Sequence record: MT446421.1
Length of the DNA: 64,000 nucleotides
Reading direction: 5' to 3' (one strand)
Source: Escherichia virus TH55
Shown: one piece after another, positions 1 to 64,000 of the stretch
How positions within the stretch are numbered: the stretch's first letter is position 1
How the letters are laid out: each line of letters opens with the position of its first letter
Made by a program: the position numbers and the translations under genes
The notes under the pieces: generated by a model
Told to the model about the DNA's origin: nothing
What the model saw: only the letters and a program-made list of their open reading frames with translations
Database searches by the model: none

Positions 1-115
1 TTTGTTAAGGACTGAATAGAATGTATAAGGAAGGTTTAAGGAGCCCAGAAGGCTCCTGACGTGCATACAACCAGGGCATCGACCGACTTCTTCGGGGATA
101 CCATAGATTTCAATC

Positions 116-415
116 TTAGTCGAGTTTTGGCCCACAGGAAATCACTCCTTGGTAGTTCCAGGTTTTAATAACTTCTTCATCGCTGGCGGTTGCATACGGG
201 ACATAAACCTGAATAAGGAAACCTGTGTCATCGAAAGAGAAATAAACCGTCGGTTTGATTCCATGAATCTCAGATAGAGCATAGATATCTTTAAGGTCTT
301 CTTCTTTATCAGCAAAGAATTTCGGGTCCAAGTCACAGTCATGGAAGTACCATTCATCACCGAACTTGTCCCATGCGGTCCAATTAGTAGCTACATATTC
401 TTCGAAACGTTTCAT
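116..415 (-). CDS. hypothetical protein (99 aa)
   Basis: Minus-strand ORF in early gene block; 4-nt overlap with next ORF (412-651) suggests translational coupling; no recognisable motif. Confidence 0.5.
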   Translation of the reverse strand: MKRFEEYVATNWTAWDKFGDEWYFHDCDLDPKFFADKEEDLKDIYALSEIHGIKPTVYFSFDDTGFLIQVYVPYATASDEEVIKTWNYQGVISCGPKLD

Positions 416-651
416 TCTTTCACCTTCATCATTTTAGCAATAACACTATGGACAGCCTGGATTCGTTTGTCGAACTCAGACCCTTCAAGGCCCTTTTCAG
501 TACTCAGGGCACCAATCATCACAAACAGCAATCCAAATGGGATAACCAGGATTAAAAGGCACACAATAAACAGGACAAATGTAATATTGGCCAGGATATC
601 AGAAACAGCATTACGAAATTTATTCATATTTACCCTTAATTGATTAACCAA
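412..651 (-). CDS. small membrane protein (79 aa)
   Basis: ORF with long hydrophobic stretch (ITFVLFIVCLLILVIPFGLLFVMIGAL); co-oriented with flanking genes. Confidence 0.45.
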   Translation of the reverse strand: MVNQLRVNMNKFRNAVSDILANITFVLFIVCLLILVIPFGLLFVMIGALSTEKGLEGSEFDKRIQAVHSVIAKMMKVKE

Positions 652-741
652 GCATTGATAAGCACTAAACTATACTGCGAATAAAATTCTGGACCAAAAT
701 GAAAAATCATATCATTTATAGTATCCATAATATAATTAAAT

Positions 742-1212
742 TTAATCATGTTTCCACACCCCATCGGTATTTGACCAAAGTCGCTGATTATCTGACCCTC
801 GCCACAGTTTTTTGGTCGGAAGATTTTTCTCATACTTCCCATCAATAATAACATCAACATATTTAAGCATTTCTAGTTGTTTAATATCTTCAAACTTATA
901 TCCTGTCCACATCCAAATGCTTTTATTTGGATAAAGATTTTTAACAGTTTGAACCACAGAGTGAATAACATCTCGGTTATCAGGATAGAGAGGGTCTCCT
1001 CCAGTTATAGTTAATCCTTCTATATAATCATTATTCAAACATTCAATTAATTGTTCTAGTGTTTCACCAGTGAATGGAACCCCATTTCTAGCATTCCATG
1101 TTGATTTATTATAACACCCTTCACATTTATGCAAACAACCTGTAACGAAAAGAACGACCCTGCATCCAGGGCCATTCACAAAATCACAAGGATAAAATCT
1201 ATCATAATTCAT
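742..1212 (-). CDS. nrdG: anaerobic ribonucleotide reductase activating protein (radical SAM)
   Basis: 156 aa; radical-SAM Cys cluster CLHKCEGC; same length and position (immediately downstream of nrdD) as T4 NrdG; ATGA overlap with nrdD. Confidence 0.9.
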   Translation of the reverse strand: MNYDRFYPCDFVNGPGCRVVLFVTGCLHKCEGCYNKSTWNARNGVPFTGETLEQLIECLNNDYIEGLTITGGDPLYPDNRDVIHSVVQTVKNLYPNKSIWMWTGYKFEDIKQLEMLKYVDVIIDGKYEKNLPTKKLWRGSDNQRLWSNTDGVWKHD

Positions 1213-3026
1213 TGGTGTTTAACCCTATGCATGATTTCTTTATTTTTGCCGAGATTAAATCCACGTTCGTTCGGATTTCCCAAATAACCGCAAGTTCTTC
1301 TTATTGTGTTCATCTTTTTAGGGTCAGTTTCTCCACAAATAGAACAAACAAATCCGTTTTCAGTAGGAGTCATTTCATGGGTACTTCCACACGTAAAACA
1401 TTTATCTACTGGCATATTAACACCAAAATAATCTAAATGTTGCGCGGCATAATCCCATACAGCCTCAAGACCTTTTAAGTTATTTTTCATATCAGGAAGT
1501 TCAACATAAGAAATGTGACCACCTGTCGCAATGAAATGATATGGGGCTTCGCGAGAAATCTTTTCAAACGGAGTAATATTTTCTTCTACTGAAACGTGGA
1601 AACTGTTAGTGTACCATCCTTTATCGGTAACATCTTTTACACTTCCATATTTTTCAGTATCAAGTTTACAGAAGCGATAACAAAGGTTTTCAGCAGGTGT
1701 AGAATACAAACTAAAAGCAAAACCGGTTCTTTCAGTCCACTGCTTAAGACGAGCATTCATTTTAGTTAAAATTTCTTGCCCAATATCACGACCGGCAAGA
1801 ATATTCAATTCGTGAATACCAATGTATCCCAAAGACACTGAACTTCTACCGTTTTTAAATAACTCAATTATATCATCATCAGGTTTAAGACGAACCCCGA
1901 ATGCACCTTCTTGGTAAAGAATAGGAGCAACAGTCGCTTTAACTCCTTTTAAAGAACTAATTCTACACATCAAAGCTTCAAAACACAAATCCATTCGCTC
2001 ATTGAACAATTCGATAAATTTCTGTTCATTGAACTGTGTTCCAATATAAGAATCTAACGCAATGCGAGGAAGATTCAGTGTTACAACACCAAGATTATTA
2101 CGTCCATCAAGAATTTCATTACCAGTCGAATCTTTCCATACGCCCAAGAAACTACGGCAACCCATTGGAGAAACAGGAATAGATGAACCAGTGATAGCTT
2201 TATTGTTCTTAGCTGAAATAATATCAGGATACATTCTTTTGCTTGCACACTCTAGAGCAAGCTGCTTAATATCATAGTTCGGGTCGTCTTTATAAAGATT
2301 AACACCTTCTTCAACGAACATAACAAGTTTAGGGAAAATAGGAGTTATCCCATCGCGACCAAGACCTTTGATACGATTTTTCAGAATTGCTTTCTGAATC
2401 ATTCGTTCAGTCCAGTCAGTTCCCGTGCCAAACGTAATTGTCACAAAAGGCGTTTGCCCATTTGAACTAAAGAGCGTATTTACTTCATATTCATAAGCTT
2501 GGAATGCATCGTATACGTCTTTTTCTGTTTTAGATTGGGCATAATTCAATGCATCAGTGATTTGCCATTTTTCTGCATCTTCAATATGTTTTGCGTATGT
2601 ACGTTTAACATAAGGAGAAAATACTTTGTCTACATTAGCAAAAGTCGTTCCGCCATATTGGTGAGAAGCAACCTGTGCAGTAATTTGTGCCATAATTGCA
2701 GTAGCAACACCGATTGATTTAGGAGTTTCAATCTGTGCATTACCAAGCTTAAATCCGTTCTCAAGCATTCCTTTTAAATCTACTAAACAGCAATTAGTAA
2801 ATGGAAGAGCAGGGGAATAATCAATATCATGGAAATGAATAATTCCACTTTCATGTGCTTTCATAATAAAAGACGCGACCATATTTTTGGCAATGTGTTT
2901 AGATACAATACCAGCCATAAGGTCCCGTTGAGTTGGAAAAACACGAGAATCTTTATTAGCATTCTCGTTTAAAAGGTCTTTATTAGTTTTATGAATCAAT
3001 CCTTCAATTTCGTTTTCAATTGTCAT
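1209..3026 (-). CDS. nrdD: anaerobic ribonucleoside-triphosphate reductase large subunit
   Basis: 605 aa; C-terminal glycyl-radical motif RTCGYLG and zinc ribbon CFTCG...CSICG; length equals T4 NrdD; ORF uninterrupted. Confidence 0.93.
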   Translation of the reverse strand: MTIENEIEGLIHKTNKDLLNENANKDSRVFPTQRDLMAGIVSKHIAKNMVASFIMKAHESGIIHFHDIDYSPALPFTNCCLVDLKGMLENGFKLGNAQIETPKSIGVATAIMAQITAQVASHQYGGTTFANVDKVFSPYVKRTYAKHIEDAEKWQITDALNYAQSKTEKDVYDAFQAYEYEVNTLFSSNGQTPFVTITFGTGTDWTERMIQKAILKNRIKGLGRDGITPIFPKLVMFVEEGVNLYKDDPNYDIKQLALECASKRMYPDIISAKNNKAITGSSIPVSPMGCRSFLGVWKDSTGNEILDGRNNLGVVTLNLPRIALDSYIGTQFNEQKFIELFNERMDLCFEALMCRISSLKGVKATVAPILYQEGAFGVRLKPDDDIIELFKNGRSSVSLGYIGIHELNILAGRDIGQEILTKMNARLKQWTERTGFAFSLYSTPAENLCYRFCKLDTEKYGSVKDVTDKGWYTNSFHVSVEENITPFEKISREAPYHFIATGGHISYVELPDMKNNLKGLEAVWDYAAQHLDYFGVNMPVDKCFTCGSTHEMTPTENGFVCSICGETDPKKMNTIRRTCGYLGNPNERGFNLGKNKEIMHRVKHQ

Positions 3027-3496
3027 TTTAAACTCTTTCTAAGCTGCTTCTTAAATGAAGCCATTAATTGTGTTTTGGTGTCAGATTCATTATAAGTCAT
3101 ACCATTCAAAAGCATTTCCCGAATCATTTCTTCTTTCCCCAGACGACCGAACTCTTTGGCTTTGTCTGTTACAAAATTGGGGTGAATATTGTTTTCGGTA
3201 TAATCAGATTTCAGATAGACAAGCAAACTCTCTAACCATTCCAGGTAGTCAACATCGCGACTTTTCAGACCCGAACGGCTGAACTTATGCTTCATTTGTC
3301 CTTCTGTCCCATTGCACAGATTGCATAGTAACCCGCGAACCTTACCAGCTTTTGGCCCGTTCAATTCGTGGTCATGGTCAAGATGGTTGGCCTGAACATC
3401 GGAGTCCAAATCACGGTGGCAAATTGGACACTTACCAGCTTGTGCATCATAAAGTTTTTGTTTTTCTTCTTTGTATAATTTGCCAGTCAACAACAT
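3023..3496 (-). CDS. 49: endonuclease VII (Holliday junction resolvase)
   Basis: 157 aa; near-identical to remembered T4 gp49 (MLLTGKLYKEEKQKLYDAQ...CNLCN...); zinc-binding CxxC/H-N-H core; adjacent to nrdD as in T4. Confidence 0.93.
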   Translation of the reverse strand: MLLTGKLYKEEKQKLYDAQAGKCPICHRDLDSDVQANHLDHDHELNGPKAGKVRGLLCNLCNGTEGQMKHKFSRSGLKSRDVDYLEWLESLLVYLKSDYTENNIHPNFVTDKAKEFGRLGKEEMIREMLLNGMTYNESDTKTQLMASFKKQLRKSLK

Positions 3497-3704
3497 AATA
3501 AACCCTTACCATTATTAGATAAGGGTATTTATTAAATCTTATAAAACGCGCGGTGTAACCGTTTAAATTGACGAATCATCTTTTTAGTAGGACGAGTATA
3601 CAATCCTACACAGGTGGCCATAAACTGGTCGGTAGGACTTCCTTTAATAAGAAGTTTCCAGACCTTGACACCATTTAACTTTTCGGTATAGACTAATGCA
3701 GTTT

Positions 3705-4007
3705 TCATGCGACCTCAAATTCATTATCATCGTTAGTCCAAAAACACCAGAATGAAGCTTTAGTATCTTCAAACATTTCTTTAGTGTATTCGTATACCTT
3801 ACCATTGAATTCGATAGCAGTTACGCCAATGATTTCAGGATTGCCCCATGGAGAAATCTCCACCTTCAAGATTTTAACTTCAGCACCTTCACAGAGCTCG
3901 CCTGACTCAAAACCGCGATTGCCGTTTAATTCAGGCCAGTCAACATAATGGTCAACATCTTCTTCAGTAATACGAACAGTTTTACCTTCAAATTCAAATA
4001 AATTCAT
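3705..4007 (-). CDS. hypothetical protein (100 aa)
   Basis: Minus-strand ORF in 49-nrdC interval (region of pin/49.x small genes in T4); no motif recognised. Confidence 0.5.
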   Translation of the reverse strand: MNLFEFEGKTVRITEEDVDHYVDWPELNGNRGFESGELCEGAEVKILKVEISPWGNPEIIGVTAIEFNGKVYEYTKEMFEDTKASFWCFWTNDDNEFEVA

Positions 4008-4297
4008 CAGAAGGCCTCATCAGCAAAGCGAAGTTGAGCTTCAAGCCAATGGATATAATCCGCCGCGGCAAAAATTAAAGCAGATTCTTCATCAGGTAAC
4101 TTACGGGAATCCGACAGTTCATAAAGTGATTTTTCAATCAGGCGGCCTTTATGACGGCCAATTTCAATTTTGGTACTCATATCCAAACTCCATATCGATT
4201 AAATCATTGTTTGAAGGTTCATTATAATCTATTTCGGAATCGTTGTAAACAGGTTCCTCTGGCTCGACGGTTTCCCATCGAGCGGTATACCATGGTT

Positions 4298-4618
4298 TTA
4301 TAGCGTAATCCATTCTCTGATAGTTTGGGTTACGACACGTTCTTGGAGCTTAACCAGTTCAACAGTCGGGACCATATGGTCCCAGTCGGTATGATAAGAA
4401 CCGGTACGAGTTTCGTTTACAGCCACATGCACATTATGTTTTTTGCTGAAATAAATTGCCTGGCGATATTGGTATTTGCCGGTTTGTGTCCATTCGCCTA
4501 ATTCAACCGGAACCAGGTAGTCCGAAAATTCAAACTCGTATGATTCAGTAAACGCATCATGGTCTTCAATGATTTCGCTTAAAACAGCATCAACATCTAA
4601 TTCATTTTCAATAGTCAT
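4298..4618 (-). CDS. hypothetical protein (106 aa)
   Basis: Minus-strand ORF; ATGA-type overlap with upstream ORF 4615-4923. Confidence 0.5.
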   Translation of the reverse strand: MTIENELDVDAVLSEIIEDHDAFTESYEFEFSDYLVPVELGEWTQTGKYQYRQAIYFSKKHNVHVAVNETRTGSYHTDWDHMVPTVELVKLQERVVTQTIREWITL

Positions 4619-4923
4619 TGGTCACTCCAATAGCTTGATACTTCAAAATCAGGCTCGCCGTCGTCCCAGTACCAGGGACCCACCGGATGCCAATCGCCAT
4701 GCTTATCTTCTTCATATTCTATAGATTCAAGCCCAACGTATTGCCATTGGACTTCATAAGCAGTGCCACCAATTACAACAGTGTTCTCACCATACGGGTT
4801 AGCCACAGCAAAGTCAATACCTTCTTCCTTTGCCAGGGCGACCATGTATTCGTATAGTTTATATTCCAGGTCGTCTTCGTTGCCATCGCCCAGATAAATT
4901 GTTTGTCCGTCTAATTCACTCAT
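4615..4923 (-). CDS. hypothetical acidic protein (102 aa)
   Basis: Minus-strand ORF; acidic, Trp/Tyr-rich. Confidence 0.5.
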   Translation of the reverse strand: MSELDGQTIYLGDGNEDDLEYKLYEYMVALAKEEGIDFAVANPYGENTVVIGGTAYEVQWQYVGLESIEYEEDKHGDWHPVGPWYWDDGEPDFEVSSYWSDQ

Positions 4924-5096
4924 AATTCCACCATAAATTCAAATAACTGGTCGCGTACACAAGTATCAGTCCAACCCCATTCGTTGGCTTCTTCTTTTAA
5001 CCAATCCGGGAGATTTGCCAATACGGTTTCTTTACTAGGCGCAGGAGTATCAAACTCTCTTGCGCAGGTTTTATAAGCCATATCAAATTCGGTCAT
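4920..5096 (-). CDS. hypothetical small protein (58 aa, below ORF-track cutoff)
   Basis: Hand-translated: MTEFDMAYKTCAREFDTP...; start and stop both overlap neighbours (AAATGA / TTATGA coupling). Confidence 0.35.
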   Translation of the reverse strand: MTEFDMAYKTCAREFDTPAPSKETVLANLPDWLKEEANEWGWTDTCVRDQLFEFMVEL

Positions 5097-5260
5097 TTAA
5101 AGTTCCAGAATGAAGCACCAACCAGAAATAAAGGCCAACAAATCATAGACGTCAGCCACCAGCAAAAGTCACCTGCACCGAAATCATCTAATTTAGCTAG
5201 GGTCTTAGCATAACCAATACCGATGATAAGATACAAAACACCCAACGATAATTCAATCAT
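5093..5260 (-). CDS. hypothetical small membrane protein (55 aa, below ORF-track cutoff)
   Basis: Hand-translated: MIELSLGVLYLIIGIGYAK...; hydrophobic; start overlaps nrdC stop. Confidence 0.35.
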   Translation of the reverse strand: MIELSLGVLYLIIGIGYAKTLAKLDDFGAGDFCWWLTSMICWPLFLVGASFWNFK

Positions 5261-5520
5261 TTAAAATATTCTCGCAGTTGGTCAAAGCCGCCAATATGAC
5301 TTCCGTCAGGAGCAAATACTTGCGGCATGGTCAAACCAATTTGAGATTCGCGACCAAGTGCAGCCAGGAGTTGGGCAATCTTCTCATCATCAAACACACC
5401 TTTTTCTGGCATAACGTTGATGAACTCGTAAGGTTGTTTTTTAACATCCAAAAAACGTTTTGCATTATCGCAGAATACACAGCGATGAATAGATGAATCA
5501 TAACCATATACTTTAAACAT
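5257..5520 (-). CDS. nrdC: glutaredoxin/thioredoxin
   Basis: 87 aa; active site CVFCDNAK; near-identical to remembered T4 NrdC (MFKVYGYDS...GGFDQLREYFK). Confidence 0.9.
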   Translation of the reverse strand: MFKVYGYDSSIHRCVFCDNAKRFLDVKKQPYEFINVMPEKGVFDDEKIAQLLAALGRESQIGLTMPQVFAPDGSHIGGFDQLREYFK

Positions 5521-5521
5521 A

Positions 5522-5779
5522 TTATTCCTTAATTCCTAATACTTGTTTGAAGGTCTCAGTATAATCGGGGTATTGACCGGTTTGTTCTTTATGTTTGACC
5601 ATAATACCATAAACTTCTGAACGCATATTATTATATGAACGAGTTAAAGCAGATTTCAATACTGAATAACTATCCGGAAGTTTACCGTGTTCTTTATAAT
5701 AGGCCAGAGTTAATTCACGGACCGCCTTATCAGCAGTCTCAAGATATTCTTTACGCTTTGCCATTTTCGTCTCGCTCAA
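5522..5779 (-). CDS. hypothetical protein (85 aa or shorter)
   Basis: Minus-strand ORF immediately upstream of nrdC; start ambiguous (M1 or M6). Confidence 0.45.
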
Positions 5780-6044
5780 ATTTGTGTTTACAATGTCTGC
5801 ATTTGTAACGAAGAGTACTAGTCTGCCAATGGACTAACTGGACCTGTTCAGTTCCACATTCTGGACAGTTAGGAACGCTCTTAGAAGCACGTTCACGGCG
5901 GCGAACCATAGCCATTACCATATCCCAATCGGGAACCTGACTATAATCATCAGTCCAGTTTATAAGACCTTTATTAAACCCCGCTGCGGGGGTCCATTCT
6001 GGAAATGCAGTTTCTGCAATATCTTCAGCTAAACGTTGTTTCAT
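5751..6044 (-). CDS. zinc-ribbon protein (97 aa)
   Basis: CPECG...(17)...CRHCKHKF four-Cys zinc ribbon. Confidence 0.5.
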
Positions 6045-7030
6045 TTCAGTAGCTCCAGAGCCTGTTCCAGTTTATCCAGACGATTAGTTGATTCTTCCCA
6101 AAGTCGCTTGGCTTTGGTATAGTCTTCAGTTGCCTTTTTATTAACAGCAAGAGCTTTATTATACGCCATTTCCAGAGCAACAATTTCAGGCGCTTTTTGT
6201 TCCACTGGCTCATTATTCAGATTATCAATCAGGTCTTCAAGGGTGGTTTCTTGCGGAGCATTCATAATTTCCTCACTTTTCTTTTTATAAATTTCTGCAT
6301 CAGTTGGTTGTTTTGCGCATTTAACTTCGCGTAATGTCACCACAATTTTCCAACCTTTCCAACCATGAGTACTGGTGATAGGGTCTACTTTAATTTTTTC
6401 AACAGTGCGCATATAGTTAAGGGCGCACTGCATCTGTGAAGTAAGCGTGCTCGCGGCATCAAGATACTTTTTGACATTTTCTGGAGTAGCTACCGGCGTA
6501 AAGAATTCATACTTAACTGTAATAATTACCTGGTTTTCACCAGACTCTTTAACATTTATCATGTGCTCAGCCAAATGGGAGATAGTGCGATAATCGCTAC
6601 CCATCAATTTTGTCGCTGATTTGATGATAGACATTTTGTTATCTCTGAATTCACGAGCCCAGCAATTTGCGAATTCAGAAACAGTATAGCCTTGTTTATC
6701 AAGGTAGTATTTTTCAACATCACCAAACCAATGATATCCAATTGTACCTTTACCATGTCTGGATTCAACGCCAAACTTATTAAGAAGGTCTTTATTAACC
6801 AGGTATGCCAGGACTCGGGAACCTTTAAAAGTTTTCTTGATATCATCTTTACCGGCACGGCTCGCAATAGTCGCAATGTCTTTCTTGAAGCGCCCGGATG
6901 CAACAATCGTCGAGTCAATCTGATTTAACCAGTAATTGATAATTAAAAGGATAGCCGATTCACCTATTAATGGTTTTACTTTTGCATCGATAGTGGTGTT
7001 AAAGGCCTGGATATATTCGTTACGTGTCAT
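6041..7030 (-). CDS. hypothetical protein (329 aa) with C-terminal coiled coil
   Basis: Long minus-strand ORF, ATGA overlap with downstream gene; C-terminal heptad-like tail (...[13 protein letters not shown]). Confidence 0.55.
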   Translation of the reverse strand: MTRNEYIQAFNTTIDAKVKPLIGESAILLIINYWLNQIDSTIVASGRFKKDIATIASRAGKDDIKKTFKGSRVLAYLVNKDLLNKFGVESRHGKGTIGYHWFGDVEKYYLDKQGYTVSEFANCWAREFRDNKMSIIKSATKLMGSDYRTISHLAEHMINVKESGENQVIITVKYEFFTPVATPENVKKYLDAASTLTSQMQCALNYMRTVEKIKVDPITSTHGWKGWKIVVTLREVKCAKQPTDAEIYKKKSEEIMNAPQETTLEDLIDNLNNEPVEQKAPEIVALEMAYNKALAVNKKATEDYTKAKRLWEESTNRLDKLEQALELLK

Positions 7031-7088
7031 AGTGTTCTCCTCATAAAGTAGGAATTCATTATACTCCCTCCATCCTTGGAAGTAAACA

Positions 7089-7970
7089 TTATTTTAATGC
7101 TAAAATCGCCGCCTGCAATTTATTGCGTTGTGTTTCCATATTCTTGATGCGATTCAGAACATCCTGAATACCCTTTTTCTCATCTTCAATCAGACCGTTT
7201 AAGCGGTTGACTGATTCCTGGATAGCATCAGCATGATAGCTCTCAATAGGCTTCATTGGTGGGTTAAAGATTTCAAGAGAGCTGTTTGGCTGGATTTTCC
7301 ATTGATACATATTTTTAACTTCCAGTGGTGAAATTTTAGCCTGGTCGTAAGATTTAAACTGACCTGTAACTGCTGGGTTATATGTCGCAGTAGGGATATG
7401 TTCTGCCATTTCTGGTTCCTTTTTCTCTTGATAAGGTGCATAAGACAAAAGATATTCTTTAGTTAATTTAATATCAATGACTATAGTTTTAAGGAATTTT
7501 TCCGTTTGGTGGATATAATTTGTATCTTCTTCAAACGTGTATGCTTCAACAGCATGGCGCATATAAAACAGCGCGATACCCATAACCTCTTTAAAGGTAT
7601 CACAAAGAGCAACGTCGCCCTTGGTGGTTGGTTTGAACTTAATCTGTATACCATCATTCTTGATATTGATAATCAAGTTGTCAGAGTTAAAATTATAGTT
7701 CTTGATGTTAACCGGAGCCTTGCGAATACGAAGCCCGCCAGCCAGGATTTCCTTAATGCTCTTACGAACTGTGGCACCAAACAAAAACGCAGGGCGGCGG
7801 CAGTAATCATTCAGAGAGTTAATTCTTACAATACGTTGCCCATACCCCTGGGTGGCAGAACCTGATTTGATTTTACCAAAGTTAACCAGAGAATTCATCG
7901 CGATAAGACGGGTTGCACGACCTTCACGCTGTTCAAATCGAGAATATTCTTTACGTGTTTTAATGTTCAT
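7089..7970 (-). CDS. hypothetical protein (about 293 aa)
   Basis: ORF 7089-8021 trimmed to M18 (MNIKTRKEY) to avoid 50-nt overlap with upstream gene; C-terminal coiled-coil tail. Confidence 0.45.
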   Translation of the reverse strand: MNIKTRKEYSRFEQREGRATRLIAMNSLVNFGKIKSGSATQGYGQRIVRINSLNDYCRRPAFLFGATVRKSIKEILAGGLRIRKAPVNIKNYNFNSDNLIINIKNDGIQIKFKPTTKGDVALCDTFKEVMGIALFYMRHAVEAYTFEEDTNYIHQTEKFLKTIVIDIKLTKEYLLSYAPYQEKKEPEMAEHIPTATYNPAVTGQFKSYDQAKISPLEVKNMYQWKIQPNSSLEIFNPPMKPIESYHADAIQESVNRLNGLIEDEKKGIQDVLNRIKNMETQRNKLQAAILALK

Positions 7971-7971
7971 A

Positions 7972-8187
7972 TCATAATCCAAATAATTTTTTATAGAGTT
8001 TAGCAAAAGGCCAGGCCACACACATTATAACAGCGACTACCCAGAATATAGGCCAGCAAAATGTTGTGAACACCGCATCATACTCGTCCCCACTTTCGTA
8101 GGGACTATCAAACTTGTGAAGTAACAGGGTAGTAATAAAACCTATCACAAGATAACCAAAAATAATGCTGATAATCAAAATAGTCAT
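7972..8187 (-). CDS. small membrane protein (about 71 aa)
   Basis: Two hydrophobic segments; start placed at M8 to avoid overlap with 8189-9034. Confidence 0.4.
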   Translation of the reverse strand: MTILIISIIFGYLVIGFITTLLLHKFDSPYESGDEYDAVFTTFCWPIFWVVAVIMCVAWPFAKLYKKLFGL

Positions 8188-8188
8188 A

Positions 8189-9034
8189 TTAATCCTTAAG
8201 CAATTCAATAACGTTCATCAGTTTCTGACGTTCGGCTTTCGCCGCGTTATTCAGTCCCGACAGACGGAAAATTTCATCATCTTGCTGCTGGATGGTGATG
8301 TTAAGCTCTTCAATCTGTTTAGTGAAAAGCTCAATTTGCTCTGAATATTTTTCATTGCTTCGCACTGGAACAGGTTCCATTTTAGGAGCTTGTTCTGAAG
8401 GGCTGACTTCAAATTGGTCTTTAATTTGACATAGTTTAATACGCTGGACGCCTCCAGTTTTAACATCATAAAAGGTAAGAACACCATGGCATTCCAGTAC
8501 AGACAATGCCAAACGAAGATGGAATTTCCAATTATCATATTGACATCCACTAAAAGAAGAAATACTGTATTCACCTTCTTTTTGACCTTTAATAACATTA
8601 AATAGTTTATAATCTAAAGAATTATTGGTTTTAAAGGTCATTTGTTTATCTTGACCGCTTGCTAAACGAGCGCCTAATGCCAATAAACGGCGCTGGTTTT
8701 TCCAAAGGTCTTTAACCACTTCATCAAACGTCATGGTGCTAATCGCACGACCATAAAGGTCATAGCCTTTGTTATAATTTTTAAGTAGAATTTTGGCATT
8801 AGCACGAGACAACATACCTGAACGATGAAGAGATTTCATGACTCGGTCTTCTAATGTAAGAAGACCAGTGGTCTTTTCAAAGATTTTAGTGAATTCAGCG
8901 GAATTAGTACAAACATTGAACTTATTCCACATCATATATAGAACATTTAAAACCACATCTTTAGTGCTTGGAATACTGTTAAATTTAACAACTTTTTTAA
9001 CTTCAGAACGAATTTCATTAATTGCTTGTGACAT
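8189..9034 (-). CDS. hypothetical protein (281 aa)
   Basis: Long minus-strand ORF; C-terminal coiled-coil tail (...ERQKLMNVIELLKD). Confidence 0.55.
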   Translation of the reverse strand: MSQAINEIRSEVKKVVKFNSIPSTKDVVLNVLYMMWNKFNVCTNSAEFTKIFEKTTGLLTLEDRVMKSLHRSGMLSRANAKILLKNYNKGYDLYGRAISTMTFDEVVKDLWKNQRRLLALGARLASGQDKQMTFKTNNSLDYKLFNVIKGQKEGEYSISSFSGCQYDNWKFHLRLALSVLECHGVLTFYDVKTGGVQRIKLCQIKDQFEVSPSEQAPKMEPVPVRSNEKYSEQIELFTKQIEELNITIQQQDDEIFRLSGLNNAAKAERQKLMNVIELLKD

Positions 9035-9097
9035 AATAATTTCCTCAATAGATTAATCAAAGGTCAGAACCATTATACCATCCTTGGTATAAAGCGT

Positions 9098-9622
9098 TTA
9101 TGCGAGAACCGTCTTTAAACGCTCTTCAAACTTCTGAAGGAGTACCTGGCGCTCTGCTCTTTGTTTGGTATAGGTTTCAATACGCTCTGAAGTGAGATTG
9201 TATTGTTCATTAACTGATTCCCTCATGAATTCAGGAATCTCTTTACATGCTTTGATTTCATTGAACTTATCAAGCACCGCTTGTTGTTCAGCAATCAGAC
9301 CATCATAATATTGGATATCTGATTTGATGTTTTGTACATCAGATTCAGTAGGCATATTTTTCTTCGCTCTTGTCGCCTGATACTCAGCATTAGTCTCTCT
9401 TGACCAGAACAGGGAGCGGTTTTTATTGGTGTTTTTATACACATCAACAATACCAACTGAATCAACAGTCACAATCCAGTTCCAGGCGTTTTTATAAGTT
9501 TGACCACCTGATACTGTAATCTCACCCGCACAAGCAACATCATTAAAGAACTTGCTTTGTGCTTCTGATTTAAAATTACCATTATTGTAATTAATCAGAT
9601 TAAAGATTGATTTAGCTTCCAT
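9098..9622 (-). CDS. hypothetical protein (174 aa)
   Basis: ORF preceded by early promoter (9659-9687) and GGAG Shine-Dalgarno. Confidence 0.55.
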   Translation of the reverse strand: MEAKSIFNLINYNNGNFKSEAQSKFFNDVACAGEITVSGGQTYKNAWNWIVTVDSVGIVDVYKNTNKNRSLFWSRETNAEYQATRAKKNMPTESDVQNIKSDIQYYDGLIAEQQAVLDKFNEIKACKEIPEFMRESVNEQYNLTSERIETYTKQRAERQVLLQKFEERLKTVLA

Positions 9623-9658
9623 TTTATTCTCCAGTATTTGGTAACTCAGTATGGGAAC

Positions 9659-9687
9659 ATTATACGTCTATCCCCATACCATGTACA
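9659..9687 (-). promoter_or_regulatory. T4-type early promoter
   Basis: Minus strand: -35 TGTACA, 17-nt spacer, -10 TATAAT; upstream of gene 9098-9622. Confidence 0.6.
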
Positions 9688-9690
9688 CAT

Positions 9691-9993
9691 TTAATTAAAA
9701 GTTCTTTCAGTATTTTCACCACTGAACCAGACGCTCTTAACGGCTTGCTGGGCGCGATGGAGCTGCTCTGCCATATAAACACCAAGGGCCTCAGCTTTAC
9801 GTGCCCTGTGAGCTTCTGCGGCGACTATTTGCAACTTATCCATCATGATAAGAGCTTTACATTTCTCCTTCAGAGCATATCGCTTCTTCTCTTCTGGAGT
9901 TTTGACCATTCCTCTTAACTTGTGCATTTTCAACTTAAAATGGTCAGCAGATTTCAGACATGCGTCAGTCATGTCAAGTTCATACTTTTTCAT
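9691..9993 (-). CDS. hypothetical basic protein (100 aa)
   Basis: Minus-strand ORF, basic/helical. Confidence 0.45.
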   Translation of the reverse strand: MKKYELDMTDACLKSADHFKLKMHKLRGMVKTPEEKKRYALKEKCKALIMMDKLQIVAAEAHRARKAEALGVYMAEQLHRAQQAVKSVWFSGENTERTFN

Positions 9994-9999
9994 AATTCC

Positions 10000-10206
10000 T
10001 CACTTGCGACGACGTTTTGGTAATGGTTTAGGGAAGAACATTGCTTTACCTGCAGGGGTCAAAGTCACACGCAAAGCATTACCAATACCAAGGGATGCTT
10101 TAACCAGACCTTTGGCTTTTAACTCACCAAATGCTTGACGTTGTTCGGGGTCACGAGTGTTAACCATCAGACCTTTTTCACCAGCAGCTTTGATTAATTC
10201 TAACAT
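10000..10206 (-). CDS. small basic protein (68 aa), possible nucleic-acid binding
   Basis: Preceded by early promoter 10256-10284 and SD GGAG; C-terminal KRRRK tail. Confidence 0.5.
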   Translation of the reverse strand: MLELIKAAGEKGLMVNTRDPEQRQAFGELKAKGLVKASLGIGNALRVTLTPAGKAMFFPKPLPKRRRK

Positions 10207-10255
10207 TTTATTCTCCGTTTGTTCGTTTGTTTATTTGGTAACTCAGTATGGAATC

Positions 10256-10284
10256 ATTATGCATCATGACCATCTGGTTGTACA
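10256..10284 (-). promoter_or_regulatory. T4-type early promoter
   Basis: Minus strand: -35 TGTACA, 17 nt, -10 CATAAT; follows terminator 10299-10320. Confidence 0.6.
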
Positions 10285-10298
10285 CTACTTTTTAAAAT

Positions 10299-10320
10299 AA
10301 AAAAGGACCCCGAAGGGTCC
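10299..10320 (-). terminator. rho-independent terminator
   Basis: Minus-strand RNA GGACCC-UUCG-GGGUCC followed by U6; directly after stop of 10321-10563. Confidence 0.65.
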
Positions 10321-10563
10321 TTAGATTACACTCCAAAAATTATGGAAGCGGATATCATCGATAGCCCAGTTAACAAACATGCGAGTTTGTTTGGGTGTTG
10401 GTTTACATGAGTACTTGTTATTGACCCGACGACCAGTTTCTCGACAGACTGCTTCGAGATACCATCGGCGGCCTTTATGAGGTCTTCCGTATGATAAGAA
10501 GACCTTGATTTCTTTGTTAACGATAATAGGAATTGTGGTTGTCAAGGTATACCTCTTCAACAA
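10321..10563 (-). CDS. hypothetical protein (80 aa)
   Basis: ORF followed by hairpin+U-run terminator; overlaps upstream gene by 47 nt, start uncertain. Confidence 0.4.
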   Translation of the reverse strand: MLKRYTLTTTIPIIVNKEIKVFLSYGRPHKGRRWYLEAVCRETGRRVNNKYSCKPTPKQTRMFVNWAIDDIRFHNFWSVI

Positions 10564-11527
10564 ACTTGTCCCAGAACTTCATGTCCACCTTCACAGGCAT
10601 ACCATTCTTAGCAGCCTGGATGGCCAGAACTTCAACTAAATCGACAGTATCTTCAAGAAGTTCTTGAACTTCTTTAAATGGTAATTCACCAGCTTTAATC
10701 AGCTTAATGATAGAGGCTTCACGCAATGGGAATACCAAGTCACCTGTTTGGTAGATTTCCATCAATTGATACCCTGCACGATATGCATGGCTCAGTGCTT
10801 TCCAGTCAATACCTTCATTAGCTTCAGCCTTACGAGCACGTTCACCATATTCGGCGTCGAGTTTATTCAGAGATTGCTTGAGCTCGATTAATGATAGAGT
10901 AGTTTGGTATTTACGACCGAGGACAGTATAGAACGTTTGAGGACCTGTTTTCTCATGGTTATGAAATACCCATTCGCAGAACTCGTTTTCAGGGAGCCTG
11001 TGTTTGATATCTTCTACCTTAGTACGTCGTTGCTTAGTGGAACCATCTTCTTGATAATCAACCCATTGTTCAGGAATCTGGTTAACAATTTCCAATACAC
11101 CACGCAGTGCAGCCAATCGAGAACCTTTAACACCATATTTGGAAGCTTGCTTACGGACGTACCCCAAATAGGCTTTCATGTTAGTTGTATAGAACCGCGA
11201 ACGGTTGTCTTGAATAAACTTCCATACATCTGGTAAATCGGATTTGACTACCAGGTCAGCCGGTGTGTGAATCATATCCAGAGCAACGGTTTCGCCTTCG
11301 GCTGCCAGTTTAAAGAAATATTTCAGGCTATAAAGTTCATGGTCAACATCATCTTTTGTATTTTTGGTAGCCGTGTTATTCGTGTTCAGGTTGGTATGGT
11401 TCATCGCGGTTCCGAGCAGGATATCTCGCGGATGAGGAACAAAGATTTCTTTAAAATCAACATCAGATTCCGGAGTGCTTGTTCCATAAAGATGGCTACC
11501 GAAGTAGCCTTTCATAACTGTTCTCAT
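10517..11527 (-). CDS. putative pol-beta-superfamily nucleotidyltransferase-like protein (336 aa)
   Basis: N-terminal hG[GS]-x10-DhDh signature (FGSHLYGTSTPESDVDFKEIF) typical of minimal nucleotidyltransferase fold; rest helical; family not identified. Confidence 0.5.
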   Translation of the reverse strand: MRTVMKGYFGSHLYGTSTPESDVDFKEIFVPHPRDILLGTAMNHTNLNTNNTATKNTKDDVDHELYSLKYFFKLAAEGETVALDMIHTPADLVVKSDLPDVWKFIQDNRSRFYTTNMKAYLGYVRKQASKYGVKGSRLAALRGVLEIVNQIPEQWVDYQEDGSTKQRRTKVEDIKHRLPENEFCEWVFHNHEKTGPQTFYTVLGRKYQTTLSLIELKQSLNKLDAEYGERARKAEANEGIDWKALSHAYRAGYQLMEIYQTGDLVFPLREASIIKLIKAGELPFKEVQELLEDTVDLVEVLAIQAAKNGMPVKVDMKFWDKFVEEVYLDNHNSYYR

Positions 11528-11976
11528 TTCTTCGCCTCAAAATGGATTACCGGGCACATCTTAGATTTACGAGCTTTGATATATTGAATGAAAACGTTTT
11601 CTTTAATTTCCTTTCCTTCGCGTTTGGCTAGAATGCGTTGCCATTCCTTTTCTTCTTTACGTAAATCATACCAGGACCATAAATTCATTAGACCGTACAT
11701 AATGCCAAAGGATACCACTAGAATAAGGGCCAGTGTAGCCAGTCCTAAAATAAATCCTAAGCTTAAACCAACCGGCATGCTTAATACAAAGAAATGCTCT
11801 AATACACCAGCCCCCGCGACAGTTAATCCAAAAACCATACTACCGATAAAAACGGCACAAACAAAACAAGCCCAAACCATTTTCCAGAAGTAAGCACACA
11901 AAGAGTGTGGTCGAGAATGACGGTCATAAAAACGGTCGTGTAATTTAACGTGCCAAGAGTTTGCATTGATAATCAT
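11524..11976 (-). CDS. membrane protein (150 aa)
   Basis: Three hydrophobic helices (e.g. VWACFVCAVFIGSMVFGLTVAGAGVL). Confidence 0.5.
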   Translation of the reverse strand: MIINANSWHVKLHDRFYDRHSRPHSLCAYFWKMVWACFVCAVFIGSMVFGLTVAGAGVLEHFFVLSMPVGLSLGFILGLATLALILVVSFGIMYGLMNLWSWYDLRKEEKEWQRILAKREGKEIKENVFIQYIKARKSKMCPVIHFEAKK

Positions 11977-11986
11977 AATATTTTCC

Positions 11987-12547
11987 TTAAGAGTTCATAG
12001 TTGGGATAACAGAGTTCAGATAAGAGACTAAAACTTTTAGCTCGTCCTTAGTAAATACCACTTCATTAAAACCATCGTGTACTTGGGTAATACATAGTTG
12101 GTCACGACCGTCATGTTGAACAACAGTCAGTTCAGTATTATAATTTAATTCTTCTTCGTCGCCGTCAAAGGTTTCGCTGGAGCGAATCAGTGCATCTTGG
12201 CCTGGTACTTTCCATTCGACTTCTGGCTTACATTCTTCCTGGAACAGTTTGAAAATACAATCAAAGAATTTATCAGAATCGCTAATGCTCAGACATTTTT
12301 CATCTGTTTCAATATTAAACCCACCATCGTGCTTATAAATGCGAGCGCATACATCATCGTTAATATCAAATACACCACTAAAACTACCGCTAAGATAATC
12401 CTGTTTATCTAAAACCTTTAAAGCATAAAGTGGTTTAATATCTTGGATAGTCAGTACGATTTTATCGTCTTCTTGACAAAGCTCAATTGCATTATTAACT
12501 ACTTCAGCGGTCAGTTCGCCAAACAATTCAGTTGTTTCAATAATCAT
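11987..12547 (-). CDS. hypothetical acidic protein (186 aa)
   Basis: Minus-strand ORF; strongly acidic. Confidence 0.5.
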   Translation of the reverse strand: MIIETTELFGELTAEVVNNAIELCQEDDKIVLTIQDIKPLYALKVLDKQDYLSGSFSGVFDINDDVCARIYKHDGGFNIETDEKCLSISDSDKFFDCIFKLFQEECKPEVEWKVPGQDALIRSSETFDGDEEELNYNTELTVVQHDGRDQLCITQVHDGFNEVVFTKDELKVLVSYLNSVIPTMNS

Positions 12548-12557
12548 TTTCTGTTCC

Positions 12558-12842
12558 TCAACGGTTATGTTTTAAAATACTATAAAGTGCTTCTACTTGG
12601 CTTGCATCCAGGTAAATAACATCATCATCTTGCTCAATGGAAATCCCACCGGTATTACCTTTAACAAAATTACATTCGCATACTTCAACTGGGCGGTATA
12701 CGTCACCAACTGGATGCTCAGGCTCCAGAACAATCACACCATTTTCAGAATTGCCGCTTGGGTCATATAACATTACATTTTCCTCACTAACCACGAAAAG
12801 AATAAACCGATTAAAATAGGACCTATAATCATTGTTGACCAA
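12558..12842 (-). CDS. hypothetical protein (94 aa)
   Basis: Minus-strand ORF. Confidence 0.45.
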   Translation of the reverse strand: MVNNDYRSYFNRFILFVVSEENVMLYDPSGNSENGVIVLEPEHPVGDVYRPVEVCECNFVKGNTGGISIEQDDDVIYLDASQVEALYSILKHNR

Positions 12843-12864
12843 GCCCAGGGTTCTAAGTAATAAA

Positions 12865-13122
12865 TCATCTCATGCTCCTGTGCCAACAATTTCTTGGTTC
12901 ACGTTTAAAAATTTCATCATGCATTGATTGACAACCAACACAATATATCACACCTTTAATCGCTTGTCTCCGCGCTTCAGGAATTTTTTCGTCGCAGTCA
13001 AAACAGAATTCAGCAGACTCCCTTTCAACTGCAACTTGTGCTCGTGCGTGAACGATAGCGGCTTGGACAACCGCTTCCATCTCTAACTGTTCAGCACCAT
13101 CTTTTGCAAATCCAACAGCCAT
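12865..13122 (-). CDS. TraR/DksA-type C4 zinc-finger protein (85 aa)
   Basis: CFDC-x17-CVGC four-Cys motif at C-terminus preceded by helical region. Confidence 0.5.
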   Translation of the reverse strand: MAVGFAKDGAEQLEMEAVVQAAIVHARAQVAVERESAEFCFDCDEKIPEARRQAIKGVIYCVGCQSMHDEIFKREPRNCWHRSMR

Positions 13123-13304
13123 TATTCTTTCAACTCATTCAGATAAGCAATTAATTCTTCTTTAGAACTATTCAAATCACGCTTGCACTGTTCTATTCCA
13201 GAATATGAATAACCTTCACAATATTCAACAGCCAGGTCATTGGATGCATTTTCAATGTGCCAGGCGAGTTTGATAATTTTTTCAATCTGTTCAGTAGTTA
13301 ACAT
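13122..13304 (-). CDS. hypothetical protein (60 aa)
   Basis: Short ORF with 1-nt stop/start overlap with neighbour. Confidence 0.4.
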   Translation of the reverse strand: MLTTEQIEKIIKLAWHIENASNDLAVEYCEGYSYSGIEQCKRDLNSSKEELIAYLNELKE

Positions 13305-13308
13305 AATA

Positions 13309-13545
13309 TCACCAGTATTTTTTGATAGTAGAAATTAATTCTTGGACTTGAGTGGTCTTCAGCTTACACCCACAACCTTTTAAGGTGTCTTTAAGGAGCC
13401 ATGGCTCTTTGAGCTCATCCTTTTCCAGGCGAATTCTATATCCGCGGTAATCAGCAAATATGCTTCCGTCATCAAATATCTTAATTTCAAGAATATGATT
13501 ATTGGTTTCATATTCCAATGAAACCATGGTATTTGTAAGTTTCAT
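13309..13545 (-). CDS. hypothetical protein (78 aa)
   Basis: Short ORF with stop/start overlap with neighbour. Confidence 0.4.
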   Translation of the reverse strand: MKLTNTMVSLEYETNNHILEIKIFDDGSIFADYRGYRIRLEKDELKEPWLLKDTLKGCGCKLKTTQVQELISTIKKYW

Positions 13546-13748
13546 TATTCCACCACATATGATAATGAGAAAATTGCTGATGAAAGATGAGTAGCATCTT
13601 CTTCACACAGTTCAAATGGAGCTTTCTGCAAGAGTTCAACAACTTCTTCATCAGTGGCACTGTCCATAAAGATTGCATAATCATTAAGATAGATAACAAC
13701 CTCATCACCAGTATTAACTGCATCAATCTTGATATTTTTAATTCTCAT
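13545..13748 (-). CDS. hypothetical protein (67 aa)
   Basis: Preceded by early promoter 13777-13806 and SD GGAG. Confidence 0.45.
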   Translation of the reverse strand: MRIKNIKIDAVNTGDEVVIYLNDYAIFMDSATDEEVVELLQKAPFELCEEDATHLSSAIFSLSYVVE

Positions 13749-13776
13749 TGTATTCTCCTCAGTAGTTGATGGGATA

Positions 13777-13806
13777 ATAGTACACCCTTTTTATGAGGAT
13801 GTAAAC
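13777..13806 (-). promoter_or_regulatory. T4-type early promoter
   Basis: Minus strand: -35 GTTTACA, 17 nt, -10 TACTAT; follows terminator 13816-13841. Confidence 0.6.
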
Positions 13807-13815
13807 CCCTAAATG

Positions 13816-13841
13816 AAAAAAGGCCCACCCGAAGGCAGACC
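13816..13841 (-). terminator. rho-independent terminator
   Basis: Minus-strand RNA GGUCUGCC-UUCG-GGUGGGCC (with G-U pairs) followed by U6. Confidence 0.6.
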
Positions 13842-13848
13842 TTTTGAA

Positions 13849-14232
13849 TTACTCTAGTGTTAACAGATACTTAGTCTGAAAGAAAACTCCAACGATATCG
13901 TCCAGAGTCGATTGAATAGCCTTAGGTACAACTTTATAGACTCTTTCCGAGCTTTTAATCATTTCATCTAAAAACAAAATTGTATCTTTCGGCAAGTCCG
14001 AGGCGGACGGTAATGCAGCTTTGTATTGTTTCCCGCTGTAACCTAACCATTGCTCACTGAACTGGTCGAGTGGACCTTGGATTTCTGTGAAGTAGAAATC
14101 ATAAGCTTTATGGCGGGCGTAACTTTTGGTTTCAAGATGGGCGGATTTAAAATAAGCCAAAGAGACTAACAACCACCCAATATATGAATCCACCTCAGAC
14201 CCACGACCCGTTACGAAATCATCAAATTTCAT
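13849..14232 (-). CDS. hypothetical protein (127 aa; position of T4 rI.-1)
   Basis: ORF directly downstream of rI, followed by UUCG-hairpin terminator. Confidence 0.5.
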   Translation of the reverse strand: MKFDDFVTGRGSEVDSYIGWLLVSLAYFKSAHLETKSYARHKAYDFYFTEIQGPLDQFSEQWLGYSGKQYKAALPSASDLPKDTILFLDEMIKSSERVYKVVPKAIQSTLDDIVGVFFQTKYLLTLE

Positions 14233-14515
14233 CTTCCAATTTTACCTTCATTAATTTAGCGTATTCGACTGCAGCAGCACGGCCATCAATTTGACATGTG
14301 ATTTCATTTACACATTGACTCTTATTGTTCCATTCAGTTTTAATAAAAGCCCAAAATTGTTCGGACTGCTCGACGCTGGGTTCTTTGAATTGCGAATAGA
14401 TTTGCATCGCACTATCTGCATACTGGGTAAATTTACCATCTGTCGCAGAGGACATATTTGGGCCTAAACAGCCCATTAGTAATAGACTTAGAGAAAGTCC
14501 TCGAATAAGGTCCAT
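14222..14515 (-). CDS. rI: lysis inhibition regulator rI (membrane-anchored antiholin)
   Basis: From M17, 97 aa (same as T4 RI); signal-anchor then SVEQSEQFWAFIKT / AKLMKVKLEDE matching remembered T4 RI; minus-strand TATAAATA at 14587-14594. Confidence 0.7.
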   Translation of the reverse strand: MDLIRGLSLSLLLMGCLGPNMSSATDGKFTQYADSAMQIYSQFKEPSVEQSEQFWAFIKTEWNNKSQCVNEITCQIDGRAAAVEYAKLMKVKLEDEI

Positions 14516-14586
14516 AAAGGACTCCTTATTGTTGGTCATGATTACGCTTTGCAGCCTTAACATAGCGGAATACTAGTTAGTAACTG

Positions 14587-14594
14587 TATTTATA
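14587..14594 (-). promoter_or_regulatory. late promoter TATAAATA (rI)
   Basis: Exact T4 late consensus on minus strand between rI and upstream gene. Confidence 0.5.
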
Positions 14595-14865
14595 ATCTTT
14601 TAAATTTGAAACAATACATTGCAAATAAATCAGAAAAATGTCTATCAACCCATATTCTTTGCACTGGACTAGTCACAGTCAGCATATAATGTGATTTTTG
14701 TAAATTTATTCCATTTTTATTCGGGCATTCTTTATTAACAGAATGGTACGTGCTTGCTACTATTTCAATTTCCCTTTCATATCTCTCGCTATCTGTTTGT
14801 GTGGGAATAAATGCAATTCCAGCAATAACAAAAATAGAGATATACGTCCAAACCTTGTATACCAT
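14590..14865 (-). CDS. hypothetical membrane-anchored protein (91 aa)
   Basis: N-terminal hydrophobic segment; between tk and rI. Confidence 0.45.
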   Translation of the reverse strand: MVYKVWTYISIFVIAGIAFIPTQTDSERYEREIEIVASTYHSVNKECPNKNGINLQKSHYMLTVTSPVQRIWVDRHFSDLFAMYCFKFKRL

Positions 14866-14872
14866 GCGAACC

Positions 14873-15445
14873 TCAGCTTGTTAATTCGAGCCAGTGTTTT
14901 CTGCATAAAGATACGTACGATTCATTCCCACCGACTAACACTTGCTCGCCGTCCTTTACAGCAGCACCGTCGATTACTCTCGCGGTCATGGTTGCTTTCC
15001 GGCCGCAATGACAGACGCCCTTTAATTCAACCAGTTTATCCGAAATAGCCAGAAGTCTGGCTGAACCGGGAAATAATTGACCCCGAAAATCTGTTCTTAA
15101 CCCGTAACACATAACGGGGATATTGTAATTATCAACCACTTGAGCTAACTGGTCAATTTGCTCTGGTAACAAAAATTGAGCTTCATCGACCAGGACACAA
15201 TGGATATCCTTTTGAGACTCGGCCCATTTATAGAATTCAAACAGGTTCATGTCGGCCGTTACCAGGTTTGCTTCCTGGCTAATACCAATACGTGATTTAA
15301 TTTCAGATTCCGAGTCCCGATTATCAATAACAGGTTTTAGCAAAAGCACACTCATTCCACGCTCTTTATAGGAATAAGCTGCAGTCAGCAATGAAGCTGT
15401 TTTGCCTGCATTCATTGCTGCGTAATGATAAATTAAACTCGCCAT
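14873..15445 (-). CDS. tk: thymidine kinase
   Basis: 190 aa; P-loop NAGKTASL, C-terminal zinc Cys pairs (CHCG...CRKHW); T4 order rI-tk. Confidence 0.92.
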   Translation of the reverse strand: MASLIYHYAAMNAGKTASLLTAAYSYKERGMSVLLLKPVIDNRDSESEIKSRIGISQEANLVTADMNLFEFYKWAESQKDIHCVLVDEAQFLLPEQIDQLAQVVDNYNIPVMCYGLRTDFRGQLFPGSARLLAISDKLVELKGVCHCGRKATMTARVIDGAAVKDGEQVLVGGNESYVSLCRKHWLELTS

Positions 15446-15454
15446 ATCACCTTC

Positions 15455-15640
15455 TTAAAGCGTATTCACATAAGCTATTAATTCGTTTTCTTTCGCATCA
15501 AATCGATTAGCAAATTCTTCTTGCTGTTCGGGAGATAGCGGGCCATATTCATCGTAAAAAGCGTTTGCTTCTGTATGCTCATCCAAAAGCTCATGGATAA
15601 GCTCAAACAATCTACTTTTCTGACTAATACTTAAACTCAT
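15455..15640 (-). CDS. hypothetical acidic protein (61 aa)
   Basis: Short ORF, stop/start overlap with next gene. Confidence 0.4.
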   Translation of the reverse strand: MSLSISQKSRLFELIHELLDEHTEANAFYDEYGPLSPEQQEEFANRFDAKENELIAYVNTL

Positions 15641-15843
15641 TTCGGTTCACCATATCGCACAAATTTAGGATGTTCGCAATAACCAGAATGAAAACCTTCA
15701 CCCTTATGATTAGAACATCCTTTATTAGAACAGTACCACCAGTAATCAAATTCACATTCCATTTCGTCGTTGCATAAAGCTGCGATTACTGGCCATTCGC
15801 ATTTTTCACATTTGGCCGTTTTAAGAATTCGGGCTTGACTCAT
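15637..15843 (-). CDS. Cys-rich small protein (68 aa), probable zinc binding
   Basis: Cys/His pattern CEKCEW...CNDEMEC...CSNKGCSNH...CEH. Confidence 0.45.
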   Translation of the reverse strand: MSQARILKTAKCEKCEWPVIAALCNDEMECEFDYWWYCSNKGCSNHKGEGFHSGYCEHPKFVRYGEPK

Positions 15844-16016
15844 AATTCAATTCCATCCATAACCAAAATTCTTTTTCGTTGGGTCTTGAGAGCTTCGTTA
15901 GCCCGGTCATAATCTTCTTGACTACCGCTAGGCTGTAAAGCCGCTACCTTTTTGGCCAAGTGAATAAGCTTATCCAAGTTTTCAACAATACGTTCTTGTT
16001 CTTCATTCAGGCTCAT
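15840..16016 (-). CDS. hypothetical small protein (58 aa, below ORF-track cutoff)
   Basis: Hand-translated MSLNEEQERIVENLDKLIH...; stop overlaps next start (TTATGA). Confidence 0.3.
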   Translation of the reverse strand: MSLNEEQERIVENLDKLIHLAKKVAALQPSGSQEDYDRANEALKTQRKRILVMDGIEL

Positions 16017-16467
16017 AATCCACCACTATTAAATCAATATCAGGAGTAAACATGTCGATTAATTTAGAAACCTTTTCCCAATCTCCACCTGCAATACCAC
16101 AACCAATGCGAGGAATGTAAATTACCGGTTTAAACAAAAGGGTTTCTGCTTGTAGATTTAATTCTATCATACAATTTACTAAAGCACCATAATCAAGATT
16201 AGGGCCCGGTTCATATTGAGTGTACAAATTATAACACATACCAAACCCAGTAGGTTTATGTTTAAAAACAATAGACATATCGCCTAATTTATCACGAGAA
16301 CCATATTCAGTGGTGGTTTTATCTATTTCTAAAACTTTTGGATAGGCCTTCGCCAACTGTCCAGCTACACCAGAACCCATTGTGTGGAAGCAGTTACAAC
16401 CATGAGCAATAATATTGCCTTGAAGAAAGAGGGCGACGATATCGCCCTTAATATACTGGGTAATCAT
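16003..16467 (-). CDS. macro-domain protein (ADP-ribose binding / hydrolase fold)
   Basis: 154 aa; N-terminal GDIV...AHGCNC...MGSGVAGQL and C-terminal IPRIGCGIAGGDW match macro-domain motifs. Confidence 0.6.
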   Translation of the reverse strand: MITQYIKGDIVALFLQGNIIAHGCNCFHTMGSGVAGQLAKAYPKVLEIDKTTTEYGSRDKLGDMSIVFKHKPTGFGMCYNLYTQYEPGPNLDYGALVNCMIELNLQAETLLFKPVIYIPRIGCGIAGGDWEKVSKLIDMFTPDIDLIVVDYEPE

Positions 16468-16823
16468 TTAGAGTTCAATCCTCTATTATATGAATCCACT
16501 AACCTGTCAACCATACTGGTGCAGGCCGCCTTATATTTTGCACTTGAAAGAATGCAATCCATTTCAAATAATTTCTTTTCATATTTGTTGGATAATACAT
16601 TCTTTTTCAAAAGTGTATGTTCAACATCATTTTGGCCATCTTTATATGCCGCGGTGAGCTTGGCGCTGAACTGGATTACACAATCCACATTGCTTGGTGC
16701 GCAATAATCTTTAGCCGTCCTCGTTGCATATTCTATGATGCTGTTGTTGTCATCGCTCTGTACTGAAGCTATTCCTCCCATGCTGAATACTAACCCTATG
16801 GCTAAAGTGATAACTCTTACCAT
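16464..16823 (-). CDS. secreted/periplasmic protein (119 aa)
   Basis: N-terminal signal-peptide-like segment (MVRVITLAIGLVFSMGGIASVQS); four Cys. Confidence 0.5.
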   Translation of the reverse strand: MVRVITLAIGLVFSMGGIASVQSDDNNSIIEYATRTAKDYCAPSNVDCVIQFSAKLTAAYKDGQNDVEHTLLKKNVLSNKYEKKLFEMDCILSSAKYKAACTSMVDRLVDSYNRGLNSK

Positions 16824-16825
16824 TT

Positions 16826-17368
16826 TTAATCCACCGTTTTTAATAGGCCTCGTGATTTTAAGTAGTTAGCTTTTTCTAGGACCTGTGAAGCATACGTATT
16901 ACCAGCTTTCACATTCCATCCTGCGTTATATGATGATAGTGTTTTCCTTATATCCCCCTTATGAATATTCAACCAGTATGAAAGCTCAATGTAAGCCCAG
17001 CGTGCACTGTTCTCTCTCTTGCTTATCATTTTGATTATTTCTTTATCTGTCATTGTCCACCCAACCTGTTTCACGCGTTCGCGCACGGTTGGAAGATAAT
17101 TTTGGAATATACCATATGCATGATGCTTATCTTTATTTAATCCAGTATTAATCCCAGCAGAACTCTCCTGCCAGGTTAAACCAGCCATGATATATCCCAA
17201 ACCATTATGTTGGTGCGGATTTTCTTTGTACTTACCATTTTTCTGGAACTGTTCTCCAAACGCATAAGCATATTGGAGGTTTTCCATTTGTTCATTACTG
17301 AAAGTAGGCTCTACGCTATGGGCAGACATACTAACTGTCAATAGTAAGGTGGCGATTACTTTTTTCAT
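16826..17368 (-). CDS. periplasmic lytic transglycosylase-like protein (SLT family)
   Basis: Signal peptide (MKKVIATLLLTVSMSAHS); SLT motifs WQESSAG...AYGIFQ...SYNAGW. Confidence 0.6.
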   Translation of the reverse strand: MKKVIATLLLTVSMSAHSVEPTFSNEQMENLQYAYAFGEQFQKNGKYKENPHQHNGLGYIMAGLTWQESSAGINTGLNKDKHHAYGIFQNYLPTVRERVKQVGWTMTDKEIIKMISKRENSARWAYIELSYWLNIHKGDIRKTLSSYNAGWNVKAGNTYASQVLEKANYLKSRGLLKTVD

Positions 17369-17378
17369 GAATTCCCCA

Positions 17379-17837
17379 TTAGATATAAATCACTTTTGTG
17401 CTAATTTTTCCTTCCAGACGATTAGAGTTAACAAACGCCATACGACAACACATGGTCGGAGACTTCCCAGGAATAGCGGGGTTAACTGTCATTCCTAACC
17501 ATAGGTTCTTGTCCGTGATTTCCAGACGAAGTGGACGGTAGTTCACATTCGGGTCAATTTGTGCTTCAACTTCCGGGAGTGGTTTCATCTCCAAGAATTC
17601 AACGATTTCTTTTACATGTGGTGTGATTTTTCCAAACAAGTCAAAAACATATTGTTCATCAATTTCACGCTGGATTGCACGGTCCAACAGGTGTGGACTG
17701 TACTTAATGAAGAATGCCTCAAGGCCTGCTTCTTTACAAGCCTTGTTGATAGCATTATTAATTTTGAGGAACTCCGTTTCAAAAATGCGACGAAGTTTAT
17801 TGCGGCGAATGTAAACACTTGAATCGATAGTAGTCAT
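17379..17837 (-). CDS. regB: endoribonuclease RegB (cleaves GGAG in early mRNAs)
   Basis: From M20 (MTTIDSS), about 152 aa; close match to remembered T4 RegB (VYIRRNKLRR...LLDRAIQREIDE...RPLRLEITDKNLWLG); promoter lies inside the longer ORF-track frame. Confidence 0.88.
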   Translation of the reverse strand: MTTIDSSVYIRRNKLRRIFETEFLKINNAINKACKEAGLEAFFIKYSPHLLDRAIQREIDEQYVFDLFGKITPHVKEIVEFLEMKPLPEVEAQIDPNVNYRPLRLEITDKNLWLGMTVNPAIPGKSPTMCCRMAFVNSNRLEGKISTKVIYI

Positions 17838-17864
17838 GATTATCTCCTTTTGTTTGATGGGATA

Positions 17865-17893
17865 ATCATAACTCATTTCAATCTGCTTGTACA
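17865..17893 (-). promoter_or_regulatory. T4-type early promoter (regB)
   Basis: Minus strand: -35 TGTACA, 17 nt, -10 TATGAT; 28 nt upstream of regB ATG. Confidence 0.55.
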
Positions 17894-18473
<580 letters not shown>

Positions 18474-18477
<4 letters not shown>

Positions 18478-18692
18478 TTCACTTCCTCATCAGATGCAAT
18501 ATCATATTCTACAAAACGAAGGCCATCATATCCACCCCGAACAGAGATATACGTAGTCGGGTAAACAATTTCTTTACCATTCCATTGGCCACCGTCCCAA
18601 CATTCCATAAAGCCTTGTTCGCCCTGTTCGTGGAACCAGTCAACAAACATCTTCAGAGCTTCTTCAGAACCTTCAATAGTCAATTTAGACAT
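18474..18692 (-). CDS. hypothetical protein (72 aa)
   Basis: Minus-strand ORF, ATGA coupling. Confidence 0.45.
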
Positions 18693-18981
18693 ATTTTTTC
18701 CAGTCAGAAATCATGTGAATCTCCTGGTCATATGCCAGGAGACTGCGAGTAATAATACCCTTACAAGGTCCAGAAATAAATTCCAGAGTAAAGTAAGGAA
18801 CCTGTTTCATTAATCGGATACTTGGAGCATGACATCTAAAACGAGAGCCCTTAAAGGGCCCTGACATGAATACATATTCTAATGGATAGAAATAAGCATA
18901 TTCAAAATTAACGGTAAGGTCCTCTCTTCGGACCTTACGTGAGAAATAGCAAAACTCAAAAAGTTCTTCATCAGTCATCAT
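18685..18981 (-). CDS. hypothetical protein (98 aa)
   Basis: Minus-strand ORF. Confidence 0.45.
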   Translation of the reverse strand: MMTDEELFEFCYFSRKVRREDLTVNFEYAYFYPLEYVFMSGPFKGSRFRCHAPSIRLMKQVPYFTLEFISGPCKGIITRSLLAYDQEIHMISDWKKYV

Positions 18982-19505
18982 TGCATTCCTATCACAAAGA
19001 ACAACGGCAAAGGCTTATCACCTTGACACATAAATTTATTCATCATTACCTGATAAGCTTCATAGAACTTATCCATTGCAGGGAGGCGAATAGGTTCTTC
19101 AATAATGATTAAAAGACGCGTAAAACGCAATCCACGGTACTTATGGAAATTATCTTCATCAAGGAAACTGCGTACAGTATCATAGACAACGAATCCAGGT
19201 CGTTCAACTTGAAGATGTGGTTGTGCCTTAGAAACCCGCTTTATTATATTACAGATTTCTCGTGAGCGATGCGAAGAACTCGACATAACAATCACATCAT
19301 TACCTTTAGAAACCCAATCCGCAGCAAACTGCGCAATAGCACTTGTTTTACCTGTTTGTCTTCCACCATCAAGTCTAAGAGTACCAAACTCTTGCATTCT
19401 TGAAGCGGGTTCATACCAGGTGTATTGGTCTGAATCTAAACGTTCAATGGCGCGTTCAGCGAAGGCGTGCATTAAGGTTAGATAAATGGGAGTTAAAAAT
19501 TTCAT
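18978..19505 (-). CDS. small P-loop NTPase-like protein (175 aa)
   Basis: Walker A GGRQTGKTS and Walker-B-like LLIIIEEP; possible early promoter at 19541-19570. Confidence 0.5.
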   Translation of the reverse strand: MKFLTPIYLTLMHAFAERAIERLDSDQYTWYEPASRMQEFGTLRLDGGRQTGKTSAIAQFAADWVSKGNDVIVMSSSSHRSREICNIIKRVSKAQPHLQVERPGFVVYDTVRSFLDEDNFHKYRGLRFTRLLIIIEEPIRLPAMDKFYEAYQVMMNKFMCQGDKPLPLFFVIGMQ

Positions 19506-19540
19506 AGTTGTCTCTTAATTGTGGGGCCATTCCTTGGCAC

Positions 19541-19570
19541 ATTAATTCGTCCATGTATCCGTATGTAAAC
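19541..19570 (-). promoter_or_regulatory. possible T4-type early promoter
   Basis: Minus strand: -35 GTTTACA, 17 nt, -10 ATTAAT (weak); in 161-bp ORF-free gap upstream of 18978-19505. Confidence 0.4.
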
Positions 19571-19666
19571 CCTTTACCGCACTTGGGCTCGACCTTATTA
19601 CAGGTAGGGAAAGGTCCATCACTCAGAGGACGCGACGTTCATGAGGAGAGGGCCGGCTTGCCTTTA

Positions 19667-19966
19667 TTAGAAAGAACCAGAACCTTTAATTGTGTTCTGG
19701 CGACCTTTATTTTCTAATTCAGAATGGTCGATTTCGTATGCTTGTGCTACACCAAAGGCCTTTTTAACTTTAGCTAAAGAGCCTTTAGATGTGACAATAT
19801 TAAAAGTATTGCCTTTAGTAAAATCAACCAAATCCACTTGTACACCCTGTTTACCGAGGCTTGCTACAATAGCATCAACATATTGTTGGTCTAAATTGCC
19901 CTGGACTCCGATTTGAAATGCTTTGGGAGCTTTGGCTTCAGTAATAAATTCTTGATAAGTTTTCAT
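19667..19966 (-). CDS. internal-protein-like capsid-targeted protein (about 99 aa)
   Basis: Start at M14 gives N-terminus MKTYQEFITEA, the capsid targeting sequence of T4 internal proteins; early promoter 19997-20026 upstream. Confidence 0.6.
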   Translation of the reverse strand: MKTYQEFITEAKAPKAFQIGVQGNLDQQYVDAIVASLGKQGVQVDLVDFTKGNTFNIVTSKGSLAKVKKAFGVAQAYEIDHSELENKGRQNTIKGSGSF

Positions 19967-19996
19967 TTTATATTCCATTGTTTGGTTAATAAAATC

Positions 19997-20026
19997 ATTA
20001 TACAACCTTTTTAGTTAAGCGTACAC
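19997..20026 (-). promoter_or_regulatory. T4-type early promoter
   Basis: Minus strand: -35 TGTACG/GTGTAC, 17-18 nt, -10 TATAAT; upstream of MKTYQEF start at 19966. Confidence 0.5.
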
Positions 20027-20431
20027 AGCTTTCCCATAGTATTTGTACCAAGCAGGCTTTTGAGAAATTTTCTCATTCAGTCTAGCTTGACTGATTTCAA
20101 TTGACCAGATTGATGGTTGATAATCATTCTTCCATTCATCAGGAATATCAGTTAAATCTTGGGTAGAAATATCTTTTATGTTAAACCCTCGCTTTAAACA
20201 TTCCGCAATAAGTTCTTGATGCCGGTTTTTAAGGAACAAAAGCTTATCATAAAAGAAGGTGACATGACCAGTCCCTAAAAGGAAAGATGATGGGATTTTA
20301 AAGTCAGAAACCTTTTTACCATTTTGTACATGCTTACGAACAGCACCAAACACGCGAGGAAGCTCACGATATTCAGCCATAAGATGTTGGTCAGCGAGTT
20401 CAGATACCAGGGTTAAGTTAATGCGAGTCAT
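20015..20431 (-). CDS. denV: endonuclease V (pyrimidine dimer DNA glycosylase)
   Basis: 138 aa; near-identical to remembered T4 DenV ([35 protein letters not shown]...[11 protein letters not shown]). Confidence 0.95.
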
Positions 20432-20457
20432 GTTTGTTCTCCGTAGTTGATAGGGTC

Positions 20458-20486
20458 ATTATAACCCTATCATTTGGAGATGTACA
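20458..20486 (-). promoter_or_regulatory. T4-type early promoter (denV)
   Basis: Minus strand: -35 TGTACA, 17 nt, -10 TATAAT lying in loop of palindrome ATAGGGT/ACCCTAT. Confidence 0.6.
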
Positions 20487-20756
20487 TCATTTCTTAGAGT
20501 ATTGACCCATAAGTTTAGCGATATCACCCAATTTCTGATTAAACAAATAATCCACTTCTTTGCCAGATTTATCTACAATTTGCCACTGACCATTTCCTTT
20601 GTTGCCAAAGGTCCAATCACCGACTTTAAATGAAGTTCCATTAACTTTTTTAATAGAAGTAAACTCAAAGCCTTCTTTCTTAGCTAAAAATGCCATGCGG
20701 CTTTCATCTGATTCATTTAATACAGATTCAGCCAAAAATTCTTGATACGTTTTCAT
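20487..20756 (-). CDS. internal protein II-like capsid-targeted protein
   Basis: 89 aa; N-terminal MKTYQEFLAES capsid targeting sequence; between denV and e as ipII/ipIII in T4. Confidence 0.7.
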   Translation of the reverse strand: MKTYQEFLAESVLNESDESRMAFLAKKEGFEFTSIKKVNGTSFKVGDWTFGNKGNGQWQIVDKSGKEVDYLFNQKLGDIAKLMGQYSKK

Positions 20757-20764
20757 ATTTTACC

Positions 20765-21256
20765 TTATTTGTATGCGTCAAAAGTTCCGGTGCGGAAAGT
20801 TTCAATAACTCGTTTAGCCCGGTTCGGAGTCTGGACTTTATACCATCTTGAGTCTGCCAGTTCCTTGGCAGCCGCTTCCCATGATTTAGCCTTCAGCAAT
20901 CGCATACCCTTAGGAAAACCCGCAACACCAGCAACACCCATCTGGAATACCATATTAATGAGTGCACAACGACGAACTTCATCAAGTACATCATAAACAG
21001 GTTTTAAGACAGGATGTCTCAAGATTCCGGCTTTAGCCTTTTCGACCGAACGGTTAAACAGTGTTTCGGCTTCGTGTTGGGTTATACGACCATTACAGAC
21101 GCGACCCATGAGCTTATCGAGCTCGGCGCGAGCAACATCTTTAGATGGGTTCTTAGTTATCAGTTGCCCGATGCCAATGGTCCAATAGCCTTCAGTATCT
21201 TTATACAAATCCAACTTACAACCTTCATCTATGCGTAACATTTCGAATATATTCAT
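20765..21256 (-). CDS. e: lysozyme (endolysin, T4 e)
   Basis: 163 aa; [12 protein letters not shown]...[13 protein letters not shown]...[12 protein letters not shown]...[19 protein letters not shown] matches T4 lysozyme. Confidence 0.95.
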
Positions 21257-21282
21257 AATACCCCCTTATATAGGGGTATTTA

Positions 21283-21741
21283 TTATCCGAAAATTTGAGT
21301 CATTACCTTGTACATCGATTTGCCCATCACATACTGCCATTGACTCGGTTTAATCAGAGCAAATGCATCGAACTCTGGAACCGAACTACCATCCGGGAAG
21401 GTATGATAGGCAGAGCATTTACTATGTCTAAACTGCTCATGCTCAACCGGAACCGTGTACAAAAACAGGTGAAGATTTTTGTTATCTGAATAACGGAACT
21501 CACCCAGGTCCTTTAAGAATGCCGGGTCGTATTGGGTAAACCCGGTTTCTTCTTCGGTTTCACGGATAGCCGCTTCAATCGGGGATTCACCAGCTTCAAC
21601 ATGGCCCTTAGGGATGTCCCATTTATGTGCAGGCATACCTGGTTTACGAGAACAAGTCACACGACCCATGAATAACTCTTTATCTTCAGTCATGAAAATA
21701 ATGCCAGCAGATAATTCTTTCACCTTGTTTTTCTTACTCAT
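21283..21741 (-). CDS. nudE: Nudix hydrolase
   Basis: From M12 about 152 aa; Nudix box GHVEAGESPIEAAIRETEEETG; position downstream of e as T4 nudE. Confidence 0.8.
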   Translation of the reverse strand: MSKKNKVKELSAGIIFMTEDKELFMGRVTCSRKPGMPAHKWDIPKGHVEAGESPIEAAIRETEEETGFTQYDPAFLKDLGEFRYSDNKNLHLFLYTVPVEHEQFRHSKCSAYHTFPDGSSVPEFDAFALIKPSQWQYVMGKSMYKVMTQIFG

Positions 21742-21970
21742 CGTCACGTTTCCATGATTGGTTAAAAATATCACTCATTAAAAATTCAAGTCTATTTTCC
21801 AATGAAGGGCTTTCACTACTAGAAACTTGAACCATGTAGTCGGAAATAGGTCGGAACATATCCAAGTCAGTTTCTAAATCATCTTTGATTTTCTCTTCTG
21901 ATGTACCTGTATCATAGGAATACAGATAAGAATCACATGACTCTGATTTAATATAAATTGCAATACTCAT
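21734..21970 (-). CDS. hypothetical acidic protein (78 aa)
   Basis: Minus-strand ORF, ATGA coupling. Confidence 0.45.
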   Translation of the reverse strand: MSIAIYIKSESCDSYLYSYDTGTSEEKIKDDLETDLDMFRPISDYMVQVSSSESPSLENRLEFLMSDIFNQSWKRDDE

Positions 21971-22554
21971 TTACGGCATTCCTCAATAAAGGAGTTCAAT
22001 GTATTTTTCTTAGTGATATCGTCATATACCTTTTTAACTTTAGAAATACGAAAAGGTACTTCAATAACCATAGTCCATAAAAATGATGCAATAAGTCCAG
22101 CAAGAGCAGTAGAAAAGCACGCACCCATTACAGCTACGGGTGCTTCATTTTTGCCTGTCAAGAAAAACCACAGGAATGGTAAAAATAAGATTCCAGCCCA
22201 GGCATAAAACCTGGAACAAATTAACTTATCAAATTCATCACTCCAGGTACGAAATCCATATTTCTTGCTATAAGAAATTAATGGGTCGGGTGTCTGTTCT
22301 TTGAGTGGTTCTGGTTGATACCCATTAATGATATATCCCATTTTATATTCCTTAATTAAAAGCTCTTTCACATGACGATTGCATCGCGACCAATCAACAT
22401 TTTCCACCTTGATTCCTTCATCACCATCATCAAGGTTCGCCCAATATTTTTTGGTAATCATAAATTCATCTCTTGATACAATTATACCTGCATTTTCCGA
22501 CCGACGGATGAAGTTTACATCAACACCCATACAACCCGGCTCATAAAGGGCCAT
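21967..22554 (-). CDS. membrane protein with C-terminal FIEECRK tail (195 aa)
   Basis: Two TM helices in C-terminal half; C-terminus ...NTLNSFIEECRK shared with three other ORFs here. Confidence 0.5.
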   Translation of the reverse strand: MALYEPGCMGVDVNFIRRSENAGIIVSRDEFMITKKYWANLDDGDEGIKVENVDWSRCNRHVKELLIKEYKMGYIINGYQPEPLKEQTPDPLISYSKKYGFRTWSDEFDKLICSRFYAWAGILFLPFLWFFLTGKNEAPVAVMGACFSTALAGLIASFLWTMVIEVPFRISKVKKVYDDITKKNTLNSFIEECRK

Positions 22555-23240
22555 TACCAGCCCTCCATAGGGAATTCCAGATATACTTGAGCATTAACGC
22601 GGATTTCATTTGTAATCTTTTTAACACGGTCGGTATTACGAGACACACGACCAAACCAGCGCCAACCGTTACTTACTGCGCGAGAACCTGTATGCCATGT
22701 CTGCCAATCAAACTGGAGCAACGTGCGGTCAGGAGCATCCCACTTGGCTAATTCATTGGACTCAATTTTTTCCAGAACTTCTTTATGCCACTGACGATAG
22801 ATAAGTTCGCCTTCAGGAATCTGACTAAATTGTGCAGTTCCGGTTGCAAAATAAGTAGGACACACATCAGCGTTAACAAGACCAAGAATATGTTCAGAAT
22901 GGTAACGAGGATTATCATAATCAGGTTGCCCTGCAGTAATAAAGTGTTGACCAACCGGAATATCCGGGCGTGGTACATCGTCATGGTGATAACCTGGGAT
23001 AGCAGGATACCAACCAGGCATCAGCATATGAACCCGAGAATCAAATACAACCTGGTCGGTGTTCCAATCATCCGGCAGACTCATAATAAAGCTACGAGTA
23101 ATAGGACCGCCATTGTCAAAAGCGAAAGCCAATGAGCTGTTGAAGAACATAGTTTCGTTTTTGATTTTATCATTAGAAATTTTACCAGCGAAACTGCCTA
23201 CTGCATGAGCTTGAGAATTAAAAGTTTTTGGACCGTTCAT
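22554..23240 (-). CDS. hypothetical protein (228 aa)
   Basis: Minus-strand ORF; His/Trp/Pro-rich; possible weak early promoter upstream. Confidence 0.5.
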   Translation of the reverse strand: MNGPKTFNSQAHAVGSFAGKISNDKIKNETMFFNSSLAFAFDNGGPITRSFIMSLPDDWNTDQVVFDSRVHMLMPGWYPAIPGYHHDDVPRPDIPVGQHFITAGQPDYDNPRYHSEHILGLVNADVCPTYFATGTAQFSQIPEGELIYRQWHKEVLEKIESNELAKWDAPDRTLLQFDWQTWHTGSRAVSNGWRWFGRVSRNTDRVKKITNEIRVNAQVYLEFPMEGW

Positions 23241-23299
23241 AATATTTTCCTCATTGATTGTGGGACCATTGTGTCATAGTCCCACTTGGATGTACACAC

Positions 23300-24280
23300 T
23301 TATTTTTCGAAAGGACGAATTAAATGTTGGTTAGCCTTGAAACGTTTAACATAGTCTTCGTGACCCAGGGTGTTGTACATATTAACCACTTCCTGGTAAT
23401 GTTCCCAGGCATACTCGCGGAACCATCCAGAAGTAATGGAGGTGCAGACTTTTTCCAGCGCAATATGGAAGCTCACGGATGGAGAGATATTGAACTCATT
23501 GGGAACCTGCGAACGCTCCAGAGCGAGTACACATGCTTCTTCATAAACCCCTGCCAGTTTAATAATCTCAGGGAGTGCTTCAAATTTTTCACGCGAGGTC
23601 ATAACTTCTGAATCATCTTTCATATAGAACTTATATGCAGGCTTATCAGCAAGCGCCACGGCCTCGTGGATGGAGTCATGGTCAAGGGTATAGATTGTAT
23701 CATTAAAGAAAGTTTTCTTGCCCACGTCTAGTTTAGGGTGACTATATGACAATGTTTCTGCCTGGCGCTGCAGCATGATTTTATGCAGTTCGTCATTAAG
23801 AACAACCCCCTTATTGCGAAGGTAATTAATATGACTCATGGTCTTCAGGAAGAATGGATTGTTCTTCAGGTAACGATGAGACAATTTAATTGCCAGACAA
23901 ATATCAGGAGTCGCCCAGTAAAAACCAGATAGACGGTCTTTCTGAATATTTGCCTTCGCATATTTGAGTAAACGATAACTGGAGGTAAAATCTTCCTCTT
24001 GTAGCTCATCAGTCAGCTCACGAACACTTGTCAATGCGCGGACGATGTACGCTTCAAAATAGGTTTCTTTACCATTGTGCATACATTTAAAAGCTTGAAC
24101 ATCTGGGTTATCCACATGCACATGTTGTCCCATCATCTGGGTTTTAAAGCTATTCCAGGAGCCCTGGTCAGCGATAAAGTCCCAATCAGAGTTTTCAATT
24201 TTCTGACTTTCAATCAGACCAGCGTTATGTAATGCACGAGAACCAATAACTAACATCATAATATTTTCCTCAAATAACAC
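23300..24280 (-). CDS. hypothetical protein (326 aa), weak nucleotidyltransferase-like N-terminus
   Basis: N-terminal LVIGSRALHNAG...SDWDF loosely resembles GS...DxD nucleotidyltransferase motif (spacing atypical). Confidence 0.5.
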   Translation of the reverse strand: MLFEENIMMLVIGSRALHNAGLIESQKIENSDWDFIADQGSWNSFKTQMMGQHVHVDNPDVQAFKCMHNGKETYFEAYIVRALTSVRELTDELQEEDFTSSYRLLKYAKANIQKDRLSGFYWATPDICLAIKLSHRYLKNNPFFLKTMSHINYLRNKGVVLNDELHKIMLQRQAETLSYSHPKLDVGKKTFFNDTIYTLDHDSIHEAVALADKPAYKFYMKDDSEVMTSREKFEALPEIIKLAGVYEEACVLALERSQVPNEFNISPSVSFHIALEKVCTSITSGWFREYAWEHYQEVVNMYNTLGHEDYVKRFKANQHLIRPFEK

Positions 24281-24511
24281 TTAAATTTCAGCAGCAGAGA
24301 TATTAGATTCATCTATCATCTCAGAGGCGGACCCCTTAACGATAGGAACCAATTTGCCATAGAGGTCTTCATTATAAGGGTCGTTGATACAGTGTGCATC
24401 TTCAAAACGAACACCGTAATCAGACTTCTTATAAACGAGACCGTAAATCTTTGTAAACTTAGCACGACTAATTTTTACAGGCTCATCAGTCATTGGGGCG
24501 TAATACCACAT
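24281..24511 (-). CDS. hypothetical protein (76 aa)
   Basis: Preceded by early promoter 24540-24568 and SD GAGGA. Confidence 0.45.
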   Translation of the reverse strand: MWYYAPMTDEPVKISRAKFTKIYGLVYKKSDYGVRFEDAHCINDPYNEDLYGKLVPIVKGSASEMIDESNISAAEI

Positions 24512-24539
24512 AATGTTTTCCTCATTAGTTGACGAAATA

Positions 24540-24568
24540 ATGATACTACATTTCTTTAGGCTTGTACA
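24540..24568 (-). promoter_or_regulatory. T4-type early promoter
   Basis: Minus strand: -35 TGTACA, 17 nt, -10 TATCAT; upstream of 24281-24511. Confidence 0.55.
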
Positions 24569-24614
24569 CTAAATTTCTGCACATAAGTCCTCCTATCACA
24601 TCCTTGTGATTAAA

Positions 24615-24842
24615 TTATTTTCCTAACGAAATACGAGTAGGTTTTTTACCGAAATATTCTTCATAGGAACCATCTAAACGACCTGCTTTAGACCGACAGT
24701 ATGAATCATACTTTTTGTAATAAGTCAACTCTGTATTGTAACGTGGATGTCTATCAGCCATAATAATACTTAACGGCCAGCCTTTAGCATAATCGATAAG
24801 ACCATTTATTTTACGAATATATCTTTTCTTTAATTTTAGCAT
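24615..24842 (-). CDS. hypothetical basic protein (75 aa)
   Basis: Minus-strand ORF. Confidence 0.4.
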   Translation of the reverse strand: MLKLKKRYIRKINGLIDYAKGWPLSIIMADRHPRYNTELTYYKKYDSYCRSKAGRLDGSYEEYFGKKPTRISLGK

Positions 24843-25069
24843 GAGCTTGGGTACCAGATTTTACCATCGGCACGAGCAACGAAGGTGCGACCAGCTTCTT
24901 CACCATAACAAGAGCTGTTCAACCAGTCTTCAAGACGGACTTCGCCGTCATAATCATCAAGCTCGACACCGAAATCTTGAGCAGAAGCCATATCTTTTAC
25001 TTTCTTATACAGCGCGGCCAGTTCAAGGGCAGCTTTTTCTAATTCAGCATGTTCAACAGCAGTAGTCAT
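24836..25069 (-). CDS. small acidic protein, C-terminal W-x-SS-C family member A (77 aa)
   Basis: Ends ...GKIWYPSSC; first of five tandem paralogues. Confidence 0.5.
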   Translation of the reverse strand: MTTAVEHAELEKAALELAALYKKVKDMASAQDFGVELDDYDGEVRLEDWLNSSCYGEEAGRTFVARADGKIWYPSSC

Positions 25070-25078
25070 TTTATCACC

Positions 25079-25309
25079 TTAGCAAGTCATAGAGGAGTTA
25101 AACCAGAAACCCTGGCCATCATTGATGCCGTAATCACTGCGAATCCAGTCATATTCTTCATATTCTTCGCTAGAAGCCGGAATATAACGTTGGAAACGGT
25201 CTGCGGCGTGTAAATTAAAAATTTCACCGGTTTTATCGGCTAACTGCTCACCTTCACAGATTAGTGCACGGATTTGGTCTTCAATTTCTTTAACAGTTTT
25301 AGTAGTCAT
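25079..25309 (-). CDS. small acidic protein, W-x-SS-x-C family member B (76 aa)
   Basis: Ends ...GFWFNSSMTC; helical acidic N-terminus similar to neighbours. Confidence 0.55.
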   Translation of the reverse strand: MTTKTVKEIEDQIRALICEGEQLADKTGEIFNLHAADRFQRYIPASSEEYEEYDWIRSDYGINDGQGFWFNSSMTC

Positions 25310-25318
25310 TTTATAACC

Positions 25319-25516
25319 TTAGCATTCATAAGAGGAGGACACCCAAGAGGTACCGCTAATAGTAATACAACCATTATAAAGCGTAATATGTTGTTCCAGA
25401 TTACGCTGACCGTCAATATAGATATCAGCTTCTTCGCGTTCTTCTTTGCAAATCTGGATAACGTTTTCAATAGCTGCCGCGGCAGTACGGATTGCACAAT
25501 CTAATTCACGAGACAT
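25319..25516 (-). CDS. small acidic protein, W-V-SSS-x-E-C family member C (about 65 aa)
   Basis: Ends ...TSWVSSSYEC; start placed at second ATG preceded by AAGGA. Confidence 0.55.
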   Translation of the reverse strand: MSRELDCAIRTAAAAIENVIQICKEEREEADIYIDGQRNLEQHITLYNGCITISGTSWVSSSYEC

Positions 25517-25524
25517 ATAATTCC

Positions 25525-25806
25525 TTAACATTCAGAAGAGGAGGACACCCAACCGCCATTTTCTAGGTCGGTTGTGTAGTCATGAGTATTAACAATAGCC
25601 CATTCAGGATGACCATCTTCTTCCCAATGAGCAAGGTCAGCTTTCAAGGCGCCAGGAGAATAATAGTCACCGCCCATACCGCGAGCAGGGTATATATTAA
25701 AATGAGTCTCATATTTGTCTGCAATTTCCTCAGCACGGCGAATGGCTTCATGGATTTCTTTTACTGCGGCCAGAAGCTCTGGTTGGTTATGGTTATCATT
25801 CATCAT
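25525..25806 (-). CDS. small acidic protein, W-V-SSS-x-E-C family member D (about 93 aa)
   Basis: Ends ...GGWVSSSSEC; ORF-track frame (160 aa) trimmed to M68 because upstream gene ends at 25808. Confidence 0.55.
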   Translation of the reverse strand: MMNDNHNQPELLAAVKEIHEAIRRAEEIADKYETHFNIYPARGMGGDYYSPGALKADLAHWEEDGHPEWAIVNTHDYTTDLENGGWVSSSSEC

Positions 25807-25807
25807 A

Positions 25808-26098
25808 TTAGCACATCTCAGAAGAGGAAACCCAGGCACCAACAGTAACAACGCCGTTTTCAACTCGCCCGCCGTTGTTTTCAATATGGTGAGCGAACCA
25901 TTCGGAACATTCATAACCAACTGGATGATATGTACGGCCGGTGCCGTAATCACCAGTGCTGAATTCGATACCATATTCATCTGCGATTTCTTCACAGTGT
26001 TTTTCAATTTCAGAGGTCTTATTTAGAAGAGAATAGATGGCTTTTTCTGCAGATTTCTCATCATAATACTTGGGGATAGCAATTTCAATTTTATTCAT
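25808..26098 (-). CDS. small acidic protein, W-V-SSS-x-E-C family member E (96 aa)
   Basis: Ends ...GAWVSSSEMC; shares EEIADxY...F block with member D. Confidence 0.55.
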   Translation of the reverse strand: MNKIEIAIPKYYDEKSAEKAIYSLLNKTSEIEKHCEEIADEYGIEFSTGDYGTGRTYHPVGYECSEWFAHHIENNGGRVENGVVTVGAWVSSSEMC

Positions 26099-26448
26099 GA
26101 TTTACATTCCTTAATAAAGGTTTCAAGGTCATTACGTTTTGTTTTGTCTAGGAACTTATTATACTCAGCCATTGCCAAAGCGTATCTCTTTCGGCTGGGA
26201 GCATTCACGGCATTTGTGTGACAGATATCATACACAACCGGGATAAAATAAGCCACAACAGCCGGAGCAATTATCATAAAGAAGCCCATCTCAATAGGCA
26301 TGACTCCCTCGATTGCAGCCATAACCGTGGTCATTACCAGACCAACCAAACCACCAAGCATGGCAGTGACAATCCCCAATAATAAATTGCCGCCAATATC
26401 ATATTCAGCCAATTGATAAACATGTGATGCAAGACTAGGCCGTTCCAT
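26095..26448 (-). CDS. membrane protein with C-terminal FIKECKS tail (about 117 aa)
   Basis: Two TM helices; C-terminus ...NDLETFIKECKS; start at M32 to limit overlap. Confidence 0.45.
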   Translation of the reverse strand: MERPSLASHVYQLAEYDIGGNLLLGIVTAMLGGLVGLVMTTVMAAIEGVMPIEMGFFMIIAPAVVAYFIPVVYDICHTNAVNAPSRKRYALAMAEYNKFLDKTKRNDLETFIKECKS

Positions 26449-26794
26449 TACGAACCTCCTTAATAAATTCTTCGGCACATTTAATTTTGTGCTCTTCTTG
26501 TAGGGAAACACATTTTTGTTCCCACTCTTTAACTCGTCCACGGTATCCTTTATTCATATGATTTTGATGCCACACATTTATCAAAATCATACTCAGGACT
26601 GTAATAAAAGGAGCTGCGATTATTAGCGCCCAGGCAACTCCAACACTAATGATACTCATATCCCCACAAAGCACCATCATTATAACCCCAACGATGCATA
26701 TGGACAGGGCCCCAAATGCTGGCATAAGGTCTTTATCAATTTTGTCTGCGTATACAAATTTTTCTGGTTTACTTGGCAGATATAACGTTCGCAT
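26435..26794 (-). CDS. membrane protein with C-terminal FIKEVR tail (about 119 aa)
   Basis: Two TM helices; C-terminal ...CAEEFIKEVRNGTA; start ambiguous. Confidence 0.45.
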   Translation of the reverse strand: MRTLYLPSKPEKFVYADKIDKDLMPAFGALSICIVGVIMMVLCGDMSIISVGVAWALIIAAPFITVLSMILINVWHQNHMNKGYRGRVKEWEQKCVSLQEEHKIKCAEEFIKEVRNGTA

Positions 26795-27341
26795 TTTGAA
26801 CCCCTTTAGCATATTCACGACATTCAGCAATAAAACGATTAAGCTTACGTTTCCGTTTACGACCCTCTAATGTATACTCAGCCGCCAAATCAAGAAGCTC
26901 ATCTTTATCATAATTTTTAATATCAGTATAAGTTGGGCGGCGGTCAACCATTCCAAAGTGGTCACCATTTTCCAACATCAAATAACACACCAAATGGTCA
27001 TCATCGTCCGCATTAATAAGCTGCTTATAATCACTTGGTTCATTTAACGCATACACAGAATAACTCAGCCCAGCGAATTCCACTCGTTGAATACCCAGAT
27101 TTACGTCAATAATTTCCAAGGCATCTGCAAAAGAAAGGTCTTCAGCTAAAGCAAAAATAAAAGGCAATTTGGTAGTATCGCCGCGACTTGTTGTTCTTCT
27201 TAAGAAATCATTGGAATAGCCCAAGTCGCGGCGGATTCTATAAAGAACTGTGTTAGTTTCAGTGGCAAGACCACTACCGCCAAACCATTCCACATTTGAT
27301 AAAAGATTATCATATAAAGTCATAATTTTCTCCTCTCCCAA
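26769..27341 (-). CDS. hypothetical protein with C-terminal FIAECR motif (190 aa)
   Basis: Soluble; C-terminal ...RKRKRKLNRFIAECREYAK... Confidence 0.5.
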   Translation of the reverse strand: MGEEKIMTLYDNLLSNVEWFGGSGLATETNTVLYRIRRDLGYSNDFLRRTTSRGDTTKLPFIFALAEDLSFADALEIIDVNLGIQRVEFAGLSYSVYALNEPSDYKQLINADDDDHLVCYLMLENGDHFGMVDRRPTYTDIKNYDKDELLDLAAEYTLEGRKRKRKLNRFIAECREYAKGVQNANVISAK

Positions 27342-27365
27342 TTAGGGGGCTTTGCCCCCTTTATC

Positions 27366-27959
27366 TTACTTAAGTGAATTGATGTATTCTTCAATGTCAG
27401 CGGACGTGGTATCCACACCAACCTGTGGACCTTTGAAGGTTTCAACACGCATCAAGGTGTCTTCAATATCAATCTTAGTCAATGCAGCGATTTCAACAAC
27501 ATCATCTGCAGTCGCAATACCCAGGGCAGATACCTTACGGGTTTCGCGGATGTATTCCAGTTTAACAGCTAGTTCCTGACGAGAATCATCCAGCTCTTTA
27601 ACTTTCAATTTAATTTCATTACGCATTTCAACATAATCGTCTGCCTTCTTACGAAGTTGTTTAGCAGTGCGACGATACAGGAGACCCAGTTTAGCATGGA
27701 CCTGGACATCAGCACCATCAGCAATCAGTTTGCGGATTTCACGCTCTTTTGAGGCGGCGAGTTGGTCTTTTTCATTCGCTAACTCGCGGATGCGTTTTTC
27801 TTCATTAACAGACTTAACGTGGGCGGTCTGGAGCTCAGTAATCTTGTCAATCAGGGTAGACGCCGCTTGAGTATATTGGTCTTCAATAGACAGGTTTTTT
27901 GCCATTGCAGTACCCAGTTTGGAGCGGATGAATTCAACAAGTTTCTTTAAAGTATTCAT
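27366..27959 (-). CDS. coiled-coil protein (197 aa), possibly PspA/IM30-like
   Basis: Almost entirely heptad-rich helix; resemblance to PspA is impressionistic only. Confidence 0.5.
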
Positions 27960-28031
27960 GGTATTTCCTTCAGTTGGTTAATGTTTTATTATCCAGGGAA
28001 CATACTATCATGTTCCCATTAAAGCACTAAT

Positions 28032-28337
28032 TTAGATTTTGTTTTCCTGCACACCATAGTAAAGTTCATCAGACACAATATCCAGGATGCGGCGAACATA
28101 TTCATCATGGTATTGGCAGTCAAAATCAAATGCAACAGTAGTTTCCGCTTCACGAGTGAATTTAACTTGCACATTCAGGTGATTAACAACGTTAGTTAAT
28201 TTATCAGTAAAGAACTCTTTTGCTACCGCCTGTTGGACTTGTACTTTGAACTTGGTGTTGCGAATCATATTTTCAGCAGATGCGAAATTACCAGTTTTAT
28301 CAAAGTCAACAAGCGCCAGGTTGATGATGAATTTCAT
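28032..28337 (-). CDS. hypothetical protein (101 aa)
   Basis: Preceded by promoter-like element 28379-28407 and SD GGAG. Confidence 0.5.
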   Translation of the reverse strand: MKFIINLALVDFDKTGNFASAENMIRNTKFKVQVQQAVAKEFFTDKLTNVVNHLNVQVKFTREAETTVAFDFDCQYHDEYVRRILDIVSDELYYGVQENKI

Positions 28338-28378
28338 TTTATTCTCCAGTGTTTTATTTGGTAACTCAGTATGGAATC

Positions 28379-28407
28379 ATTATGCCTTAAAGCAGGGGGC
28401 TTGTATA
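28379..28407 (-). promoter_or_regulatory. T4-type early promoter-like element
   Basis: Minus strand: -10 CATAAT plus conserved leader; -35 TATACA (weaker); adjacent G5/C8 hairpin 28395-28415. Confidence 0.45.
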
Positions 28408-28423
28408 CCCCCCCCTTTTTGAA

Positions 28424-28867
28424 TTAAATTTCAAATTCTTTGCGGAAGTTGGAAGCATAAGACTGAACTGATGCTTTGTTGAACCCAAACTCACGCACAA
28501 TCATATCAATAACAGCTCTGCGAGCAGCACCATTAGACATATTAACAGTTTTGAACATATCATAGCATAAATCTTTGTTGCTCATACCGGAGCGTTTAGG
28601 TGCCTTACGTTCAGCTTTTGGTTCAGCTTTAGGAGTAGGTTTAACTTCTGGTTTAACCTGTCCATCATTCAGACCTTTAAAAATTTTACCTGCCAGAGTT
28701 GCCAGTTTAGCAGCTTCGCCACGAGTGATACCAAATACTGCCGGGTTAAATGAAATACCTTCAGCTGTCAGACGTTTGAAGAACATACGGGCTGCGGATT
28801 GTGCTTCAGCTTCAGAAGAGTTGTTTAATGCCAGTTTAACGTACTTAACCAGTTTTGAAGTTTTCAT
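28424..28867 (-). CDS. hypothetical protein, paralogue pair member 1 (about 147 aa)
   Basis: Start at M18 (MKTSKL) downstream of promoter 28910-28938; C-terminal block NGAARRAVIDMIVREFGFNKASVQSYASNFRKEF shared with 28951-29376. Confidence 0.5.
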   Translation of the reverse strand: MKTSKLVKYVKLALNNSSEAEAQSAARMFFKRLTAEGISFNPAVFGITRGEAAKLATLAGKIFKGLNDGQVKPEVKPTPKAEPKAERKAPKRSGMSNKDLCYDMFKTVNMSNGAARRAVIDMIVREFGFNKASVQSYASNFRKEFEI

Positions 28868-28909
28868 TTTATTATCCCGTTTGTTTATTTGGTAACTCAG
28901 TATGGGATA

Positions 28910-28938
28910 ATTATACATTATCCCACCTGGAAGTAAAA
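28910..28938 (-). promoter_or_regulatory. T4-type early promoter-like element
   Basis: Minus strand: -35 TTTTAC, 17 nt, -10 TATAAT plus conserved leader. Confidence 0.45.
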
Positions 28939-28950
28939 CACTTTTCTCAA

Positions 28951-29376
28951 TTATTTTTGAGCTTTGCGGAAGTTGGAAGCATATGACTGAACAACAGTCT
29001 TTTTGATATCATGGGTGTTAACCAGAACATCAATCAGAGCGCGACGAGCTGCACCATCTGCCATATCAATTTCTGCAAATGCCTGGAAGCAAATGTCACG
29101 AGCATTACCAGATTTTGACTGGATTTTTTCTTCTTTAACTTCTTCAATTGGGAATTCAATCATTTCAGCTTGGATTAATTCAATGATAGATTCTTTTGAC
29201 TGTTTGGTGTTTACCTTCAGTTCAGAATTAAGGGACTTGGCGATGGCAACAATCTGGGTTGAAGTCAGATGAATAAGTGCATCTTCACGAATGCAGATTT
29301 CACATACTTCATCGGCAACCATTTTGTTGGTGATGCGGGTAACAGAGAATGCAGAGGTCAGGGTCAGGAAGTTCAT
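28951..29376 (-). CDS. hypothetical protein, paralogue pair member 2 (about 141 aa)
   Basis: Start at M28 downstream of promoter 29428-29456; C-terminal DGAARRALIDVLVNTHDIKKTVVQSYASNFRKAQ. Confidence 0.5.
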   Translation of the reverse strand: MNFLTLTSAFSVTRITNKMVADEVCEICIREDALIHLTSTQIVAIAKSLNSELKVNTKQSKESIIELIQAEMIEFPIEEVKEEKIQSKSGNARDICFQAFAEIDMADGAARRALIDVLVNTHDIKKTVVQSYASNFRKAQK

Positions 29377-29427
29377 TTTATTTCTCCAAAGTTTTGTTTG
29401 ATTCAGTGTGTAACTCAGTATGGAATC

Positions 29428-29456
29428 ATTATGCATCCAGTCAATTCGGATGTACA
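29428..29456 (-). promoter_or_regulatory. T4-type early promoter
   Basis: Minus strand: -35 TGTACA, 17 nt, -10 CATAAT; follows terminator 29495-29516. Confidence 0.6.
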
Positions 29457-29494
29457 CTACTTTTTGAAGAAAATTTCAAATTTATTCGGGGTAT

Positions 29495-29516
29495 AAAAAA
29501 GCCCGCAATGCGGGCT
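29495..29516 (-). terminator. rho-independent terminator
   Basis: Minus-strand RNA AGCCCGC-AUU-GCGGGCU followed by U6. Confidence 0.65.
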
Positions 29517-29517
29517 G

Positions 29518-30072
29518 TTAGTTCTTATAAAAGCGGAACGGATTTATATGAAAGGCGAGCATAGCCTTAGGGATTGGTCGGGACAGAAGGCTCTTGAGCT
29601 TCCAACCACAATAAACGCGCAGATAAAAGGTGATTCCACCGACCTTGAGATAAGGAACAGAAGCAAAAACACCCCAGGCATTATCCGTCCACATCCAGAG
29701 CCATCCGTGATGAGCTTTATCCGGGGAACCGGATTCAACATCAGGATTGCCTTTATAATGGAATTCTGAATTGCAATCACGACCGAGCTTGTGGTAAGCA
29801 AAATTGTATGCTTTGTTTCGCCAGAGCCAAGCTACTCGTTGGAAGTAAACACCTAACGGCCATTTTCGGATTTTTGACCAACGTTTGACATGACCCCGGT
29901 CACCATCAATCGGATTATCATAAGTCATCATCCAATCAAACCCGAACGGAAGTTTACCAGTCTTTTTATTATAGAATGGAACTACAAATGGAGCCAGGAT
30001 AACGGCCAGAATCATGGAGATAAAATCCAGTGGAACTAACAGAATCCAACTCAAATATTTTAACAGTTTCAT
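29518..30072 (-). CDS. membrane-anchored protein (about 184 aa)
   Basis: Start at M27 (MKLLKYLSWILLVPL...) because a terminator lies at 30095-30124 inside the longer ORF-track frame; N-terminal TM; Trp-rich. Confidence 0.5.
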   Translation of the reverse strand: MKLLKYLSWILLVPLDFISMILAVILAPFVVPFYNKKTGKLPFGFDWMMTYDNPIDGDRGHVKRWSKIRKWPLGVYFQRVAWLWRNKAYNFAYHKLGRDCNSEFHYKGNPDVESGSPDKAHHGWLWMWTDNAWGVFASVPYLKVGGITFYLRVYCGWKLKSLLSRPIPKAMLAFHINPFRFYKN

Positions 30073-30094
30073 ACGTTTCTCTTTAGTTGATTTA

Positions 30095-30124
30095 TAAAAA
30101 AGCCCCAACCTTTCGGAAGGGGCT
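30095..30124 (-). terminator. rho-independent terminator
   Basis: Minus-strand RNA AGCCCC...GGGGCU stem with internal loop followed by U6; between 30162 stop and ATG at 30072. Confidence 0.55.
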
Positions 30125-30161
30125 ATACCTTGTCGGGGTTCCACCTGCAAGGCAAGTGTTC

Positions 30162-30545
30162 TTATCCGCGAGCGAATGCCATTGCAGCGCGTTCGTTAGC
30201 ACGGTCGGTGATGTTCAAGAATTTATCACGAGCGATTTCGATTGGAGCACCAACCCAGTCAGCAGCACCATTACCTGGAGACTGTTTAGGGCGAACCATA
30301 TAAGTTGAAACTTTGGAACCGGCTAGTTTGGCACCAGGTGCCGCGGCATTTTTAACGTCTTTAGCTTTGATGCCAAACCCAGTTACGATACCCCAAGAAA
30401 CGCCATTAACTGGTTTCTTGAACATAACACGGTCACCAATTGAAACACCGGCTTTTTCTGGAGCCACTAAAGAAAATTTACCAGCTTCAGTCAGTACGGA
30501 TTCGGTGATGGTATTGCGATTTAAAAATTCTGCATATGTAAGCAT
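30162..30545 (-). CDS. putative capsid-targeted (internal-protein-like) protein (about 127 aa)
   Basis: N-terminus MLTYAEFLNRNTITE resembles CTS (MKTYQEF..E); minus-strand TATAAATA at 30576-30583; start could be 30557. Confidence 0.5.
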   Translation of the reverse strand: MLTYAEFLNRNTITESVLTEAGKFSLVAPEKAGVSIGDRVMFKKPVNGVSWGIVTGFGIKAKDVKNAAAPGAKLAGSKVSTYMVRPKQSPGNGAADWVGAPIEIARDKFLNITDRANERAAMAFARG

Positions 30546-30575
30546 TTTGTTTTCCATTATTAGGGTTGTTGTTAA

Positions 30576-30583
30576 TATTTATA
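30576..30583 (-). promoter_or_regulatory. late promoter TATAAATA
   Basis: Exact late consensus on minus strand just upstream of CTS-like gene 30162-30545. Confidence 0.5.
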
Positions 30584-30590
30584 TTCCATA

Positions 30591-30650
30591 GTACCGGATG
30601 CACCATCCGCTCGGATTTCTCATACTACCGGACGCACCGTCCGCTCTGGA
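30591..30650. repeat. tandem pair of 34-bp units each forming a 6-bp hairpin
   Basis: TACCGGATGCACCATCCGCTCGGA / TACCGGACGCACCGTCCGCTCTGGA; stems CGGATG-CAC-CATCCG and CGGACG-CAC-CGTCCG differ by a compensatory T-A to C-G change. Confidence 0.55.
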
Positions 30651-30781
30651 AAAACTCCGTAAAAGGGTGCGCCGTTTCAGCTGTGATATAAGGGGGCATC
30701 AACAAATCGTAAAGATTTATTAATGCCAGTCCTTAAACAGGGAACTTCAGTCCGACGACTTACCGGTAGCGACCCGGTTTC

Positions 30782-31021
30782 TCATTCAATTGTAATAGCT
30801 AATTTGACTTTAACAACCTTATAATTGGAATCAAGGTCATTGAATTCCATAAAATTTGTTGCTAATCTGCGAGTCGGGAAACTTAGATATTTATTATGCT
30901 CAGGTGGAGCGGTTAATGCAAACCATGGGACTTGTTTATCATTTTCATCAAACTCATCAAAGCTATAAACCAACTCGTTGTTGGTTATATCCATAACTGC
31001 ATATGATTCACTAATAACCAT
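30782..31021 (-). CDS. hypothetical acidic protein (about 79 aa)
   Basis: ORF trimmed to M16 so it does not overlap tRNA-Arg. Confidence 0.4.
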   Translation of the reverse strand: MVISESYAVMDITNNELVYSFDEFDENDKQVPWFALTAPPEHNKYLSFPTRRLATNFMEFNDLDSNYKVVKVKLAITIE

Positions 31022-31036
31022 AATATCCTCGGTAAT

Positions 31037-31113
31037 TGGTCGGGGTGGTGGGATTCTAACCCACAACCTACGGTTTAGAAGACCGTTGCTCTATACAATT
31101 GAGCTACACCCCG
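31037..31113 (-). tRNA. tRNA-Arg (anticodon UCU)
   Basis: Hand-folded cloverleaf: 7-bp acceptor CGGGGTG/CACCCCG, D-stem GCTC/GAGC, anticodon stem ACGGT/ACCGT with loop CUUCUAA, T-stem GTGGG/CCCAC, encoded CCA; T-loop is UUAGAAU (A at conserved C56 position). Confidence 0.75.
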
Positions 31114-31189
31114 GGTGGCCCCATCCGGACTTGAACCGGAAACCTGCCAGTTATGAGCCGGATGCTCTAACCAATTGAGCTACAGGGCC
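31114..31189 (-). tRNA. tRNA with CAU anticodon (Met, or Ile if lysidine-modified)
   Basis: Hand-folded: acceptor GGCCCTG/TGGGGCC (two G-U pairs), D-stem GCTC/GAGC, anticodon loop CUCAUAA, T-arm TCCGG-TTCAAGT-CCGGA; abuts tRNA-Arg with no spacer. Confidence 0.75.
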
Positions 31190-31194
31190 TAAAA

Positions 31195-31464
31195 TTAAAT
31201 TACAAATCCAGCGGGAGCATTATCATCTTTAACCATATGCTGAATTGTATGATAAGTCATTTCTTCTGGTGCAACCAGATAAGCCGCAGTGTTAACCAAC
31301 GGGATTAATTTGACTTTATTGAATGTTGAACAACCAATTGACATAAAGGTTTCGCCTGTTGGATGCTGAATTTCGCCAAATTGGCACTCATACGAAATAG
31401 AGCAACGTTTGGTAGTGGTTGTCTTTGTTTTAGGGTCGTAAAAAGCTAATTTTAATACTAACAT
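31195..31464 (-). CDS. hypothetical protein (89 aa)
   Basis: Minus-strand ORF just upstream of tRNAs. Confidence 0.4.
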   Translation of the reverse strand: MLVLKLAFYDPKTKTTTTKRCSISYECQFGEIQHPTGETFMSIGCSTFNKVKLIPLVNTAAYLVAPEEMTYHTIQHMVKDDNAPAGFVI

Positions 31465-31584
31465 AACACCTCAAATAAAATTAAGTAAAGTAAGTTTGAT
31501 TAATAGCACATGCTATTATGAAAGGTTCTTTGAGGGAAGAACCTTTGGTAATAGAGGGTACTTATTAATAATAACGCGTTTTTA

Positions 31585-32067
31585 TTAAAGCATATCAAGC
31601 GCTTTAACAGATGGGATTTGGATTTCTTCTTCGATTATATATAGCTTAACATAAGAAATTACACGCATGAAATCACCATCATTTTCACAAGCCATGCCTA
31701 AAAGTTCGGTCAGGGCTTCATTCAGGTAGTATTCTTCATCATCGCCATTTAGCAATGCATCTAAATCTTCTACACCCAGAACCTTACTTAAAAATTCATG
31801 GGTTAACTGACCAGATTTTACACCAGATGCAATGTAGTCGATAACCAAGTGTTTAACCACATCCCATTCTGAATTACCACATTTGTTGCGGTTATTGCAA
31901 TGCGAACCATAGAAAAGTTCCAGGATATATTTGTACTGTTGTATTTCTTGTTCTTCTACACCAAATACAGTCTGGGTTTTATAATTATCACCATCATTTT
32001 CCCAGGTTTCAATTTCAATCACATAACCTTTAGGGATGGTCTGACCAAATTTGATATTCATTCGCAT
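31585..32067 (-). CDS. hypothetical acidic protein (160 aa)
   Basis: Minus-strand ORF. Confidence 0.5.
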   Translation of the reverse strand: MRMNIKFGQTIPKGYVIEIETWENDGDNYKTQTVFGVEEQEIQQYKYILELFYGSHCNNRNKCGNSEWDVVKHLVIDYIASGVKSGQLTHEFLSKVLGVEDLDALLNGDDEEYYLNEALTELLGMACENDGDFMRVISYVKLYIIEEEIQIPSVKALDML

Positions 32068-32495
32068 GTTCCTTCATCAACAATAGTATGCGTATTGGCA
32101 TTAACAATCTGCCACCAGTCAAAACGGTTGGAACCATAACAAGGCTTCTTCTCGTTTTCTTTAATGATATCACGCAGTTCATCTTCAGTCGCAGCTTTTG
32201 CAATTAAGTCAGCATAACCGCCACGAGGATAATAGCTATCACCAGCAAAGAGCAAAAAGTTTGTTTTGATATTCTTGAATTCTTCAAGAGTAATAACTGT
32301 TCCACCCGGTTGAACAATATCCACATAACTATACCCTAATTCCTGGGCTTTATCTACTGCTTCAAGCAGGGTGTCATACGCCCACCCAATTTGGCAATCT
32401 GATTTTTCAGATGGATTTGCCTGATAATCCGCATACACTTTATACATTTTACTCACCTTTGGAGATTTTATCCATAACGAAAGAGATTGAACCAA
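32058..32495 (-). CDS. hypothetical protein (145 aa or shorter)
   Basis: Minus-strand ORF; start ambiguous (M1 or M17). Confidence 0.45.
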   Translation of the reverse strand: MVQSLSLWIKSPKVSKMYKVYADYQANPSEKSDCQIGWAYDTLLEAVDKAQELGYSYVDIVQPGGTVITLEEFKNIKTNFLLFAGDSYYPRGGYADLIAKAATEDELRDIIKENEKKPCYGSNRFDWWQIVNANTHTIVDEGTCE

Positions 32496-32634
32496 TTAAA
32501 AATGCAACTACTAAAGAGATTATATTCTCAGAAGTTGAAAGCATATTCAACATAAAGCCAGCAAACATGCTAAAACCAAAAACGGTAACAGCAACAAGGG
32601 CAGTAACATTTCTAATTAATTCACAACGTTTCAT
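32449..32634 (-). CDS. small membrane protein (61 aa)
   Basis: Two hydrophobic segments; early promoter 32663-32691 and SD GAGGAG. Confidence 0.45.
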   Translation of the reverse strand: MKRCELIRNVTALVAVTVFGFSMFAGFMLNMLSTSENIISLVVAFLIGSISFVMDKISKGE

Positions 32635-32662
32635 TTTATTCTCCTCAGTAGTTGATGGGATA

Positions 32663-32691
32663 ATTATACGCTATCCCATTCAAAAGTACAC
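32663..32691 (-). promoter_or_regulatory. T4-type early promoter
   Basis: Minus strand: -35 GTGTAC, 17 nt, -10 TATAAT; leader TATCCCATCAACTACTGAGGAG. Confidence 0.5.
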
Positions 32692-32946
32692 TTATTTTTT
32701 AGGGATACGATAGTAACGCATCTCAACATCTTTCTGCTTGTGCCACTTTTTGATAAGGTCTTCAGAACCTTTAATAGTAACGATGTCATAGCGACCATCA
32801 TGCGATACTTCAGCACTTAACTGCATGAAGTTGTCTAGTGAACGGCGCAATTCCTCATTAGAAAAACTACCACGCGGGGAACCAACATAAGCAAACTCAA
32901 CTTTTGCATCTGCGGCTTCGTTAATAAATTCTTGATAAGTTTTCAT
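32692..32946 (-). CDS. internal-protein-like capsid-targeted protein (84 aa)
   Basis: N-terminus MKTYQEFINEA (CTS). Confidence 0.6.
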   Translation of the reverse strand: MKTYQEFINEAADAKVEFAYVGSPRGSFSNEELRRSLDNFMQLSAEVSHDGRYDIVTIKGSEDLIKKWHKQKDVEMRYYRIPKK

Positions 32947-32971
32947 GTTGTCTCCAGTAGTTGATGAGATA

Positions 32972-33001
32972 ATTATACTGCAGTTATCCCATCGCGTATA
33001 C
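32972..33001 (-). promoter_or_regulatory. possible early promoter
   Basis: Minus strand: -10 TATAAT, -35 GTATAC at 18-nt spacing; same leader motif. Confidence 0.4.
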
Positions 33002-33002
33002 T

Positions 33003-33245
33003 TTATTTTAAGTCTTCCAGACGTTTTTTCATCTTGGTGCCATTCTTAGCAATCTCGCCGGCATCAGAACAAAGAGCAAGGAGAGCTTTAACTTTACCCT
33101 GGTCGCCTTTAAAAGATGATGCATCTACTGAATCAGCAAGTTCTTTGATACGTGCAAACAGGCGCTCTGCTTCAGCAAGGGCTTGACCAAGTTTAACTTC
33201 CATACCATGGGAAGATTCTGTTATAAATGTTTGATAAGTTTTCAT
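33003..33245 (-). CDS. internal-protein-like capsid-targeted protein (80 aa)
   Basis: N-terminus MKTYQTFITES (CTS-like). Confidence 0.6.
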   Translation of the reverse strand: MKTYQTFITESSHGMEVKLGQALAEAERLFARIKELADSVDASSFKGDQGKVKALLALCSDAGEIAKNGTKMKKRLEDLK

Positions 33246-33253
33246 TTGAAATC

Positions 33254-33526
33254 CTATTTTAGATAAATTGCATATTTTTTATAACCAGCCGTCTCATGGC
33301 GAAGACCCTTGTCATTGGCAAAACGCTCAATGTTATTAATTTGGTTCTGGTCAAGTTCTGAAATGTCAAACGCAAAAAAGTTGCGTTTGTTACCAATTGT
33401 TATATGGTCAGTTAAGTCAATGCTATACAGGTGATTGATATTGTCAATCATAGCTTTGACTGCTTTACTAATTTTTACTTCTTCATTCAGTTGTGACTCG
33501 TTGAAAAATTCATTGAAAGTTTTCAT
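33254..33526 (-). CDS. internal-protein-like capsid-targeted protein (90 aa)
   Basis: N-terminus MKTFNEFFNES (CTS-like). Confidence 0.55.
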   Translation of the reverse strand: MKTFNEFFNESQLNEEVKISKAVKAMIDNINHLYSIDLTDHITIGNKRNFFAFDISELDQNQINNIERFANDKGLRHETAGYKKYAIYLK

Positions 33527-33534
33527 AAGAAACC

Positions 33535-33867
33535 TTATTTATAAAGTTTTGCCAGTTCTTTACGTCCGCGTGCAGACATAATAAATTGTTCATCGCCAAT
33601 TTTAAAATAAGCCATACCGCCGTCAACAGCGATACCAATTTCTTTAGTACCTTCTTTGCCTTTCCACTTGCCACCAGATTTCAGGACAGCTTCAACTGCA
33701 GCTTTGGAATATTTGGACGTTTGAAAACGTTCATTACCAATCTGAAAGAAAACACCATCTGCATTTTTGGTTAAACCAAATTTCAGAGAGCCTTCACTAT
33801 CATCAATTGATTTGGTCTCATTGATGGCGGATTCGGCTAAAAACTCGTTGTAAGTTTTGATGTTCAT
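33535..33867 (-). CDS. internal-protein-like capsid-targeted protein (110 aa; position of T4 ipI)
   Basis: N-terminus MNIKTYNEFLAES (CTS-like); early promoter 33903-33931; adjacent to 57B as ipI in T4. Confidence 0.6.
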   Translation of the reverse strand: MNIKTYNEFLAESAINETKSIDDSEGSLKFGLTKNADGVFFQIGNERFQTSKYSKAAVEAVLKSGGKWKGKEGTKEIGIAVDGGMAYFKIGDEQFIMSARGRKELAKLYK

Positions 33868-33902
33868 ATTGACTCCGTTTGTTCATTCGTTGGTGTAGGA
33901 AC

Positions 33903-33931
33903 ATAATACTGCACCTACACTTATTTGTACA
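33903..33931 (-). promoter_or_regulatory. T4-type early promoter
   Basis: Minus strand: -35 TGTACA, 17 nt, -10 TATTAT; upstream of internal-protein-like cluster. Confidence 0.55.
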
Positions 33932-34622
<691 letters not shown>

Positions 34623-34623
<1 letters not shown>

Positions 34624-35300
34624 TATATTACCTTATTAATTTTATCAAAAAGTTCTTCGAGTGTGCCATTGTTTTTAATAACAATGTCACTAGCTAGTGG
34701 TGGAAGTCCAGCTTCCGTAATGTGTGTATCGGTAGAATGATTTGCTTCATCGCGTTCTACAAAGATTATTGTAGCACCCATCGCCCGAAGCGAATCAAGT
34801 TCGTTCTTTTGACGAACATCTGGGACAACGTAATATTTATATCCAGAATAGAGGTTGTCAAGATAATCGCACGCAAAAGTTTTAATCCAAAACATGCTGT
34901 CGAACTCTGTACAAACGATGTCAGTTCCAAGGGTCTGCATGAAACGTCTAACTGTCCAGGGCTCAACATTATTTAGTGTGTGAAATTCAATGATTTTACG
35001 AACCATATCTGGATTCGGAAGGTCAAGATTGTATTGTTGTTTCAACCATTCAAGAGCATCAACCAGAAGAATATAAGCTTCGGTGTTGTTCATTATCAAG
35101 GTTTTTTCACGGTCATAACCTTGTCCATCAAAATTTTCCAGGGTCAAATTGTGTGGCAGGTCTTGACGAATCCACGCTTTATAAAGCGCTTCTTTAATCG
35201 GACCTGCAAGCTGCCACTTTGTTCCGTTTTGACTAATAACATAATCAGCAGTCGTATCTTTACCACTGCGTTTTTTACCCACAATCGCAATTAATTTCAT
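34623..35300 (-). CDS. 1: deoxynucleoside monophosphate kinase
   Basis: 225 aa; P-loop GKKRSGKDTTADY...QLAGPIKEAL and C-terminal DTHITEAGLP match remembered T4 gp1. Confidence 0.9.
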
Positions 35301-35896
35301 ACGTTTCTCATAGATGGATGCATTGACTTAGACCTGATTTCCTGTTGCATTGCTGCATTACTATCAATCTGTGGTCTACCTTCTATTATTATACCATCAA
35401 TTTCTACAGCAAAAGACTTAAAGTTAAAAGTTGCTGTTGCATTGATAGCCGGGTCAGAATCTTCTTTATATGAATACTGAATCTCTGACAGGTCGGACGG
35501 CCATGCTCCATAGTAATGGATTGACATGACAATTTTGTCCTTGTTGTTATCTAAGATATGAAGCGTGACCGCTTCGGGACGACCCTTCGGATGCCATGCT
35601 TTTGATTCGTGTGTGATGTAGTTGTTGAGCGAGAGCATCCATTTATAAATGTCAAGCCATGCTCTTAGGTCTTTGTCACACAGAAAGTTAACAATCAGTG
35701 GGTCGAATTCTATTGTACTACCAGGAAGACTGGAGCGATTTATACCTTGTGTTCCCCCAGGAACATCTGTCACAGGGATGTGAACACCAGGGAGGGTAAC
35801 GTCTTGAACGTTGAGTTTAAAGGTCTGTGTGAGGTTTGAATCGCTTACCTCTAATATAAAGTTAGTCGTGTTAGTTTGATTATATAAACCTGACAT
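35297..35896 (-). CDS. 3: tail completion / sheath stabiliser protein (gp3-like)
   Basis: 199 aa ORF in position of T4 gene 3; ATGA overlap with gene 1; assigned by synteny. Confidence 0.65.
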   Translation of the reverse strand: MSGLYNQTNTTNFILEVSDSNLTQTFKLNVQDVTLPGVHIPVTDVPGGTQGINRSSLPGSTIEFDPLIVNFLCDKDLRAWLDIYKWMLSLNNYITHESKAWHPKGRPEAVTLHILDNNKDKIVMSIHYYGAWPSDLSEIQYSYKEDSDPAINATATFNFKSFAVEIDGIIIEGRPQIDSNAAMQQEIRSKSMHPSMRNV

Positions 35897-35981
35897 AATG
35901 CACCTTGTTTGCTTTAAAACAATCAGTGTTATAATGGTTCTAGACCTTTTGTCCTTACCAATAACACTGACCGATAATAGA

Positions 35982-36656
35982 TTATTTTATTAATGTGTTA
36001 AGTCTTAGCTTAGTCATAAACGGATAACGTTCCAACATTGGCTTTACCCAGTATCGAGGATGCAATTCCTTTTTATATGCTAAGACCAACTCTCGAGCTT
36101 GCTCGACGGTATCAACTCCGAAGTTTTTACACATTTCTTGCCTATCTTTTTCCCACCGGCGCTTTCTCAATTCATCCTGAATCTCTTTATTTTTAAAATG
36201 ACCATTATTGCGAGAATGTTTTGTACCCTTGGTTGGACTGTAATGTCTTCCTTTGACAAACCCATCCGGAATATTTTCCCATGGAAATAGTTTTATCGAT
36301 TTGACACCATTATTAAAGTAAACTTTACCGGTTTGACTTTTAGAAATATTGTCAGCGTGTCTACGTCTTAACCAACCAAATAATTTATTATTGCGTTTCA
36401 AATACTTGCTTGACTGGCACATGGATGTAGCAGCAAAACTTAAACCTGGATTTGTAGGATATATTTTAACCAATAGTTGATGGGCTACATAATGTTCCTC
36501 AGGAGTCAAATCGACCAGATTATCTGGGTCATTTGAACCACCCATACATTTCGGAATGATGTGATGAGATTCTTTATATGAAATCAGGACCCTGTTACGG
36601 GCCCTTTCAATTAACGATGAATATATAAACTGATAATTCAAAGTGAATTTCTCCAT
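35982..36656 (-). CDS. free-standing HNH homing endonuclease
   Basis: 224 aa; HNH core [29 protein letters not shown]; inserted between genes 3 and 2. Confidence 0.75.
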
Positions 36657-37465
36657 ACTTTCTGGGAAGAATATCTTTTGCCTTTTGAAAAAAACTGCTG
36701 AAGGGGGAGTAATACCACATTTGCCCAGTCGCTGGGCTTGATTTCAGTGATAGTACCTTTTATATTGCCGGGTATATATGCTTTAATCATCTGGTCAGCC
36801 CCTTTAAATCCCTTCACCTTTGACCAATCAATCTTCAGATGAGTCTTGTTTGTAATCGTAGGAGTATTAGCATATTGCTTAAGAAGTTCCTCAAGGAACT
36901 CTTGACGTGCCTTCGGTGGAATATAGTGCAAGTTCAAACCGTACATCAAATTATGCTTACCTAGACCAAGATAAATGATTAACGGATATTTGTCCCAGTA
37001 TGGAAGAGTATCCTTATGCTTTGCATCATAGATATAAGCATAAAGTTTACCTGGTTGAGGTTTAGCCGTTACGTGGCCGCGAACTGATTTCTTAATTGTC
37101 TCTGCGAACCATCTGGCAGATTTGGTGTTGCTTGCAGCGCCTTCGTTAGCAATCTTATCTCTTATGCTCTTCCTAAAGCTATTCACCATTATCAGCTGGC
37201 GTTCAGCCTTCGTAAGTTTACCAGCAGGTTTCTTTTTGAGCTTGGATACTTTATAAGCAGTCTGAATTCTTGAATGATACCTCGACATGCTTTTGGTAAA
37301 GGTCGAATAGTTGATTCCTTTCTCTTCAGCAAACTTCTTCGAGGTCATTCCTTTTTCTTTTGCTGTATAAAATTCAACCCCTATCTCAACCCATTGTTGT
37401 TCTGATTTACTGGGTTTCGGACCTGGTTTATCTGCAGATTCATTGATAAATGTAAAAATACTCAT
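36638..37465 (-). CDS. 2: DNA end protector protein gp2
   Basis: About 275 aa from MSIFTF; position between 3 and 4; ATGA coupling with gene 4; assigned by synteny and length. Confidence 0.7.
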
Positions 37466-37911
37466 CCTTTCCATCCTAATTTTTTCAGGCCGTTTTCGGT
37501 TAGAATGCGAAATGTAATACCCATTTTATCTGCGGTAGCTTGTGCAGCTTTCCACTTATCCCTGTTCACAGAATAAGTGTACATTTCGTTTATATAACGT
37601 TTCTTACTGGCTGCTGTATTATTTACAGGAATTTTTGGGGGCTGTGTTTCTTTGAATGGTTTTATTTCAATAAAAAATTGCTGGCCGGTATCAAATTTAC
37701 ACCATATATCCATATAGTAACGGCGCTTTTTGCCATCAGCATTGCTAAAATATGGAATAACAACAGTCTCAGAACCCCATTGAACAACATTGGGGTGAGT
37801 GTCGAGCCACTTGAACATATATGCCTCCCAACTCGACCTGTACTGTATTTTCTTCCAATCACCTTTATATTTTTCTAGATTTGTTGGTTTAAACTTCCCG
37901 GAGTACGCCAT
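37462..37911 (-). CDS. 4: head completion protein gp4
   Basis: About 149 aa from MAYSGKFKP (T4 gp4-like N-terminus and length). Confidence 0.75.
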
Positions 37912-38596
37912 TTTTAAGTACCTTACAATTTTCACCATGCCAACGTTTATAGTTGCCTGGATTTGTTATTTTTCCACAGTGTTCACAGGTGTGACGGGGA
38001 GCATTTTTATTAAGCTCTGATAAACGTTTTCTGACATCATCAGTAATACCTTGCTTTATTTTCTCGCTATGATTTACCAAAACTCTTTCTTTATTTGCCT
38101 TGGATATTTTTGCTCGCCAATCATCTGTAAACACTCTTTCTGATAATTTCTTACAATGTTCTTCAGAGAACTTTTTACCCTTTGCTGCTTCTGACAACTT
38201 TTTGCAATGCTCTTCAGAGCGCGGGCCATATTTCTTACCTTTAAGAGCTTTTGAAATATTTTCACATGTTTGTTTTGAACGTTTACGTCCAGTGTGAAAC
38301 TTAATGGAAGTCTCAACAGCGCGGATGCGCACCCATTCAAATTGTTTGTTATTGTAATTGTTGGAACCCATTAGAATTTTCGCAGCATGTGCTAACGAGT
38401 GATTATCTGGATAAATTTTAACCAATAACAGGTGGGCGACAAAATGTTCAGGAGCGGTAAGCTCGACTAAATTTTCATCAGTATCTAATCCGCCCATACA
38501 TCTTGGAATAATGTGATGTTTCTCTTTGTAACCATCAATGGGTGCTCGATTTTTAGCTCGTTGGATTAAGTTATTGTAATGTTTTAGATAGTTCAT
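37889..38596 (-). CDS. free-standing HNH homing endonuclease with NUMOD3-like repeats
   Basis: 235 aa; HNH core HHIIPRCMGGLDTDENLVELTAPEHFVAH; two repeats SEEHCKKLSEAAKGKK; C-terminal CxxC; minus-strand TATAAATA at 38615-38622; inserted between 4 and 53. Confidence 0.75.
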   Translation of the reverse strand: MNYLKHYNNLIQRAKNRAPIDGYKEKHHIIPRCMGGLDTDENLVELTAPEHFVAHLLLVKIYPDNHSLAHAAKILMGSNNYNNKQFEWVRIRAVETSIKFHTGRKRSKQTCENISKALKGKKYGPRSEEHCKKLSEAAKGKKFSEEHCKKLSERVFTDDWRAKISKANKERVLVNHSEKIKQGITDDVRKRLSELNKNAPRHTCEHCGKITNPGNYKRWHGENCKVLKNGVLREV

Positions 38597-38614
38597 TTAT
38601 ATTTTCCTCATATG

Positions 38615-38622
38615 TATTTATA
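38615..38622 (-). promoter_or_regulatory. late promoter TATAAATA (HNH endonuclease gene)
   Basis: Minus-strand TATAAATA 19 nt upstream of HNH ORF start; overlaps the divergent plus-strand late promoter of gene 53. Confidence 0.5.
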
Positions 38623-38626
38623 AATA
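38619..38626 (+). promoter_or_regulatory. late promoter TATAAATA (gene 53)
   Basis: Exact late consensus 41 nt upstream of gene 53 ATG. Confidence 0.65.
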
Positions 38627-38666
38627 GAGTATATCATACTTAAACCATATTGTAAATGGAGGCTTT

Positions 38667-39269
38667 ATGCTTTTTTCATTTTTTAACCCAATTGATTATG
38701 ATGCTAAAACAATCAGAAAAAACTCGGCATCATTAACGAAAGAAGATGTCTTAAGCATCCCAATGACTGACATCTTCAGAAACTATCGTGCATATTTTGA
38801 TAAGGTCGCGGTTAATTATACACCGAAAACATATTACATCGCCGGAGCTCCGAGACCTGAAGAACTTGCATATCAGCTCTATGGTAATACTCAACTCTAT
38901 TGGGTTCTCCTTATGCTTAATAATATCTATGACCCGTATTATGGTTGGATATGTTCACAAGAATCATCATATCAGGCATCAATTCAACGCTATTCGAATA
39001 TAGGTGGTAATCAGGTTCTTTATCATGTAAATGAAGATGGTGAAAAATTCTGGAATCTTGTTTCTTATCCTGATAATCCATACACATGGTATGATAAAGG
39101 TGATAAGAACAAATTATACCCACAGTATGAAGGCCCATTAGCTGCAGTGGATATCTACGAAGATGCTATTCGCAAAAATGAATATAAACGAGAAATAAAG
39201 ATAATCGACCCTAATGATATCGAATCATTTATTTCGGCATTAATCCGCGAGATGGAGAAGGCGCTATGA
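38667..39269 (+). CDS. 53: baseplate wedge protein gp53
   Basis: 200 aa; first gene of plus-strand late cluster, late promoter 38619-38626; ATGA overlap with gene 5. Confidence 0.75.
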   Translation: MLFSFFNPIDYDAKTIRKNSASLTKEDVLSIPMTDIFRNYRAYFDKVAVNYTPKTYYIAGAPRPEELAYQLYGNTQLYWVLLMLNNIYDPYYGWICSQESSYQASIQRYSNIGGNQVLYHVNEDGEKFWNLVSYPDNPYTWYDKGDKNKLYPQYEGPLAAVDIYEDAIRKNEYKREIKIIDPNDIESFISALIREMEKAL

Positions 39270-41008
39270 TTAATATGTCAGATAGTGTAAGTTGGTTCGT
39301 CGGTGTTGTCGAAGACCGAATGGACCCACTTCAACAAGGTCGTGTTCGTGTTCGTGTATGGGGTATGCATCCATATGAGAAATCGCAAGGGCCTGTAAAA
39401 GGTATCAGAACTGAAGACCTGCCCTGGATGTCTGTATTGATGCCAACATCATCTGCATCGGTTTCCGGTATTCAAACTGCCATGACTGGTATGGTCCCGG
39501 GTACTCAAGTATATGGTCACTTTTTGGACAAGTGGAAGCTCAATGGATTAGTCCTTGGTACATATGGCTCAGCATCAAGACAGAAGGCAAACACAACAGA
39601 AGGTTTTAGTGACCCCACAGGGCAATATCCGCTTTATGTGGGCAATGATGCTGCTGCGCTTAACCGAGGCGGTGAGGTCGGTTATGATGACACTTCAAAC
39701 GTAATACAAGATGCAAACACTGATGTAGGTATTAATCCAGACGGGTTAGATTTAAGCCAAGTTAAGCCTGATGATAATCCTAATTTCACAATAGAAAACA
39801 TGCTTCACCGCGATGAAGGTCTTCGTCTGAAAGTATATTGGGACACTGAAGGTTATCCTACTATAGGTATAGGACACTTAATTACACCACAACCTATTAG
39901 AGATATGAATCAGATAAACAAAATATTATCCAATCAAATAGGCCGTGAAGTTAAAGGTAACCCTGGTGCAATATCAATGGACGAGGCTTCTAAGTTATTC
40001 CAAGAAGACCTTAAAAAAGTCCAAAATGATATAGGTAGACATAGTGTTGTAGGTCCGGTTTACAATAAAGAAAACCGTTCAAGACAAATGGCTCTTGAAA
40101 ACATGGCTTTCCAAATGGGATTAGGTGGACTTGCTAAATTTAAAACGATGCTCGCTGCAATGTTAGCCGGAGATTATAAGAAAGCATTTGATGCCGCTCG
40201 TGATTCTGTATGGTTTAACCAAACTAAAGGCCGTGCATCAAGGGTATCAATGATTATCCTCACAGGTAACATGGAATCATATGGTATTATGGCCCCTAAA
40301 GAAAGGTCATTTAAAGGGCGTTCATACAGGATGATTCAAACCTTTGTGGCCCCTACAAATTCCGACCCGGCCGACCCGTGGACTCCAGAAGATACGAGGA
40401 TTCTATTTAAAGAGCCAGAATCAAGTTACAAAGGTGAATATCCTTACGTGCAGACAATGCAAACTGAAGGCGGTCATATTCAGGAATTTGATAACACTCC
40501 AGGACAAGAACGTTATCGACTGATTCATCCGACCGGTTCCTATGAGGAAGTTGCACCAGATGGTCGTAAGACTTCGAAGACGGTAGCCGATGGCTATTAT
40601 ATGACCCAGGGCGATTCAAGCACTTATGTTGGTGGGAATAATAAAGTCAACGTTGGTGGTGATGAAACCTATTACAATATGGCTAACGTTCGTCGTCAGA
40701 CCGATGGAAACGAAACCATCCATATTCGTGGTAACGAAGAGAAAACTGTAGAAGGTAATGGAACACTCAGAGTTAAAGGCAACGTTACTGTTATTGTTGA
40801 AGGAAATGCTGATGTTACTGTTAAGGGTGATGCGACTACCTTAGTAGAAGGTAATGAAACTCGCACGACTAATGGTAATTTAAACTGGACTGTAAATGGT
40901 ACCGTATCTTGGACTTGTGCAGGTGCTTGGTCCGAGACTATGGCTTCAATGAGTTCTATTGCATCTGGTCAATATACTATTGATGGTTCGAGGATTGACA
41001 TTGGCTAA
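39266..41008 (+). CDS. 5: baseplate hub + tail lysozyme (cell-puncturing device) gp5
   Basis: 580 aa; central lysozyme domain DEGLRLKVYWDTEGYPTIGIGHLIT; C-terminal VxGN beta-helix repeats. Confidence 0.92.
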   Translation: MINMSDSVSWFVGVVEDRMDPLQQGRVRVRVWGMHPYEKSQGPVKGIRTEDLPWMSVLMPTSSASVSGIQTAMTGMVPGTQVYGHFLDKWKLNGLVLGTYGSASRQKANTTEGFSDPTGQYPLYVGNDAAALNRGGEVGYDDTSNVIQDANTDVGINPDGLDLSQVKPDDNPNFTIENMLHRDEGLRLKVYWDTEGYPTIGIGHLITPQPIRDMNQINKILSNQIGREVKGNPGAISMDEASKLFQEDLKKVQNDIGRHSVVGPVYNKENRSRQMALENMAFQMGLGGLAKFKTMLAAMLAGDYKKAFDAARDSVWFNQTKGRASRVSMIILTGNMESYGIMAPKERSFKGRSYRMIQTFVAPTNSDPADPWTPEDTRILFKEPESSYKGEYPYVQTMQTEGGHIQEFDNTPGQERYRLIHPTGSYEEVAPDGRKTSKTVADGYYMTQGDSSTYVGGNNKVNVGGDETYYNMANVRRQTDGNETIHIRGNEEKTVEGNGTLRVKGNVTVIVEGNADVTVKGDATTLVEGNETRTTNGNLNWTVNGTVSWTCAGAWSETMASMSSIASGQYTIDGSRIDIG

Positions 41009-41042
41009 TATACTTCCGATGAGCACTGACCTAGGAGACTCC

Positions 41043-41540
41043 ATGGAAGGAGCCTCAATCGATGTTACGTTTACAGCTCAATTAGAAACAAACGAAACAT
41101 TAGTCGAAATAAATATAACTGAATATGAGGTCACCCCTGGCGTTAATGTTGAGGGAAATCATCTTTATGGTGTTTATGAATCCGTGTTTGGATTTGCAGA
41201 TGATGCACTTAAATATCGGCTTAATGATGAATTTAAAACTGCTGGTTCATGGGAAGACCTTCCTACCGATAAGAGTACTCAATTGTATCTCTGGAGGGCC
41301 CCATCGAGCCTCCAGAAGGTCTTTTCATACACGGTAACCCTAACCTATGATTTTCAAGAAGAGAGCTCTGGCGGAGACACAGGGAACTCTGGTGGCAGTA
41401 ATAGCCGTACAGGTAATGAGACCGACCCACCTCCTGCTCCAGTAAGAAAGACAATGACAAAAGTTTACACAAAAACTATCGTTGGCAACTGGTCAAGATG
41501 GGCCGATAAATTGCGTTCATACGTATACGCGAGGGATTAA
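41043..41540 (+). CDS. hypothetical protein between 5 and 5.4 (about 165 aa)
   Basis: ORF 40959-41540 trimmed to ATG at 41043 preceded by AGGAGA; Gly/Ser-rich C-terminus. Confidence 0.5.
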
Positions 41541-41833
41541 TGGCTGGATTAAGTTTTAATCAATGTGTTACAGCAGGCCACGAAGCATGGCCGCCGACTG
41601 TAATTAATGCAACTCAAGGTAAAGTATTCACCGGGGGAATTCCAGTATTAGTCGCCGGAGACCCTATTACCGAGCATACCGAAATTAAAAAACCATATGA
41701 AACCCACGGCGGAGTAACACAACCGCGTACATCAAAGGTATTTGTTACTGGTAAGAAAGCTGTTCAAATGGCAGACCCGATTTCATGTGGTGATACTGTG
41801 GCTCAAGCCTCATCAAAAGTCTTTATAAAATAG
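41540..41833 (+). CDS. 5.4: PAAR-repeat spike tip protein gp5.4
   Basis: 97 aa (same as T4 gp5.4); PAAR-like; between 5 and 6. Confidence 0.75.
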
Positions 41834-41841
41834 GAAATAAA

Positions 41842-43788
41842 ATGGCTACTCCTACGAATTACCAATTAACAAGAACCGTTAACGCTATCCCAAAAGTATT
41901 TGTGGGAGCTACGTTTGAAGAAATTAAAAAGAATATCATCGACTGGTTATCAAGCCAGGATGAATTTAAGGATTATGATTTCGTAGGTTCGCGAATGAAT
42001 ATCCTGATTGACATGCTTGCATATAATACATTGTATATGCAGCAGTTTGCTAATACAGCGGTTTATGAATCATTTATTGGAACTGCAAACTTAAGGTCTT
42101 CAGTTGTTCAGGCTGCGCAGGATAATGGATATCTTCCATCTTCTCGCTCGGCTGCAAAGACTTCGGTTATGTTGACATGTTCTCATGCTTTGCAGCCGTC
42201 GAATATTGAAATCCCACGAGGAACTAAATTCCTGGCTTATGCTCGTGATACATCAGCTGACCCTTATGTTTTTGTTACCACGGAAAACGTTATCGCGGTT
42301 AAAGATATTAACAACCAATACCTTCCGATTGTATCTCTGGCACAGGGTCGTATTATTCGTACGGAACTTTTATATGACCCGAAACAACCTATTCTTATCC
42401 GCGACCCGGATATTGACCGCAAAGAAGTTAAGTTATATGTGAATGGTGTTGAGTGGGATGACTGGACGAACAAATCAATGGTTCACGCTGGTTCGACTTC
42501 CACCATATTTTATATGCGTGAAACAATCGATGGCTATACCGAATTTTTCTTCGGTGAAGGCGAATCCACCAAATCTGTGGCCGGTGGCGTTATGGAAGCC
42601 AACTATATTGGCGGTCTTAAACCTGTGCAAGATTCAACAATTGTTATTGAGTATCTTCGTACTTCCGGGGCAGATGCAAACGGCGCTGTCGATTTCAGTT
42701 ATGCTGATACGTTGTCTTATATCACAGTGGATAAGATTACTGAAAACTACAATAATGACCCTGATTATGTCGGTGCTGATGGTGGTGGTGACCCAGAAGA
42801 TATCGAACGTATCCGTGAACTGGCTGTTGTTAAACGTGAAGCGCAGATGCGTGCTGTCACCGGAACAGATTATGATACCTTCGTATCCGAAAGATTTGGG
42901 TCAATTGTACAAGCCGTGCAGACGTTTACAGACGCTAATAAACCTGGATATGCGTTTATATCAGTTAAGCCTAAATCGGGCTTGTATCTCACTGCAGTGC
43001 AGCGTGAGGACATCCAGAACTACCTTAGCGAGTTCAACGTATCAACAATTACACCATCGGTAATTTCTCCGGATTATTTGTTCCTTAAACATAATATCAA
43101 AGTGTCTTATGCGCTGAACAAATTGCAAGAATCTGAACAATGGTTGCAAGCACAAATCATTAATCAGATTGACCGTTATTATATCGATGAAGTTGAAATC
43201 TTTAACAGAAGTTTTGCTAAGTCAAAAATGCTTACATATGTGGATAATACCGACCATAGTATTCTTGGCTCGTCTGCAACCATTTCGATGGTGCGTGAAG
43301 TCCTGAACTTCTTTAAGACTCCGGAATCCGGCATTAAATACTATAACCAGTATGGCAACCGTTCAGTCGAATCAAGCGAATTTGAATTTGTTCCGACTAC
43401 GGGTGAAGCCTATAACGTTCGCATTGTTGCAACTGATAAAGATTCTCGCGGTGATGGCAAAATGGTAATTGGTCCATTCCGTCCGGGTGATGTTATCGAA
43501 AACGTAAACATCCAGCCTTACCTCCAAGATGACTTTAATAAAATGGAAGCTCCGGCTGACCAAACAGTTTATTACGCAATTGGCGAAATTGACTATTACT
43601 CTGATTATATTTTTTGGGATATCGCCGCGATTGGATTGACCTCCGAGCGCTTTGAAGTTCAATCAATCGAACTTTATGCAAGTCCCAACCAAGATAATAT
43701 ATACACGCAAGATGGTTCACTGATTGTATTTGAGAATGACCTTCGTCCGCAATATACAAAGATTGACCTTGAACCGATTACACTATAA
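41842..43788 (+). CDS. 6: baseplate wedge protein gp6
   Basis: 648 aa; synteny 5.4-6-7; hairpin terminator 43788-43807. Confidence 0.85.
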   Translation: MATPTNYQLTRTVNAIPKVFVGATFEEIKKNIIDWLSSQDEFKDYDFVGSRMNILIDMLAYNTLYMQQFANTAVYESFIGTANLRSSVVQAAQDNGYLPSSRSAAKTSVMLTCSHALQPSNIEIPRGTKFLAYARDTSADPYVFVTTENVIAVKDINNQYLPIVSLAQGRIIRTELLYDPKQPILIRDPDIDRKEVKLYVNGVEWDDWTNKSMVHAGSTSTIFYMRETIDGYTEFFFGEGESTKSVAGGVMEANYIGGLKPVQDSTIVIEYLRTSGADANGAVDFSYADTLSYITVDKITENYNNDPDYVGADGGGDPEDIERIRELAVVKREAQMRAVTGTDYDTFVSERFGSIVQAVQTFTDANKPGYAFISVKPKSGLYLTAVQREDIQNYLSEFNVSTITPSVISPDYLFLKHNIKVSYALNKLQESEQWLQAQIINQIDRYYIDEVEIFNRSFAKSKMLTYVDNTDHSILGSSATISMVREVLNFFKTPESGIKYYNQYGNRSVESSEFEFVPTTGEAYNVRIVATDKDSRGDGKMVIGPFRPGDVIENVNIQPYLQDDFNKMEAPADQTVYYAIGEIDYYSDYIFWDIAAIGLTSERFEVQSIELYASPNQDNIYTQDGSLIVFENDLRPQYTKIDLEPITL

Positions 43789-43807
43789 GCCTCTTCGGAG
43801 GCTTTTT
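43788..43807 (+). terminator. hairpin terminator after gene 6
   Basis: GCCUC-UUCG-GAGGC followed by U5. Confidence 0.55.
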
Positions 43808-43816
43808 AAGGAAACC

Positions 43817-46800
43817 ATGATGAGTGTTAAAGCCCCTTATGTAACCAGCTTACGGATTGATAAACTATCTGCTAACCAGGTTAGCATAAAATGGGATAAT
43901 GTTGGCGCCAACTTTTATTATTTTGTTGAGATTGCTACGACAAAAGAAAATGGTGTTGCTATTCCAGAAGAAAATCTGTTATGGAGGAATTTAGGTTATA
44001 CTCCAGACAATGAATGGTTCGAACAAGATTTTATTCGTCCAGTATCATTTTACAAAATGCGTGTTGCTGTTGCAGCAATGGGTTTTGAACAATCTGATTG
44101 GGTTTATACCGAAGAATTTGAAACCTTTGCAACTAACGCATACACATTTGAGCACATGCGTGAATTTACATTAACAAATAAATTCATCGAAGAAAAATTT
44201 ACAAACAATAACCAAGCTTATATCAACTTTAATAATGATGCAATTATGGCATCGCTGATGTCTGAAGATTTTAGCTTTACTCCTGCGTATTCTCATTTGT
44301 CTTCAATTTCAAACTATGTATTAAAAGAAGACCAATACCACGAAATCCAGGGTAGCATTCAGCCGGTATGTAACGATGTTAATCGTACAATGATTGCTGA
44401 ACTCGGTGGCGTACTGTATTTGTTTGAACGATTCCAGACAACTGTCAAAGTCTCCAATGATAAAGGGCAGAACTGGTATTATGTAAAATTGTTTAATGAC
44501 CGTATCGGTAACCCAGTATCGCGCACAATTTATTATCAATCAGATACGACAACTTACGTACTCGGGTATGACCGAATTTTTTACGGCCGCAAATCAAGTG
44601 ACATAAGATGGTCTGCTGATGATGTTCGATTCAGTTCCCAGGATATAACATTTGCAAAAATTGGTTCGGATATCAATCTTGGATTTGATATTGAAATATT
44701 TGGCACATACGCAAGACTTCCTGCTTATATCTCGACAATTGCTGAAGCAATCACTACGACCGATTCCATGATTTACGTTGCCGGGCGCGACCGTGTGTAC
44801 AAAGCTAAATCTTCTGATGCTCCAATTGATAACGACCCCAACTCCCCAACATTCGGTGAAAAATTATTTGAAGCTGGATATAGCACAATAAGTGGTAATC
44901 CAAAAGCTGTTTGTTATAAGATGGATGCAATTGATGGTGAAGTATTTGCATTAATCACGGGGGAAGTAAAAGAAGAGCGACAAGACCCGACTAAACCTGA
45001 AAACGTTGTCGATTCGTTATCTAAGGGCGTTTATAAATTAAATGCTGACACCGATACATGGACACGAGTTTTTGGTAACACAGAGGATGAACGTCGACGT
45101 ATTGAACATGGTTACACAAGCATGTCAACCGACGGAATTGAACTTTTTATCAGTTCAAGTAACTTCCGTTATTCCGTAGAGCCGGATACTGAACTCCCTG
45201 CTAAGTATCCTGAAGAAGTTAATGAAGCAGTCAAATATGTGTATGACGAACAATGGATACATGACAAGCATTATTTGATGATGAGTTTTAGGTCGAATAA
45301 AGATTCAGGTTGGGAAGAGTTTAAACCTGGCCGTATGTCATATTACGCTGAACCGTTCTTTAACTGGTCTCGTCGTGATGATACTCGTTGTTGGATTACT
45401 ACGTCAGACAGAGCTCTGGTTGTATATAATGACATGCTGTATCAAAAGATTATCGATACCTTTGGTGGTTCATCCCCTGAACGTATTGTACACGAATACT
45501 GGAATAAAGGTCAAGTAAAAGTTACTTCTCCTAACATCGAATTCAATGGCTTTAAAAAATACGCCTCGGGTATTATGTTACACAAAAATACTGGAGAGCT
45601 TATTGGCTATTTTGAATTTGACTATCGTAGGCGTGATGAAGTTAGATTAATCTGGAAACCGAAAGAAGTTATGTTCACTGCAGAATTACAGAACCAGGAA
45701 CATGATATTCCATGGACACCAGATAATGACGAACAAGAGAAAGACCCAGACTTGCGTCCTCTTTTAACAAAGATGGTTCCAGATAGTTATTTGCTCCAGG
45801 ATAGCAACTTTGAAAAATTCTGTGAATATTATTTGCAGTTTATCAGTGATGGCTCTGGTACATATTATAACAACCTTTTGAACTTAATTCGCAACCAGTA
45901 CCCGCGCGAGGAAGATGCATGGGAATACCTTTGGAGCGAAATGTACAAAAGAAATATATATTTGTCAAAGACCAAGCGTGACGAAGTAGTTCGTTTCTTT
46001 GAAGCAAGACAGTCTGATTTTTGGGCCACTAAGGGTACTGAAGCATCCTATAAATTTTTGTTCAAATTGTTATATAATGAAGACGTTGAAATCGATATTG
46101 AATCCAAGAACGGAACCGAGTATGACATAATCGTCGAATCTGATAACATCAGCGAAGATATTGTTGGACAAACAATTTACACACCAACTGGTCGCAGTAA
46201 CGTTACTTATATGGAACGTGACTACAAACAGGGTAAATTGAGATGGCGTATCACGATTCATAACTTACTTGGTCGCTTTATTGTTGGGCAAGAAATTAAA
46301 TCCGAAAGGACTTCCTTTGAAGGTATGATTGTTCAGGGTGTTCGTGGGAAAGAATTACTTAGCAACAACATCGATTATATCAACCGAAATCGTTCTTACT
46401 ATGTAATGACCATTAAATCAAGTCTCCCAACATCTCGTTATCGTAATGACGTATTGCGATTTGTTCATCCGGTTGGATTTGGATTCGTTGGAATTACATT
46501 ATTGACAATGTTTGTTAATGCTGGTCTGTCATTAAAACATACCGAAACTATTATCAATAAACTGAACAACTATCGTTGGTCGTCAGGTATTCCGTCAGAA
46601 TGGTGCGACCGTATCGCAGTTATTGGGGCCGATGGAAACATTGAGCGTAGTCCTGTTACAGGTGAAGCGGTATATAATATTGCTCCTAATGCAGGTTTAC
46701 CATTCCCATTACCAGCAGATTATGATGCCGAAAACGATTTTTCAGATTTTCATGGGACTCTCCCGTCTGAACGTCGTAAAAAATACAGTCCATTGTTTGA

Positions 46801-46915
46801 CCAGTCTGCCGTGACTTTTGCTAACTGGCGCAATTTGGTTAATCAACGTCTTAAGGATGATATTGGTAATCCACGCGACCCGAAAGAACCCACACAGGTA
46901 AAGGTAAATGAATAA
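43817..46915 (+). CDS. 7: baseplate wedge protein gp7
   Basis: Start at ATG 43817 (SD AAGGA) gives 1032 aa, the T4 gp7 length; ORF-track frame starts earlier inside gene 6. Confidence 0.85.
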   Translation: MMSVKAPYVTSLRIDKLSANQVSIKWDNVGANFYYFVEIATTKENGVAIPEENLLWRNLGYTPDNEWFEQDFIRPVSFYKMRVAVAAMGFEQSDWVYTEEFETFATNAYTFEHMREFTLTNKFIEEKFTNNNQAYINFNNDAIMASLMSEDFSFTPAYSHLSSISNYVLKEDQYHEIQGSIQPVCNDVNRTMIAELGGVLYLFERFQTTVKVSNDKGQNWYYVKLFNDRIGNPVSRTIYYQSDTTTYVLGYDRIFYGRKSSDIRWSADDVRFSSQDITFAKIGSDINLGFDIEIFGTYARLPAYISTIAEAITTTDSMIYVAGRDRVYKAKSSDAPIDNDPNSPTFGEKLFEAGYSTISGNPKAVCYKMDAIDGEVFALITGEVKEERQDPTKPENVVDSLSKGVYKLNADTDTWTRVFGNTEDERRRIEHGYTSMSTDGIELFISSSNFRYSVEPDTELPAKYPEEVNEAVKYVYDEQWIHDKHYLMMSFRSNKDSGWEEFKPGRMSYYAEPFFNWSRRDDTRCWITTSDRALVVYNDMLYQKIIDTFGGSSPERIVHEYWNKGQVKVTSPNIEFNGFKKYASGIMLHKNTGELIGYFEFDYRRRDEVRLIWKPKEVMFTAELQNQEHDIPWTPDNDEQEKDPDLRPLLTKMVPDSYLLQDSNFEKFCEYYLQFISDGSGTYYNNLLNLIRNQYPREEDAWEYLWSEMYKRNIYLSKTKRDEVVRFFEARQSDFWATKGTEASYKFLFKLLYNEDVEIDIESKNGTEYDIIVESDNISEDIVGQTIYTPTGRSNVTYMERDYKQGKLRWRITIHNLLGRFIVGQEIKSERTSFEGMIVQGVRGKELLSNNIDYINRNRSYYVMTIKSSLPTSRYRNDVLRFVHPVGFGFVGITLLTMFVNAGLSLKHTETIINKLNNYRWSSGIPSEWCDRIAVIGADGNIERSPVTGEAVYNIAPNAGLPFPLPADYDAENDFSDFHGTLPSERRKKYSPLFDQSAVTFANWRNLVNQRLKDDIGNPRDPKEPTQVKVNE

Positions 46916-47912
46916 TTCATCTGTAGTTTATCGTTCGATAATTACCTCGAAATTTCGAACTGAAAAAATGTATAACTTTTATAAAATGATTGGTAACGAG
47001 CCTGACCAGAATACGATGTATGTAACATTCGGTCGGGCTGAACCCTGGGCTTCGAATGAGAATGACCCGGGGTTCGCCCCTCCTTATCCGGTTGATACAG
47101 CACAAGGTGTTGAAGATACTTGGACCAATATGATGGGGGCAGTCAAAGTTTATAAGTCAATGCTTGATTGTGTTGTCCCACGTAAAGACTGGGGCGATAT
47201 CAGATATCCTAATCCGCTTAACTTCCAGGTAGGGGAAATTGTTGTAGCTAACAGTGCTCCATATAACCGAACTGATGTTGGTAAAGGTTGGATGGTTTAT
47301 CGTTGCGTGGATGTTCCTGATGTTGGGACTTGCTCCATTTATTCCATTATCAATAAAGAAGAGTGCTTAAAACTCGGTGGTAAATGGACGGCAGAATATA
47401 ACTCGACGAGAGCTCCAGCAGGGACTGGCGACACTGAAGGACGAGTTGATATGGGCGATGGTTATCTCTGGGAATATTTGTATGAGATTCCGCCTGATGT
47501 ATCCATCAACCGTTGTACTAACGAATATATTGTTGTTCCATGGCCTGAAGAAATCGAAGAAGACCCGTCACGCTGGGGTTACAAAGATAATATCAGCTGG
47601 CAACAAGATGATTTCGGTTTAATATATAGAATCAAAGGATATACAATCAGATTTAAAGCATTTATGGATTCCATTTACTTCCCGGAATTCAGTCTCCCGG
47701 GAAACAAAGGCTTCCGACAGCTGTCGATTATATCCAACCCACTTGAAGTTAAAGTACATCCTAATGACCCAAATATCAAAGCAATCAAAGAATACTACGA
47801 TGCAATTGATTTGGACCGTCATTCTGGGGAAATGATTTATATGGAAAACCGCCCACCAATTATTCGTGCAATGGACCAGACAGAAGAAGTTAACATTATT
47901 TTTGAATTCTAA
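46908..47912 (+). CDS. 8: baseplate wedge protein gp8
   Basis: 334 aa (same as T4 gp8); overlaps gp7 end; terminator and late promoter follow. Confidence 0.85.
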   Translation: MNNSSVVYRSIITSKFRTEKMYNFYKMIGNEPDQNTMYVTFGRAEPWASNENDPGFAPPYPVDTAQGVEDTWTNMMGAVKVYKSMLDCVVPRKDWGDIRYPNPLNFQVGEIVVANSAPYNRTDVGKGWMVYRCVDVPDVGTCSIYSIINKEECLKLGGKWTAEYNSTRAPAGTGDTEGRVDMGDGYLWEYLYEIPPDVSINRCTNEYIVVPWPEEIEEDPSRWGYKDNISWQQDDFGLIYRIKGYTIRFKAFMDSIYFPEFSLPGNKGFRQLSIISNPLEVKVHPNDPNIKAIKEYYDAIDLDRHSGEMIYMENRPPIIRAMDQTEEVNIIFEF

Positions 47913-47915
47913 CTA

Positions 47916-47937
47916 GGGACCTTCGGGTCCCTTTTTT
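47916..47937 (+). terminator. rho-independent terminator after gene 8
   Basis: GGGACC-UUCG-GGUCCC followed by U6. Confidence 0.7.
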
Positions 47938-47941
47938 ATTC

Positions 47942-47949
47942 TATAAATA
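47942..47949 (+). promoter_or_regulatory. late promoter TATAAATA (gene 9)
   Basis: Exact consensus between terminator 47916-47937 and gene 9 start. Confidence 0.65.
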
Positions 47950-47976
47950 TAGCTATATCAATAACGAGGCTTACCT

Positions 47977-48846
47977 ATGATTAATCAAACCCCAAAATTA
48001 TTAGTAGACATCGGCGAGATTGGTAACGCTAGCACCGGTGATATTCTATATGAAGGCGGTCGTAAACTGAACGTGGATTTAGACAGTTTGTATAATACAT
48101 TTGGCGACCAACGTCTGTACTCTGTGAACAATGGAGAAAACACCCAGGTCCTTCATGCGACTGGGTACTATCAAAAAGCTACAAATATCATCGAATGGAA
48201 CTCAACTGTTGCTCTCGGTTCTATGCGTGATGTCAATACTGCCGAAGGTGTTATCACCGCAAGAATTGCAAAAGGTAAAGCAGGCGAAGGTGTTATCTTT
48301 ATTAACTCCAATGGTTCATTATCTACCTCGATGCCTCTGGAAGTTGAACTACAAGGCACGGATTCATTCCTGACCGCTGCAACGAACAAAATGAAATTTA
48401 CTCAGCCTTATACAAAAATTACATTGTGGTGTATTGACGATGCTAACGGCGTAGGGACCTGGGACTACAAAATTGAAAGTATGTTTGGTAACCAATCTGT
48501 ATTGCTCGACAAAACATACAATATGAGCTCGGTTGTTCGTGATATTCCAATCGCTTACCGCGCAGATTATAAAACTATCAAATTGATGCTTACGGCTATT
48601 TCAACAGACGAAACTAAATACAAAGCATCAGAAATGTTACTTTACATCGACCTTAAGGACCGCAAGGTATATAGCACAGAATACGCTGTAATCAGACGTG
48701 GACAAGCTAACGACGATGATGAGATATATGCTATCGATTTTAGAATTGATAACCAGGACATCATACAGGCGGCTATAAGCTCACCCACTGCCATGAAGCT
48801 CGCTATTAAAGTAATTTCCGCCCAAACAATCGGAGTACCGGTATAA
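47977..48846 (+). CDS. 9: baseplate wedge / long-tail-fibre socket protein gp9
   Basis: 289 aa; late promoter 47942-47949 upstream. Confidence 0.85.
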   Translation: MINQTPKLLVDIGEIGNASTGDILYEGGRKLNVDLDSLYNTFGDQRLYSVNNGENTQVLHATGYYQKATNIIEWNSTVALGSMRDVNTAEGVITARIAKGKAGEGVIFINSNGSLSTSMPLEVELQGTDSFLTAATNKMKFTQPYTKITLWCIDDANGVGTWDYKIESMFGNQSVLLDKTYNMSSVVRDIPIAYRADYKTIKLMLTAISTDETKYKASEMLLYIDLKDRKVYSTEYAVIRRGQANDDDEIYAIDFRIDNQDIIQAAISSPTAMKLAIKVISAQTIGVPV

Positions 48847-50657
48847 TGAAACAGAATTTAAAAATTGGCAATATGGTTGATGATGGTACTGGTGATTACC
48901 TTCGTCTCGGCGGTCAAAAAATAAATAATAACTTTGATGACCTTTATTATCAGCTAGGGGACGGTGAAAATCCCCATGCAGCTGGTGCATGGAAAACTTG
49001 GACTACGCAAGAAGGTACCGAGTTGTCCGCTGTTATGGGCCGAAGCTATACCATCGATACATCAGCGGGTGCCGTTCGAGTCGTCCTTCCGAAAGGAACA
49101 ACTCAAGAATACAATTATGTAATTCGCTTGCGTGATGTGTTTGCTACCTGGCAAATCAACCCGGTGACAATTGTTCCTGCAGTCGGGGATACGATTAAAG
49201 GCTCACCGAATCCAGTAGAAATTAAACGCAACTTAGCTGACCTTGAACTTGTATATTGTTCACCAGGTCGTTGGGAATATATCGATAATAAACAAGTCGA
49301 TAAAATTTCAAATAACGACGTTGCCACAGTTGCATCCCAACAGTTTATTGCCACCGAAGGACAAACTGACTTTATCAATGTGTTTGGTGCTATTCCATAT
49401 AGCGTATCGAACTTAGAAGTCAAACATCGTGGTAACGACCTGTTTTATGGTAAAGATGATATTTTTGACCCGGTGAATGCTGAATTTGGTTCCCCTGGTG
49501 CAAACCCTGGTGAAATCGTTGCGCTTGATGGTAAAAGCATCCGTCTGAAAATGCCATGTGCTGAAGGTGATACTGTTATCATCCGAACATTTAATGATGG
49601 TATTGCTCAATGGCGTAGTTCGTATAATCGTCGTGATATACTTGTTCGTAGTCAAGACAGGACCAAAGAAACAACAATTAATGGTTCTTTGATTGTTACA
49701 GATTTGACAACCAAACACACCTTTACAATTGAAGAACTTGGTATTTCTCCTGGTAGCCCAATTAACCCAAACGCATGTCAGGTATTCATTAACAGTATTT
49801 TGCAACATCAAGCTGGTACTGCGGGAACTCCAGTATTTTATTGTGAAGGTGCACAAGGTTCTACTGCTGCAGAATGTAGTGCAAATGGTGGTAGCTGGTC
49901 TGAATCAAACCAGGATTATTTGCTGCAATTTGATGATGATAACCGTATCGAAGGCATTAGCATTTACCGTGAATTTGAAGACGGTGATATTCTGTCAGTC
50001 ATTTGGTACAATAACGATATCGGCACAACTATGACCATGGATGAAATCCGTGATGAGACTGATACTCTTTATGTTTCTCAGGGAAATACGTTGAGCCTAA
50101 CCGGTCGTGTGCGTATTACAGATTTTGATAATCCGTTTGCACCAAACGTTGAACCAGTCGGTCTTCAGGAAGTTGTTCCATCTTCTGTTGGCGTTATCTT
50201 TGAATTATTCTATCCGGTCGGTACAATTTACGAAAATACGGTTAACCCAAATAACCCGGTTACTTATATGGGATTTGGTTCATGGAAACGTTTGAAAGAA
50301 CGTGTAATTGTTGCCTGGTCAGACGACCCTGCCTCAAACTTCCATACAAACAATAATGACCTGGATTCTGGTGGTAACCCACAAGCGACAGCAGGTGGTA
50401 CAGGTGGTAGCGTTGAAGTTCATATTAAAGATATAAACGTACCTAAACTTGAAACTGATGAGAAGGTTTTAGTTGTTGATGATAATGGCCCGATTGTTGT
50501 CGGTGGTTGTCAGGTAGACCCAGATGCACAAGGTCCAGCCTATACCAAATACAGAGAAGACAAAGCCACCATTAATCAGGCGCAAGACCCTCAAGCTCAA
50601 CCGGTTTATACAATGCCTCCATATTTGATTGCTCATCGCTGGGTAAGGATTGCTTAA
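48846..50657 (+). CDS. 10: baseplate wedge / short-tail-fibre attachment protein gp10
   Basis: 603 aa (T4 gp10 about 602); ATGA coupling. Confidence 0.85.
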   Translation: MKQNLKIGNMVDDGTGDYLRLGGQKINNNFDDLYYQLGDGENPHAAGAWKTWTTQEGTELSAVMGRSYTIDTSAGAVRVVLPKGTTQEYNYVIRLRDVFATWQINPVTIVPAVGDTIKGSPNPVEIKRNLADLELVYCSPGRWEYIDNKQVDKISNNDVATVASQQFIATEGQTDFINVFGAIPYSVSNLEVKHRGNDLFYGKDDIFDPVNAEFGSPGANPGEIVALDGKSIRLKMPCAEGDTVIIRTFNDGIAQWRSSYNRRDILVRSQDRTKETTINGSLIVTDLTTKHTFTIEELGISPGSPINPNACQVFINSILQHQAGTAGTPVFYCEGAQGSTAAECSANGGSWSESNQDYLLQFDDDNRIEGISIYREFEDGDILSVIWYNNDIGTTMTMDEIRDETDTLYVSQGNTLSLTGRVRITDFDNPFAPNVEPVGLQEVVPSSVGVIFELFYPVGTIYENTVNPNNPVTYMGFGSWKRLKERVIVAWSDDPASNFHTNNNDLDSGGNPQATAGGTGGSVEVHIKDINVPKLETDEKVLVVDDNGPIVVGGCQVDPDAQGPAYTKYREDKATINQAQDPQAQPVYTMPPYLIAHRWVRIA

Positions 50658-51322
50658 TGAAAACATTAACGAATAAAAAGGCTGGAGTAATTTCCCGCCT
50701 TGCTAGTTGCTTAGAATTTCAAAATACATCAAAAAATATTACGGCTGTCATGGGTCAACGAGCAATCGGCGGCCCATCCGCAACACAAACAACCGAAGGT
50801 ATTTTTTATCCAACAGTTCAGAGCGCAATAGATGATATTGCGTTTCGATATGAGCTTCCGGTTGGCAGTGTAATTACTAATACGAATAACCTTTCTCCTG
50901 CAGCAATCAGTCAGTCGGATAAAATTAAATTTACCGGGTCTATTTCTGGTGCTGGGGTTGGTGATACTGTTTTATTTTTCATTTTTGGTATTCCAGTTGA
51001 GGTTATTGTCGGGGATTCGGCTGTATTAGTTGCTTCCAAGGTTAACGATGCTTTGCTGGCGGCTGTTGCTGATAGTTTAATTGTGTCAAGCTCTGCAATT
51101 GATAGTGTAGACCAGTCTATATTAAATATTACATATAACGACTATCAAAACCATAATTTTGCACCTTTTGCTCAATATGGTTGTACGCTTAGCCAGACTA
51201 TTATACAGCAACCGCGCGGTGGTTATGGTTCCTGGGAATATCTTGGAACTTCAACCCAGACATTATCAGGTGGCACAGCAGATGGCGCAATTTCACTTTA
51301 CCATTATAAGCGAGTATCGTAA
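50657..51322 (+). CDS. 11: baseplate wedge protein gp11
   Basis: 221 aa; synteny 10-11-12. Confidence 0.85.
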   Translation: MKTLTNKKAGVISRLASCLEFQNTSKNITAVMGQRAIGGPSATQTTEGIFYPTVQSAIDDIAFRYELPVGSVITNTNNLSPAAISQSDKIKFTGSISGAGVGDTVLFFIFGIPVEVIVGDSAVLVASKVNDALLAAVADSLIVSSSAIDSVDQSILNITYNDYQNHNFAPFAQYGCTLSQTIIQQPRGGYGSWEYLGTSTQTLSGGTADGAISLYHYKRVS

Positions 51323-52872
51323 TGACAACGACTAACACGCTAAAACACATTAGCGATAAATCCGAATATAAAACATTCGACCCGACGGGAACAGCTTTCC
51401 CGTCGACTGTTACCAACGTGCAAGAGGCTTTAGGGTCTCTTAATAAAATTGCGTTAGATGGATATATCCCAGCCTCATCCGAAACGACCGCAGGACTCAT
51501 CAGGCTAGCCACCACACAAGAAGTTATTGATGGTATTAGTCCAGACTCTGCAGTTACTCCAGCGACCTTAAAAGCTCGTTTAGACATTCCTACGCAAGCT
51601 ACAGAAACTTATGTAGGTATTACCCGTTATGCAACCAATGCCGAAGCAATTGCCGGGACAGTAACCGATGCAGCTATTGTTCCATCTTCATTAAAAGCAA
51701 CAATTGATGATGTTTTTACTGTTCGTGTTGGTACTGAAAATAACCTGGGTGTTCTTCGTATTAGTACCGAGGATGCAGCTTTAGCTGGCACAGATGACAC
51801 AACCGCTATGTCTCCGTTGAAAGTTGCTCTGGCAATTGGCAAAGCAACAGCGGCGCTTCCAACTTATTCAACTGCCACACAAACTGTTTCTGGTTTAGTA
51901 CGAATTGCTACAAATGCTGAAGTGCAAGCAGGAACCCTGGGTGACGGTGTAGCAATTTCTCCAGCAGGTTTAAATGCTCGTACAGCAACACAAGACCGCG
52001 CTGGGATTATTCGTCTTGGTAATCAGTCAGAGATTAATAACAGTGCTGATGGTGTTGCGGTAACTGGCGCAACTCTTAATGGTCGTGGAGCCACAACCGA
52101 TAATCGCGGCGTCGTTAGATTAACTACTCAGGCTGGGGTTGCTCCTGGTGGTGATGGTGCCGGTGCACTGGCTTGGAATGCTGATGTAATCAACACTCGC
52201 GGTGGTCAACGAATTAATGGAAGTCTTTCTTTAGATTATATTTCCACCGGCAATTTTGATTCCAATACAGCTCATATGGGCGGTCAATTACTTTCTACAC
52301 AGCGTTATGCTTCTGAACGGGTTCCAGTTGGAACGGTGATGATGTTCGCAGGTGATAGTGCTCCTCCTGGCTGGATTATGTGTCACGGCGGCACCGTTAA
52401 TGGTGACCAATTCCCTGACTATCGAAATACTGTTGGAACTCGTTTCGGTGGCGATTGGACCAACGTCGGTATTCCTGATATGCGTGGTTTGTTTGTTCGT
52501 GGTGCTGGTACCGGTGGACATATTCTGAATAACCGCGGTCAAGATGGTTATGGCAAAGACCGTTTGGGTGTTGGTTGTGATGGTTCATGGGTCGGTGGTG
52601 TACAAGCTCAGCAAATGTCATATCATAAACACGCGGGTGGTTGGGGTGAATACCAACGTAACGAAGCTCCATTTGGTGCATCAGTTTATCAAGGTTATCT
52701 GGGTACAAGAAAATATGCAGACTGGGATAACGCTTCATATTTTACTAACGATGGATTTGAACTCGGTGGCGGCAGAGATGCTTTAGGTACGTTAAACCGT
52801 GAAGGTCTTATTGGTTATGAAACTCGCCCATGGAATATGTCTTTAAACTATATTATCAAAATTCATTACTAA
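51322..52872 (+). CDS. 12: short tail fibre protein gp12
   Basis: 516 aa; repetitive beta-rich N-terminus, His-rich C-terminal head domain (HKHAGGWGEYQ). Confidence 0.85.
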   Translation: MTTTNTLKHISDKSEYKTFDPTGTAFPSTVTNVQEALGSLNKIALDGYIPASSETTAGLIRLATTQEVIDGISPDSAVTPATLKARLDIPTQATETYVGITRYATNAEAIAGTVTDAAIVPSSLKATIDDVFTVRVGTENNLGVLRISTEDAALAGTDDTTAMSPLKVALAIGKATAALPTYSTATQTVSGLVRIATNAEVQAGTLGDGVAISPAGLNARTATQDRAGIIRLGNQSEINNSADGVAVTGATLNGRGATTDNRGVVRLTTQAGVAPGGDGAGALAWNADVINTRGGQRINGSLSLDYISTGNFDSNTAHMGGQLLSTQRYASERVPVGTVMMFAGDSAPPGWIMCHGGTVNGDQFPDYRNTVGTRFGGDWTNVGIPDMRGLFVRGAGTGGHILNNRGQDGYGKDRLGVGCDGSWVGGVQAQQMSYHKHAGGWGEYQRNEAPFGASVYQGYLGTRKYADWDNASYFTNDGFELGGGRDALGTLNREGLIGYETRPWNMSLNYIIKIHY

Positions 52873-52880
52873 GGACCAAA

Positions 52881-54506
52881 ATGATTAATAAACTCAGTCT
52901 CAAAGAACTGCCGTATAGCATCGGTATTCCAGACGAAGGTCAACAGAGAATTCGTTGGATACAAAACGGCGATTGTATGACTGCGGCCAGTACCAAATAT
53001 GGTCATGATGGTAATTTGAACGCCGCTGCAGTTGGCGTTCAAACAAACGTAGATACACTCGACGACAACTCAAATGCATCTAAAGAAAAAATAAACGAAA
53101 TTATTGATAACGTCAATAATATTCAGGAAGCTTTGAATATAACAACTAACACGGAAGTTGTTAAACAAATTGAAAAAAACCGTACGGATATTCTTGACCT
53201 TGATGAACGTCAATTTAATACCGAATTGTTATCAAGCGAAACATCTGAAGACCTTAAAAAGTTAAAAGAAGATGTTGGTGTTTATGACCCGTTAACCGAT
53301 TCATATTATCGCACAGTTCGTAATGACCTCGTATGGATTAAAAATGAATTAGGCCAGTATGTTGACCAAGATATAAATGGTCTCCAGGTTATCGGCAATC
53401 CGTCAAAAGGCATGAAACGCCGCATCATCGATAACAGTTCGGCTATTGTTGCTCATGGAGTTCGTATTAAGACTCTTGAAGATAACTATCATGATTCTGA
53501 TGTTGGTTCTCTTAACGTAAAAGTAATTAAAATTCGTGAAGAATTAGGTGAGTCTACTTTAGCAACAGGTAAACCGGCTGTATTTGTTCGACTGAATACT
53601 CTTGATGGTAAAGCAGTTGAAATTGACGAAGATATTGCCAACATTCAAGAAGCTATTGGTTTTGGTACCGGACTTGCAATTACAACTCGCGTTGAAAATC
53701 TTGGTGGACGTGTTTCGGTCAATGAAACAGATATTGTGGATATCAAACCAAGACTTGCTAAGGTTGAAGCTGATATCGGCACCGCTCTGGAACCGTTAAC
53801 AATTAATGGTCGAATCAGTGCTTTGCGTTCGGATGTTAATGGCTTACAGGTTGTTGTTGGCCAGGATTCAAGCTCTGGTTTACGCGGAACCACTGCATGG
53901 CTTTCTCAGAGAATCGGTACAGAGCAATCTCCGGAGCCAAACACTATCACGTATAAGTTGAATGCGACCACTACACTGGCTAACGAAACTGCATCAGGCC
54001 TTCAGGATGTACAGGCCGAAATCGGTACAAATAACACTGGTATGAAAGGCTCTATTTTGACTTTAACTAGCCAGATGAATGGTACAAACCCTAACGGTGC
54101 TACCGTGGCTGAACGTGGTGTTCTTCCGGTTGTAATTAACTTGGATATGCTGATGGCGTCCAAGCTGAACGACGCACCATTGGACAATAAGTTATATGGT
54201 CGCAAGCAAGGAAACTGGACTGAAATTATCGATACCAGAACCGAGATTGATGCAATTAAACTCGATACTGCAAAAATTGCACCATTAACCACTCGCGTGA
54301 CAACCCTTGAAGGTACAGTAACTCCGCTCCCTGGTCGCCTGGATGCGGCCGAGGCGAAGATAACTACTTTAGAAGGTAAAGTATCAGCCTTAGAAACAGA
54401 GCTCGCCAAAAGGCCTCCTGTCGCTCCTGCAGCTGATGGTCTCCCTTATGTGCTCGTTGATAATGCATGGGTTCTTTTGTCTACATTCGTGACTGTTGGA
54501 CCATAA
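52881..54506 (+). CDS. wac: fibritin (whisker antigen control)
   Basis: Start at ATG 52881 (SD AAGGA) gives 541 aa; N-terminus LPYSIGIPDEGQQRIRWIQNG and C-terminal foldon-like DGLPYVLVDNAWVLLSTF resemble T4 fibritin. Confidence 0.85.
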   Translation: MINKLSLKELPYSIGIPDEGQQRIRWIQNGDCMTAASTKYGHDGNLNAAAVGVQTNVDTLDDNSNASKEKINEIIDNVNNIQEALNITTNTEVVKQIEKNRTDILDLDERQFNTELLSSETSEDLKKLKEDVGVYDPLTDSYYRTVRNDLVWIKNELGQYVDQDINGLQVIGNPSKGMKRRIIDNSSAIVAHGVRIKTLEDNYHDSDVGSLNVKVIKIREELGESTLATGKPAVFVRLNTLDGKAVEIDEDIANIQEAIGFGTGLAITTRVENLGGRVSVNETDIVDIKPRLAKVEADIGTALEPLTINGRISALRSDVNGLQVVVGQDSSSGLRGTTAWLSQRIGTEQSPEPNTITYKLNATTTLANETASGLQDVQAEIGTNNTGMKGSILTLTSQMNGTNPNGATVAERGVLPVVINLDMLMASKLNDAPLDNKLYGRKQGNWTEIIDTRTEIDAIKLDTAKIAPLTTRVTTLEGTVTPLPGRLDAAEAKITTLEGKVSALETELAKRPPVAPAADGLPYVLVDNAWVLLSTFVTVGP

Positions 54507-54509
54507 CAA

Positions 54510-54529
54510 AAGGGCTTCGGCCCTTTTTT
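54510..54529 (+). terminator. rho-independent terminator after wac
   Basis: AAGGGC-UUCG-GCCCUU followed by U-run. Confidence 0.7.
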
Positions 54530-54531
54530 CG

Positions 54532-54539
54532 TATAAATA
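54532..54539 (+). promoter_or_regulatory. late promoter TATAAATA (gene 13)
   Basis: Exact consensus directly after terminator 54510-54529. Confidence 0.65.
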
Positions 54540-54557
54540 CAGTAAAGAGGAAAACAT

Positions 54558-55496
54558 ATGGCAACTGAATCATACAACCCGAAACAATTAAAAGATGCAA
54601 TCCTTCGACGTCTTGGTGCTCCAATTACGAATATCGAAGTTACGACCGAACAGGTCTATGATTGCATCCAGCGTGCATTAGAATTATATGGCGAATATCA
54701 TTATAATGGTTATAACAAAGGTTATCAGGCTTTTTATATCGGTCATGATGACGTTTCACAACAGAAATTTCGCGATGGTGTTTTCGATTTAAAAGGCCGT
54801 AATATTTTTGCAGTAACGCAGATTATTCGTACTAACGTCGGTTCATTAACTTCGATGGATGGTCAAGCTACATATCCATGGTTCACAGATTTTGTTCTGG
54901 GACTGGCCGGGATTAACGGTGGAATGGGTAGCTCATGTAACAGCTTTGGTCCAAATGCTTTTGGTGCAGACCTTGGTTATTTTACACAGCTTATGCAATA
55001 TCGTTCAATGATGCAAGACCTGATGGTTCCGCTTCCGGATTACTGGTATAATGACGATACTGAACAACTTAAAATTATGGGCAACTTCCGTCAGGGAGAT
55101 GTGATTGTAATTGAAGTTTATACCAAATCGTATAACGGCGTGGATTCAATGGTAGGTAATACAGCTGGATATGGTTTTGCTTCGGCCGATTGTGATAATC
55201 CGTGGAATGCTGGCGCACAGTGGGATAACCCGGCACGCAGAATAAGCGGCATGAGAGCAGGTGAGGACCTTGGACTTCAAGATGGCGCATACAACAACCG
55301 TTGGGTGAAAGACTATGCCACGGCGCTCGTTAAGGAAGTTAACGGCAACGTATTGGCTAAACACCAGGGGATGATGATGCCAGGTGGTACCACGGTTGAT
55401 GGTGTTCGTTTAATTGAAGAAGCTCGTATGGAAAAAGAACGTCTTCGTGAGGAACTTGACCTGCTGGATGCACCGACTCCTATATTGGTGGGCTAA
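54558..55496 (+). CDS. 13: neck protein gp13
   Basis: 312 aa; late promoter 54532-54539; synteny wac-13-14. Confidence 0.85.
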
Positions 55497-56281
55497 TGGC
55501 TACTTATGACGCAAGATTATTCGCCCGGCTCGAAGACGGGACCGGGTATGACAATACCAATGCTACAGAGATATTGAACCCTTATGTAAACTTTATGCAT
55601 CATGAAAATACCCAGACTTTAGCCGATGCTATTGTTGCTGAAAGTATTCAGATGCGCGGAATGTCTCTTTATTATATCCCAAGGCAATTCGTTAAACCGG
55701 ATTTGTTATTTGGTGAAGACCTCCAGAGTAAATTTGATAAAGCATGGAAATTTGCTGGATATCTGGATACGTTCGATGCATATCAGGGTGATGGTTCTAT
55801 CTTTAGTAAATTCGGTATGACTGTGAACGATGAAATTACAATATCCATTAACCCTAATCTGTTTAAACACCAATGCAATGGAACTGAACCTATTGCCGGG
55901 GATTTGATTTATTTCCCTCTTGATAACAGCCTGTTCGAAATTACATGGGTGCAACCTTATGACCCATTCTATCAGGTAGGTCAAAATGCTATCCGTAAAA
56001 TCACCGCGAGCAAATACATTTACTCCGGAGAAGAGCTTAAACCCGAATTGCAACGAAATGAAGGTATTAATATTCCAGAATTCAGTGAGCTCGATTTACA
56101 ACCAATCCACAATATCGATGGTCTTACAGATATCAGCGATATCCCTTATGCTGAATCCAATGAGATTAACGCAGAAGCAGCTGAATATGTTAAACCATAT
56201 TTTGTGCAGAATGGTCGTGGACTTGAGGCTCCACCTAAGGCAAAACAGGATAGCTTTGACGATAGTTTCTTTGATGAATAA
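55496..56281 (+). CDS. 14: neck protein gp14
   Basis: 261 aa; ATGA coupling with 13. Confidence 0.85.
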
Positions 56282-56324
56282 ATACATTTATTAATGCGCC
56301 CGAACTGGGCGCCTGGAGGTTACT

Positions 56325-57196
56325 TTGTTTGGGCATTTTTATAATTCGTCTCTGCGTCGCTATATCGTTTTAATGGGCGATTTATTTTCCCATGTACAAG
56401 TGGCCAGAACCAGAGAAGACACTGGACTTAAATATATTAAGGTCCCTATTTCTTATGCTTCAAAAGAAAAATTCATGATGCAGCTTGGAAAATGGACCGC
56501 TATTCAGAATACACCGACTCCTGACATGTCACCACAAGAACGTGCTGCTCAGAAGGCTAAAATCGAGACCATATTGCCCCGTATGAACCTACATATGGTT
56601 GACTTGATGTATAATGGGCAATATAAAACGGCTCTCCAGAATCACACACAGGCGCGATTTGCTAATAACGACCCTCGCAAGCAGATATCTCAATATTCTC
56701 CTGTACCGGTCAAAATGATTTTCGAGCTTGGAATATATACAAGGCATCAAGATGATATGTTCCAGATTATCGAACAAATCATGCCTTACTTCCAGCCACA
56801 TTTTAATACAACCATCACTGAACTTTATACGAATGAAATTACGTTCGAACGTGATATAAGAATCGTATTGCAGTCCATAGCAATGGATGAGCAAATTGAA
56901 GGTGATGCAATGACTCGTCGTAGACTCGAATGGTCCATTATGTTCGAAGTTAACGGTTGGTTATATCCACCGGTCAAGGAAGTAGCCGGGGAAATCCGTA
57001 CTATCTATCTTGACTTCTTTGCAAATTCCAGAGAGCTTGCACCGGAGGGCAATTTCGAATCTGTTGACTCGGAAGCTGTTCCACGAGACGTCGACCAAGA
57101 AGACTGGCAAGGTGAATCTGTTCAAACATATTCGCAGGATATTCCTGTACCGGTTGACCCAGCACCGCCAGCCCCAAGAAAAAATAGGGTACCACT

Positions 57197-57200
<4 letters not shown>
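56325..57200 (+). CDS. 15: tail sheath stabiliser / tail terminator gp15
   Basis: 291 aa; ORF-track start is a TTG at 56325 preceded by GGAGG (56314-56318). Confidence 0.8.
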
Positions 57201-59507
<2,307 letters not shown>

Positions 59508-59536
59508 AAGTAAAGCAAACTATTAGAGGACTCAAA

Positions 59537-61516
59537 ATGGCTTTATTATCCCCGGGCATTGAGCTCAAAGAAACAACGGTACAAAGCACTGTTGTTCGTA
59601 ACGCGACGGGTCGTGCGGCGCTGGTTGGTAAATTCCAGTGGGGCCCAGCTTTCCAGGTAACTCAAATTACAAACGAAGTTGAACTTGTTGATTTGTTTGG
59701 TGGTCCGAATAATGAAACAGCAGATTACTTTATGAGTGGGATGAACTTCCTGCAATATGGTAACGACCTCCGTACTGTACGTGTTGTTAACCGTGACGAA
59801 GCTAAAAACGCATCCCCTATTGCTGGCAATATTGAAACTACCATCGTAACTGCTGGTACAAACTATGCTGTCGGTGATGTTATTCAGGTTAAACACAACC
59901 AGACTGTTGTTGAACCGGCTGGCCGTGTGACCAAGGTCGACGTTGATGGTAAAATTCAGGCAATCTTTATTCCTACCGATAAGATTATTGCATTTGCCAA
60001 AACTATTAACCAGTATCCTAATTTAGGTAGTGCATGGACTGCAGAAGTTACAACCACTTCTTCTGGCGTATCTGGTACCATCACCGTTGGGAAAATTGTT
60101 ACCGATTCTGGCATTCTGTTGACTGAAGCAGAAAATAGTGAAGAAGCAATTACTTCTCTGGAATTCCAGGCATCATTAGCAAAATATGCAATGCCAGGTG
60201 TTGTTGCTCTTTATCCAGGTGAAATCGGTTCGACTCTGGAAGTTGAAATCGTATCTAAAGCTGAATTTGAAAAAGGCGCAGCTGCAAATCTGAATATTTT
60301 CCCGGGCGGCGGAACGCGTGCTTCTGTGGCTCGTGCCGTGTTTAACTATGGCCCACAGTCTGAAAACCAATATGCAATTATCGTTCGCCGCGATGGTGCA
60401 ATCGTCGAAAACGTTGTTTTGTCTACCAAGCAGGGCGAAAAAGATGTTTACGGTAATAACATTTACTTGGATGACTACTTTGCAAAAGGTACTTCCAACT
60501 ACATCTATGCAACATCTCGCAACTGGCCTGCAGGCTTCAGTGGTATCATCAATCTGTCAGGTGGTATTTCTGCAAACGATAAGATTACCGCTGGTGATTT
60601 GATGCAAGGTTGGGACCTGTTTGCTGACCGTGAAGCACTGCATATTAACCTGCTTATCGCTGGTGCAGTAGCTGGTGAAGGTGATGCAACCGCTTCCACT
60701 GTTCAGAAACACGTGGTTTCTATTGCTGACGAACGTCAGGATTGTCTGGCATTTATTTCCCCGCCGAAAGGTCTGTTGGTTAACGTTCCTCTGACCCGTG
60801 CAGTGGATAACCTGATTGACTGGCGTACAGGTGCTGGCGCATTTGATACTGATAACATGAATATCAGCACGACTTATGCAGCGATTGATGGCAACTATAA
60901 ATATCAGTATGATAAATATAATGACGTTAACCGTTGGGTTCCTCTGGCAGCTGATATGGCTGGTCTGTGTGCTCGTACTGATGATGTTTCTCAGCCTTGG
61001 ATGTCTCCGGCTGGTTATAACCGCGGTCAGATTCTGAACGTTCTGAAATTGGCTGTTGAACCACGTCAGACCCAACGTGACCGCATGTATCAAGAAGCTA
61101 TCAACCCGGTTGTTGGTTTCGCAGGTGGTGATGGTTTTGTTCTGTATGGTGATAAGACTGCAACTAAAGTTCCATCTCCGATGGACCATATTAACGTTCG
61201 TCGTCTTACGAATATGCTGAAGAAAAATATCGGTGATGCATCCAAATATAAACTGTTTGAGCTTAACGATAACTTCACTCGTGCATCATTCCGTATGGAA
61301 ACTTCTCAATACTTGGATGGTATTCGTGCACTTGGTGGCATTTATGAAGGTCGTGTAGTTTGTGATACTACTAACAACACCCCGTCGGTCATAGACCGAA
61401 ATGAGTTTGTTGCTAGCATTTATTTTAAACCTGCGCGCAGCATCAACTACATCACTCTTAACTTCGTAGCCACTAGCACTGGTGCTGATTTTGATGAGCT
61501 GATTGGGCCACAATAA
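59537..61516 (+). CDS. 18: tail sheath protein gp18
   Basis: 659 aa (same as T4 gp18); late promoter 59500-59507. Confidence 0.93.
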   Translation: MALLSPGIELKETTVQSTVVRNATGRAALVGKFQWGPAFQVTQITNEVELVDLFGGPNNETADYFMSGMNFLQYGNDLRTVRVVNRDEAKNASPIAGNIETTIVTAGTNYAVGDVIQVKHNQTVVEPAGRVTKVDVDGKIQAIFIPTDKIIAFAKTINQYPNLGSAWTAEVTTTSSGVSGTITVGKIVTDSGILLTEAENSEEAITSLEFQASLAKYAMPGVVALYPGEIGSTLEVEIVSKAEFEKGAAANLNIFPGGGTRASVARAVFNYGPQSENQYAIIVRRDGAIVENVVLSTKQGEKDVYGNNIYLDDYFAKGTSNYIYATSRNWPAGFSGIINLSGGISANDKITAGDLMQGWDLFADREALHINLLIAGAVAGEGDATASTVQKHVVSIADERQDCLAFISPPKGLLVNVPLTRAVDNLIDWRTGAGAFDTDNMNISTTYAAIDGNYKYQYDKYNDVNRWVPLAADMAGLCARTDDVSQPWMSPAGYNRGQILNVLKLAVEPRQTQRDRMYQEAINPVVGFAGGDGFVLYGDKTATKVPSPMDHINVRRLTNMLKKNIGDASKYKLFELNDNFTRASFRMETSQYLDGIRALGGIYEGRVVCDTTNNTPSVIDRNEFVASIYFKPARSINYITLNFVATSTGADFDELIGPQ

Positions 61517-61573
61517 TTATCATCGCTTAGAATGAATTAATCAGTTAGAAACCGTAGAACCATTATACAGTGA

Positions 61574-61581
61574 TATAAATA
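61574..61581 (+). promoter_or_regulatory. late promoter TATAAATA (gene 19, distal)
   Basis: Exact consensus in loop of inverted repeat CCGTAGAACC/GGTTCTACGG (61552-61602). Confidence 0.5.
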
Positions 61582-61660
61582 AAAGCATAATCGGTTCTAC
61601 GGGCTCCTGTGGTTGATTCTGGGAAGCCATTATCTTGAGATGATGAATCATATTACCTAG

Positions 61661-61668
61661 TATAAATA
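61661..61668 (+). promoter_or_regulatory. late promoter TATAAATA (gene 19, proximal)
   Basis: Exact consensus about 53 nt upstream of gp19 start at 61721. Confidence 0.6.
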
Positions 61669-61720
61669 CATGCATCAGGGACGCGTTCGCGCGACCTGTG
61701 TCTATAAAGAGGATTCCTTA

Positions 61721-62212
61721 ATGGAGTTGACCGATATCACACGCGCTTTCGAATCCGGCGACTTTGCTCGCCCTAACCTGTTCGAAGTCGAAATCCCATT
61801 CCTGGGTAAAAACTTTGCTTTCCATTGTAAAGCAGCCCCGATGCCAGCAGGCATTGTAGAAAAAGTTCCTGTCGGTTACATGAACCGTAAAATCAACGTT
61901 GCGGGCGACCGTACATTTGATGACTGGACTATTACGATTTATAACGACGATGCTCATAAAGTTCGTCAAGCAATTGTTGATTGGCAAAACCTGTGTCACG
62001 GTATGACTAACGAAATCACCGGTGCAGCTCCTGCTGATTATAAGAAAACCGCTACTGTTCGTCAGTTCCATCGTGATGGTAAGACCGTTACGAAAGAAGT
62101 TGTTATTACCGGCATGTGGCCAACCAACGTTGGGGAAGTCCAGATGGATTGGGACAGTAACAACGAAATTGAAACGTTCGAAGCAACGTTCGCAATTGAC
62201 TGGTGGGAATAA
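61721..62212 (+). CDS. 19: tail tube protein gp19
   Basis: Start at M18 (MELTDITRAF, SD AAAGAGGA) gives 163 aa = T4 gp19; the ORF-track ATG at 61670 abuts the late promoter. Confidence 0.88.
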   Translation: MELTDITRAFESGDFARPNLFEVEIPFLGKNFAFHCKAAPMPAGIVEKVPVGYMNRKINVAGDRTFDDWTITIYNDDAHKVRQAIVDWQNLCHGMTNEITGAAPADYKKTATVRQFHRDGKTVTKEVVITGMWPTNVGEVQMDWDSNNEIETFEATFAIDWWE

Positions 62213-62213
62213 G

Positions 62214-62221
62214 TATAAATA
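62214..62221 (+). promoter_or_regulatory. late promoter TATAAATA (gene 20)
   Basis: Exact consensus directly after gp19 stop; followed by UUCG hairpin 62230-62247. Confidence 0.6.
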
Positions 62222-62229
62222 AAGTTATT

Positions 62230-62247
62230 ATGAGGCTTCGGCCTCAT
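62230..62247 (+). other. UUCG-tetraloop hairpin in gene 19-20 intergenic leader
   Basis: AUGAGGC-UUCG-GCCUCAU, 7-bp stem; only a short U-rich tail follows. Confidence 0.45.
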
Positions 62248-62269
62248 TTCCCAAACTTCGGAGACTCTA

Positions 62270-63844
62270 ATGGCAGGTTTTAACACAATACTAAATTTTC
62301 TTAAGCCTTGGGCTAAAGAAGATGAACAAGAATATAAGCAACAAGAAAAAAATAATTTAGAGTCAATGACCGGGCCGAAGTTTGACGATGGGGCTCGCGA
62401 AATTGAGTCACAAGAACAAAACGTCCCGTATAATGCATTGATGCAACAGATGTTCGGGAGTAATGAACCTGAAGTAAAAAATACCAGGGAATTAATTGAC
62501 ACCTACCGCAACTTACTAAATAATTATGAAGTTGATAACGCGGTGCAAGAAATTGTGTCTGATGCTATCGTTTTTGAAGACGGTAAAGATGTTGTAGCTC
62601 TTAATCTTGATGCTACCGAATTTAGTCAGAAAATTAAAGACCGAATCCTCGAAGAATTCGCGGAAGTTAATAACCTCCTTAATTTCGAGCGTAAAGGTTC
62701 TGACCACTTTAAACGTTGGTATGTGGATTCTCGAATTTTCTTCCACAAAATTATCAACCCTTCAAAACTTAAAGATGGAGTTCAAGAACTTCGTCGCCTT
62801 GACCCAAGACAAATCCAGTTCATCCGTGAAATCGTTACACGCATGGAAAATGGCACAAAAATTGTCGACGGTTACAGAGAATATTTTGTATACGATACTG
62901 GCCACGAAAGTTATTGTGCCGATGGTCGTATATATGAAGCAGGTACTAAAATAAAAATTCCTCGTGCGGCGATTGTATATGCGCATTCTGGATTACTCGA
63001 TTGCTGTGGCAAGAATATCATCGGATACTTACAACGAGCAATTAAACCTGCAAACCAATTAAAACTATTAGAAGATGCTTTAGTCATTTATCGTATAACT
63101 CGTGCCCCAGACCGCCGAGTCTTTTATATCGATACTGGGAATATGCCGTCTCGTAAAGCAGCAGCACACATGCAACATATTATGAATACGATGAAAAACC
63201 GTGTCGTATATGATGCAACCACGGGTAAAATCAAAAACCAACAGCACAACATGTCAATGACAGAAGACTATTGGTTGCAACGTCGTGATGGTAAAGCAGT
63301 CACCGAAGTTGATACACTCCCGGGTGCACAAGGCATGTCGGATATGGACGATGTTCGCTGGTTTAAGAACAACCTATATCAGGCTCTCCGAATTCCATTA
63401 TCTCGTATCCCTAATGACCAAAACAGCGGCGTTATGTTTGATGCGGGCGCGACAATTACTCGCGATGAATTGAATTTCTCTAAATGGATTAGGCAGCTAC
63501 AGAATAAATTTGAAGAAGTTTTCCTCGACCCGCTTAAAACCAACCTTATCCTGAAAAAAATTATTTCAGAAGAGGAATGGGAAAAGGAACTAAATAATAT
63601 TAAAGTTACGTTCAACCGTGATAGCTATTTCACCGAAATGAAAGACGCAGAAATCATGGAACGCAGAATCAATATGCTAACGATGGCTGAACCGTTTATC
63701 GGTAAATATATTTCGCATCAAACGGCTATGAAGGACTTCCTCCAGATGTCTGATGAAGAAATTAATCAAGAAGCTAAGCAAATTGAATTGGAGTCCAAAG
63801 AGGCTCGTTTCCAAAACCCTGAAGAAGAAGAAGAGGATTTCTAA
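62270..63844 (+). CDS. 20: portal vertex protein gp20
   Basis: 524 aa (same as T4 gp20); late promoter 62214-62221, SD GGAG. Confidence 0.93.
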
Positions 63845-64000
63845 TGGATGATTTATTTGAAGCCATTAAATCAAACGACCTCGTAGCCGTTCGCAAATAT
63901 TTTGCTGAAAACATTGGCCCAGTATGCGGTAGTTTGATTGAAGAACGTAAGATTGAAATTGCACGTTCCATCATGATTGAAGGCGAAGAGCCTAAAGAAG
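63844..64000 (+). CDS. 67: prohead core protein gp67 (5-prime partial, runs off window)
   Basis: ATG overlapping gp20 stop (TAATG); [23 protein letters not shown]...IEGEEPKE resembles T4 gp67. Confidence 0.75.
   Translation, partial: MDDLFEAIKSNDLVAVRKYFAENIGPVCGSLIEERKIEIARSIMIEGEEPKE

What the first reader, a model, noticed from the sequence alone, without database searches (positions are those of the whole stretch)
1209..3026. nrdD is uninterrupted (no group I intron or intron-encoded endonuclease)
From my recollection, T4 nrdD carries a self-splicing intron with a homing endonuclease. Here the 605-aa frame is continuous, so this phage is intron-minus at that locus and would be a potential recipient in a mixed infection.
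Basis: partly seen in the sequence, partly recalled or inferred. Interest (0 to 1): 0.2.

Follow-up and report, generated by a model that had tools for sequence, protein, structure and literature searches.

The report
Ordinary intron-free phage nrdD gene
This T4-like phage has an unbroken gene for the anaerobic ribonucleotide reductase where phage T4 carries a mobile self-splicing intron; this is the usual state among T4 relatives (about nine in ten), so the finding is correct but ordinary.

Summary
Window 1209..3026 (minus strand) is one 605-aa frame encoding NrdD, 594/605 residues identical to T4 NrdD, with all catalytic and zinc-site residues kept. T4's 1033-nt group I intron, which carries I-TevII, sits after gene nucleotide 538 (codon Tyr180, first base). 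In the window that point lies between 2489 and 2488, and the sequence runs through it with no gap, frameshift or extra base. Covariance-model scans find no group I intron anywhere in the 64 kb. The window is 100% identical here to deposited phages TH22 and UPEC07 (Gaprivervirus), where nrdD is already annotated as one gene.

Being intron-free is the norm. Of 691 phage records matching a 300-nt probe across the site, 616 are uninterrupted, 25 carry the T4-type intron and 44 carry a second, 66%-identical intron at the same point.

The "potential recipient" idea is plausible but untested. The 30-bp site matches intron-less T2/T6 at 29/30 positions and T4's exon junction at 24/30. It carries none of the flank markers seen in all ten intron-plus alleles I aligned, and its flanks are about 95% identical to T4, enough for repair. 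There is also no mobC-like endonuclease gene between nrdD and nrdG. Already known; low interest.

The parts
1209..3026 (-). nrdD, anaerobic (class III) ribonucleoside-triphosphate reductase large subunit; a single uninterrupted 605-codon frame
   Evidence: ORF list; Pfam NRDD 568 bits and Gly_radical; PDB 1h78_A full-length match at 1387.7 bits; 594/605 aa and 1722/1818 nt identical to spliced T4 nrdD, with C79, C290, N311, C543, C546, C561, C564 and G580 conserved
2488..2489 (-). Position equivalent to the T4 nrdD intron insertion point (between gene nt 538 and 539, after the first base of codon Tyr180); empty here
   Evidence: blastn blocks; junction reconstruction; coordinate conversion
2469..2498 (-). 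30-bp intron-less junction (-10..+20), GCTTATGAAT|ATGAAGTAAATACGCTCTTT, the presumed homing-site equivalent for I-TevII-type endonucleases
   Evidence: Flank alignment of 20 alleles: 29/30 identical to T2/T6 and 24/30 to the T4 spliced junction. It has A at -2, as do all 10 uninterrupted alleles aligned, where all 10 intron-plus alleles have G. IMG/VR scan: 19 uninterrupted junctions with A(-2), none with G(-2)
742..1212 (-). nrdG, radical-SAM activase of NrdD; its ATG overlaps the nrdD stop (ATGA), which leaves no room for a mobC/segH-type endonuclease gene
   Evidence: ORF list; Pfam Fer4_12 167 bits and Radical_SAM; junction sequence; T4 has mobC at this spot, and T6 and F2 have a different 244-aa endonuclease ORF there
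3023..3496 (-). Gene 49, endonuclease VII; its stop overlaps the nrdD start (ATGA), the same upstream neighbour as in T4
   Evidence: ORF list; Pfam Endonuclease_7 and Endonuc-dimeris; T4 synteny

Best explanation
This is the ordinary intron-less allele of nrdD in a Gaprivervirus (SP18/VR20-like T-even relative; the sequence is identical to phages TH22 and UPEC07). The gene is translated directly into a functional-looking class III ribonucleotide reductase large subunit, is apparently coupled to gene 49 upstream and nrdG downstream through 4-nt ATGA overlaps, and needs no RNA splicing. The position where T4 (and about 10% of sequenced relatives) carries a mobile group I intron is empty. The flanks show none of the exon markers that travel with either intron lineage, so the allele looks never-invaded rather than one that lost its intron. 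Because the site is intact and the flanks are about 95% identical to intron-plus phages, the expected behaviour in a co-infection with an intron-plus phage is the following. The I-TevII-type endonuclease cuts just downstream of the insertion point, the break is resected, and repair copies the intron together with a short stretch of donor exon. Shown here: the continuity of the gene, the exact site, the absence of any intron or I-TevII gene, and the population frequencies. Inferred: susceptibility to cleavage and homing.
For: Continuous 605-aa frame. Exact placement of the T4 intron with no gap in the window. No RF00028 hit in 64 kb with default or permissive filters, while positive controls score 105 bits (T4) and 70.9 bits (JEP6). 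100% identity to TH22/UPEC07, where nrdD is annotated as one CDS. All 23 listed relatives with at least 95% identity align in one piece. 616 of 691 records are uninterrupted across the site, 25 carry the T4-type intron and 44 the JEP6-type. In the flank table, all 10 intron-plus alleles have G at -2 and their type-specific markers, and the window has none of these except +14 G. Zero uninterrupted junctions with G(-2) in IMG/VR against 19 with A(-2). tblastn with I-TevII and its JEP6 homolog finds only a 36-44 aa motif match inside an unrelated HNH ORF. The homing mechanism (double-strand break, resection, co-conversion) and the mobility of the nrdD intron come from PMC2988022 and PMC1865063.
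Against: Cleavage of this particular site by I-TevII has not been tested. It differs from T4's own exon junction at 6 of 30 positions (-2, +8, +11, +15, +17, +20), clustered around the place where, from my memory of Bell-Pedersen et al. 1990, I-TevII cuts (+13 to +15). I could not read the primary I-TevII specificity papers. Whether this phage and an intron-plus phage co-infect the same cell productively is unknown. The window shares G at +14 with T4-type alleles, a weak hint of past exchange.
Confidence: 0.88

Rival explanations
1. Secondary loss: an ancestor of this phage carried the nrdD intron and lost it precisely, for example by recombination with an intron-less allele or with a spliced-RNA copy.
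For: The window has G at +14 (ACG), as all T4-type intron-plus alleles do, whereas the other nine uninterrupted alleles aligned have T. Recombination among T-evens is frequent, and marker exclusion and co-conversion are described in PMC2988022.
Against: The window lacks every other intron-linked marker: -2 G, +8 G, +11 C, +15 T, +17 A, +20 C for the T4 type; -8/-11 G, +14 A, +17 T, +20 C for the JEP6 type. A precise RNA-mediated loss would keep G at -2, yet no uninterrupted junction with G(-2) exists in IMG/VR. All 23 listed close relatives are intron-less as well. A single third-codon-position match is easily chance.
Confidence: 0.07
2. Target-site immunity: the silent differences around the insertion point make this allele a poor substrate for I-TevII, so the phage stays intron-free because it cannot be cut, and it is not a recipient.
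For: There are six differences from T4's exon junction within -2..+20. The same A(-2) junction is conserved even in relatives with only about 73% nucleotide identity.
Against: These same bases are the consensus of essentially all intron-less alleles, including T2 and T6. An endonuclease that spreads must cut the common intron-less allele, and T4-type introns are found in varied backgrounds (Yersinia phage PST, Salmonella phage Manna, EC128, G8). The T4-side differences are better explained as donor exon sequence co-converted with the intron, since they lie between the insertion point and the cut site. All six differences are synonymous, and the encoded peptide is identical in every allele aligned, intron-plus or intron-less. 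Conservation of the junction in distant relatives therefore fits protein constraint better than selection for resistance.
Confidence: 0.08
3. Artefact: the intron was dropped by assembly or the sequence derives from processed RNA.
For: None found.
Against: The 2851-nt stretch is identical in two independently deposited phage genomes, from the USA (TH series) and Uganda (UPEC07). The same architecture appears in more than 600 records. Composition is uniform across the gene.
Confidence: 0.01

Closest known systems
nrdD of Escherichia phages TH22 (MT446396) and UPEC07 (MW250787), genus Gaprivervirus; near relatives SP18, VR20, VR25
   Same: 100% nucleotide identity over window 700-3550. Same gene order, 49 - nrdD - nrdG. 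nrdD is annotated as a single 1818-nt CDS in UPEC07.
   Different: Nothing over the 2851-nt stretch compared (window 700-3550); the window appears to be this phage or an indistinguishable isolate there.
nrdD of phages T2 (PV958097) and T6 (AP018814), the classical intron-less T-evens
   Same: Uninterrupted 1818-nt gene, about 95-96% nucleotide identity, and the 30-bp junction is 29/30 identical. T2 also has nrdG abutting nrdD directly.
   Different: One base at +14 (window G, T2/T6 T). T6 has a 244-aa endonuclease ORF between nrdD and nrdG that the window lacks.
T4 nrdD (sunY) with its group IA intron and I-TevII (NC_000866 43535-46385)
   Same: Exons are 94.7% identical in nucleotides and 98.2% in protein; the neighbours are gene 49 and nrdG.
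   Different: T4 has a 1033-nt intron after nt 538 encoding the 258-aa GIY-YIG endonuclease I-TevII, six linked exon substitutions at -2..+20, and the HNH gene mobC between nrdD and nrdG. The window has none of these.
JEP6/F2-type nrdD intron (e.g. MT764206, NC_054913, Mosigvirus TH58)
   Same: It uses exactly the same insertion point in the same gene, so the window's site is also the empty site for this element.
   Different: It is a 1045-nt group I intron (RF00028, 70.9 bits), only 66% identical to T4's. Its endonuclease is 56% identical to I-TevII, and it has its own flank markers. It is present in 44 records and absent from the window.

Membership tests
Class III (anaerobic) ribonucleotide reductase large subunit, NrdD | NRDD catalytic domain over the full length | tested here: met
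   Pfam PF13597, 568 bits, profile 1-562/562; T4 NrdD structure 1h78_A matched 1-605
Class III (anaerobic) ribonucleotide reductase large subunit, NrdD | C-terminal glycyl-radical domain with the radical glycine (T4 G580, in the RTCGYLG context) | tested here: met
   Pfam Gly_radical 90 bits; G580 in RTCGYLG, identical to T4; the residue's role is from my memory of the T4 NrdD structure papers
Class III (anaerobic) ribonucleotide reductase large subunit, NrdD | Active-site Cys79, Cys290 and Asn311, and the four-cysteine zinc site (543, 546, 561, 564) | tested here: met
   All eight residues are identical to T4 at those positions
Class III (anaerobic) ribonucleotide reductase large subunit, NrdD | Adjacent radical-SAM activase gene nrdG | tested here: met
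   Window 742..1212 (-), Pfam Fer4_12 167 bits and Radical_SAM, overlapping the nrdD stop
Class III (anaerobic) ribonucleotide reductase large subunit, NrdD | Ribonucleotide reduction activity under anaerobiosis | not testable with these tools
   Requires biochemistry
Group I intron in nrdD (Rfam RF00028), T4 or JEP6 type | Catalytic core detectable by the covariance model | tested here: not met
   No hit in the window at the gathering threshold or with permissive filters at E<=0.01; controls scored 105 bits (T4) and 70.9 bits (JEP6)
Group I intron in nrdD (Rfam RF00028), T4 or JEP6 type | Extra non-coding sequence interrupting the frame at nt 538|539 | tested here: not met
   Ungapped alignment through the site; 1818 nt against 2851 nt in T4 and 2863 nt in JEP6
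I-TevII-type intron-encoded GIY-YIG homing endonuclease | A homologous ORF present in the locus | tested here: not met
   tblastn of I-TevII and the JEP6 homolog against the whole window gives only a 36-44 aa match (E about 6e-4) inside an HNH ORF at 38132-38257
I-TevII homing site (recipient allele) | Intact, uninterrupted exon junction at the insertion point | tested here: met
   GCTTATGAAT|ATGAAGTAAATACGCTCTTT is continuous
I-TevII homing site (recipient allele) | Sequence match to known substrates | tested here: inconclusive
   24/30 identical to the T4 exon junction and 29/30 to T2/T6. That T2-type sites are cut in vivo rests on my memory of Quirk et al. 1989, which is cited in PMC2988022 but could not be read here
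I-TevII homing site (recipient allele) | Cleavage by the endonuclease and intron gain in a cross | not testable with these tools
   Needs an enzyme assay or a phage cross
I-TevII homing site (recipient allele) | Flanking homology to a donor sufficient for double-strand-break repair | tested here: met
   536 nt at 95.1% and 1280 nt at 94.6% identity to the T4 exons, both ungapped

The most novel reading that the evidence does not exclude
The most novel reading not excluded is that the intron-less state here is actively maintained. The conserved silent bases at -2 and +8..+20 would make the site a poor substrate for I-TevII-type enzymes, or a poor P1 pairing partner: A at -2 would give an A-C mismatch with the intron guide sequence GCUCAUG next to the splice site. 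An intron could then establish only if it brings its own exon flank with it. That would make this 30-bp stretch a small arena of conflict between two competing intron lineages (T4 type and JEP6 type) and the host gene, and the window allele would be the resistant form.
Probability: 0.08. Interest if true: 0.3.

Novelty: already known. Interest (0 to 1): 0.07.

Why it matters
It matters little. The variable presence of the nrdD (sunY) intron among T-even phages has been known since the late 1980s and was the basis for discovering intron homing (PMC2988022). This very sequence is already deposited and annotated as a single nrdD gene. The practical value is that nrdD in this window should be annotated as one CDS with no join. 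The phage offers an empty site for both known nrdD intron lineages, which could serve as a natural recipient in homing experiments across genera.

Tried and rejected
- **Primary papers not available.** I tried to read the papers on I-TevII specificity and T-even intron distribution (Sandegren 2005, PMC1275590; Loizos 1994, PMC45360; Bell-Pedersen 1990, PMC331075; Belfort 2009, PMC2781553). None is held. The I-TevII cut position (+13 to +15) and the use of T2 as a recipient therefore rest on my memory.
- **Rfam default filters gave a false negative.** They missed the genuine JEP6-type intron although it scores 70.9 bits with permissive filters. I did not rely on the first window scan and repeated it with permissive filters, again with no intron hit.
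- **Mismatch clustering is not a usable argument.** I tested whether the T4-versus-window mismatches near the site form an exceptional cluster. They give 6 in 22 nt, but another stretch at gene nt 1008-1030 has 7. I dropped this argument in favour of the perfect association between intron state and flank markers across the 20 alleles aligned.
- **No footprint of precise intron loss.** I searched IMG/VR for uninterrupted junctions carrying G(-2) and found none.
- **Limited yield from the search for related loci.** The NrdD protein query returned only 21 loci, so population counts come from the GenBank phage collection instead.
- **Two literature queries failed** on the 3-character term rule.

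Full report
**Observation.** The ORF listing gives a single ATG-initiated ORF of 605 aa at 1209..3026 on the minus strand. The longest ORF on the opposite strand within it is 74 aa. It is NrdD, the large subunit of the anaerobic (class III) ribonucleotide reductase:
- Pfam NRDD scores 568 bits over the whole profile, and Gly_radical scores 90 bits.
- The solved T4 NrdD structure (1h78_A) matches residues 1-605 to 1-605 at 1387.7 bits.
- Against spliced T4 NrdD, 594 of 605 residues are identical.
- C79, C290, N311, the four zinc-site cysteines and the radical glycine G580 are all conserved.

The neighbours are the same as in T4. Gene 49 (endonuclease VII, 3023..3496) lies upstream and nrdG (742..1212) lies downstream, each overlapping nrdD by a 4-nt ATGA.

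**Where the T4 intron would be.** In T4 RefSeq, nrdD is a two-piece join spanning 2851 nt, with the I-TevII gene inside it. Rfam's group I intron model scores 105 bits there. blastn of the window gene against that span gives two ungapped blocks: nt 1-536 = T4 1-536 (95.1%) and nt 539-1818 = T4 1572-2851 (94.6%). Reconstruction of the splice junction places the intron after gene nt 538: exon 1 ends ...GCTTATGAGT, the 1033-nt intron runs TAACGTAAG...CACATTG, and exon 2 begins ATGAAGTGAAC. This is the only placement in which the exon ends in U and the intron ends in G. That is the first base of codon Tyr180. In window coordinates the point lies between 2489 and 2488 on the minus strand. The window reads GCTTATGAAT|ATGAAGTAAAT straight through, and it encodes the same peptide, QAYEYEVN.

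**No intron or intron endonuclease elsewhere in the window.**
- The gathering-threshold scan of the window found only two tRNAs.
- The default filters turned out to miss a real intron in a control, so I repeated the scan of all 64 kb with permissive filters. It again gave no group I hit at E<=0.01.
- tblastn with I-TevII found only a short motif match inside an unrelated HNH ORF.

**What the window is.** Window 700-3550 is 100% identical to Escherichia phages TH22 and UPEC07 (genus Gaprivervirus). It is 95-99% identical to SP18, VR20, VR25 and others. All 23 listed records with at least 95% identity align in a single piece. UPEC07 already annotates nrdD as one 1818-nt CDS.

**How unusual is the intron-less state?** It is not unusual.

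| Probe | Records matched | Breakdown |
|---|---|---|
| 300 nt centred on the site | 691 | 616 covered in one piece at >=80% |
| T4 1033-nt intron | 27 | 25 essentially full-length, many of them T4 stocks |
| JEP6-type 1045-nt intron | 360 | 44 complete copies |

- The split hits led me to a second element. JEP6, F2 and others carry a 1045-nt insertion at exactly the same point.
- That insertion is only 66% identical to the T4 intron, yet it is a genuine group I intron (RF00028, 70.9 bits).
- It encodes a 256-aa GIY-YIG/NUMOD protein 56% identical to I-TevII.
- Its hosts include the Mosigvirus TH58.
- 616 + 25 + 44 accounts for nearly all 691 records. About 89% of comparable nrdD genes are therefore uninterrupted and about 10% carry one of the two introns.
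- T2 and T6 are intron-less.
- In IMG/VR, 20 of 21 related loci are uninterrupted; the exception is phage G8, which has the T4-type intron.

**Is it a plausible recipient?** I aligned 60 nt on each side of the site for 20 alleles.
- All ten uninterrupted alleles (window, T2, T6 and seven IMG/VR contigs) have A at -2.
- All five T4-type alleles (T4, G8, PST, EC128, Manna) have G at -2 plus G+8, C+11, T+15, A+17 and C+20.
- The five JEP6-type alleles have G at -2, and most also have G-8, G-11, A+14, T+17 and C+20.
- The window carries none of these markers except G at +14, which it shares with the T4 type.
- Over -10..+20 the window is 29/30 identical to T2/T6 and 24/30 to T4's exon junction.
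- IMG/VR holds 19 uninterrupted junctions with A(-2), including relatives whose nrdD is only about 73% identical in DNA, and none with G(-2).

Read directly from the sequences, G(-2) pairs with the C of the guide sequence GCUCAUG (intron nt 14-20 in both lineages). This forms P1 with exon UAUGAGU, and A(-2) would leave an A-C mismatch next to the splice site. This is inference, but it explains why -2 always travels with the intron. The T4-type markers at +8 to +15 lie between the insertion point and the I-TevII cut site (+13 to +15, from my memory of Bell-Pedersen et al. 1990). Double-strand-break repair would therefore necessarily copy them from the donor. The review literature describes this mechanism and the co-conversion of flanking exons (PMC2988022; PMC1865063). 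On this reading the window allele looks like a never-invaded site, with about 95% flank identity to donors. That supports 'potential recipient', but cleavage itself is untested.

**Rivals.**
- *Secondary loss of the intron.* Only the single shared base at +14 supports it. The lack of every other marker and the absence of any G(-2) empty site argue against it.
- *Target-site immunity.* It cannot be excluded without an enzyme assay. It is unlikely, because the window's bases are the consensus of the intron-less population that the endonuclease must be able to cut in order to spread, and T4-type introns occur in several distinct phage backgrounds.
- *Assembly artefact.* Identical independent isolates exclude it.

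**Other differences from T4 at this locus.** T4 has the HNH gene mobC between nrdD and nrdG. T6 and F2 have a different 244-aa endonuclease ORF there. The window, like T2, has nothing there, because the two genes overlap. The whole nrdD-nrdG unit in this phage is therefore free of the selfish elements found in T4.

**Comparison and verdict.** This is a member of the NrdD family by every sequence criterion tested. It is not a member of the 'intron-containing nrdD' class. It is identical over the stretch compared to an already deposited and correctly annotated gene. The variable occurrence of this intron among T-evens is textbook knowledge. The finding is correct, its interpretation is sound, and it is ordinary. 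Novelty: already known. Interest: about 0.07.

Noticed in passing
window 35982-36656 (-) and 37889-38596 (-): Two ORFs (224 and 235 aa) resemble T4 mobC/mobD HNH homing endonucleases (35-59% identity by tblastn). They flank two ORFs at 36638-37474 and 37462-37938. So this phage does carry free-standing homing-endonuclease-like genes even though its nrdD is clean.
   Followed up: partly
L025 2463-3507 (phage JEP6, MT764206); L026 (F2); L032-L034: A second nrdD intron lineage sits at exactly the T4 insertion point. It is 1045 nt, 66% identical to the T4 intron, scores 70.9 bits on RF00028, and its endonuclease is 56% identical to I-TevII. It occurs in 44 phage records spanning Tequatrovirus and Mosigvirus. 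Its exon-flank markers differ from those of the T4 type.
   Followed up: partly
L025 1900-4800: Rfam's default speed filters returned nothing for a stretch that holds a 70.9-bit group I intron (family cut-off 50). The permissive-filter search on 1.2 kb found it. Negative gathering-mode scans for group I introns should not be trusted on their own.
   Followed up: yes
phage records; Salmonella phage GRNsp7 ON720975 142522-142694: Part of the JEP6-type intron matches 360 records, often at a second place in the same genome. T4 intron nt 24-199 matches GRNsp7 at 80% far from its nrdD. These phages seem to hold a related intron core or endonuclease segment in another gene.
   Followed up: no
window 1209-1212; L003 407-1039 (T4 mobC); L028 3517-4251 (T6); L026 4876-5610 (F2): The nrdD-nrdG junction is a polymorphic landing site. 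It is empty with overlapping genes in the window and T2, holds HNH mobC in T4, and holds a 244-aa NUMOD3/I-TevI-DNA-binding-type ORF in T6 and F2.
   Followed up: partly
window 3532-4186 (-): Downstream of gene 49 the window differs from T4. It has an extra 58-aa ORF (3532-3708). In place of the 161-aa T4 Pin it has two ORFs of 100 and 59 aa, and only the 59-aa ORF matches Pin (Pin residues 102-145, 39% identity). UPEC07 labels both 'protease inhibitor'.
   Followed up: partly
window 31040-31113 and 31116-31189 (-): Two adjacent tRNA genes (73.7 and 62.2 bits). A sub-threshold 'Plastid-ycf2' hit on the opposite strand of the second is presumably spurious.
   Followed up: no
L028 1611-3428 (phage T6, AP018814): The deposited T6 record labels its nrdD 'RNA ligase 1 and tail fiber attachment catalyst', and neighbouring small ORFs are labelled as baseplate proteins. 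This is evidently an annotation transfer error.
   Followed up: no

Follow-up and report, generated by a model that had tools for sequence, protein, structure and literature searches.

Probable Promoter/Stem-Loop Cassettes of the PeSL Type in the Early Region of a T4-Like Gaprivervirus Coliphage

Main Finding

The early region of the analysed DNA (the window, 64,000 nucleotides of Escherichia virus TH55, record MT446421.1) contains about 16 short repeated regulatory cassettes, each of which fills one intergenic gap on the coding (minus) strand. With a probability of roughly 0.8 these are early regulatory cassettes of the PeSL type in a T4-like phage, PeSLs having been described in coliphages RB49 and phi1 as composite promoter/stem-loop cassettes (Arbiol et al. 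2010, PMC2839356). Elements of this type are already known from other T4-type phages and were previously uncatalogued in Gaprivervirus. What is directly observed comprises the anatomy of the sequence, hairpin arms that covary, modules that are reused, sites that fit the RegB consensus, and indels that coincide with cassettes.

The window is 100% identical to UPEC07 (MW250787), a VR7-like, T4-like coliphage of the genus Gaprivervirus. All 16 cassettes are located between positions 7031 and 33931, and the cassette-bearing part is the nrdC-tk-regB-ip-e-tRNA hyperplastic region; no cassettes were found on the minus strand of 34001–64000, and none at late genes. When the whole cassette was compared by BLAST with sequenced phages, the family counted 8–12 copies per Gaprivervirus genome; about 46 genomes, mainly of this genus, bear the cassette.

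The original prediction had assigned these elements to the PeSL class, and every sequence-level trait of the published PeSLs (PMC2839356, PMC4122927) was indeed found: the 16 cassettes are intergenic, lie directly 5' of an ORF, and end with an SD and a start codon; by sequence match they carry a T4-early-type −35/~17 bp/−10 arrangement with an AT-rich tract before the promoter; a stable stem-loop is placed inside or beside the promoter; many copies occur in the hyperplastic region ahead of ORFan-like genes; and indels or replacements between close relatives are associated with them. For the genes behind eight tested cassettes no Pfam family was obtained, and a search of the window at the Rfam gathering threshold gave two tRNAs only, so the cassettes match no curated RNA family. 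In the literature that was searched no usable T4-type transcript-end map was found, and nothing on VR7 early promoters.

Anatomy of the Cassettes

The order of elements, 5' to 3' on the minus strand, is a stem-loop, an A-rich UP-like tract, a predicted early promoter, a leader, an SD, and the ATG. The promoter sequence is of the T4 early type, presumably used by host sigma-70 RNA polymerase (T[G/T]TACA, 17 bp, [T/C]ATAAT), the short leader belongs to one of two related families, and the SD is GGAG in an A-rich context followed by the ATG.

Positions 10207–10320 are exactly one such intergenic gap on the minus strand and hold the cassette C13. Its putative intrinsic terminator (10294–10320) consists of the hairpin GGACCC-UUCG-GGGUCC (10320–10305) and the tract U6AUUUU, with a z-score of −3.7. 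The candidate early promoter (10256–10293) comprises an A-tract aaaaagtag (10293–10285), a −35 TGTACA (10284–10279), a 17-nt spacer, and a −10 CATAAT (10261–10256), with a predicted +1 near the A at 10249, and it fits the T4-type PeSL consensus TTTACW-N17-TAYWAT (PMC4122927) except for the G at the second position of the −35. The leader (10207–10255) is of type 1, GATTCCATACTGAGTTACCAAATA, continued by CA-rich repeats, and ends with the SD and RegB/S1-type site GGAGAATAAAA (10216–10206) before the ATG (10206–10204).

Three junctions had been predicted to combine a terminator with a following early promoter, and all three are present, on the minus strand. Their T-tract terminator-like hairpins (10322–10303 in C13, 13845–13818 in C12, and 29516–29500 in C4) have energies of −13.8, −16.1, and −12.6 kcal/mol, respectively, and for each none of 200 shuffles was as stable; a G+C-rich hairpin with an adjoining U-tract, as in intrinsic terminators, is seen in all of them. 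The promoter hexamers behind them are TGTACA-17-CATAAT at 10284–10256, TTTACA-17-TACTAT at 13805–13777, and TGTACA-17-CATAAT at 29456–29428. The proposed spacing of about 15 bp holds for the first two (9–14 nt from T-tract to −35) but not for the third (about 38 nt), and the terminator-then-promoter unit, although real at these junctions, is a minority layout that accounts for 3 of the 16 cassettes. A generic sigma-70 scan of promoters gave no enrichment (67 found versus 59.7 expected from shuffles), so the promoters are called from the consensus specific to the phage, from their position, and from their repetition.

The cassette C12 (13749–13848) joins its UUCG-loop terminator to a type 2 leader, TATCCCATCAACTACTGAGGAG, and C4 (29377–29517) joins an AUU-loop terminator to a type 1 leader that diverges after 24 nt; in C4 the SD pairs with UUUCUUCAAA located 5' of the −35, and the true ATG is at 29376. 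In most other members the hairpin is built into the promoter. The −10 is placed in the loop of the hairpin GGUAUGGGGA/UUCCCAUAC in C14 (9623–9690; TATAAT, type 1 leader, GGAGAATAAAA), of GGUGGGAUA/UAUCCCAU in C5 (28868–28950; type 1 leader, SD GGGAT with no GGAG, true ATG 28867), of AUGGGAUA/UAUCCCAU in C3 (32635–32691; type 2 leader, GGAGAATAAAA), and of GAUGGGAUA/UAUCUCAUC, which includes one G.U pair, in C2 (32947–33002; type 2 leader). The same holds for C1 (33868–33931; TATTAT in GUGUAGG/CCUACAC) and C9 (23241–23299; CACAAT in GUGGGAC/GUCCCAC). In C6 (28338–28423) a G-rich/C-rich hairpin of −18.7 kcal/mol carries the −35 TATACA in its loop, and GGAGAATAAAA follows.

The denV promoter C10 (20432–20486) has an inner hairpin UGAUAGGGU/ACCCUAUCA around the −10, a type 2-like leader, and an outer UCUCC/GGAGA pairing predicted to sequester the SD in read-through RNA. 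The cassette C8 (24512–24614) combines an upstream hairpin AUCACA-AGGA-UGUGAU with the promoter TGTACA-17-TATCAT; C16 (7031–7088) has the promoter TTTACT-17-TATAAT with a weak hairpin around the −10; and in C15 (9035–9097) the hairpin AUACCA-AGGA-UGGUAU overlaps the −10 of a promoter-like TATAAT sequence. The remaining two members are C7 (27960–28031), a MotA-box-type (middle) promoter GTGCTTTA-N12-TAGTAT with the hairpin GGGAACAU/AUGUUCCC, which can be described as "PmSL"-like, and C11 (19979–20014), where the promoter TGTACG-17-TATAAT stands ahead of an internal-protein gene with no significant hairpin. All sixteen lie on the minus strand, and C4, C5, C6, and C7 make up a tandem array (27960–29517).

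Repeated Leaders and Reuse of Modules

A near-identical 30-nt block had been proposed at five promoters. It was recovered at all five sites, in two exact copies (10232 and 28355) and two copies with 3 mismatches (9635 and 28886), whereas the fifth (29399–29428) is a partial copy that shares the first 24 nt and then diverges; none of 100 shuffles contained any match. The type 1 core CATACTGAGTTAC occurs five times, on the minus strand only (9641, 10238, 28361, 28892, and 29410), and the −10 and leader of C6 and C13 are identical at 30 of 30 positions. The second leader type stands at the four sites proposed for it, in two exact copies (13755 and 32641) and two diverged ones, its core ATCAACTAC being found at 13762, 20443, 32648, and 32957.

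The two families differ in distribution. In BLAST searches of sequenced phages the type 1 leader CCATACTGAGTTAC hardly occurs outside Gaprivervirus, and among the matches listed for this 14-mer in IMG/VR most were chance ones in unrelated contigs. The type 2 leader ATCAACTACTGAGGAGAATAAAATG is common to UPEC07 and T4, and both it and its RBS are nearly identical in the two phages despite their deep divergence, which shows that purifying selection, and not only recent copying, holds the leaders alike.

In 58 promoter pairs identity across the −10-to-leader module reaches 80% or more, while in all but one of these pairs the upstream modules are only 17–59% identical; thus one module is common to promoters with unrelated upstream halves. 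Paralogy as the source of the repeated block was rejected, as the proteins encoded downstream are unrelated except for the pair behind C4 and C5, where the similarity lies in the protein body.

Hairpins Built into Promoters

The position of the stem-loop tracks the length of the gap: it is a separate terminator in gaps of at least 100 nt and is built into the promoter in gaps of 55–85 nt. The −10 hexamer lies in a hairpin loop in 7–9 of the 16 cassettes and the −35 in one (C6), with one arm of the embedded hairpin in the −35/−10 spacer and the other directly after the −10; hairpins with the −10 in the loop occur in T4 as well. Of the 16 window cassettes, 13 fold with z ≤ −2, and in a set of 29 promoters, 14 score z < −2 relative to shuffled sequences; the embedded hairpins, like the terminators, outdo 200 shuffles.

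The arms of the −10 hairpins form helices of 6.55 pairs on average when matched and 5.13 with mismatched partners (0 of 5000 permutations), and because arm sequences vary among promoters and still pair, this represents covariation. The sense strand folds more stably than the antisense strand (Wilcoxon p = 0.027), which holds in all 14 strong cases, and the excess of internal G.U over A.C in stems (8 versus 2, p = 0.055) is a suggestive sign of strand specificity. In orthologous stems of relatives the substitutions are mostly in the loop or G.U-compatible, with one exception, C9 in VR7.

Having no U-tracts, the embedded hairpins are not canonical intrinsic terminators. Their 5' arm precedes the transcription start, and therefore the hairpin can form only in RNA reading through from upstream. 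It would attenuate or cap transcripts arriving from upstream, and the promoter would begin a new immediate-early mRNA, strongly translated, for the gene that follows the cassette. Such promoter and terminator activities, like those of RegB and recombination considered below, are suggested by the sequence and by work on other phages.

Ribosome-Binding Sites and RegB

The window encodes RegB, the endoribonuclease that cuts early mRNAs at GGAG, as was originally noted, at 17379–17876 on the minus strand (PF10715, E = 2.9e-72; also annotated RegB). The claim that each leader contains its target GGAG proved correct for 8 of the 9 cassettes cited, the exception being 28868–28950 with GGGAT. Of the 15 genes driven by cassettes, 10 have GGAG at the RBS, compared with 8 of the 69 remaining genes in the early region (Fisher p = 2.8e-5), and GAGGA or GGGAT replaces it in about a third of cassette RBSs.

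The strong RegB/S1 site is characterized by the consensus GG*AGRAYARAA (PMC3014915). Exactly four matches to GGAGRAYARAA were found in the window, with 0.36 expected, and all of them are cassette RBSs (9622, 10206, 28337, and 32634). In folding predictions for promoter-initiated RNA the GGA is unpaired with a probability of 0.84–0.94 in C13 and C14, 0.78 in C3, and 0.33 in C6, and the SD of C13 is predicted to be mostly unpaired in RNA from its own promoter (0.84). The link of RegB to the cassettes is thus supported at the sequence level, where RegB together with ribosomal protein S1 would cut the GGAGAAUAAAA site and switch the cassette mRNA off.

Indels among Relatives and Gene Shuffling

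UPEC07 was compared with three relatives, VR7, P8, and RZ, an indel being assigned to a cassette when its end fell within 15 nt. By this measure a cassette is the endpoint of 13 of the 28 indel events, whereas random placement would give 2.4 (p < 5e-5). Under a stricter null, in which ends may fall at any gene junction, 14 of 44 ends, which are not independent of each other, lie at cassettes versus 18.8% (p = 0.027), and the association is therefore modest. Several indels are found at junctions with no cassettes or represent homing-endonuclease insertions.

Extra genes in VR7, P8, and RZ lie between duplications of 31–56 nt of cassette sequence (C3, C5, and the coding leader of C11). In VR7 and P8 two copies of C5 enclose an extra gene, in P8 and RZ two copies of C3 enclose an additional internal-protein gene, and the coding leader adjoining C11 (19937–19970) corresponds to a 34-nt overlap of a VR7 indel. 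In VR7 a 649-nt insertion lies 5 nt upstream of C9; C2 is a conserved island between variable internal-protein genes, and C8 is another, with genes on both flanks varying among relatives. The C13 junction has three states, in UPEC07, in VR7, and in P8/RZ. About ten or more near-identical, co-oriented copies of 50–110 bp per genome would be homologous landing pads for phage recombination, at which single genes would be gained, lost, or swapped.

The same repeats can also be explained in purely regulatory terms, as strong early promoters with optimised leaders under purifying selection and no role in shuffling, the indels coinciding with them because cassettes bound dispensable single-gene units in hyperplastic regions. 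The conservation of the type 2 leader and RBS between T4 and UPEC07 fits this explanation, as do the p-value of only 0.027 over the gene-junction null, the many indels at cassette-free junctions, and the insertions at C13 (ORF099c in VR7 and a reverse-oriented gene in P8/RZ), which have no two flanking homologous cassettes and so are not explained by simple cassette-to-cassette crossover. Against it stand the extra genes bordered on both sides by the same cassette sequence, the persistence of C2 and C8 while both neighbour genes were replaced, and the identical −10/leader modules joined to unrelated upstream modules, and PeSL-to-PeSL recombination products have been sequenced in RB49 and phi1 (PMC2839356). 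A regulatory role with no shuffling is a rather doubtful reading.

Coding and DNA-Level Explanations

The interpretation of the conserved block as a protein-coding N-terminal extension of the downstream genes is almost certainly wrong. It could be drawn from the MW250787 annotation, which starts two CDS at an in-frame ATG inside the promoter (29436 and 28918); however, three of the five copies are intergenic even there, and in those two CDS GGAG/GGGA, AATAAA, and an ATG follow 60 and 51 nt downstream, in agreement with the shorter ORFs of 426 and 444 nt annotated in VR7, RZ, and P8. Moreover, the block contains the −10 hexamer at the correct 17-bp spacing from the −35, and the proteins behind it are unrelated save the one pair that is alike in the protein body. 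The two UPEC07 overlaps are thus over-extended start codons, and the block, as the original prediction required, is not coding.

It is also highly unlikely that the inverted repeats act as DNA, either as operators at which a dimeric repressor turns early promoters off or as cruciforms that endonuclease VII cleaves to initiate recombination. Compatible with this proposal are the centring of the repeats on the −10, the presence of gene 49 (endonuclease VII) in the window, and the incomplete understanding of how T4 early promoters are shut off (PMC3014915). Against it, the arm sequences differ among promoters yet stay complementary, which rules out one sequence-specific protein. Stems of 6–12 bp with 7–14 nt loops are, by DNA energetics, poor cruciform formers. 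A symmetric duplex element would show neither the better folding of the sense strand nor the preference of G.T over A.C. Both the operator and the cruciform proposals were discarded because the arms are diverse and the strands asymmetric.

Possible Dependence of Translation on Transcript Origin

The newest thread of the analysis concerns a subset of cassettes, denV and others, with a predicted sequestered RBS. Tentatively, each early promoter with an embedded hairpin arm may act as a "transcript-origin switch": read-through RNA would take up a fold impossible in cassette-born RNA, and in a sizeable subset this fold would hide the RBS. The embedded hairpins would then discriminate transcripts by origin and not attenuate them, with an anti-SD 5' arm in the subset, and translation and exposure to RegB would come only from the gene's own early promoter.

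Several modelled features are consistent with this possibility. The anti-SD/SD pairing of denV covaries across 32 T4-like contigs (8.9 bp matched versus 6.3 mismatched, permutation p < 1e-4). With an SD regarded as sequestered when its accessibility was no higher than in the lowest 5% of shuffled upstreams, the SD is predicted to be essentially fully paired in read-through RNA at 7 of 35 UPEC07 promoters and 5 of 14 T4 promoters; the window promoters include C4, C8, C10, and C16, and the T4 genes include denV, regB, nrdC.9, and nrdC.10. In C4 the predicted unpaired probability of the SD in read-through RNA is 0.01, and none of 40 shuffles was as low. The principle itself is established for the T4 late promoters of e, soc, 49, and I-TevI (PMC3014915). 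On the other side, SD accessibility over all promoters is not below that with shuffled or mismatched upstreams (0.39 versus 0.44 in UPEC07, p = 0.33; T4 likewise, p = 0.71), C13 has no sequestration (0.67), the hairpins with the −10 in the loop mostly do not touch the SD, and the whole support consists of folding predictions and assumed start sites. A general form, with an anti-SD upstream of the start in all early promoters, was rejected because the raw drop in accessibility vanished against the shuffled and mismatched controls.

Comparison with Known Systems

The cassettes share with the PeSLs of RB49 and phi1 the intergenic AT-rich tract, −35/N17/−10, stem-loop, SD, and ATG; a stem-loop placed upstream, around the −35, between the boxes, or over the −10, with G-T pairs tolerated; and many copies in hyperplastic regions before ORFans, with indels between close relatives. 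They differ in that the −35 is a near-perfect TTGACA there and a T4-type TGTACA/TTTACA here, and in that stems are polyG/polyC there and mostly of mixed sequence here (C6 excepted). RB49 and phi1 belong to Krischvirus, while the present elements belong to Gaprivervirus and are known from sequence alone; for the RB49 and phi1 elements, reporter assays demonstrated promoter and terminator activity, and inverse PCR showed mini-circles formed by recombination between cassettes (PMC2839356).

With the T4/PST PeSLs (Comeau et al. 2014, PMC4122927) they have in common the consensus TTTACW-N17-TAYWAT, the genomic regions (nrdC-tk and e-tRNA-ip), and the type 2 leader, while the type 1 leader is essentially particular to Gaprivervirus. 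In the study of Comeau et al. the stem-loops are put directly upstream of the promoter, whereas many enclose the −10 here and in T4. The elements of T-even internal-protein loci, as far as Repoila 1994 is cited in PMC2839356, are similar in that IP genes are swapped there.

The T4 early-mRNA sites of RegB/S1 (Uzan and Miller 2010, PMC3014915) resemble the present ones in the GGAG of early-gene SDs, the presence of regB, and the exact consensus at four cassettes; they differ in that the sites here are predicted from sequence and about one-third of cassette RBSs are GAGGA or GGGAT. In the RBS hairpins of T4 e, soc, 49, and I-TevI (PMC3014915), as in the present subset, the 5' arm that pairs with the SD/AUG precedes the promoter start, so that translation is blocked in read-through RNA only. 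The internal promoter is late there, delaying expression, but early in the cassettes, where the logic would therefore restrict translation to the immediate-early transcript; here, moreover, such hairpins are predicted, and in a cassette subset only.

Significance

From the cassettes, the immediate-early transcription units of VR7-like therapeutic coliphages can be mapped; the cassettes also correct mis-called start codons and mark junctions of accessory-gene gain and loss, which can be used in annotation, phage engineering, and the reading of genome mosaicism. For engineering they may offer natural insertion sites with a built-in promoter, insulator, and off-switch. The PeSL idea is extended to another genus, and hairpins around the −10 are shown to occur in T-even phages too, T4 included. 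The likeness of the cassettes can be traced to two separate forces: selection acts on the −10/leader/RegB-site module, and recombination combines this module with different upstream modules.

Confirmation of the RBS-sequestering subset would add an early-promoter version of classic T4 translational control. A switch by transcript origin, if true, would give the T-even phages at large an early-gene parallel, so far undescribed, to the late-promoter/RBS-hairpin logic known for e, soc, 49, and I-TevI, and would explain the covariation of spacer and discriminator sequences in cassette promoters.

Genome setting and cassette repertoire

The 5-kb stretch around 10207-10320 matches Escherichia phage UPEC07 (MW250787, Tevenvirinae, Gaprivervirus) at 100% identity and VR7-like phages at 90-96%, and positions 104539-138538 of the UPEC07 record are the reverse complement of window 1-34000. 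According to the curated VR7 annotation, window 1 to ~38600 is the T4-type early region nrdH-nrdD-49-nrdC.x-mobD.x-rI-tk-vs-regB-ip-denV-e-tRNA-ip-57B-1-3-2-4, all on the minus strand, while late structural genes fill the remainder beyond ~38600. The nrdD and nrdG genes (628-3026, minus) are missing at the corresponding VR7 position. Many product names of MW250787 across window 1-34000 cannot be relied on (eight genes are called "thioredoxin", a protein of 77 aa "major capsid protein", and an e.2-like gene "portal vertex protein"); T4-based names are available from VR7 (NC_014792). A 224-nt non-coding stretch (30558-30781, minus), adjoining two tRNA genes (31040-31189) and placed much like the surroundings of T4 rnaC/rnaD, includes a ~27-nt sequence (gagcggayggtgcrtccggtastatg) twice in tandem, with a short palindrome in either copy, and has no Rfam match at the gathering threshold.

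All intergenic gaps were listed and scanned for the phage-specific promoter form preceding a Shine-Dalgarno (SD) sequence and ATG. This approach gave 16 cassettes (C1-C16; stem-loop, early promoter, leader, and ribosome-binding site) in the window, all within 7031-33931, and 35 across the 115 kb of UPEC07 that the scan covered; one gap, that of C13, is exactly 10207-10320. Every feature named in the original prediction was found, on the minus strand. The terminator scan recovered the three terminators cited there, which fold at -13.8, -16.1, and -12.6 kcal/mol (0/200 shuffles equal them), each followed by a promoter of the form T[G/T]TACA-17 bp-[C/T]A[T/C]TAT/CATAAT; the proposed distance of about 15 bp holds at two junctions (9-14 nt from T-tract to -35), and at the third it is ~38 nt. 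The 30-nt block ascribed to five promoters is repeated as two exact copies and two with 3 mismatches (0 matches in 100 shuffles), and the fifth copy diverges past 24 nt; its core CATACTGAGTTAC occurs at 9641, 10238, 28361, 28892, and 29410. This family is designated the type 1 leader, while the type 2 leader recurs in two exact copies with the core ATCAACTAC at 13762, 20443, 32648, and 32957.

The block is very probably not coding in the true reading frames. In the UPEC07 record two CDS start at an ATG inside the promoter -10 region, at 29436 and 28918 (stretches 29376-29436 and 28867-28918, minus); however, a canonical SD, AATAAA, and ATG lie 60 and 51 nt downstream, respectively, the shorter genes are the annotated form in VR7, RZ, and P8, and the downstream positions are the predicted real starts.

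Hairpins embedded in promoters

A separate intrinsic terminator is present only in C4, C12, and C13 (3/16 window cassettes). In C6 the -35 is enclosed by a G-rich/C-rich hairpin, and a hairpin loop holds the -10 hexamer in C1, C2, C3, C5, C9, C10, and C14 and, less strongly, in C15 and C16, with one arm in the spacer and the other starting at or just past the -10. The arms vary among promoters, yet remain complementary (ATGGGATA/TATCCCAT, GTGGGAC/GTCCCAC, GTGTAGG/CCTACAC, TGATAGGGT/ACCCTATCA, GGTACAGGTT/AACCTGTACC). Among 29 promoters the mean helix length was 6.55 pairs for matched arms versus 5.13 for arms of different promoters (0/5000 permutations reach the observed value), and z was below -2 in 14 when folding was compared with shuffles in which the -10 was held fixed. 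Because hairpin position tracks gap length (embedded in gaps of 55-85 nt, a separate terminator in gaps of at least 100 nt), these data suggest that one stem-loop per junction is the selected feature, folded into free promoter positions when space is short. In C7 (27960-28031, minus), a MotA-box-type middle promoter (GTGCTTTA-N12-TAGTAT), the hairpin GGGAACAT/ATGTTCCC spans the -10, an arrangement comparable to that of the "PmSL" elements of Vibrio phage nt-1.

In sigma-70 geometry transcription starts ~7 nt past the -10, and the 5' arm lies upstream of this expected start; therefore the embedded hairpin can form only in read-through RNA, arriving from upstream of the cassette promoter, or in DNA. 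At the DNA level the hairpins might serve as protein operators, against which their too diverse arms argue, or as symmetric cruciforms, against which three observations stand: folding is more stable on the sense than on the antisense strand (Wilcoxon p = 0.027; 14/14 strong cases), G.U outnumbers A.C by 8 to 2 inside helices tolerating transition mismatches (p = 0.055), and substitutions seen in stems of the VR7, P8, and RZ orthologues mainly alter loops or turn Watson-Crick pairs into G.U, with one VR7 change at C9 producing a terminal A.C mismatch. At C8 the weak stem is not kept in these relatives and an upstream hairpin is kept. Taken together the evidence favours an RNA-level role on read-through transcripts. 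The embedded hairpins are not called intrinsic terminators since they have no U-tract; in Arbiol et al. study a stem-loop of the promoter-early stem-loop (PeSL) type alone cut downstream lacZ expression to the same degree as rrnB T1 (PMC2839356).

Reuse of the leader module

The genes behind near-identical cassettes are unrelated, save one 44%-identical pair, and thus gene duplication does not account for the repeats; no Pfam family was found for the eight cassette-driven genes tested. Pairwise comparison of the 35 promoters gave 58 pairs with 80% identity or more in the -10 to +24 module; in all but one of these pairs the 46 nt upstream, including the -35, show just 17-59% identity (C6 versus C13: 100% and 35%). 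Thus the same leader is linked to UUCG terminators, an AUU-loop terminator, a -35-loop hairpin, or -10-loop hairpins, and by inspection the UUCG-terminator/UP/-35 module is linked to both leader types. In type 1 cassettes with a -10 loop the hairpin 3' arm is the leader's CCATACTG, with CAGTATGG in the spacer; terminator-type cassettes keep the 3' arm and have lost the 5' arm, which is what would be left by a crossover within the loop or -10.

Selection also shapes the leaders: the type 2 leader occurs in T4 nearly letter for letter (TACCCTATCAACTACTGAGGAGAATAAAATG before trna.4). By contrast, the 46 phage records with the type 1 family are almost all from Gaprivervirus, with 8-12 copies per genome; in one Morganella phage record the matching stretch is labelled "promoter | terminator". 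The type 1 leader at 10207-10255 (minus) differs in length among relatives by CA-rich units gained or lost (…aaataaacaaacgaacaaacGGAG in UPEC07, aaataaacaaacGGAG in P8/RZ, aaataaaactGGAG in VR7), which suggests slippage in this untranslated sequence.

Gene gain, loss, and replacement

When window 1-39000 was aligned with its homologous counterparts in VR7, P8, and RZ, 28 separate indels or replacements were counted inside 1-34000, 13 of which end within 15 nt of a cassette (2.4 predicted by random placement, p < 5e-5). Under a fairer null, where ends may fall at any gene junction (16/85 with a cassette), 14/44 ends coincide with cassettes (p = 0.027). At C3 and C5 the extra genes of relatives carry 31-56 nt of the same cassette on both sides. 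At C11, in front of an internal-protein gene, the 34-nt overlap of one VR7 indel falls in the adjoining coding leader, not the promoter, and the unit of exchange thus reaches into the gene; internal-protein genes have a common N-terminal coding leader, MKTYQEFI (stretches 19937-19970 and 32629-32659, minus). RZ is without the whole gene between C6 and C7, and C2 (32947-33002) and C8 (24512-24614) are ~100-nt conserved islands, the neighbouring genes to their left and right having been replaced or deleted in VR7, P8, and RZ.

The C13 junction exists in three states: a bare cassette in UPEC07; in VR7 a further gene, together with a MotA-type promoter of its own, between stop codon and terminator; and in P8 and RZ a reverse-oriented gene with a different terminator, which replace the terminator/UP part and leave the -35-to-ATG part. 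Therefore this junction is a hotspot and the cassette is modular; simple crossover from one cassette to another does not account for the events at this junction. In the 2-4 gene region two indels (35985-36644; 37472-37517) correspond to homing-endonuclease genes that some relatives have and others lack, a different, cassette-independent route for gain and loss of genes.

Ribosome-binding sites

RegB is encoded in the window as predicted (17379-17876; PF10715, E = 2.9e-72). The strong RegB/S1 site of T4 is GG*AGRAYARAA, and secondary structure gives protection from cleavage (PMC3014915). Four exact matches were found in the window versus 0.36 expected (0/100 shuffles reach four), all of them ribosome-binding sites, of C14, C13, C6, and C3. 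The original prediction placed a GGAG target in each leader, which overstates its frequency: GGAG is present at this site in 10/15 cassette-driven genes versus 8/69 other early-region and 3/20 late genes (Fisher p = 2.8e-5). At the sequence level the cassette sites are well supported as putative RegB targets.

The denV promoter (C10 in the window, 20432-20486, minus) was compared among 34 distinct T4-like contigs (pairing around position 505-603 of these loci), with 32 usable sequences. In most contigs the SD, sometimes the AUG, is complementary to the spacer or over-the--10 sequence upstream of the predicted start. The arms covary among lineages (TCTCCTGTAG/CTACAGGAGA, TCTCCGTTTG/CAAACGGAGA, TCCTCCAAG/CTTGGAGGA, ATGTCCTCC/GGAGGACAT), matched helices averaging 8.9 bp versus 6.3 bp for mismatched partners (permutation p < 1e-4). 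The denV site would be hidden in read-through RNA and open in RNA from its own promoter. Such sequestration is not general, since across all UPEC07 promoters shuffling or swapping the upstream sequence makes no difference to SD accessibility in read-through RNA (p = 0.33 and 0.99, respectively); extreme cases are predicted for 7/35 UPEC07 promoters, including C4, C8, C10, and C16, and for 5/14 T4 promoters (denV, regB, nrdC.9, nrdC.10, and the promoter at record position 70695).

Relation to known systems

PeSLs were defined in RB49 and phi1, where the place of the stem-loop distinguishes five classes and the usual places are between the boxes or over the -10 (Arbiol et al. 2010, PMC2839356; JS98 is mentioned there only for the gene 43 locus). 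They were extended to T4/PST and KVP40/nt-1, in which the stem-loop immediately precedes a TTTACW-N17-TAYWAT promoter (Comeau et al. 2014, PMC4122927). Unlike this T4/PST arrangement, the present folding places a hairpin around the -10 of the T4 ipI promoter (-17.4 kcal/mol, z -7.4), an example of T4's own -10-loop hairpins. Because the UPEC07 cassettes show every sequence-level feature of PeSLs, in agreement with the original prediction, they are classed as further putative members of a kind already known.

In the T4 review the sequestration mechanism is listed solely for e, soc, 49, and I-TevI, whose internal promoters are late (PMC3014915), whereas in the subset predicted for UPEC07 and T4 the promoter is early. 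This subset, together with promoter-embedded hairpins as possible transcript-origin markers, is the newest thread and a prediction. The cassette finding itself would be no surprise to the T4 specialist and is useful for annotation and engineering.

Follow-up and report, generated by a model that had tools for sequence, protein, structure and literature searches.

As judged from its sequence, the minus-strand gene at 10517..11527 is orthologous to T4 nrdC.11, which it represents in Gaprivervirus, and encodes a long-form RlaP (PF10127) of the Pol-beta superfamily. It lies in the window, by which we mean the whole stretch of 64,000 nucleotides from Escherichia virus TH55 (MT446421.1) that was analysed. 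nrdC.11 is an already known, annotated and well-conserved gene of T4-like phages; the nucleotidyltransferase prediction for its product dates to 2006 (PMC1524935), and a tRNA-repair role has already been proposed for phage RlaP (PMC7824862). With the hypothesis published and the gene annotated, the window as such brings nothing new. What emerges here is that the long form is a subfamily separate from the biochemically characterised enzymes and that, in the RNA-repair operons of bacteria, it is paired with canonical RlaP. For these two reasons, results obtained with the Pseudomonas enzymes should not be assumed to hold for NrdC.11, which can be tested directly as a candidate third component of classical T4 RNA repair.

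Identification of the nrdC.11 ortholog and its neighbours

The gene and the elements adjoining it were located as follows.

10517..11527 (stop codon included), minus strand: nrdC.11 ortholog, an ATG-started ORF of 336 aa encoding a long-form RlaP-family nucleotidyltransferase
11535..11538, minus strand: Shine-Dalgarno GAGG, 7 nt 5′ of the nrdC.11 ATG, read from the sequence
11524..11976, minus strand: 5′ neighbour, gene for a 150-aa membrane protein (phrog_944 "membrane protein", 3e-54)
10321..10545, minus strand: small 3′ gene, 74 aa from TTG 10545 (Pfam DUF7279, 5.8e-8; phrog_8921, 1.5e-38)

The 336-aa protein starts with MRTVMKGYFGSHLYGTSTPESDVDFKEIF... and contains the GS-x10-DxD signature that the preliminary description had reported for this frame, namely G10-S11, ten residues, and D22-V-D24. 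Homology searches retrieved 2585 proteins at E<=1e-3 from a 90%-clustered protein database and 3205 representatives from a global protein set at 50% clustering (835 at E<=1e-30), and homologs were present in 1517 phage records. Given this wide spread, 10517..11527 is a true gene and no chance ORF.

Escherichia phage UPEC07 (Straboviridae, Tevenvirinae, Gaprivervirus) matches the window with 100% identity, and the identical protein is annotated there as "putative nucleotidyltransferase" (QUL77657.1). The product of the T4 gene beside mobD shares 82.1% identity with it across all 336 residues (100% coverage), and the JS98 counterpart 90%. The ortholog carries the name nrdC.11 in SP18, JS98 and ime09, the synteny around it is as in SP18 and JS98, and the protein falls within the orthologous group of T4 NrdC.11. 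T4 survives the loss of nrdC.11-mobD.3 on laboratory hosts, and nrdC.11 is therefore dispensable (PMC9825161).

On the 5′ side, the membrane-protein gene, which is also annotated in UPEC07, SP18 and JS98, has a stop codon that shares ATGA with the nrdC.11 start. On the 3′ side, the small overlapping ORF previously placed at 10321-10563 is real by its DUF7279 and phrog_8921 matches, but its start is likelier TTG 10545 than 10563. We prefer TTG 10545 because an AAGAGG Shine-Dalgarno lies 6 nt before it, the UPEC07 annotation uses it and the PHROG profile begins there. With this start, the small gene shares 29 nt with the 3′ end of nrdC.11.

Transcription unit

Two features were considered as the limits of the unit.

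10293..10322, minus strand: intrinsic terminator closing the unit (8-bp stem with 5 G-C pairs, UUCG loop, U-run)
13845..13818 (terminator), then 13805..13777 (early-type promoter-like site), minus strand: candidate 5′ boundary of the unit, consensus matches only

The terminator that had been noted at the end of the small ORF is real and strong, and lies directly past the stop codon of that ORF. On the minus strand it reads AAGGACCC-UUCG-GGGUCCUU, then UUUUUAUUUU (10322..10303), with a folding energy of -15.5 kcal/mol and z = -2.4 against shuffles. Since nrdC.11 and the small ORF lie on the same strand in overlapping frames and the first terminator comes only past the small ORF, the layout fits co-transcription of the two up to that point, as had been suggested.

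The next minus-strand terminator 5′ of the gene, beyond nrdC.11, is that at 13845..13818, and the promoter-like site after it, GTTTACA-17-TACTAT, is of the T4-early type. A sequence scan between this site and nrdC.11 found no MotA-box middle promoter. The arrangement would fit a single unit that comprises some nine small genes and closes with nrdC.11 and the small ORF. From its place in the T4 nrdC-tk early region and the early-type promoter-like site, nrdC.11 would belong to the early class.

Family assignment and conserved residues

We mapped the domains and motifs of the protein back to the DNA.

11234..11527, minus strand: N-terminal Pol-beta-type nucleotidyltransferase domain, aa 1-98
11453..11503, minus strand: catalytic signature FGSHLYGTSTPESDVDF, aa 9-25, with G10-S11...D22-x-D24 (read from the sequence and conservation)
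11336..11350, minus strand: D60-V-D62-H-E64, with D62 as the probable third metal-binding carboxylate (conservation, hhalign, model strand)
10904..11068, minus strand: beta-rich insert, aa 154-208 (strands of the model; sequence and length vary among relatives)
10778..10807, minus strand: DWKALSHAYR, aa 241-250, signature of the long-form C-terminal helical domain (conservation)

The RlaP family was reportedly defined by Burroughs & Aravind in 2016. The product of nrdC.11 scored 48.1 bits (E 1.6e-12) with the Pfam RlaP model PF10127, whose cutoff is 23; the match spans residues 8-133 of the protein and, of the 249 profile positions, only 25-141, the first half. The same model was matched by 137 of 138 aligned relatives, and in PHROGs the protein matched phrog_388 "nucleotidyltransferase" at 3.7e-131. 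The reading as a Pol-beta-type nucleotidyltransferase is thus borne out by the PF10127 match, the conserved motif and the predicted fold, and sequence comparison allows the family to be named more precisely than before, as RlaP.

Conservation was scored in full-length relatives, using the 138-sequence alignment and 145 representatives with 35–54% identity. G10, G15, S21, D22, D24, Y131, H247, R250 and P267 were invariant in these 138-145 relatives; the DxD aspartates, D22 and D24, whose conservation had been named as a check, are thus among the fixed residues. At least 90% conservation was found for S11, N56, D60, D62, D84, Y123, Q127, K130 and G135 in the N-terminal portion and just beyond it, and for Y227, G228, R230, D241, W242, K243, A244, K278 and G280 further on; among the 145 representatives, D60 was conserved in 97% and D62 in 94%. 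In a profile-profile comparison (hhalign), residues 8-98 aligned with canonical RlaP of about 255 aa (probability 94.7%, E 6e-8); D62 falls opposite the Asp that is invariant in the LDxNGWD motif of canonical RlaP, and D84 opposite an invariant Glu. The protein therefore carries the RlaP motif hG[GS]-x9-13-DxD together with a third conserved Asp. From this alignment and its position in the model, where it opens strand 61-67, D62 is the likely third metal ligand.

Other nucleotidyltransferase families were compared and rejected. For the CD-NTase or cGAS-DncV (SMODS) family there was no Pfam match at E<=0.1 and no significant PADLOC match (best E 0.004), and the Gad2 anti-Gabija model (PF26128) in Pfam was likewise unmatched at E<=0.1. 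The MNT/MntA antitoxin family shares the GS-DxD motif only (MntA, 16.5 bits vs 60 in NCBIfam; NTP_transf_2, 15.4 vs 21), and no HEPN gene neighbours nrdC.11. CCA-adding enzymes gave no match in Pfam or the fold search, and ANT/LinB enzymes gave whole-protein TM-scores of just 0.24-0.29 and no sequence-level match.

Predicted structure and the long-form C-terminal module

An AlphaFold model built from the 138-sequence alignment reached a pLDDT of 94.1 and a pTM of 0.82. An earlier run with 18 close relatives (65–90% identity) had given a pLDDT of 70, with the catalytic domain below 50, and was discarded. The nucleotidyltransferase fold, whose absence from a structure prediction would have counted against the original reading, is present in the model (pLDDT 94). 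In the predicted chain, the alpha/beta catalytic domain extends to about residue 98, and after it come helices (99-149), the beta-rich insert (154-208) and a helical part (213-335); this is the order typical of RlaP, a Pol-beta-type fold followed by a helical domain. The C-terminal part had been described as about 280 aa of helical sequence; the helical segments are there in the model, but a five-strand insert separates them. Its strands (154-158, 164-168, 184-191, 195-202 and 205-208) were modelled with pLDDT 94-97; the insert is poorly conserved, and relatives are gapped at 156-166.

Only the N-terminal 100 or so residues align with canonical RlaP, the other approximately 240 aa (helices and beta-rich insert) being specific to the long form. 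Compared on their own, the C-terminal halves of long-form and canonical RlaP gave a best local alignment with a non-significant E of 0.094; it pairs K243-x3-H247-x2-R250 with the canonical K-x3-Y-x2-R. Because these 240 aa have no detectable similarity to canonical RlaP, the choice of substrate could differ. Sequence searches of the PDB with the single protein and with a profile gave no relevant match and no RlaP structure, and the comparison of the fold with known structures holds at the superfamily level only.

Genomic context of long-form relatives

A pattern scan with a DWKALSHAYR-type motif was specific, pulling out 156 cellular and 380 viral relatives. For the cellular sample, scanning one genome per species yielded 80 full-length relatives with 31–52% identity, many of them on megabase contigs; for two distant representatives the context was limited to contigs of 2-4 kb. 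In 22 of the 71 cellular loci that could be evaluated, the next same-strand gene downstream of the long form encoded a full-length canonical RlaP (one example scoring 272 bits to PF10127), and in two further loci such a gene lay within 5 kb. RtcB occurred within 6 kb of the long form in 10 of the 80 cellular loci, where a rough estimate of the chance expectation is about 0.2 loci. Pnkp-like genes were found within the same distance in three of the 80 and an Rnl1-like ligase in one.

In Nitrosospira (L035), the gene order was Ro60(TROVE+vWA)-?-RtcB-RtcA-long RlaP-canonical RlaP-Hen1-MoxR-DUF2201, and on a small contig (L009) it was long RlaP-NT5C-Pnkp-?-Rnl1. That the two forms usually stand side by side in bacteria suggests that they are not redundant.

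Among 80 viral loci, none had a canonical RlaP beside the long form; a few distant ones had RtcB (two loci), an Rnl1-like ligase (one) or a Pnkp-like gene (one). The UPEC07 genome encodes RnlA, the polynucleotide kinase PseT and a second RNA ligase, RnlB, all far from nrdC.11, and no canonical RlaP was found elsewhere in that genome. The association with RNA-repair genes that marks RlaP is thus seen for the long-form subfamily, and in the phage the partners are present but non-adjacent.

Proposed function and alternatives

RNA repair was discovered in T4, where Pnkp and Rnl1 reverse the PrrC cut of tRNA-Lys. RlaP was named after its association with RNA ligases and was predicted to refill lost nucleotides before ligation (PMC7824862). 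A December 2025 preprint deals with two Pseudomonas RlaPs whose genes lie between rtcB and rtcA (PMC12776372). These enzymes put one or two NMPs (or dNMPs) on the 3′-OH of RNA, prefer Mn2+ and favour the broken end in a mimic of cleaved tRNA; they are inactive on DNA and proteins, leaving E. coli proteins unlabelled, and they partly rescued the aminoacylation of a tRNA minus one anticodon-loop nucleotide (PMC12776372). The same work describes the crystal structure of PfRlaP, proposes RlaP as an antidote to RloC-type nucleases, which cut and then excise a nucleotide, and assigns T4 NrdC.11 to cluster 5 of the RlaP SSN and the assayed Pseudomonas enzymes to cluster 1a (PMC12776372).

Taking together the orthology, family, motif conservation, predicted fold and subfamily link to RNA-repair genes, all observed here, and reasoning by analogy with the canonical enzymes, we consider it fairly probable that NrdC.11 adds nucleotides to RNA 3′-OH ends and so supports tRNA repair by the phage Pnkp and Rnl1. 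The N-terminal domain would hold an NTP and a pair of divalent metal ions, probably Mn2+, via D22, D24 and D62, with G10-S11 touching the phosphates, and one or two NMPs would be moved onto the 3′-OH of a broken RNA. This RNA may sit in a cleft between the catalytic domain and the basic C-terminal domain, among whose conserved residues are K130, R230, K243, H247, R250 and K278. Nucleotides lost from cleaved tRNA to RloC-type host anticodon nucleases would be replaced in this way, after which phage PseT (Pnkp) and RnlA (Rnl1) could restore a functional tRNA by healing and sealing its ends. What this scheme says about RNA as the substrate, how many nucleotides are added, which metal is used and how the enzyme relates to anticodon nucleases is carried over from canonical Pseudomonas RlaP. 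If NrdC.11 does refill nucleotides removed by RloC, the T4 repair pathway would be complete, and the retention of the gene in about 1500 sequenced phages would be explained.

Several points speak against this repair role. The characterised enzymes belong to cluster 1a and NrdC.11 to cluster 5, which may limit the analogy; moreover, rnlA, pseT and rnlB all lie apart from nrdC.11, and the phage has no canonical RlaP. The dispensability of nrdC.11 for T4 on laboratory hosts is a further point on this side. The distinct C-terminal module and the pairing with canonical RlaP suggest that the long form has a role related, but not identical, to that of the canonical form. Of the two functional classes named in the preliminary description, RNA modification and nucleotide signalling, the evidence favours the former.

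Addition to RNA 3′ ends could also serve attack or regulation, either by blocking the acceptor ends of host tRNAs in the manner of MenT/AbiEii-type toxins or by tailing host or phage transcripts and altering their stability during takeover. The catalytic fold and predicted chemistry would be identical, nrdC.11 lies in the T4 early region amid host-takeover genes, and canonical RlaP discriminates little among NTPs and, given total RNA, labels rRNA and full-length tRNA as well (PMC12776372). The recurrent cellular neighbours, however, are RtcB, RtcA, Hen1, Pnkp, Rnl1 and Ro60 rather than toxin-antitoxin partners, the MntA score stays at 16.5 bits against its cutoff of 60, and the PADLOC defence and toxin models gave no significant match, the best (E 0.004) spanning 17 residues of the GS-DxD motif and no stretch passing. 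We therefore regard such a function as unlikely.

A still smaller chance attaches to the synthesis or consumption of a nucleotide signal, as by HalB- or CD-NTase-like enzymes, or to a Gad2-like anti-defence nucleotidyltransferase. The likeness to HalB is restricted to the generic catalytic core (14% identity), neither SMODS/CD-NTase nor Gad2 Pfam models matched at E<=0.1, and PADLOC gave no significant match for the enzyme and none whatever for its membrane-protein neighbour. That neighbour is lineage-specific, T4 having mobD in its place, and the cellular context is one of RNA repair. Nucleotidylation of a small molecule (aminoglycoside/lincosamide type) or of a protein (MNT-type AMPylation, for example silencing a host HEPN nuclease) is improbable too, as its structural matches are low-Z, low-TM (0.2-0.3) ones at the superfamily level, its sequence models stay below cutoff (NTP_transf_2, 15.4 bits vs 21; MntA, 16.5 vs 60) and canonical RlaP left E. 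coli proteins unlabelled (PMC12776372). All three alternatives draw on superfamily-level resemblance only, and the repair-gene context speaks against each.

Within the tRNA-repair reading, we put forward one bolder idea, tentatively and with some doubt. Functionally, the NrdC.11-type long form may be an enzyme in its own right, one that divides labour with canonical RlaP in bacterial RtcB/RtcA/Hen1/Ro60 operons, and T4-like phages may have kept the long form only, as an unrecognised third component of Pnkp-Rnl1 tRNA repair directed against nucleotide-excising anticodon nucleases. The 240-aa C-terminal module of the long form, with its beta-rich insert and DWKAxSHAxR signature, shows no relationship to canonical RlaP in profile comparison. 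A division of labour is suggested by the typical position of the long form immediately 5′ of canonical RlaP in RNA-repair operons. The two forms could then prefer different nucleotides or RNA ends, or could act jointly as a heteromer to put back a particular nucleotide.

Comparison with known systems

The closest known counterpart is T4 NrdC.11, which shares COG3541/PF10127 and lies in the same nrdC-mobD-tk early region on the same strand. The surroundings differ: the mobD homing endonuclease gene lies 5′ in T4 and the membrane-protein gene 5′ here, where a DUF7279 small gene also lies 3′ and nrdC.10 is absent.

Canonical RlaP from P. fluorescens and P. aeruginosa has in common with the long form the PF10127 family, homologous catalytic domains with GS, DxD and the third Asp aligned, the order of an N-terminal catalytic and a C-terminal helical domain, and the association with RNA-repair operons. 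It is shorter, however (about 255 aa against about 336 aa), the C-terminal 240 aa and the beta-rich insert of the long form are not detectably similar to it, and it falls in SSN cluster 1a rather than 5; activity has been demonstrated for the canonical form only.

More distant enzymes share less. HalB, the Hailong oligodeoxyadenylate synthase (PDB 9dbh), shares just 14% identity and has nothing corresponding to the long C-terminal module, and a HalA-like partner is absent here. The two-domain enzymes of the kanamycin nucleotidyltransferase ANT(4′), LinB and 3c18 type differ in overall structure (TM 0.24-0.29) and use small-molecule acceptors. Class II CCA-adding enzymes resemble NrdC.11 in their Pol-beta-type core and in template-independent addition at a tRNA 3′-OH, and large phages use them for the repair of tRNA ends (PMC7824862); they act at the acceptor end, whereas the predicted target of NrdC.11 is a broken internal end.

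Gene neighbourhood of nrdC.11

In the window, nrdC.11 lies in an early region with the following genes:

11524-11976, minus strand, 150-aa multi-pass membrane protein (phrog_944), joined to nrdC.11 by ATGA coupling
10321-10563 as first given, minus strand, small DUF7279 / phrog_8921 gene
12865-13122, minus strand, TraR/DksA-type C4 zinc-finger protein gene
about 16000-16500, minus strand, macro-domain (tk.4) gene; its position (roughly 16000-16470) is an estimate by offset from the record of UPEC07, a Gaprivervirus phage to which the window is 100% identical

Translational coupling (ATGA) of the membrane protein gene with nrdC.11 was found in Gaprivervirus and JS98-like phages, whereas in T4 the homing endonuclease gene mobD occupies its position. 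A PADLOC search returned no match for this 150-aa protein. For the DUF7279 gene, the preliminary description had placed the start at 10563; translation most likely begins at TTG 10545, with AAGAGG as Shine-Dalgarno sequence. The label "tail needle knob" that some records give this gene seems to be an artefact of annotation. In GenBank and UniRef the name "thioredoxin" stands on numerous homologs of NrdC.11 and on adjacent nrdC.x genes, and "HNH homing endonuclease" on one, a misannotation spread from the gene name nrdC. Across the whole window, ARAGORN detected only two tRNA genes, arranged back to back:

31037-31189, minus strand, tRNA-Arg(TCT) and tRNA-Met(CAT)

A hairpin in the nrdC.11 start region

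Within the beginning of the coding sequence, we identified one perfect hairpin:

11494-11509, minus strand, GGCUAC-UUCG-GUAGCC, nrdC.11 codons 7-12

The structure (-9.2 kcal/mol) coincides exactly with the G-Y-F-G-S codons, about 20 nt past the ORF start. Many T4-like lineages keep its GC-rich synonymous codons, even at protein identities as low as ~68-72%. In T4-type sequences the stem is weaker and contains G.U pairs, and where the serine is encoded by TCN it is gone. The hairpin could act on translation or on RNA stability, or it could have arisen merely through codon choice.

Genomic context of long-form relatives

A distant metagenomic representative of the long form (P0251; 35% identity) is encoded on a 4.4-kb contig, flanked on one side by a PcfJ-family gene and on the other by a gene of the Gad2 (anti-Gabija) family; this may represent an anti-defence neighbourhood. 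Among the loci from cellular genomes, a canonical RlaP of ~255 aa directly followed the NrdC.11-type protein in 22 of 71 evaluable cases; this pairing occurred in none of the 80 viral loci.

Tandem long RlaP to canonical RlaP (gene immediately after the match):
L016, L018, L019, L029, L035, L039, L040, L049
L062, L064, L068, L070, L078, L083, L085, others

One of these tandems belongs to a large candidate RNA-repair operon, and a second locus carries a contiguous cassette:

L035:1555-12057, Nitrosospira sp. contig
L009:62-3803, 4-kb contig, assigned to the bin of a Bathyarchaeota MAG

The Nitrosospira genes are ordered Ro60 (TROVE+vWA), an unknown 105-aa protein, RtcB, RtcA, long RlaP, canonical RlaP, Hen1, MoxR AAA and a DUF2201 metallopeptidase/vWA protein, an apparent RNA-repair operon; Pnkp was not detected in L035:1555-12057, though Hen1 is there. 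The L009 contig, probably of viral origin, encodes long RlaP, an NT5C nucleotidase, Pnkp (37% identical to the PseT of the phage), an unknown protein and an Rnl1-type ligase, the T4 repair enzymes side by side in one cluster.

Follow-up and report, generated by a model that had tools for sequence, protein, structure and literature searches.

The DarTG2 toxin ADP-ribosylates thymidines in DNA. T4 and T2 phages without adfA and adfN are still resistant to DarTG2, which led to the prediction of a further factor. According to the accessible part of the HIDEN-SEQ preprint of November 2025, tk.4 was the single significant match when a T4 transposon library was grown on a DarTG2 host, a clean deletion of tk.4 made T4 sensitive to DarTG2, and the fitness drop caused by tk.4 insertions was specific to the presence of DarTG2 (10.1101/2025.11.20.689424). 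The gene was renamed adfM there, for anti-DarT factor Macrodomain. The same text proposes, from genetics only and from structural similarity to M. tuberculosis DarG, that AdfM strips ADP-ribose (ADPr) off DNA; in the accessible part of this unreviewed preprint we found no complementation and no catalytic mutant of T4 tk.4 (10.1101/2025.11.20.689424). The Tk.4 protein has been detected in T2-infected cells, and the T4 record labels it "phosphatase; contains A1pp phosphatase motif". The name AdfM is also carried by gp104 of phage PhiKZ, which has been proven biochemically to remove DarT2-made thymidine-linked ADPr (Cell Rep 2026, PMC13309987).

Other macrodomains are relevant here as well. Human TARG1 also removes thymidine-linked ADPr from DNA (PMC9411070). 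SCO6735 of Streptomyces coelicolor is faster than DarG and TARG1 at stripping DarT-made thymidine-ADPr from ssDNA, and it can also rescue E. coli from DarT (PMC9411070). The protein has a glutamine, Gln85, where DarG and TARG1 have their catalytic lysine, and it lacks the TARG1 dyad; its Q85A, Q85E, and N27S mutants have little or no activity (PMC9411070). In the mechanism proposed for it, based on mutagenesis and molecular dynamics, the backbone of Val25 holds a water molecule, and Asn27 locks Gln85, which positions the distal ribose (PMC9411070). The Adpps, in turn, are encoded in phage NARP1 operons (for example, Vibrio phage Gary gp137, KNV71_gp137). They are Poa1p-like ADPR-1''-phosphate phosphatases, with whose help NARP1 can restore the NAD+ that the RES-domain defense aRES has cleaved (10.64898/2026.01.28.702374).

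We analyzed a window of 64,000 nt from Escherichia virus TH55 (MT446421.1), in which the open reading frame for the 154-aa protein named in the preliminary description is present and lies on the minus strand, running from an ATG at 16467 to a TGA at 16003. That description had also placed the gene, which we refer to as the macro gene, in a tk-regB block, and the neighborhood bears this out. The regB endoribonuclease gene lies at 17379–17894 on the minus strand as the longest ORF (PF10715, E 3.2e-72), with its start at 17876 in the annotation of Escherichia phage UPEC07, and the tk thymidine kinase gene lies at 14873–15445 on the same strand (PF00265, E 5.7e-58). The rI antiholin was likewise confirmed among the neighbors, and a second thymidine kinase near the macro gene was rejected as a mis-annotation. 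Immediately upstream is the orthologue of vs, the valyl-tRNA synthetase modifier (16464–16823, minus strand), which is identified by the annotations of UPEC07, T2, and T4 and gave no match in a Pfam search. The gene order regB, vs.1, vs, macro, three small ORFs, tk is common to the window, T2, and T4.

Direct reading of the sequence places the vs stop (TGA) and the start of the macro gene (ATG) in an ATGA overlap at 16464–16467 on the minus strand, which suggests that translation of the two genes is coupled. At its other end, the macro coding sequence shares 14 nt (16003–16016, minus strand) with the start of a 58-aa ORF (15840–16016). With overlaps on both sides, the macro gene is part of a densely packed array of genes that all run in the same direction. 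The 2-kb region around it is 100% identical to UPEC07 (MW250787; Straboviridae, Tevenvirinae, Gaprivervirus), and its product, the macro protein, is 100% identical to UPEC07 QUL77641.1, annotated as a "macro domain-containing protein". The gene occurs only once in the window and the other 106 kb of UPEC07 combined. A promoter scan of positions 14800–19600 returned 13 sigma-70-like sites, compared with 13.9 expected from shuffles; at this shuffle level, the scan says nothing on transcription starts.

A terminator scan also found a GC-rich hairpin followed by a U-rich tract at the 5' end of the coding sequence (16430–16448, minus strand). This terminator-like element lies 17 nt inside the macro gene and has a fold energy of -17.3 kcal/mol (z -2.4). 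Its nucleotide sequence is conserved in T4, T2, a Dhakavirus, and a Krischvirus, and the mRNAs of T4 tk.4 and of the gene described here thus have the same 5' hairpin. It is missing in four other genera, one of which encodes the same peptide in AT-rich codons, and it is annotated as a "terminator" in phage Makalu_003.

Four independent tests confirmed that the 154-aa product is a macrodomain, as the preliminary description had called it. The protein matches the Pfam Macro profile (PF01661) over profile positions 2–117 of 118 with 33.2 bits (E 5.6e-8), above the curated gathering cut-off of 22 bits for this family, and it matches PHROG 335 with an E value of 1.7e-70. The structure prediction that had been suggested as a check, which was run with AlphaFold2 on an input alignment of 49 homologues, returned a macro fold with a mean pLDDT of 95 and a pTM of 0.90, an alpha/beta/alpha arrangement with a central mixed sheet. 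A missing macro fold and the loss of the glycine-rich loops had been named as outcomes that would count against the call; the fold is present, and both loops are kept. The top Foldseek match of the model is human TARG1/OARD1 (PDB 4j5r, E 1.4e-10), and its nearest structural neighbors are TARG1, DarG, SCO6735/BT1257, and Poa1p, not macrodomains of the MacroD or PARG types. The macro protein belongs to the TARG1/ALC1-like class.

The translation holds KGDIVALF, IAHGCNCFHTMGSGVAGQL and IPRIGCGIAGGDW, and the conserved positions fall in a small number of stretches, all on the minus strand. The motif HGCNC (H22-G23-C24-N25-C26, codons 16390–16404), identified by conservation and alignment, lies beside the distal-ribose site; H22, G23, N25, and C26 are invariant among the 49 homologues, and C24 is conserved in at least 90% of them. 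Glycine-rich loop 1 (MGSGVAG, M30–G36, codons 16360–16380) has invariant G33 and A35, with M30 and G31 conserved in at least 90% of the same 49 sequences. The diphosphate-binding glycine-rich loop 2 (PRIGCGIAGGDW, P119–W130, codons 16078–16113) was placed by conservation and alignment. In this loop P119, G122, G124, and W130 are invariant in the 49 homologues, and the core GCGIAGG spans residues 122–128, with G127 and G128 conserved in at least 90%. Between the two loops lie N80-L81-Y82-T83-Q84 (codons 16216–16230), in which both hmmalign and MAFFT align Q84 with the lysine that is catalytic in DarG and TARG1, and the short "mobile loop" (Y85–D92, codons 16192–16215, from alignment), which has the eight-residue sequence YEPGPNLD, with no lysine or arginine.

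By sequence and gene order, the macro gene (16003–16467, minus strand) is the syntenic orthologue of T4 tk.4 (adfM), an identity that the preliminary description had missed. The ORF itself, its Pfam Macro match, its identity to Tk.4, and synteny all enter this assignment. The Tk.4 proteins of T4 and T2 are 57% identical to the macro protein over 153 of 154 residues without gaps (E 2e-69). T4 Tk.4 is likewise full-length and collinear (155 aa compared with 154 aa here), and the two genes occupy the same slot between vs and the small tk.x ORFs. H22, N25, Q84, the glycine loops, and an eight-residue "PGPN" loop are common to both proteins. The remaining 43% of residues differ, including parts of the mobile loop (FQPGPNFE in T4, YEPGPNLD here) and of loop 2, where the macro protein has GIAGGDW, the family consensus, and T4 Tk.4 has GIGKGNW; the predicted pI is 5.91 for T4 Tk.4 and 4.97 for the macro protein. 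In a distance-based neighbor-joining tree, the macro protein and T4 fall in one T4-like cluster, but the node that joins the two has a bootstrap value of only 49%. The anti-DarTG2 phenotype itself has been demonstrated for T4 only. We infer that the macro protein, although only 57% identical, has the same target as its T4 orthologue.

Related proteins are widespread. We found homologues in 2753 of 50,697 phage records (~5%). Some are encoded by phages that are not T4-like and infect Pseudomonas, Vibrio, or Acinetobacter. The genomic context of the bacterial homologue P0095 is uninformative: the gene is an orphan flanked by housekeeping genes, and nothing around it points to DarT, NARP, or a prophage.

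The best PADLOC and NCBIfam matches of the macro protein are DarG models, and M. tuberculosis DarG is 27% identical to it (E 3e-9). Comparison of active-site residues and domain layout places Tk.4-type proteins outside the DarG type. For this comparison, DarG, TARG1, BT1257, and SCO6735 sequences were recovered from PDB alignments and aligned in two ways, by hmmalign to the family profile and independently by MAFFT. In both alignments, Q84 (NLYTQY) falls opposite DarG K80 (FPTKK), TARG1 K84 (LITKK), and SCO6735 Q85. Q84 is invariant in the 49 family members, and its column holds glutamine in 56 of 60 sequences, with lysine only in TARG1, two DarGs, and the PhiKZ gp104 AdfM. Conversely, DarG (PDB 5m3i, 5m31) has an asparagine where the Tk.4 family has the invariant H22; DarG and PhiKZ gp104 both possess the FPTK-motif lysine and lack the histidine. 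DarG also carries a C-terminal DarT-binding domain and is encoded next to darT, whereas the NCBIfam DarG model NF048014 matched the macro protein at positions 3–148 of 338 only, with 30.7 bits against a cut-off of 250, and there is no darT beside the macro gene, whose neighbors are vs and the 58-aa ORF. Membership in the DarG family was rejected on these three absences: the catalytic lysine, the DarT-binding domain, and an adjacent darT.

The tree gives the same division. DarG and PhiKZ gp104 form a separate clade (100% bootstrap), and the glutamine-type proteins, comprising Tk.4 orthologues, other orphans, Adpps, and BT1257, form one group (89% bootstrap). BLASTP of PhiKZ gp104 AdfM against the macro protein found no significant similarity. 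PhiKZ gp104 and T4 Tk.4 are both called AdfM and lie in distinct clades, and one name thus covers two different macrodomain subfamilies. TARG1 has the same fold and size as the macro protein, with differences at the active site: its dyad K84/D125 is replaced here by Q84/A126, and its S35 by N25. A126 also occupies the position of Poa1p F152.

SCO6735 (PDB 5e3b) and BT1257 (PDB 2fg1/2afc), which are 54% identical to each other, offer a closer parallel at the level of the active site. Like the macro protein, both stand alone, and no toxin gene lies beside theirs. Residues H24, V25, N27, Q85, G126, and G128 of SCO6735 correspond to H22, G23, N25, Q84, G122, and G124 here, all of them invariant in the family. 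The His/Asn/Gln/Gly core of the macro protein matches that of a proven lysine-free thymidine-ADPr-DNA hydrolase. The resemblance has its limits: overall identity to the macro protein is only 26–31%, and these are cellular proteins, whereas the macro protein is phage-encoded. Of the DNA-contact lysines of SCO6735, K34 is replaced by S32, K89 by G88, and K93 has no equivalent. The extended mobile loop of SCO6735 and BT1257, which is about five residues longer than that of DarG and TARG1 and bears Lys89 and Lys93, is absent as well; the loop has eight residues here, as in DarG and TARG1, and 14 in BT1257, six more.

We consider it moderately likely that this Tk.4/AdfM orthologue shields replicating phage DNA from DarT2 by hydrolyzing the adduct with SCO6735-like, lysine-independent chemistry. 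The gene product would be an ADP-ribosyl hydrolase, a small macrodomain protein of the TARG1/ALC1-like class that stands alone and is encoded in the regB-vs-tk array. DarT2 attaches ADP-ribose to thymidine N3 at TNTC motifs in single-stranded phage DNA and thereby blocks replication; the phage enzyme would remove the thymidine adduct, releasing free ADP-ribose. The chemistry is probably of the SCO6735 type and not of the DarG type; there is no catalytic lysine. By analogy with SCO6735, Q84, fixed by N25, might position the distal ribose, and a water at the H22-G23 backbone might start cleavage of the C1''-N bond; these roles are read from the alignment and are putative. The preliminary description had suggested that a macro hydrolase could reverse ADP-ribosylation by host defenses, and for DarTG2 this is borne out in the T4 orthologue by the screen and the clean deletion.

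Several features speak against this reading. Identity to T4 Tk.4 is only 57%, with a different loop 2, and the bootstrap value of the node shared with T4 is low. The SCO6735 DNA-contact lysines are absent, the mobile loop is short and lacks basic residues, and the pI of the protein is acidic, at 4.97. We rejected net charge and pI as indicators of DNA binding, since PhiKZ AdfM, a proven DNA-ADPr hydrolase, is equally acidic. In addition, the nearest biochemically characterized phage relatives are ADPR-1''-phosphate phosphatases and not DNA hydrolases.

T4 needs the NADAR protein AdfN against DarTG1, and CmdTAC, which ADP-ribosylates mRNA, defends robustly against T-even phages according to the abstract of the paper on it; that paper brings up phage macrodomains in its references only. 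The need for AdfN and the strength of CmdTAC defense suggest that Tk.4 is inactive on guanine-ADPr DNA and on ADP-ribosylated mRNA.

As the main alternative to a function on DNA, the macro protein might act mainly as an Adpp/Poa1p-like ADP-ribose-1''-phosphate phosphatase on a soluble metabolite, with anti-DarT2 activity secondary or absent in this phage. The substrate, ADPR-1''-phosphate, would come from RES-domain NADases (aRES) or from side reactions of RNA repair and would be converted to ADP-ribose. The closest characterized phage relatives of the macro protein are in fact the NARP1-associated Adpps, with 33–38% identity and E values from 7e-21 to 2e-25. Among the sequences taken from Table S1 of the study that described them, identity is 38% to the Gary Adpp (E 7e-24), 36% to that of LCK69, and 34% to that of TAC1, and the H, N, and Q positions are common to all (10.64898/2026.01.28.702374). 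Adpps and Tk.4 proteins have the motifs H..N.C, KLG, N.Y[GT]Q, and IGxGxxGGxW in common, belong to the same 89%-bootstrap group, and are small, stand-alone phage proteins. The Adpp of Vibrio phage Gary converts ADPR-1P to ADPR in vitro (10.64898/2026.01.28.702374). H22 aligns not only with SCO6735 H24 but also with Poa1p H23, a residue that was mutated by the depositors of the Poa1p structures (our information on Poa1p residues comes from the titles of the PDB entries for the H23A, S30A, and F152A mutants and from a printed alignment). The family also carries a "phosphatase" label, both in PHROG 335 and in the T4 record.

The genomic setting argues against this alternative. An Adpp is useful by feeding NARP1, and Adpp genes lie at most two genes from Adps and Namat, whereas the phage described here has neither. 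With queries from Acinetobacter phage TAC1, whose operon we used as the positive example of the canonical NARP1 arrangement, tblastn found no Adps or Namat, either in the window or in the other 106 kb of UPEC07 (best E 0.9–3), which together cover the phage's 170-kb genome. Membership in the NARP1-AP pathway was rejected because the genome has no Adps or Namat gene. The macro gene is instead flanked by vs and small ORFs, and dephosphorylation of ADPR-1P alone does not restore NAD+. The mobile loops of the Adpps have 12–15 residues, compared with eight here, and the only known phenotype of the orthologue is against DarTG2. We thus regard a mainly phosphatase role as rather unlikely. The two activities are nonetheless compatible, since in both substrates the leaving group sits on C1'' of the distal ribose.

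Protection could also come from binding of the DarT toxin and not from catalysis. In vitro, DarT is still inhibited by the catalytically dead variants SCO6735 Q85A, DarG K80A, and TARG1 K84A, most strongly by SCO6735 (PMC9411070). The absence of the basic DNA-contact residues of SCO6735 from the macro protein is a further point in favor. The core of H22, N25, Q84, and the glycine loops is nevertheless invariant across distant homologues from phages of different hosts, which fits an enzyme better than a binder of a single toxin, and the macro protein has no counterpart of the C-terminal domain with which DarG binds DarT. Toxin binding as the means of protection therefore seems improbable to us, and we infer that the macro protein protects through catalysis on DNA.

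The preliminary description had further suggested that the macrodomain might regulate the phage's own transferases, and this part of its reading found no support. It would have the protein reverse or tune ADP-ribosylation by Alt, ModA, or ModB. Genes for all three enzymes (alt, modA, and modB) are indeed present in the phage, outside the window, and macrodomains are in general ADP-ribose erasers. Yet the macro gene is unlinked to alt or mod, its homologues occur in many phages, including non-T4-like ones, and tk.4 insertions in T4 reduce fitness specifically when DarTG2 is present. Alt and Mod are arginine-specific, and ADPr on arginine is removed by ARH/DraG-type enzymes and not by TARG1-class macrodomains. 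No TARG1-class macrodomain is known to cleave the arginine-ADPr linkage, leaving such a role very improbable. It is similarly remote that the protein degrades some other C1''-substituted ADP-ribose derivative, such as cyclic-ADPR-type immune signals or O-acetyl-ADP-ribose, a reading prompted by the wide range of 1''- and 2''-linked ADPr derivatives that macrodomains cleave, by predictions that phage versions target immune signals, and by the label "O-acetyl-ADP-ribose deacetylase" that some sources give to some homologues.

The gene, its family, and the phenotype of its orthologue were already known, and what this analysis adds is incremental: the assignment to a subfamily. That assignment carries a caution, as neither the DarG mechanism nor the "phosphatase" label can be transferred to these proteins on homology alone. 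The lysine-free precedent of SCO6735 offers a way in which a "DarG-like" protein without the catalytic residue of DarG can counter DarT2. A broader and more tentative possibility, which we hold to be on the doubtful side, is that Tk.4-type macrodomains are dual-purpose C1''-hydrolases, in which one His/Asn/Gln site serves both thymidine-ADPr DNA and ADPR-1''-phosphate. The Adpps might then have anti-DarT2 activity too, the short "PGPN" loop without basic residues might be an adaptation of the T4 lineage that sets this clade apart, and the two AdfMs might be independent recruitments with different chemistry. If this were true, one 17-kDa early protein would blunt two unrelated NAD+-based defenses, DarT2 and the RES-domain system aRES.

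The name AdfM has been given both to PhiKZ gp104 (PMC13309987) and, in a second source (10.1101/2025.11.20.689424), to T4 Tk.4, the orthologue of the macrodomain protein encoded at 16003-16467 on the minus strand; these are unrelated macrodomain subfamilies under one name. PhiKZ gp104 is of the DarG type, with the lysine of the FPTK motif retained and its biochemistry demonstrated (PMC13309987), whereas T4 Tk.4 is of the Gln type, without the lysine (Q84 occupies this position in the window protein), and the evidence for it is genetic only (10.1101/2025.11.20.689424). BLASTP detected no significant similarity between the two lineages, and they form separate clades in the tree. A bacterial homologue with 40% identity, P0095, lies on the Pelagimonas phthalicica chromosome (locus L008, 6001-6459) as a stand-alone gene with housekeeping neighbors; no genes for DarT, the NAD+-rebuilding pathway NARP1, or a prophage were found among those flanking it. 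Like SCO6735 of Streptomyces coelicolor, P0095 is an orphan cellular Gln-type macrodomain.

A GC-rich, terminator-like hairpin lies 17 nt into the macro coding sequence (16430-16448, minus strand), composed of AGGGCGAU-AUC-GUCGCCCU followed by CUCUUUCUUC, with a predicted folding energy of -17.3 kcal/mol (z -2.4); a conserved TATAAT..GAGGATTGA is found upstream of it (16475-16490, minus strand). The hairpin is kept at the nucleotide level in T4, T2, Dhakavirus, and Krischvirus, with one U.G to U-A change, and is annotated as a terminator in the Makalu_003 record. It is missing from the tk.4 orthologues of Karamvirus, Jiaodavirus, Tulanevirus, and Acinetobacter phages, yet the KGDIV peptide is unchanged in a Karamvirus phage lacking the hairpin, where it is encoded by AT-rich codons. 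One possible role for the hairpin is as an attenuator between the vs gene and tk.4, or as an element of mRNA stability there. For the T2 orthologue (locus L002:2501-2968), a 2026 preprint reported that tk.4 mRNA forms RIL-seq chimeras with ArcZ, an sRNA of the host, and detected Tk.4 protein in infected cells; the name it gives tk.4, "putative thymidine kinase", is wrong.

In the record of phage UPEC07, identical to the window around the macro gene, a 186-aa ORF (11987-12547, minus strand) is named as a second "thymidine kinase", but its Pfam matches to PF24449 (E 3e-42) and PF24448 (E 9e-18) show it to be a y05I/MobD.1-like putative transcription factor. Several further product names in this part of the record also look wrongly assigned, among them the "endoribonuclease" at 13849-14232, a DUF5856 protein, and the "valyl-tRNA synthetase modifier" at 13309-13545, a small ORF. 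At the position of T4 nrdC.11, a 336-aa ORF (10517-11527, minus strand) carries an RlaP domain (PF10127, E 1.6e-12) of the RNA repair pathway DNA polymerase beta family nucleotidyltransferases. Directly downstream of the macro gene, a 58-aa ORF (15840-16016, minus strand) matches SLATT_4 at 18.1 bits (E 0.0023), below the cut-off of 27, probably by chance; the next two ORFs match Phage_zn_bind (PF23895) and DUF7438.

Outside the window, the UPEC07 genome encodes all three T4-type ADP-ribosyltransferases, alt (51765-53825 of that record) and modB and modA (162887-164106), together with a gp30.3 homologue (48606-49064). T4 gene 30.3 is adfN, a NADAR factor against DarTG1. Since its homologue occurs in the same phage as the macro gene, both DarT counter-defenses are probably carried.
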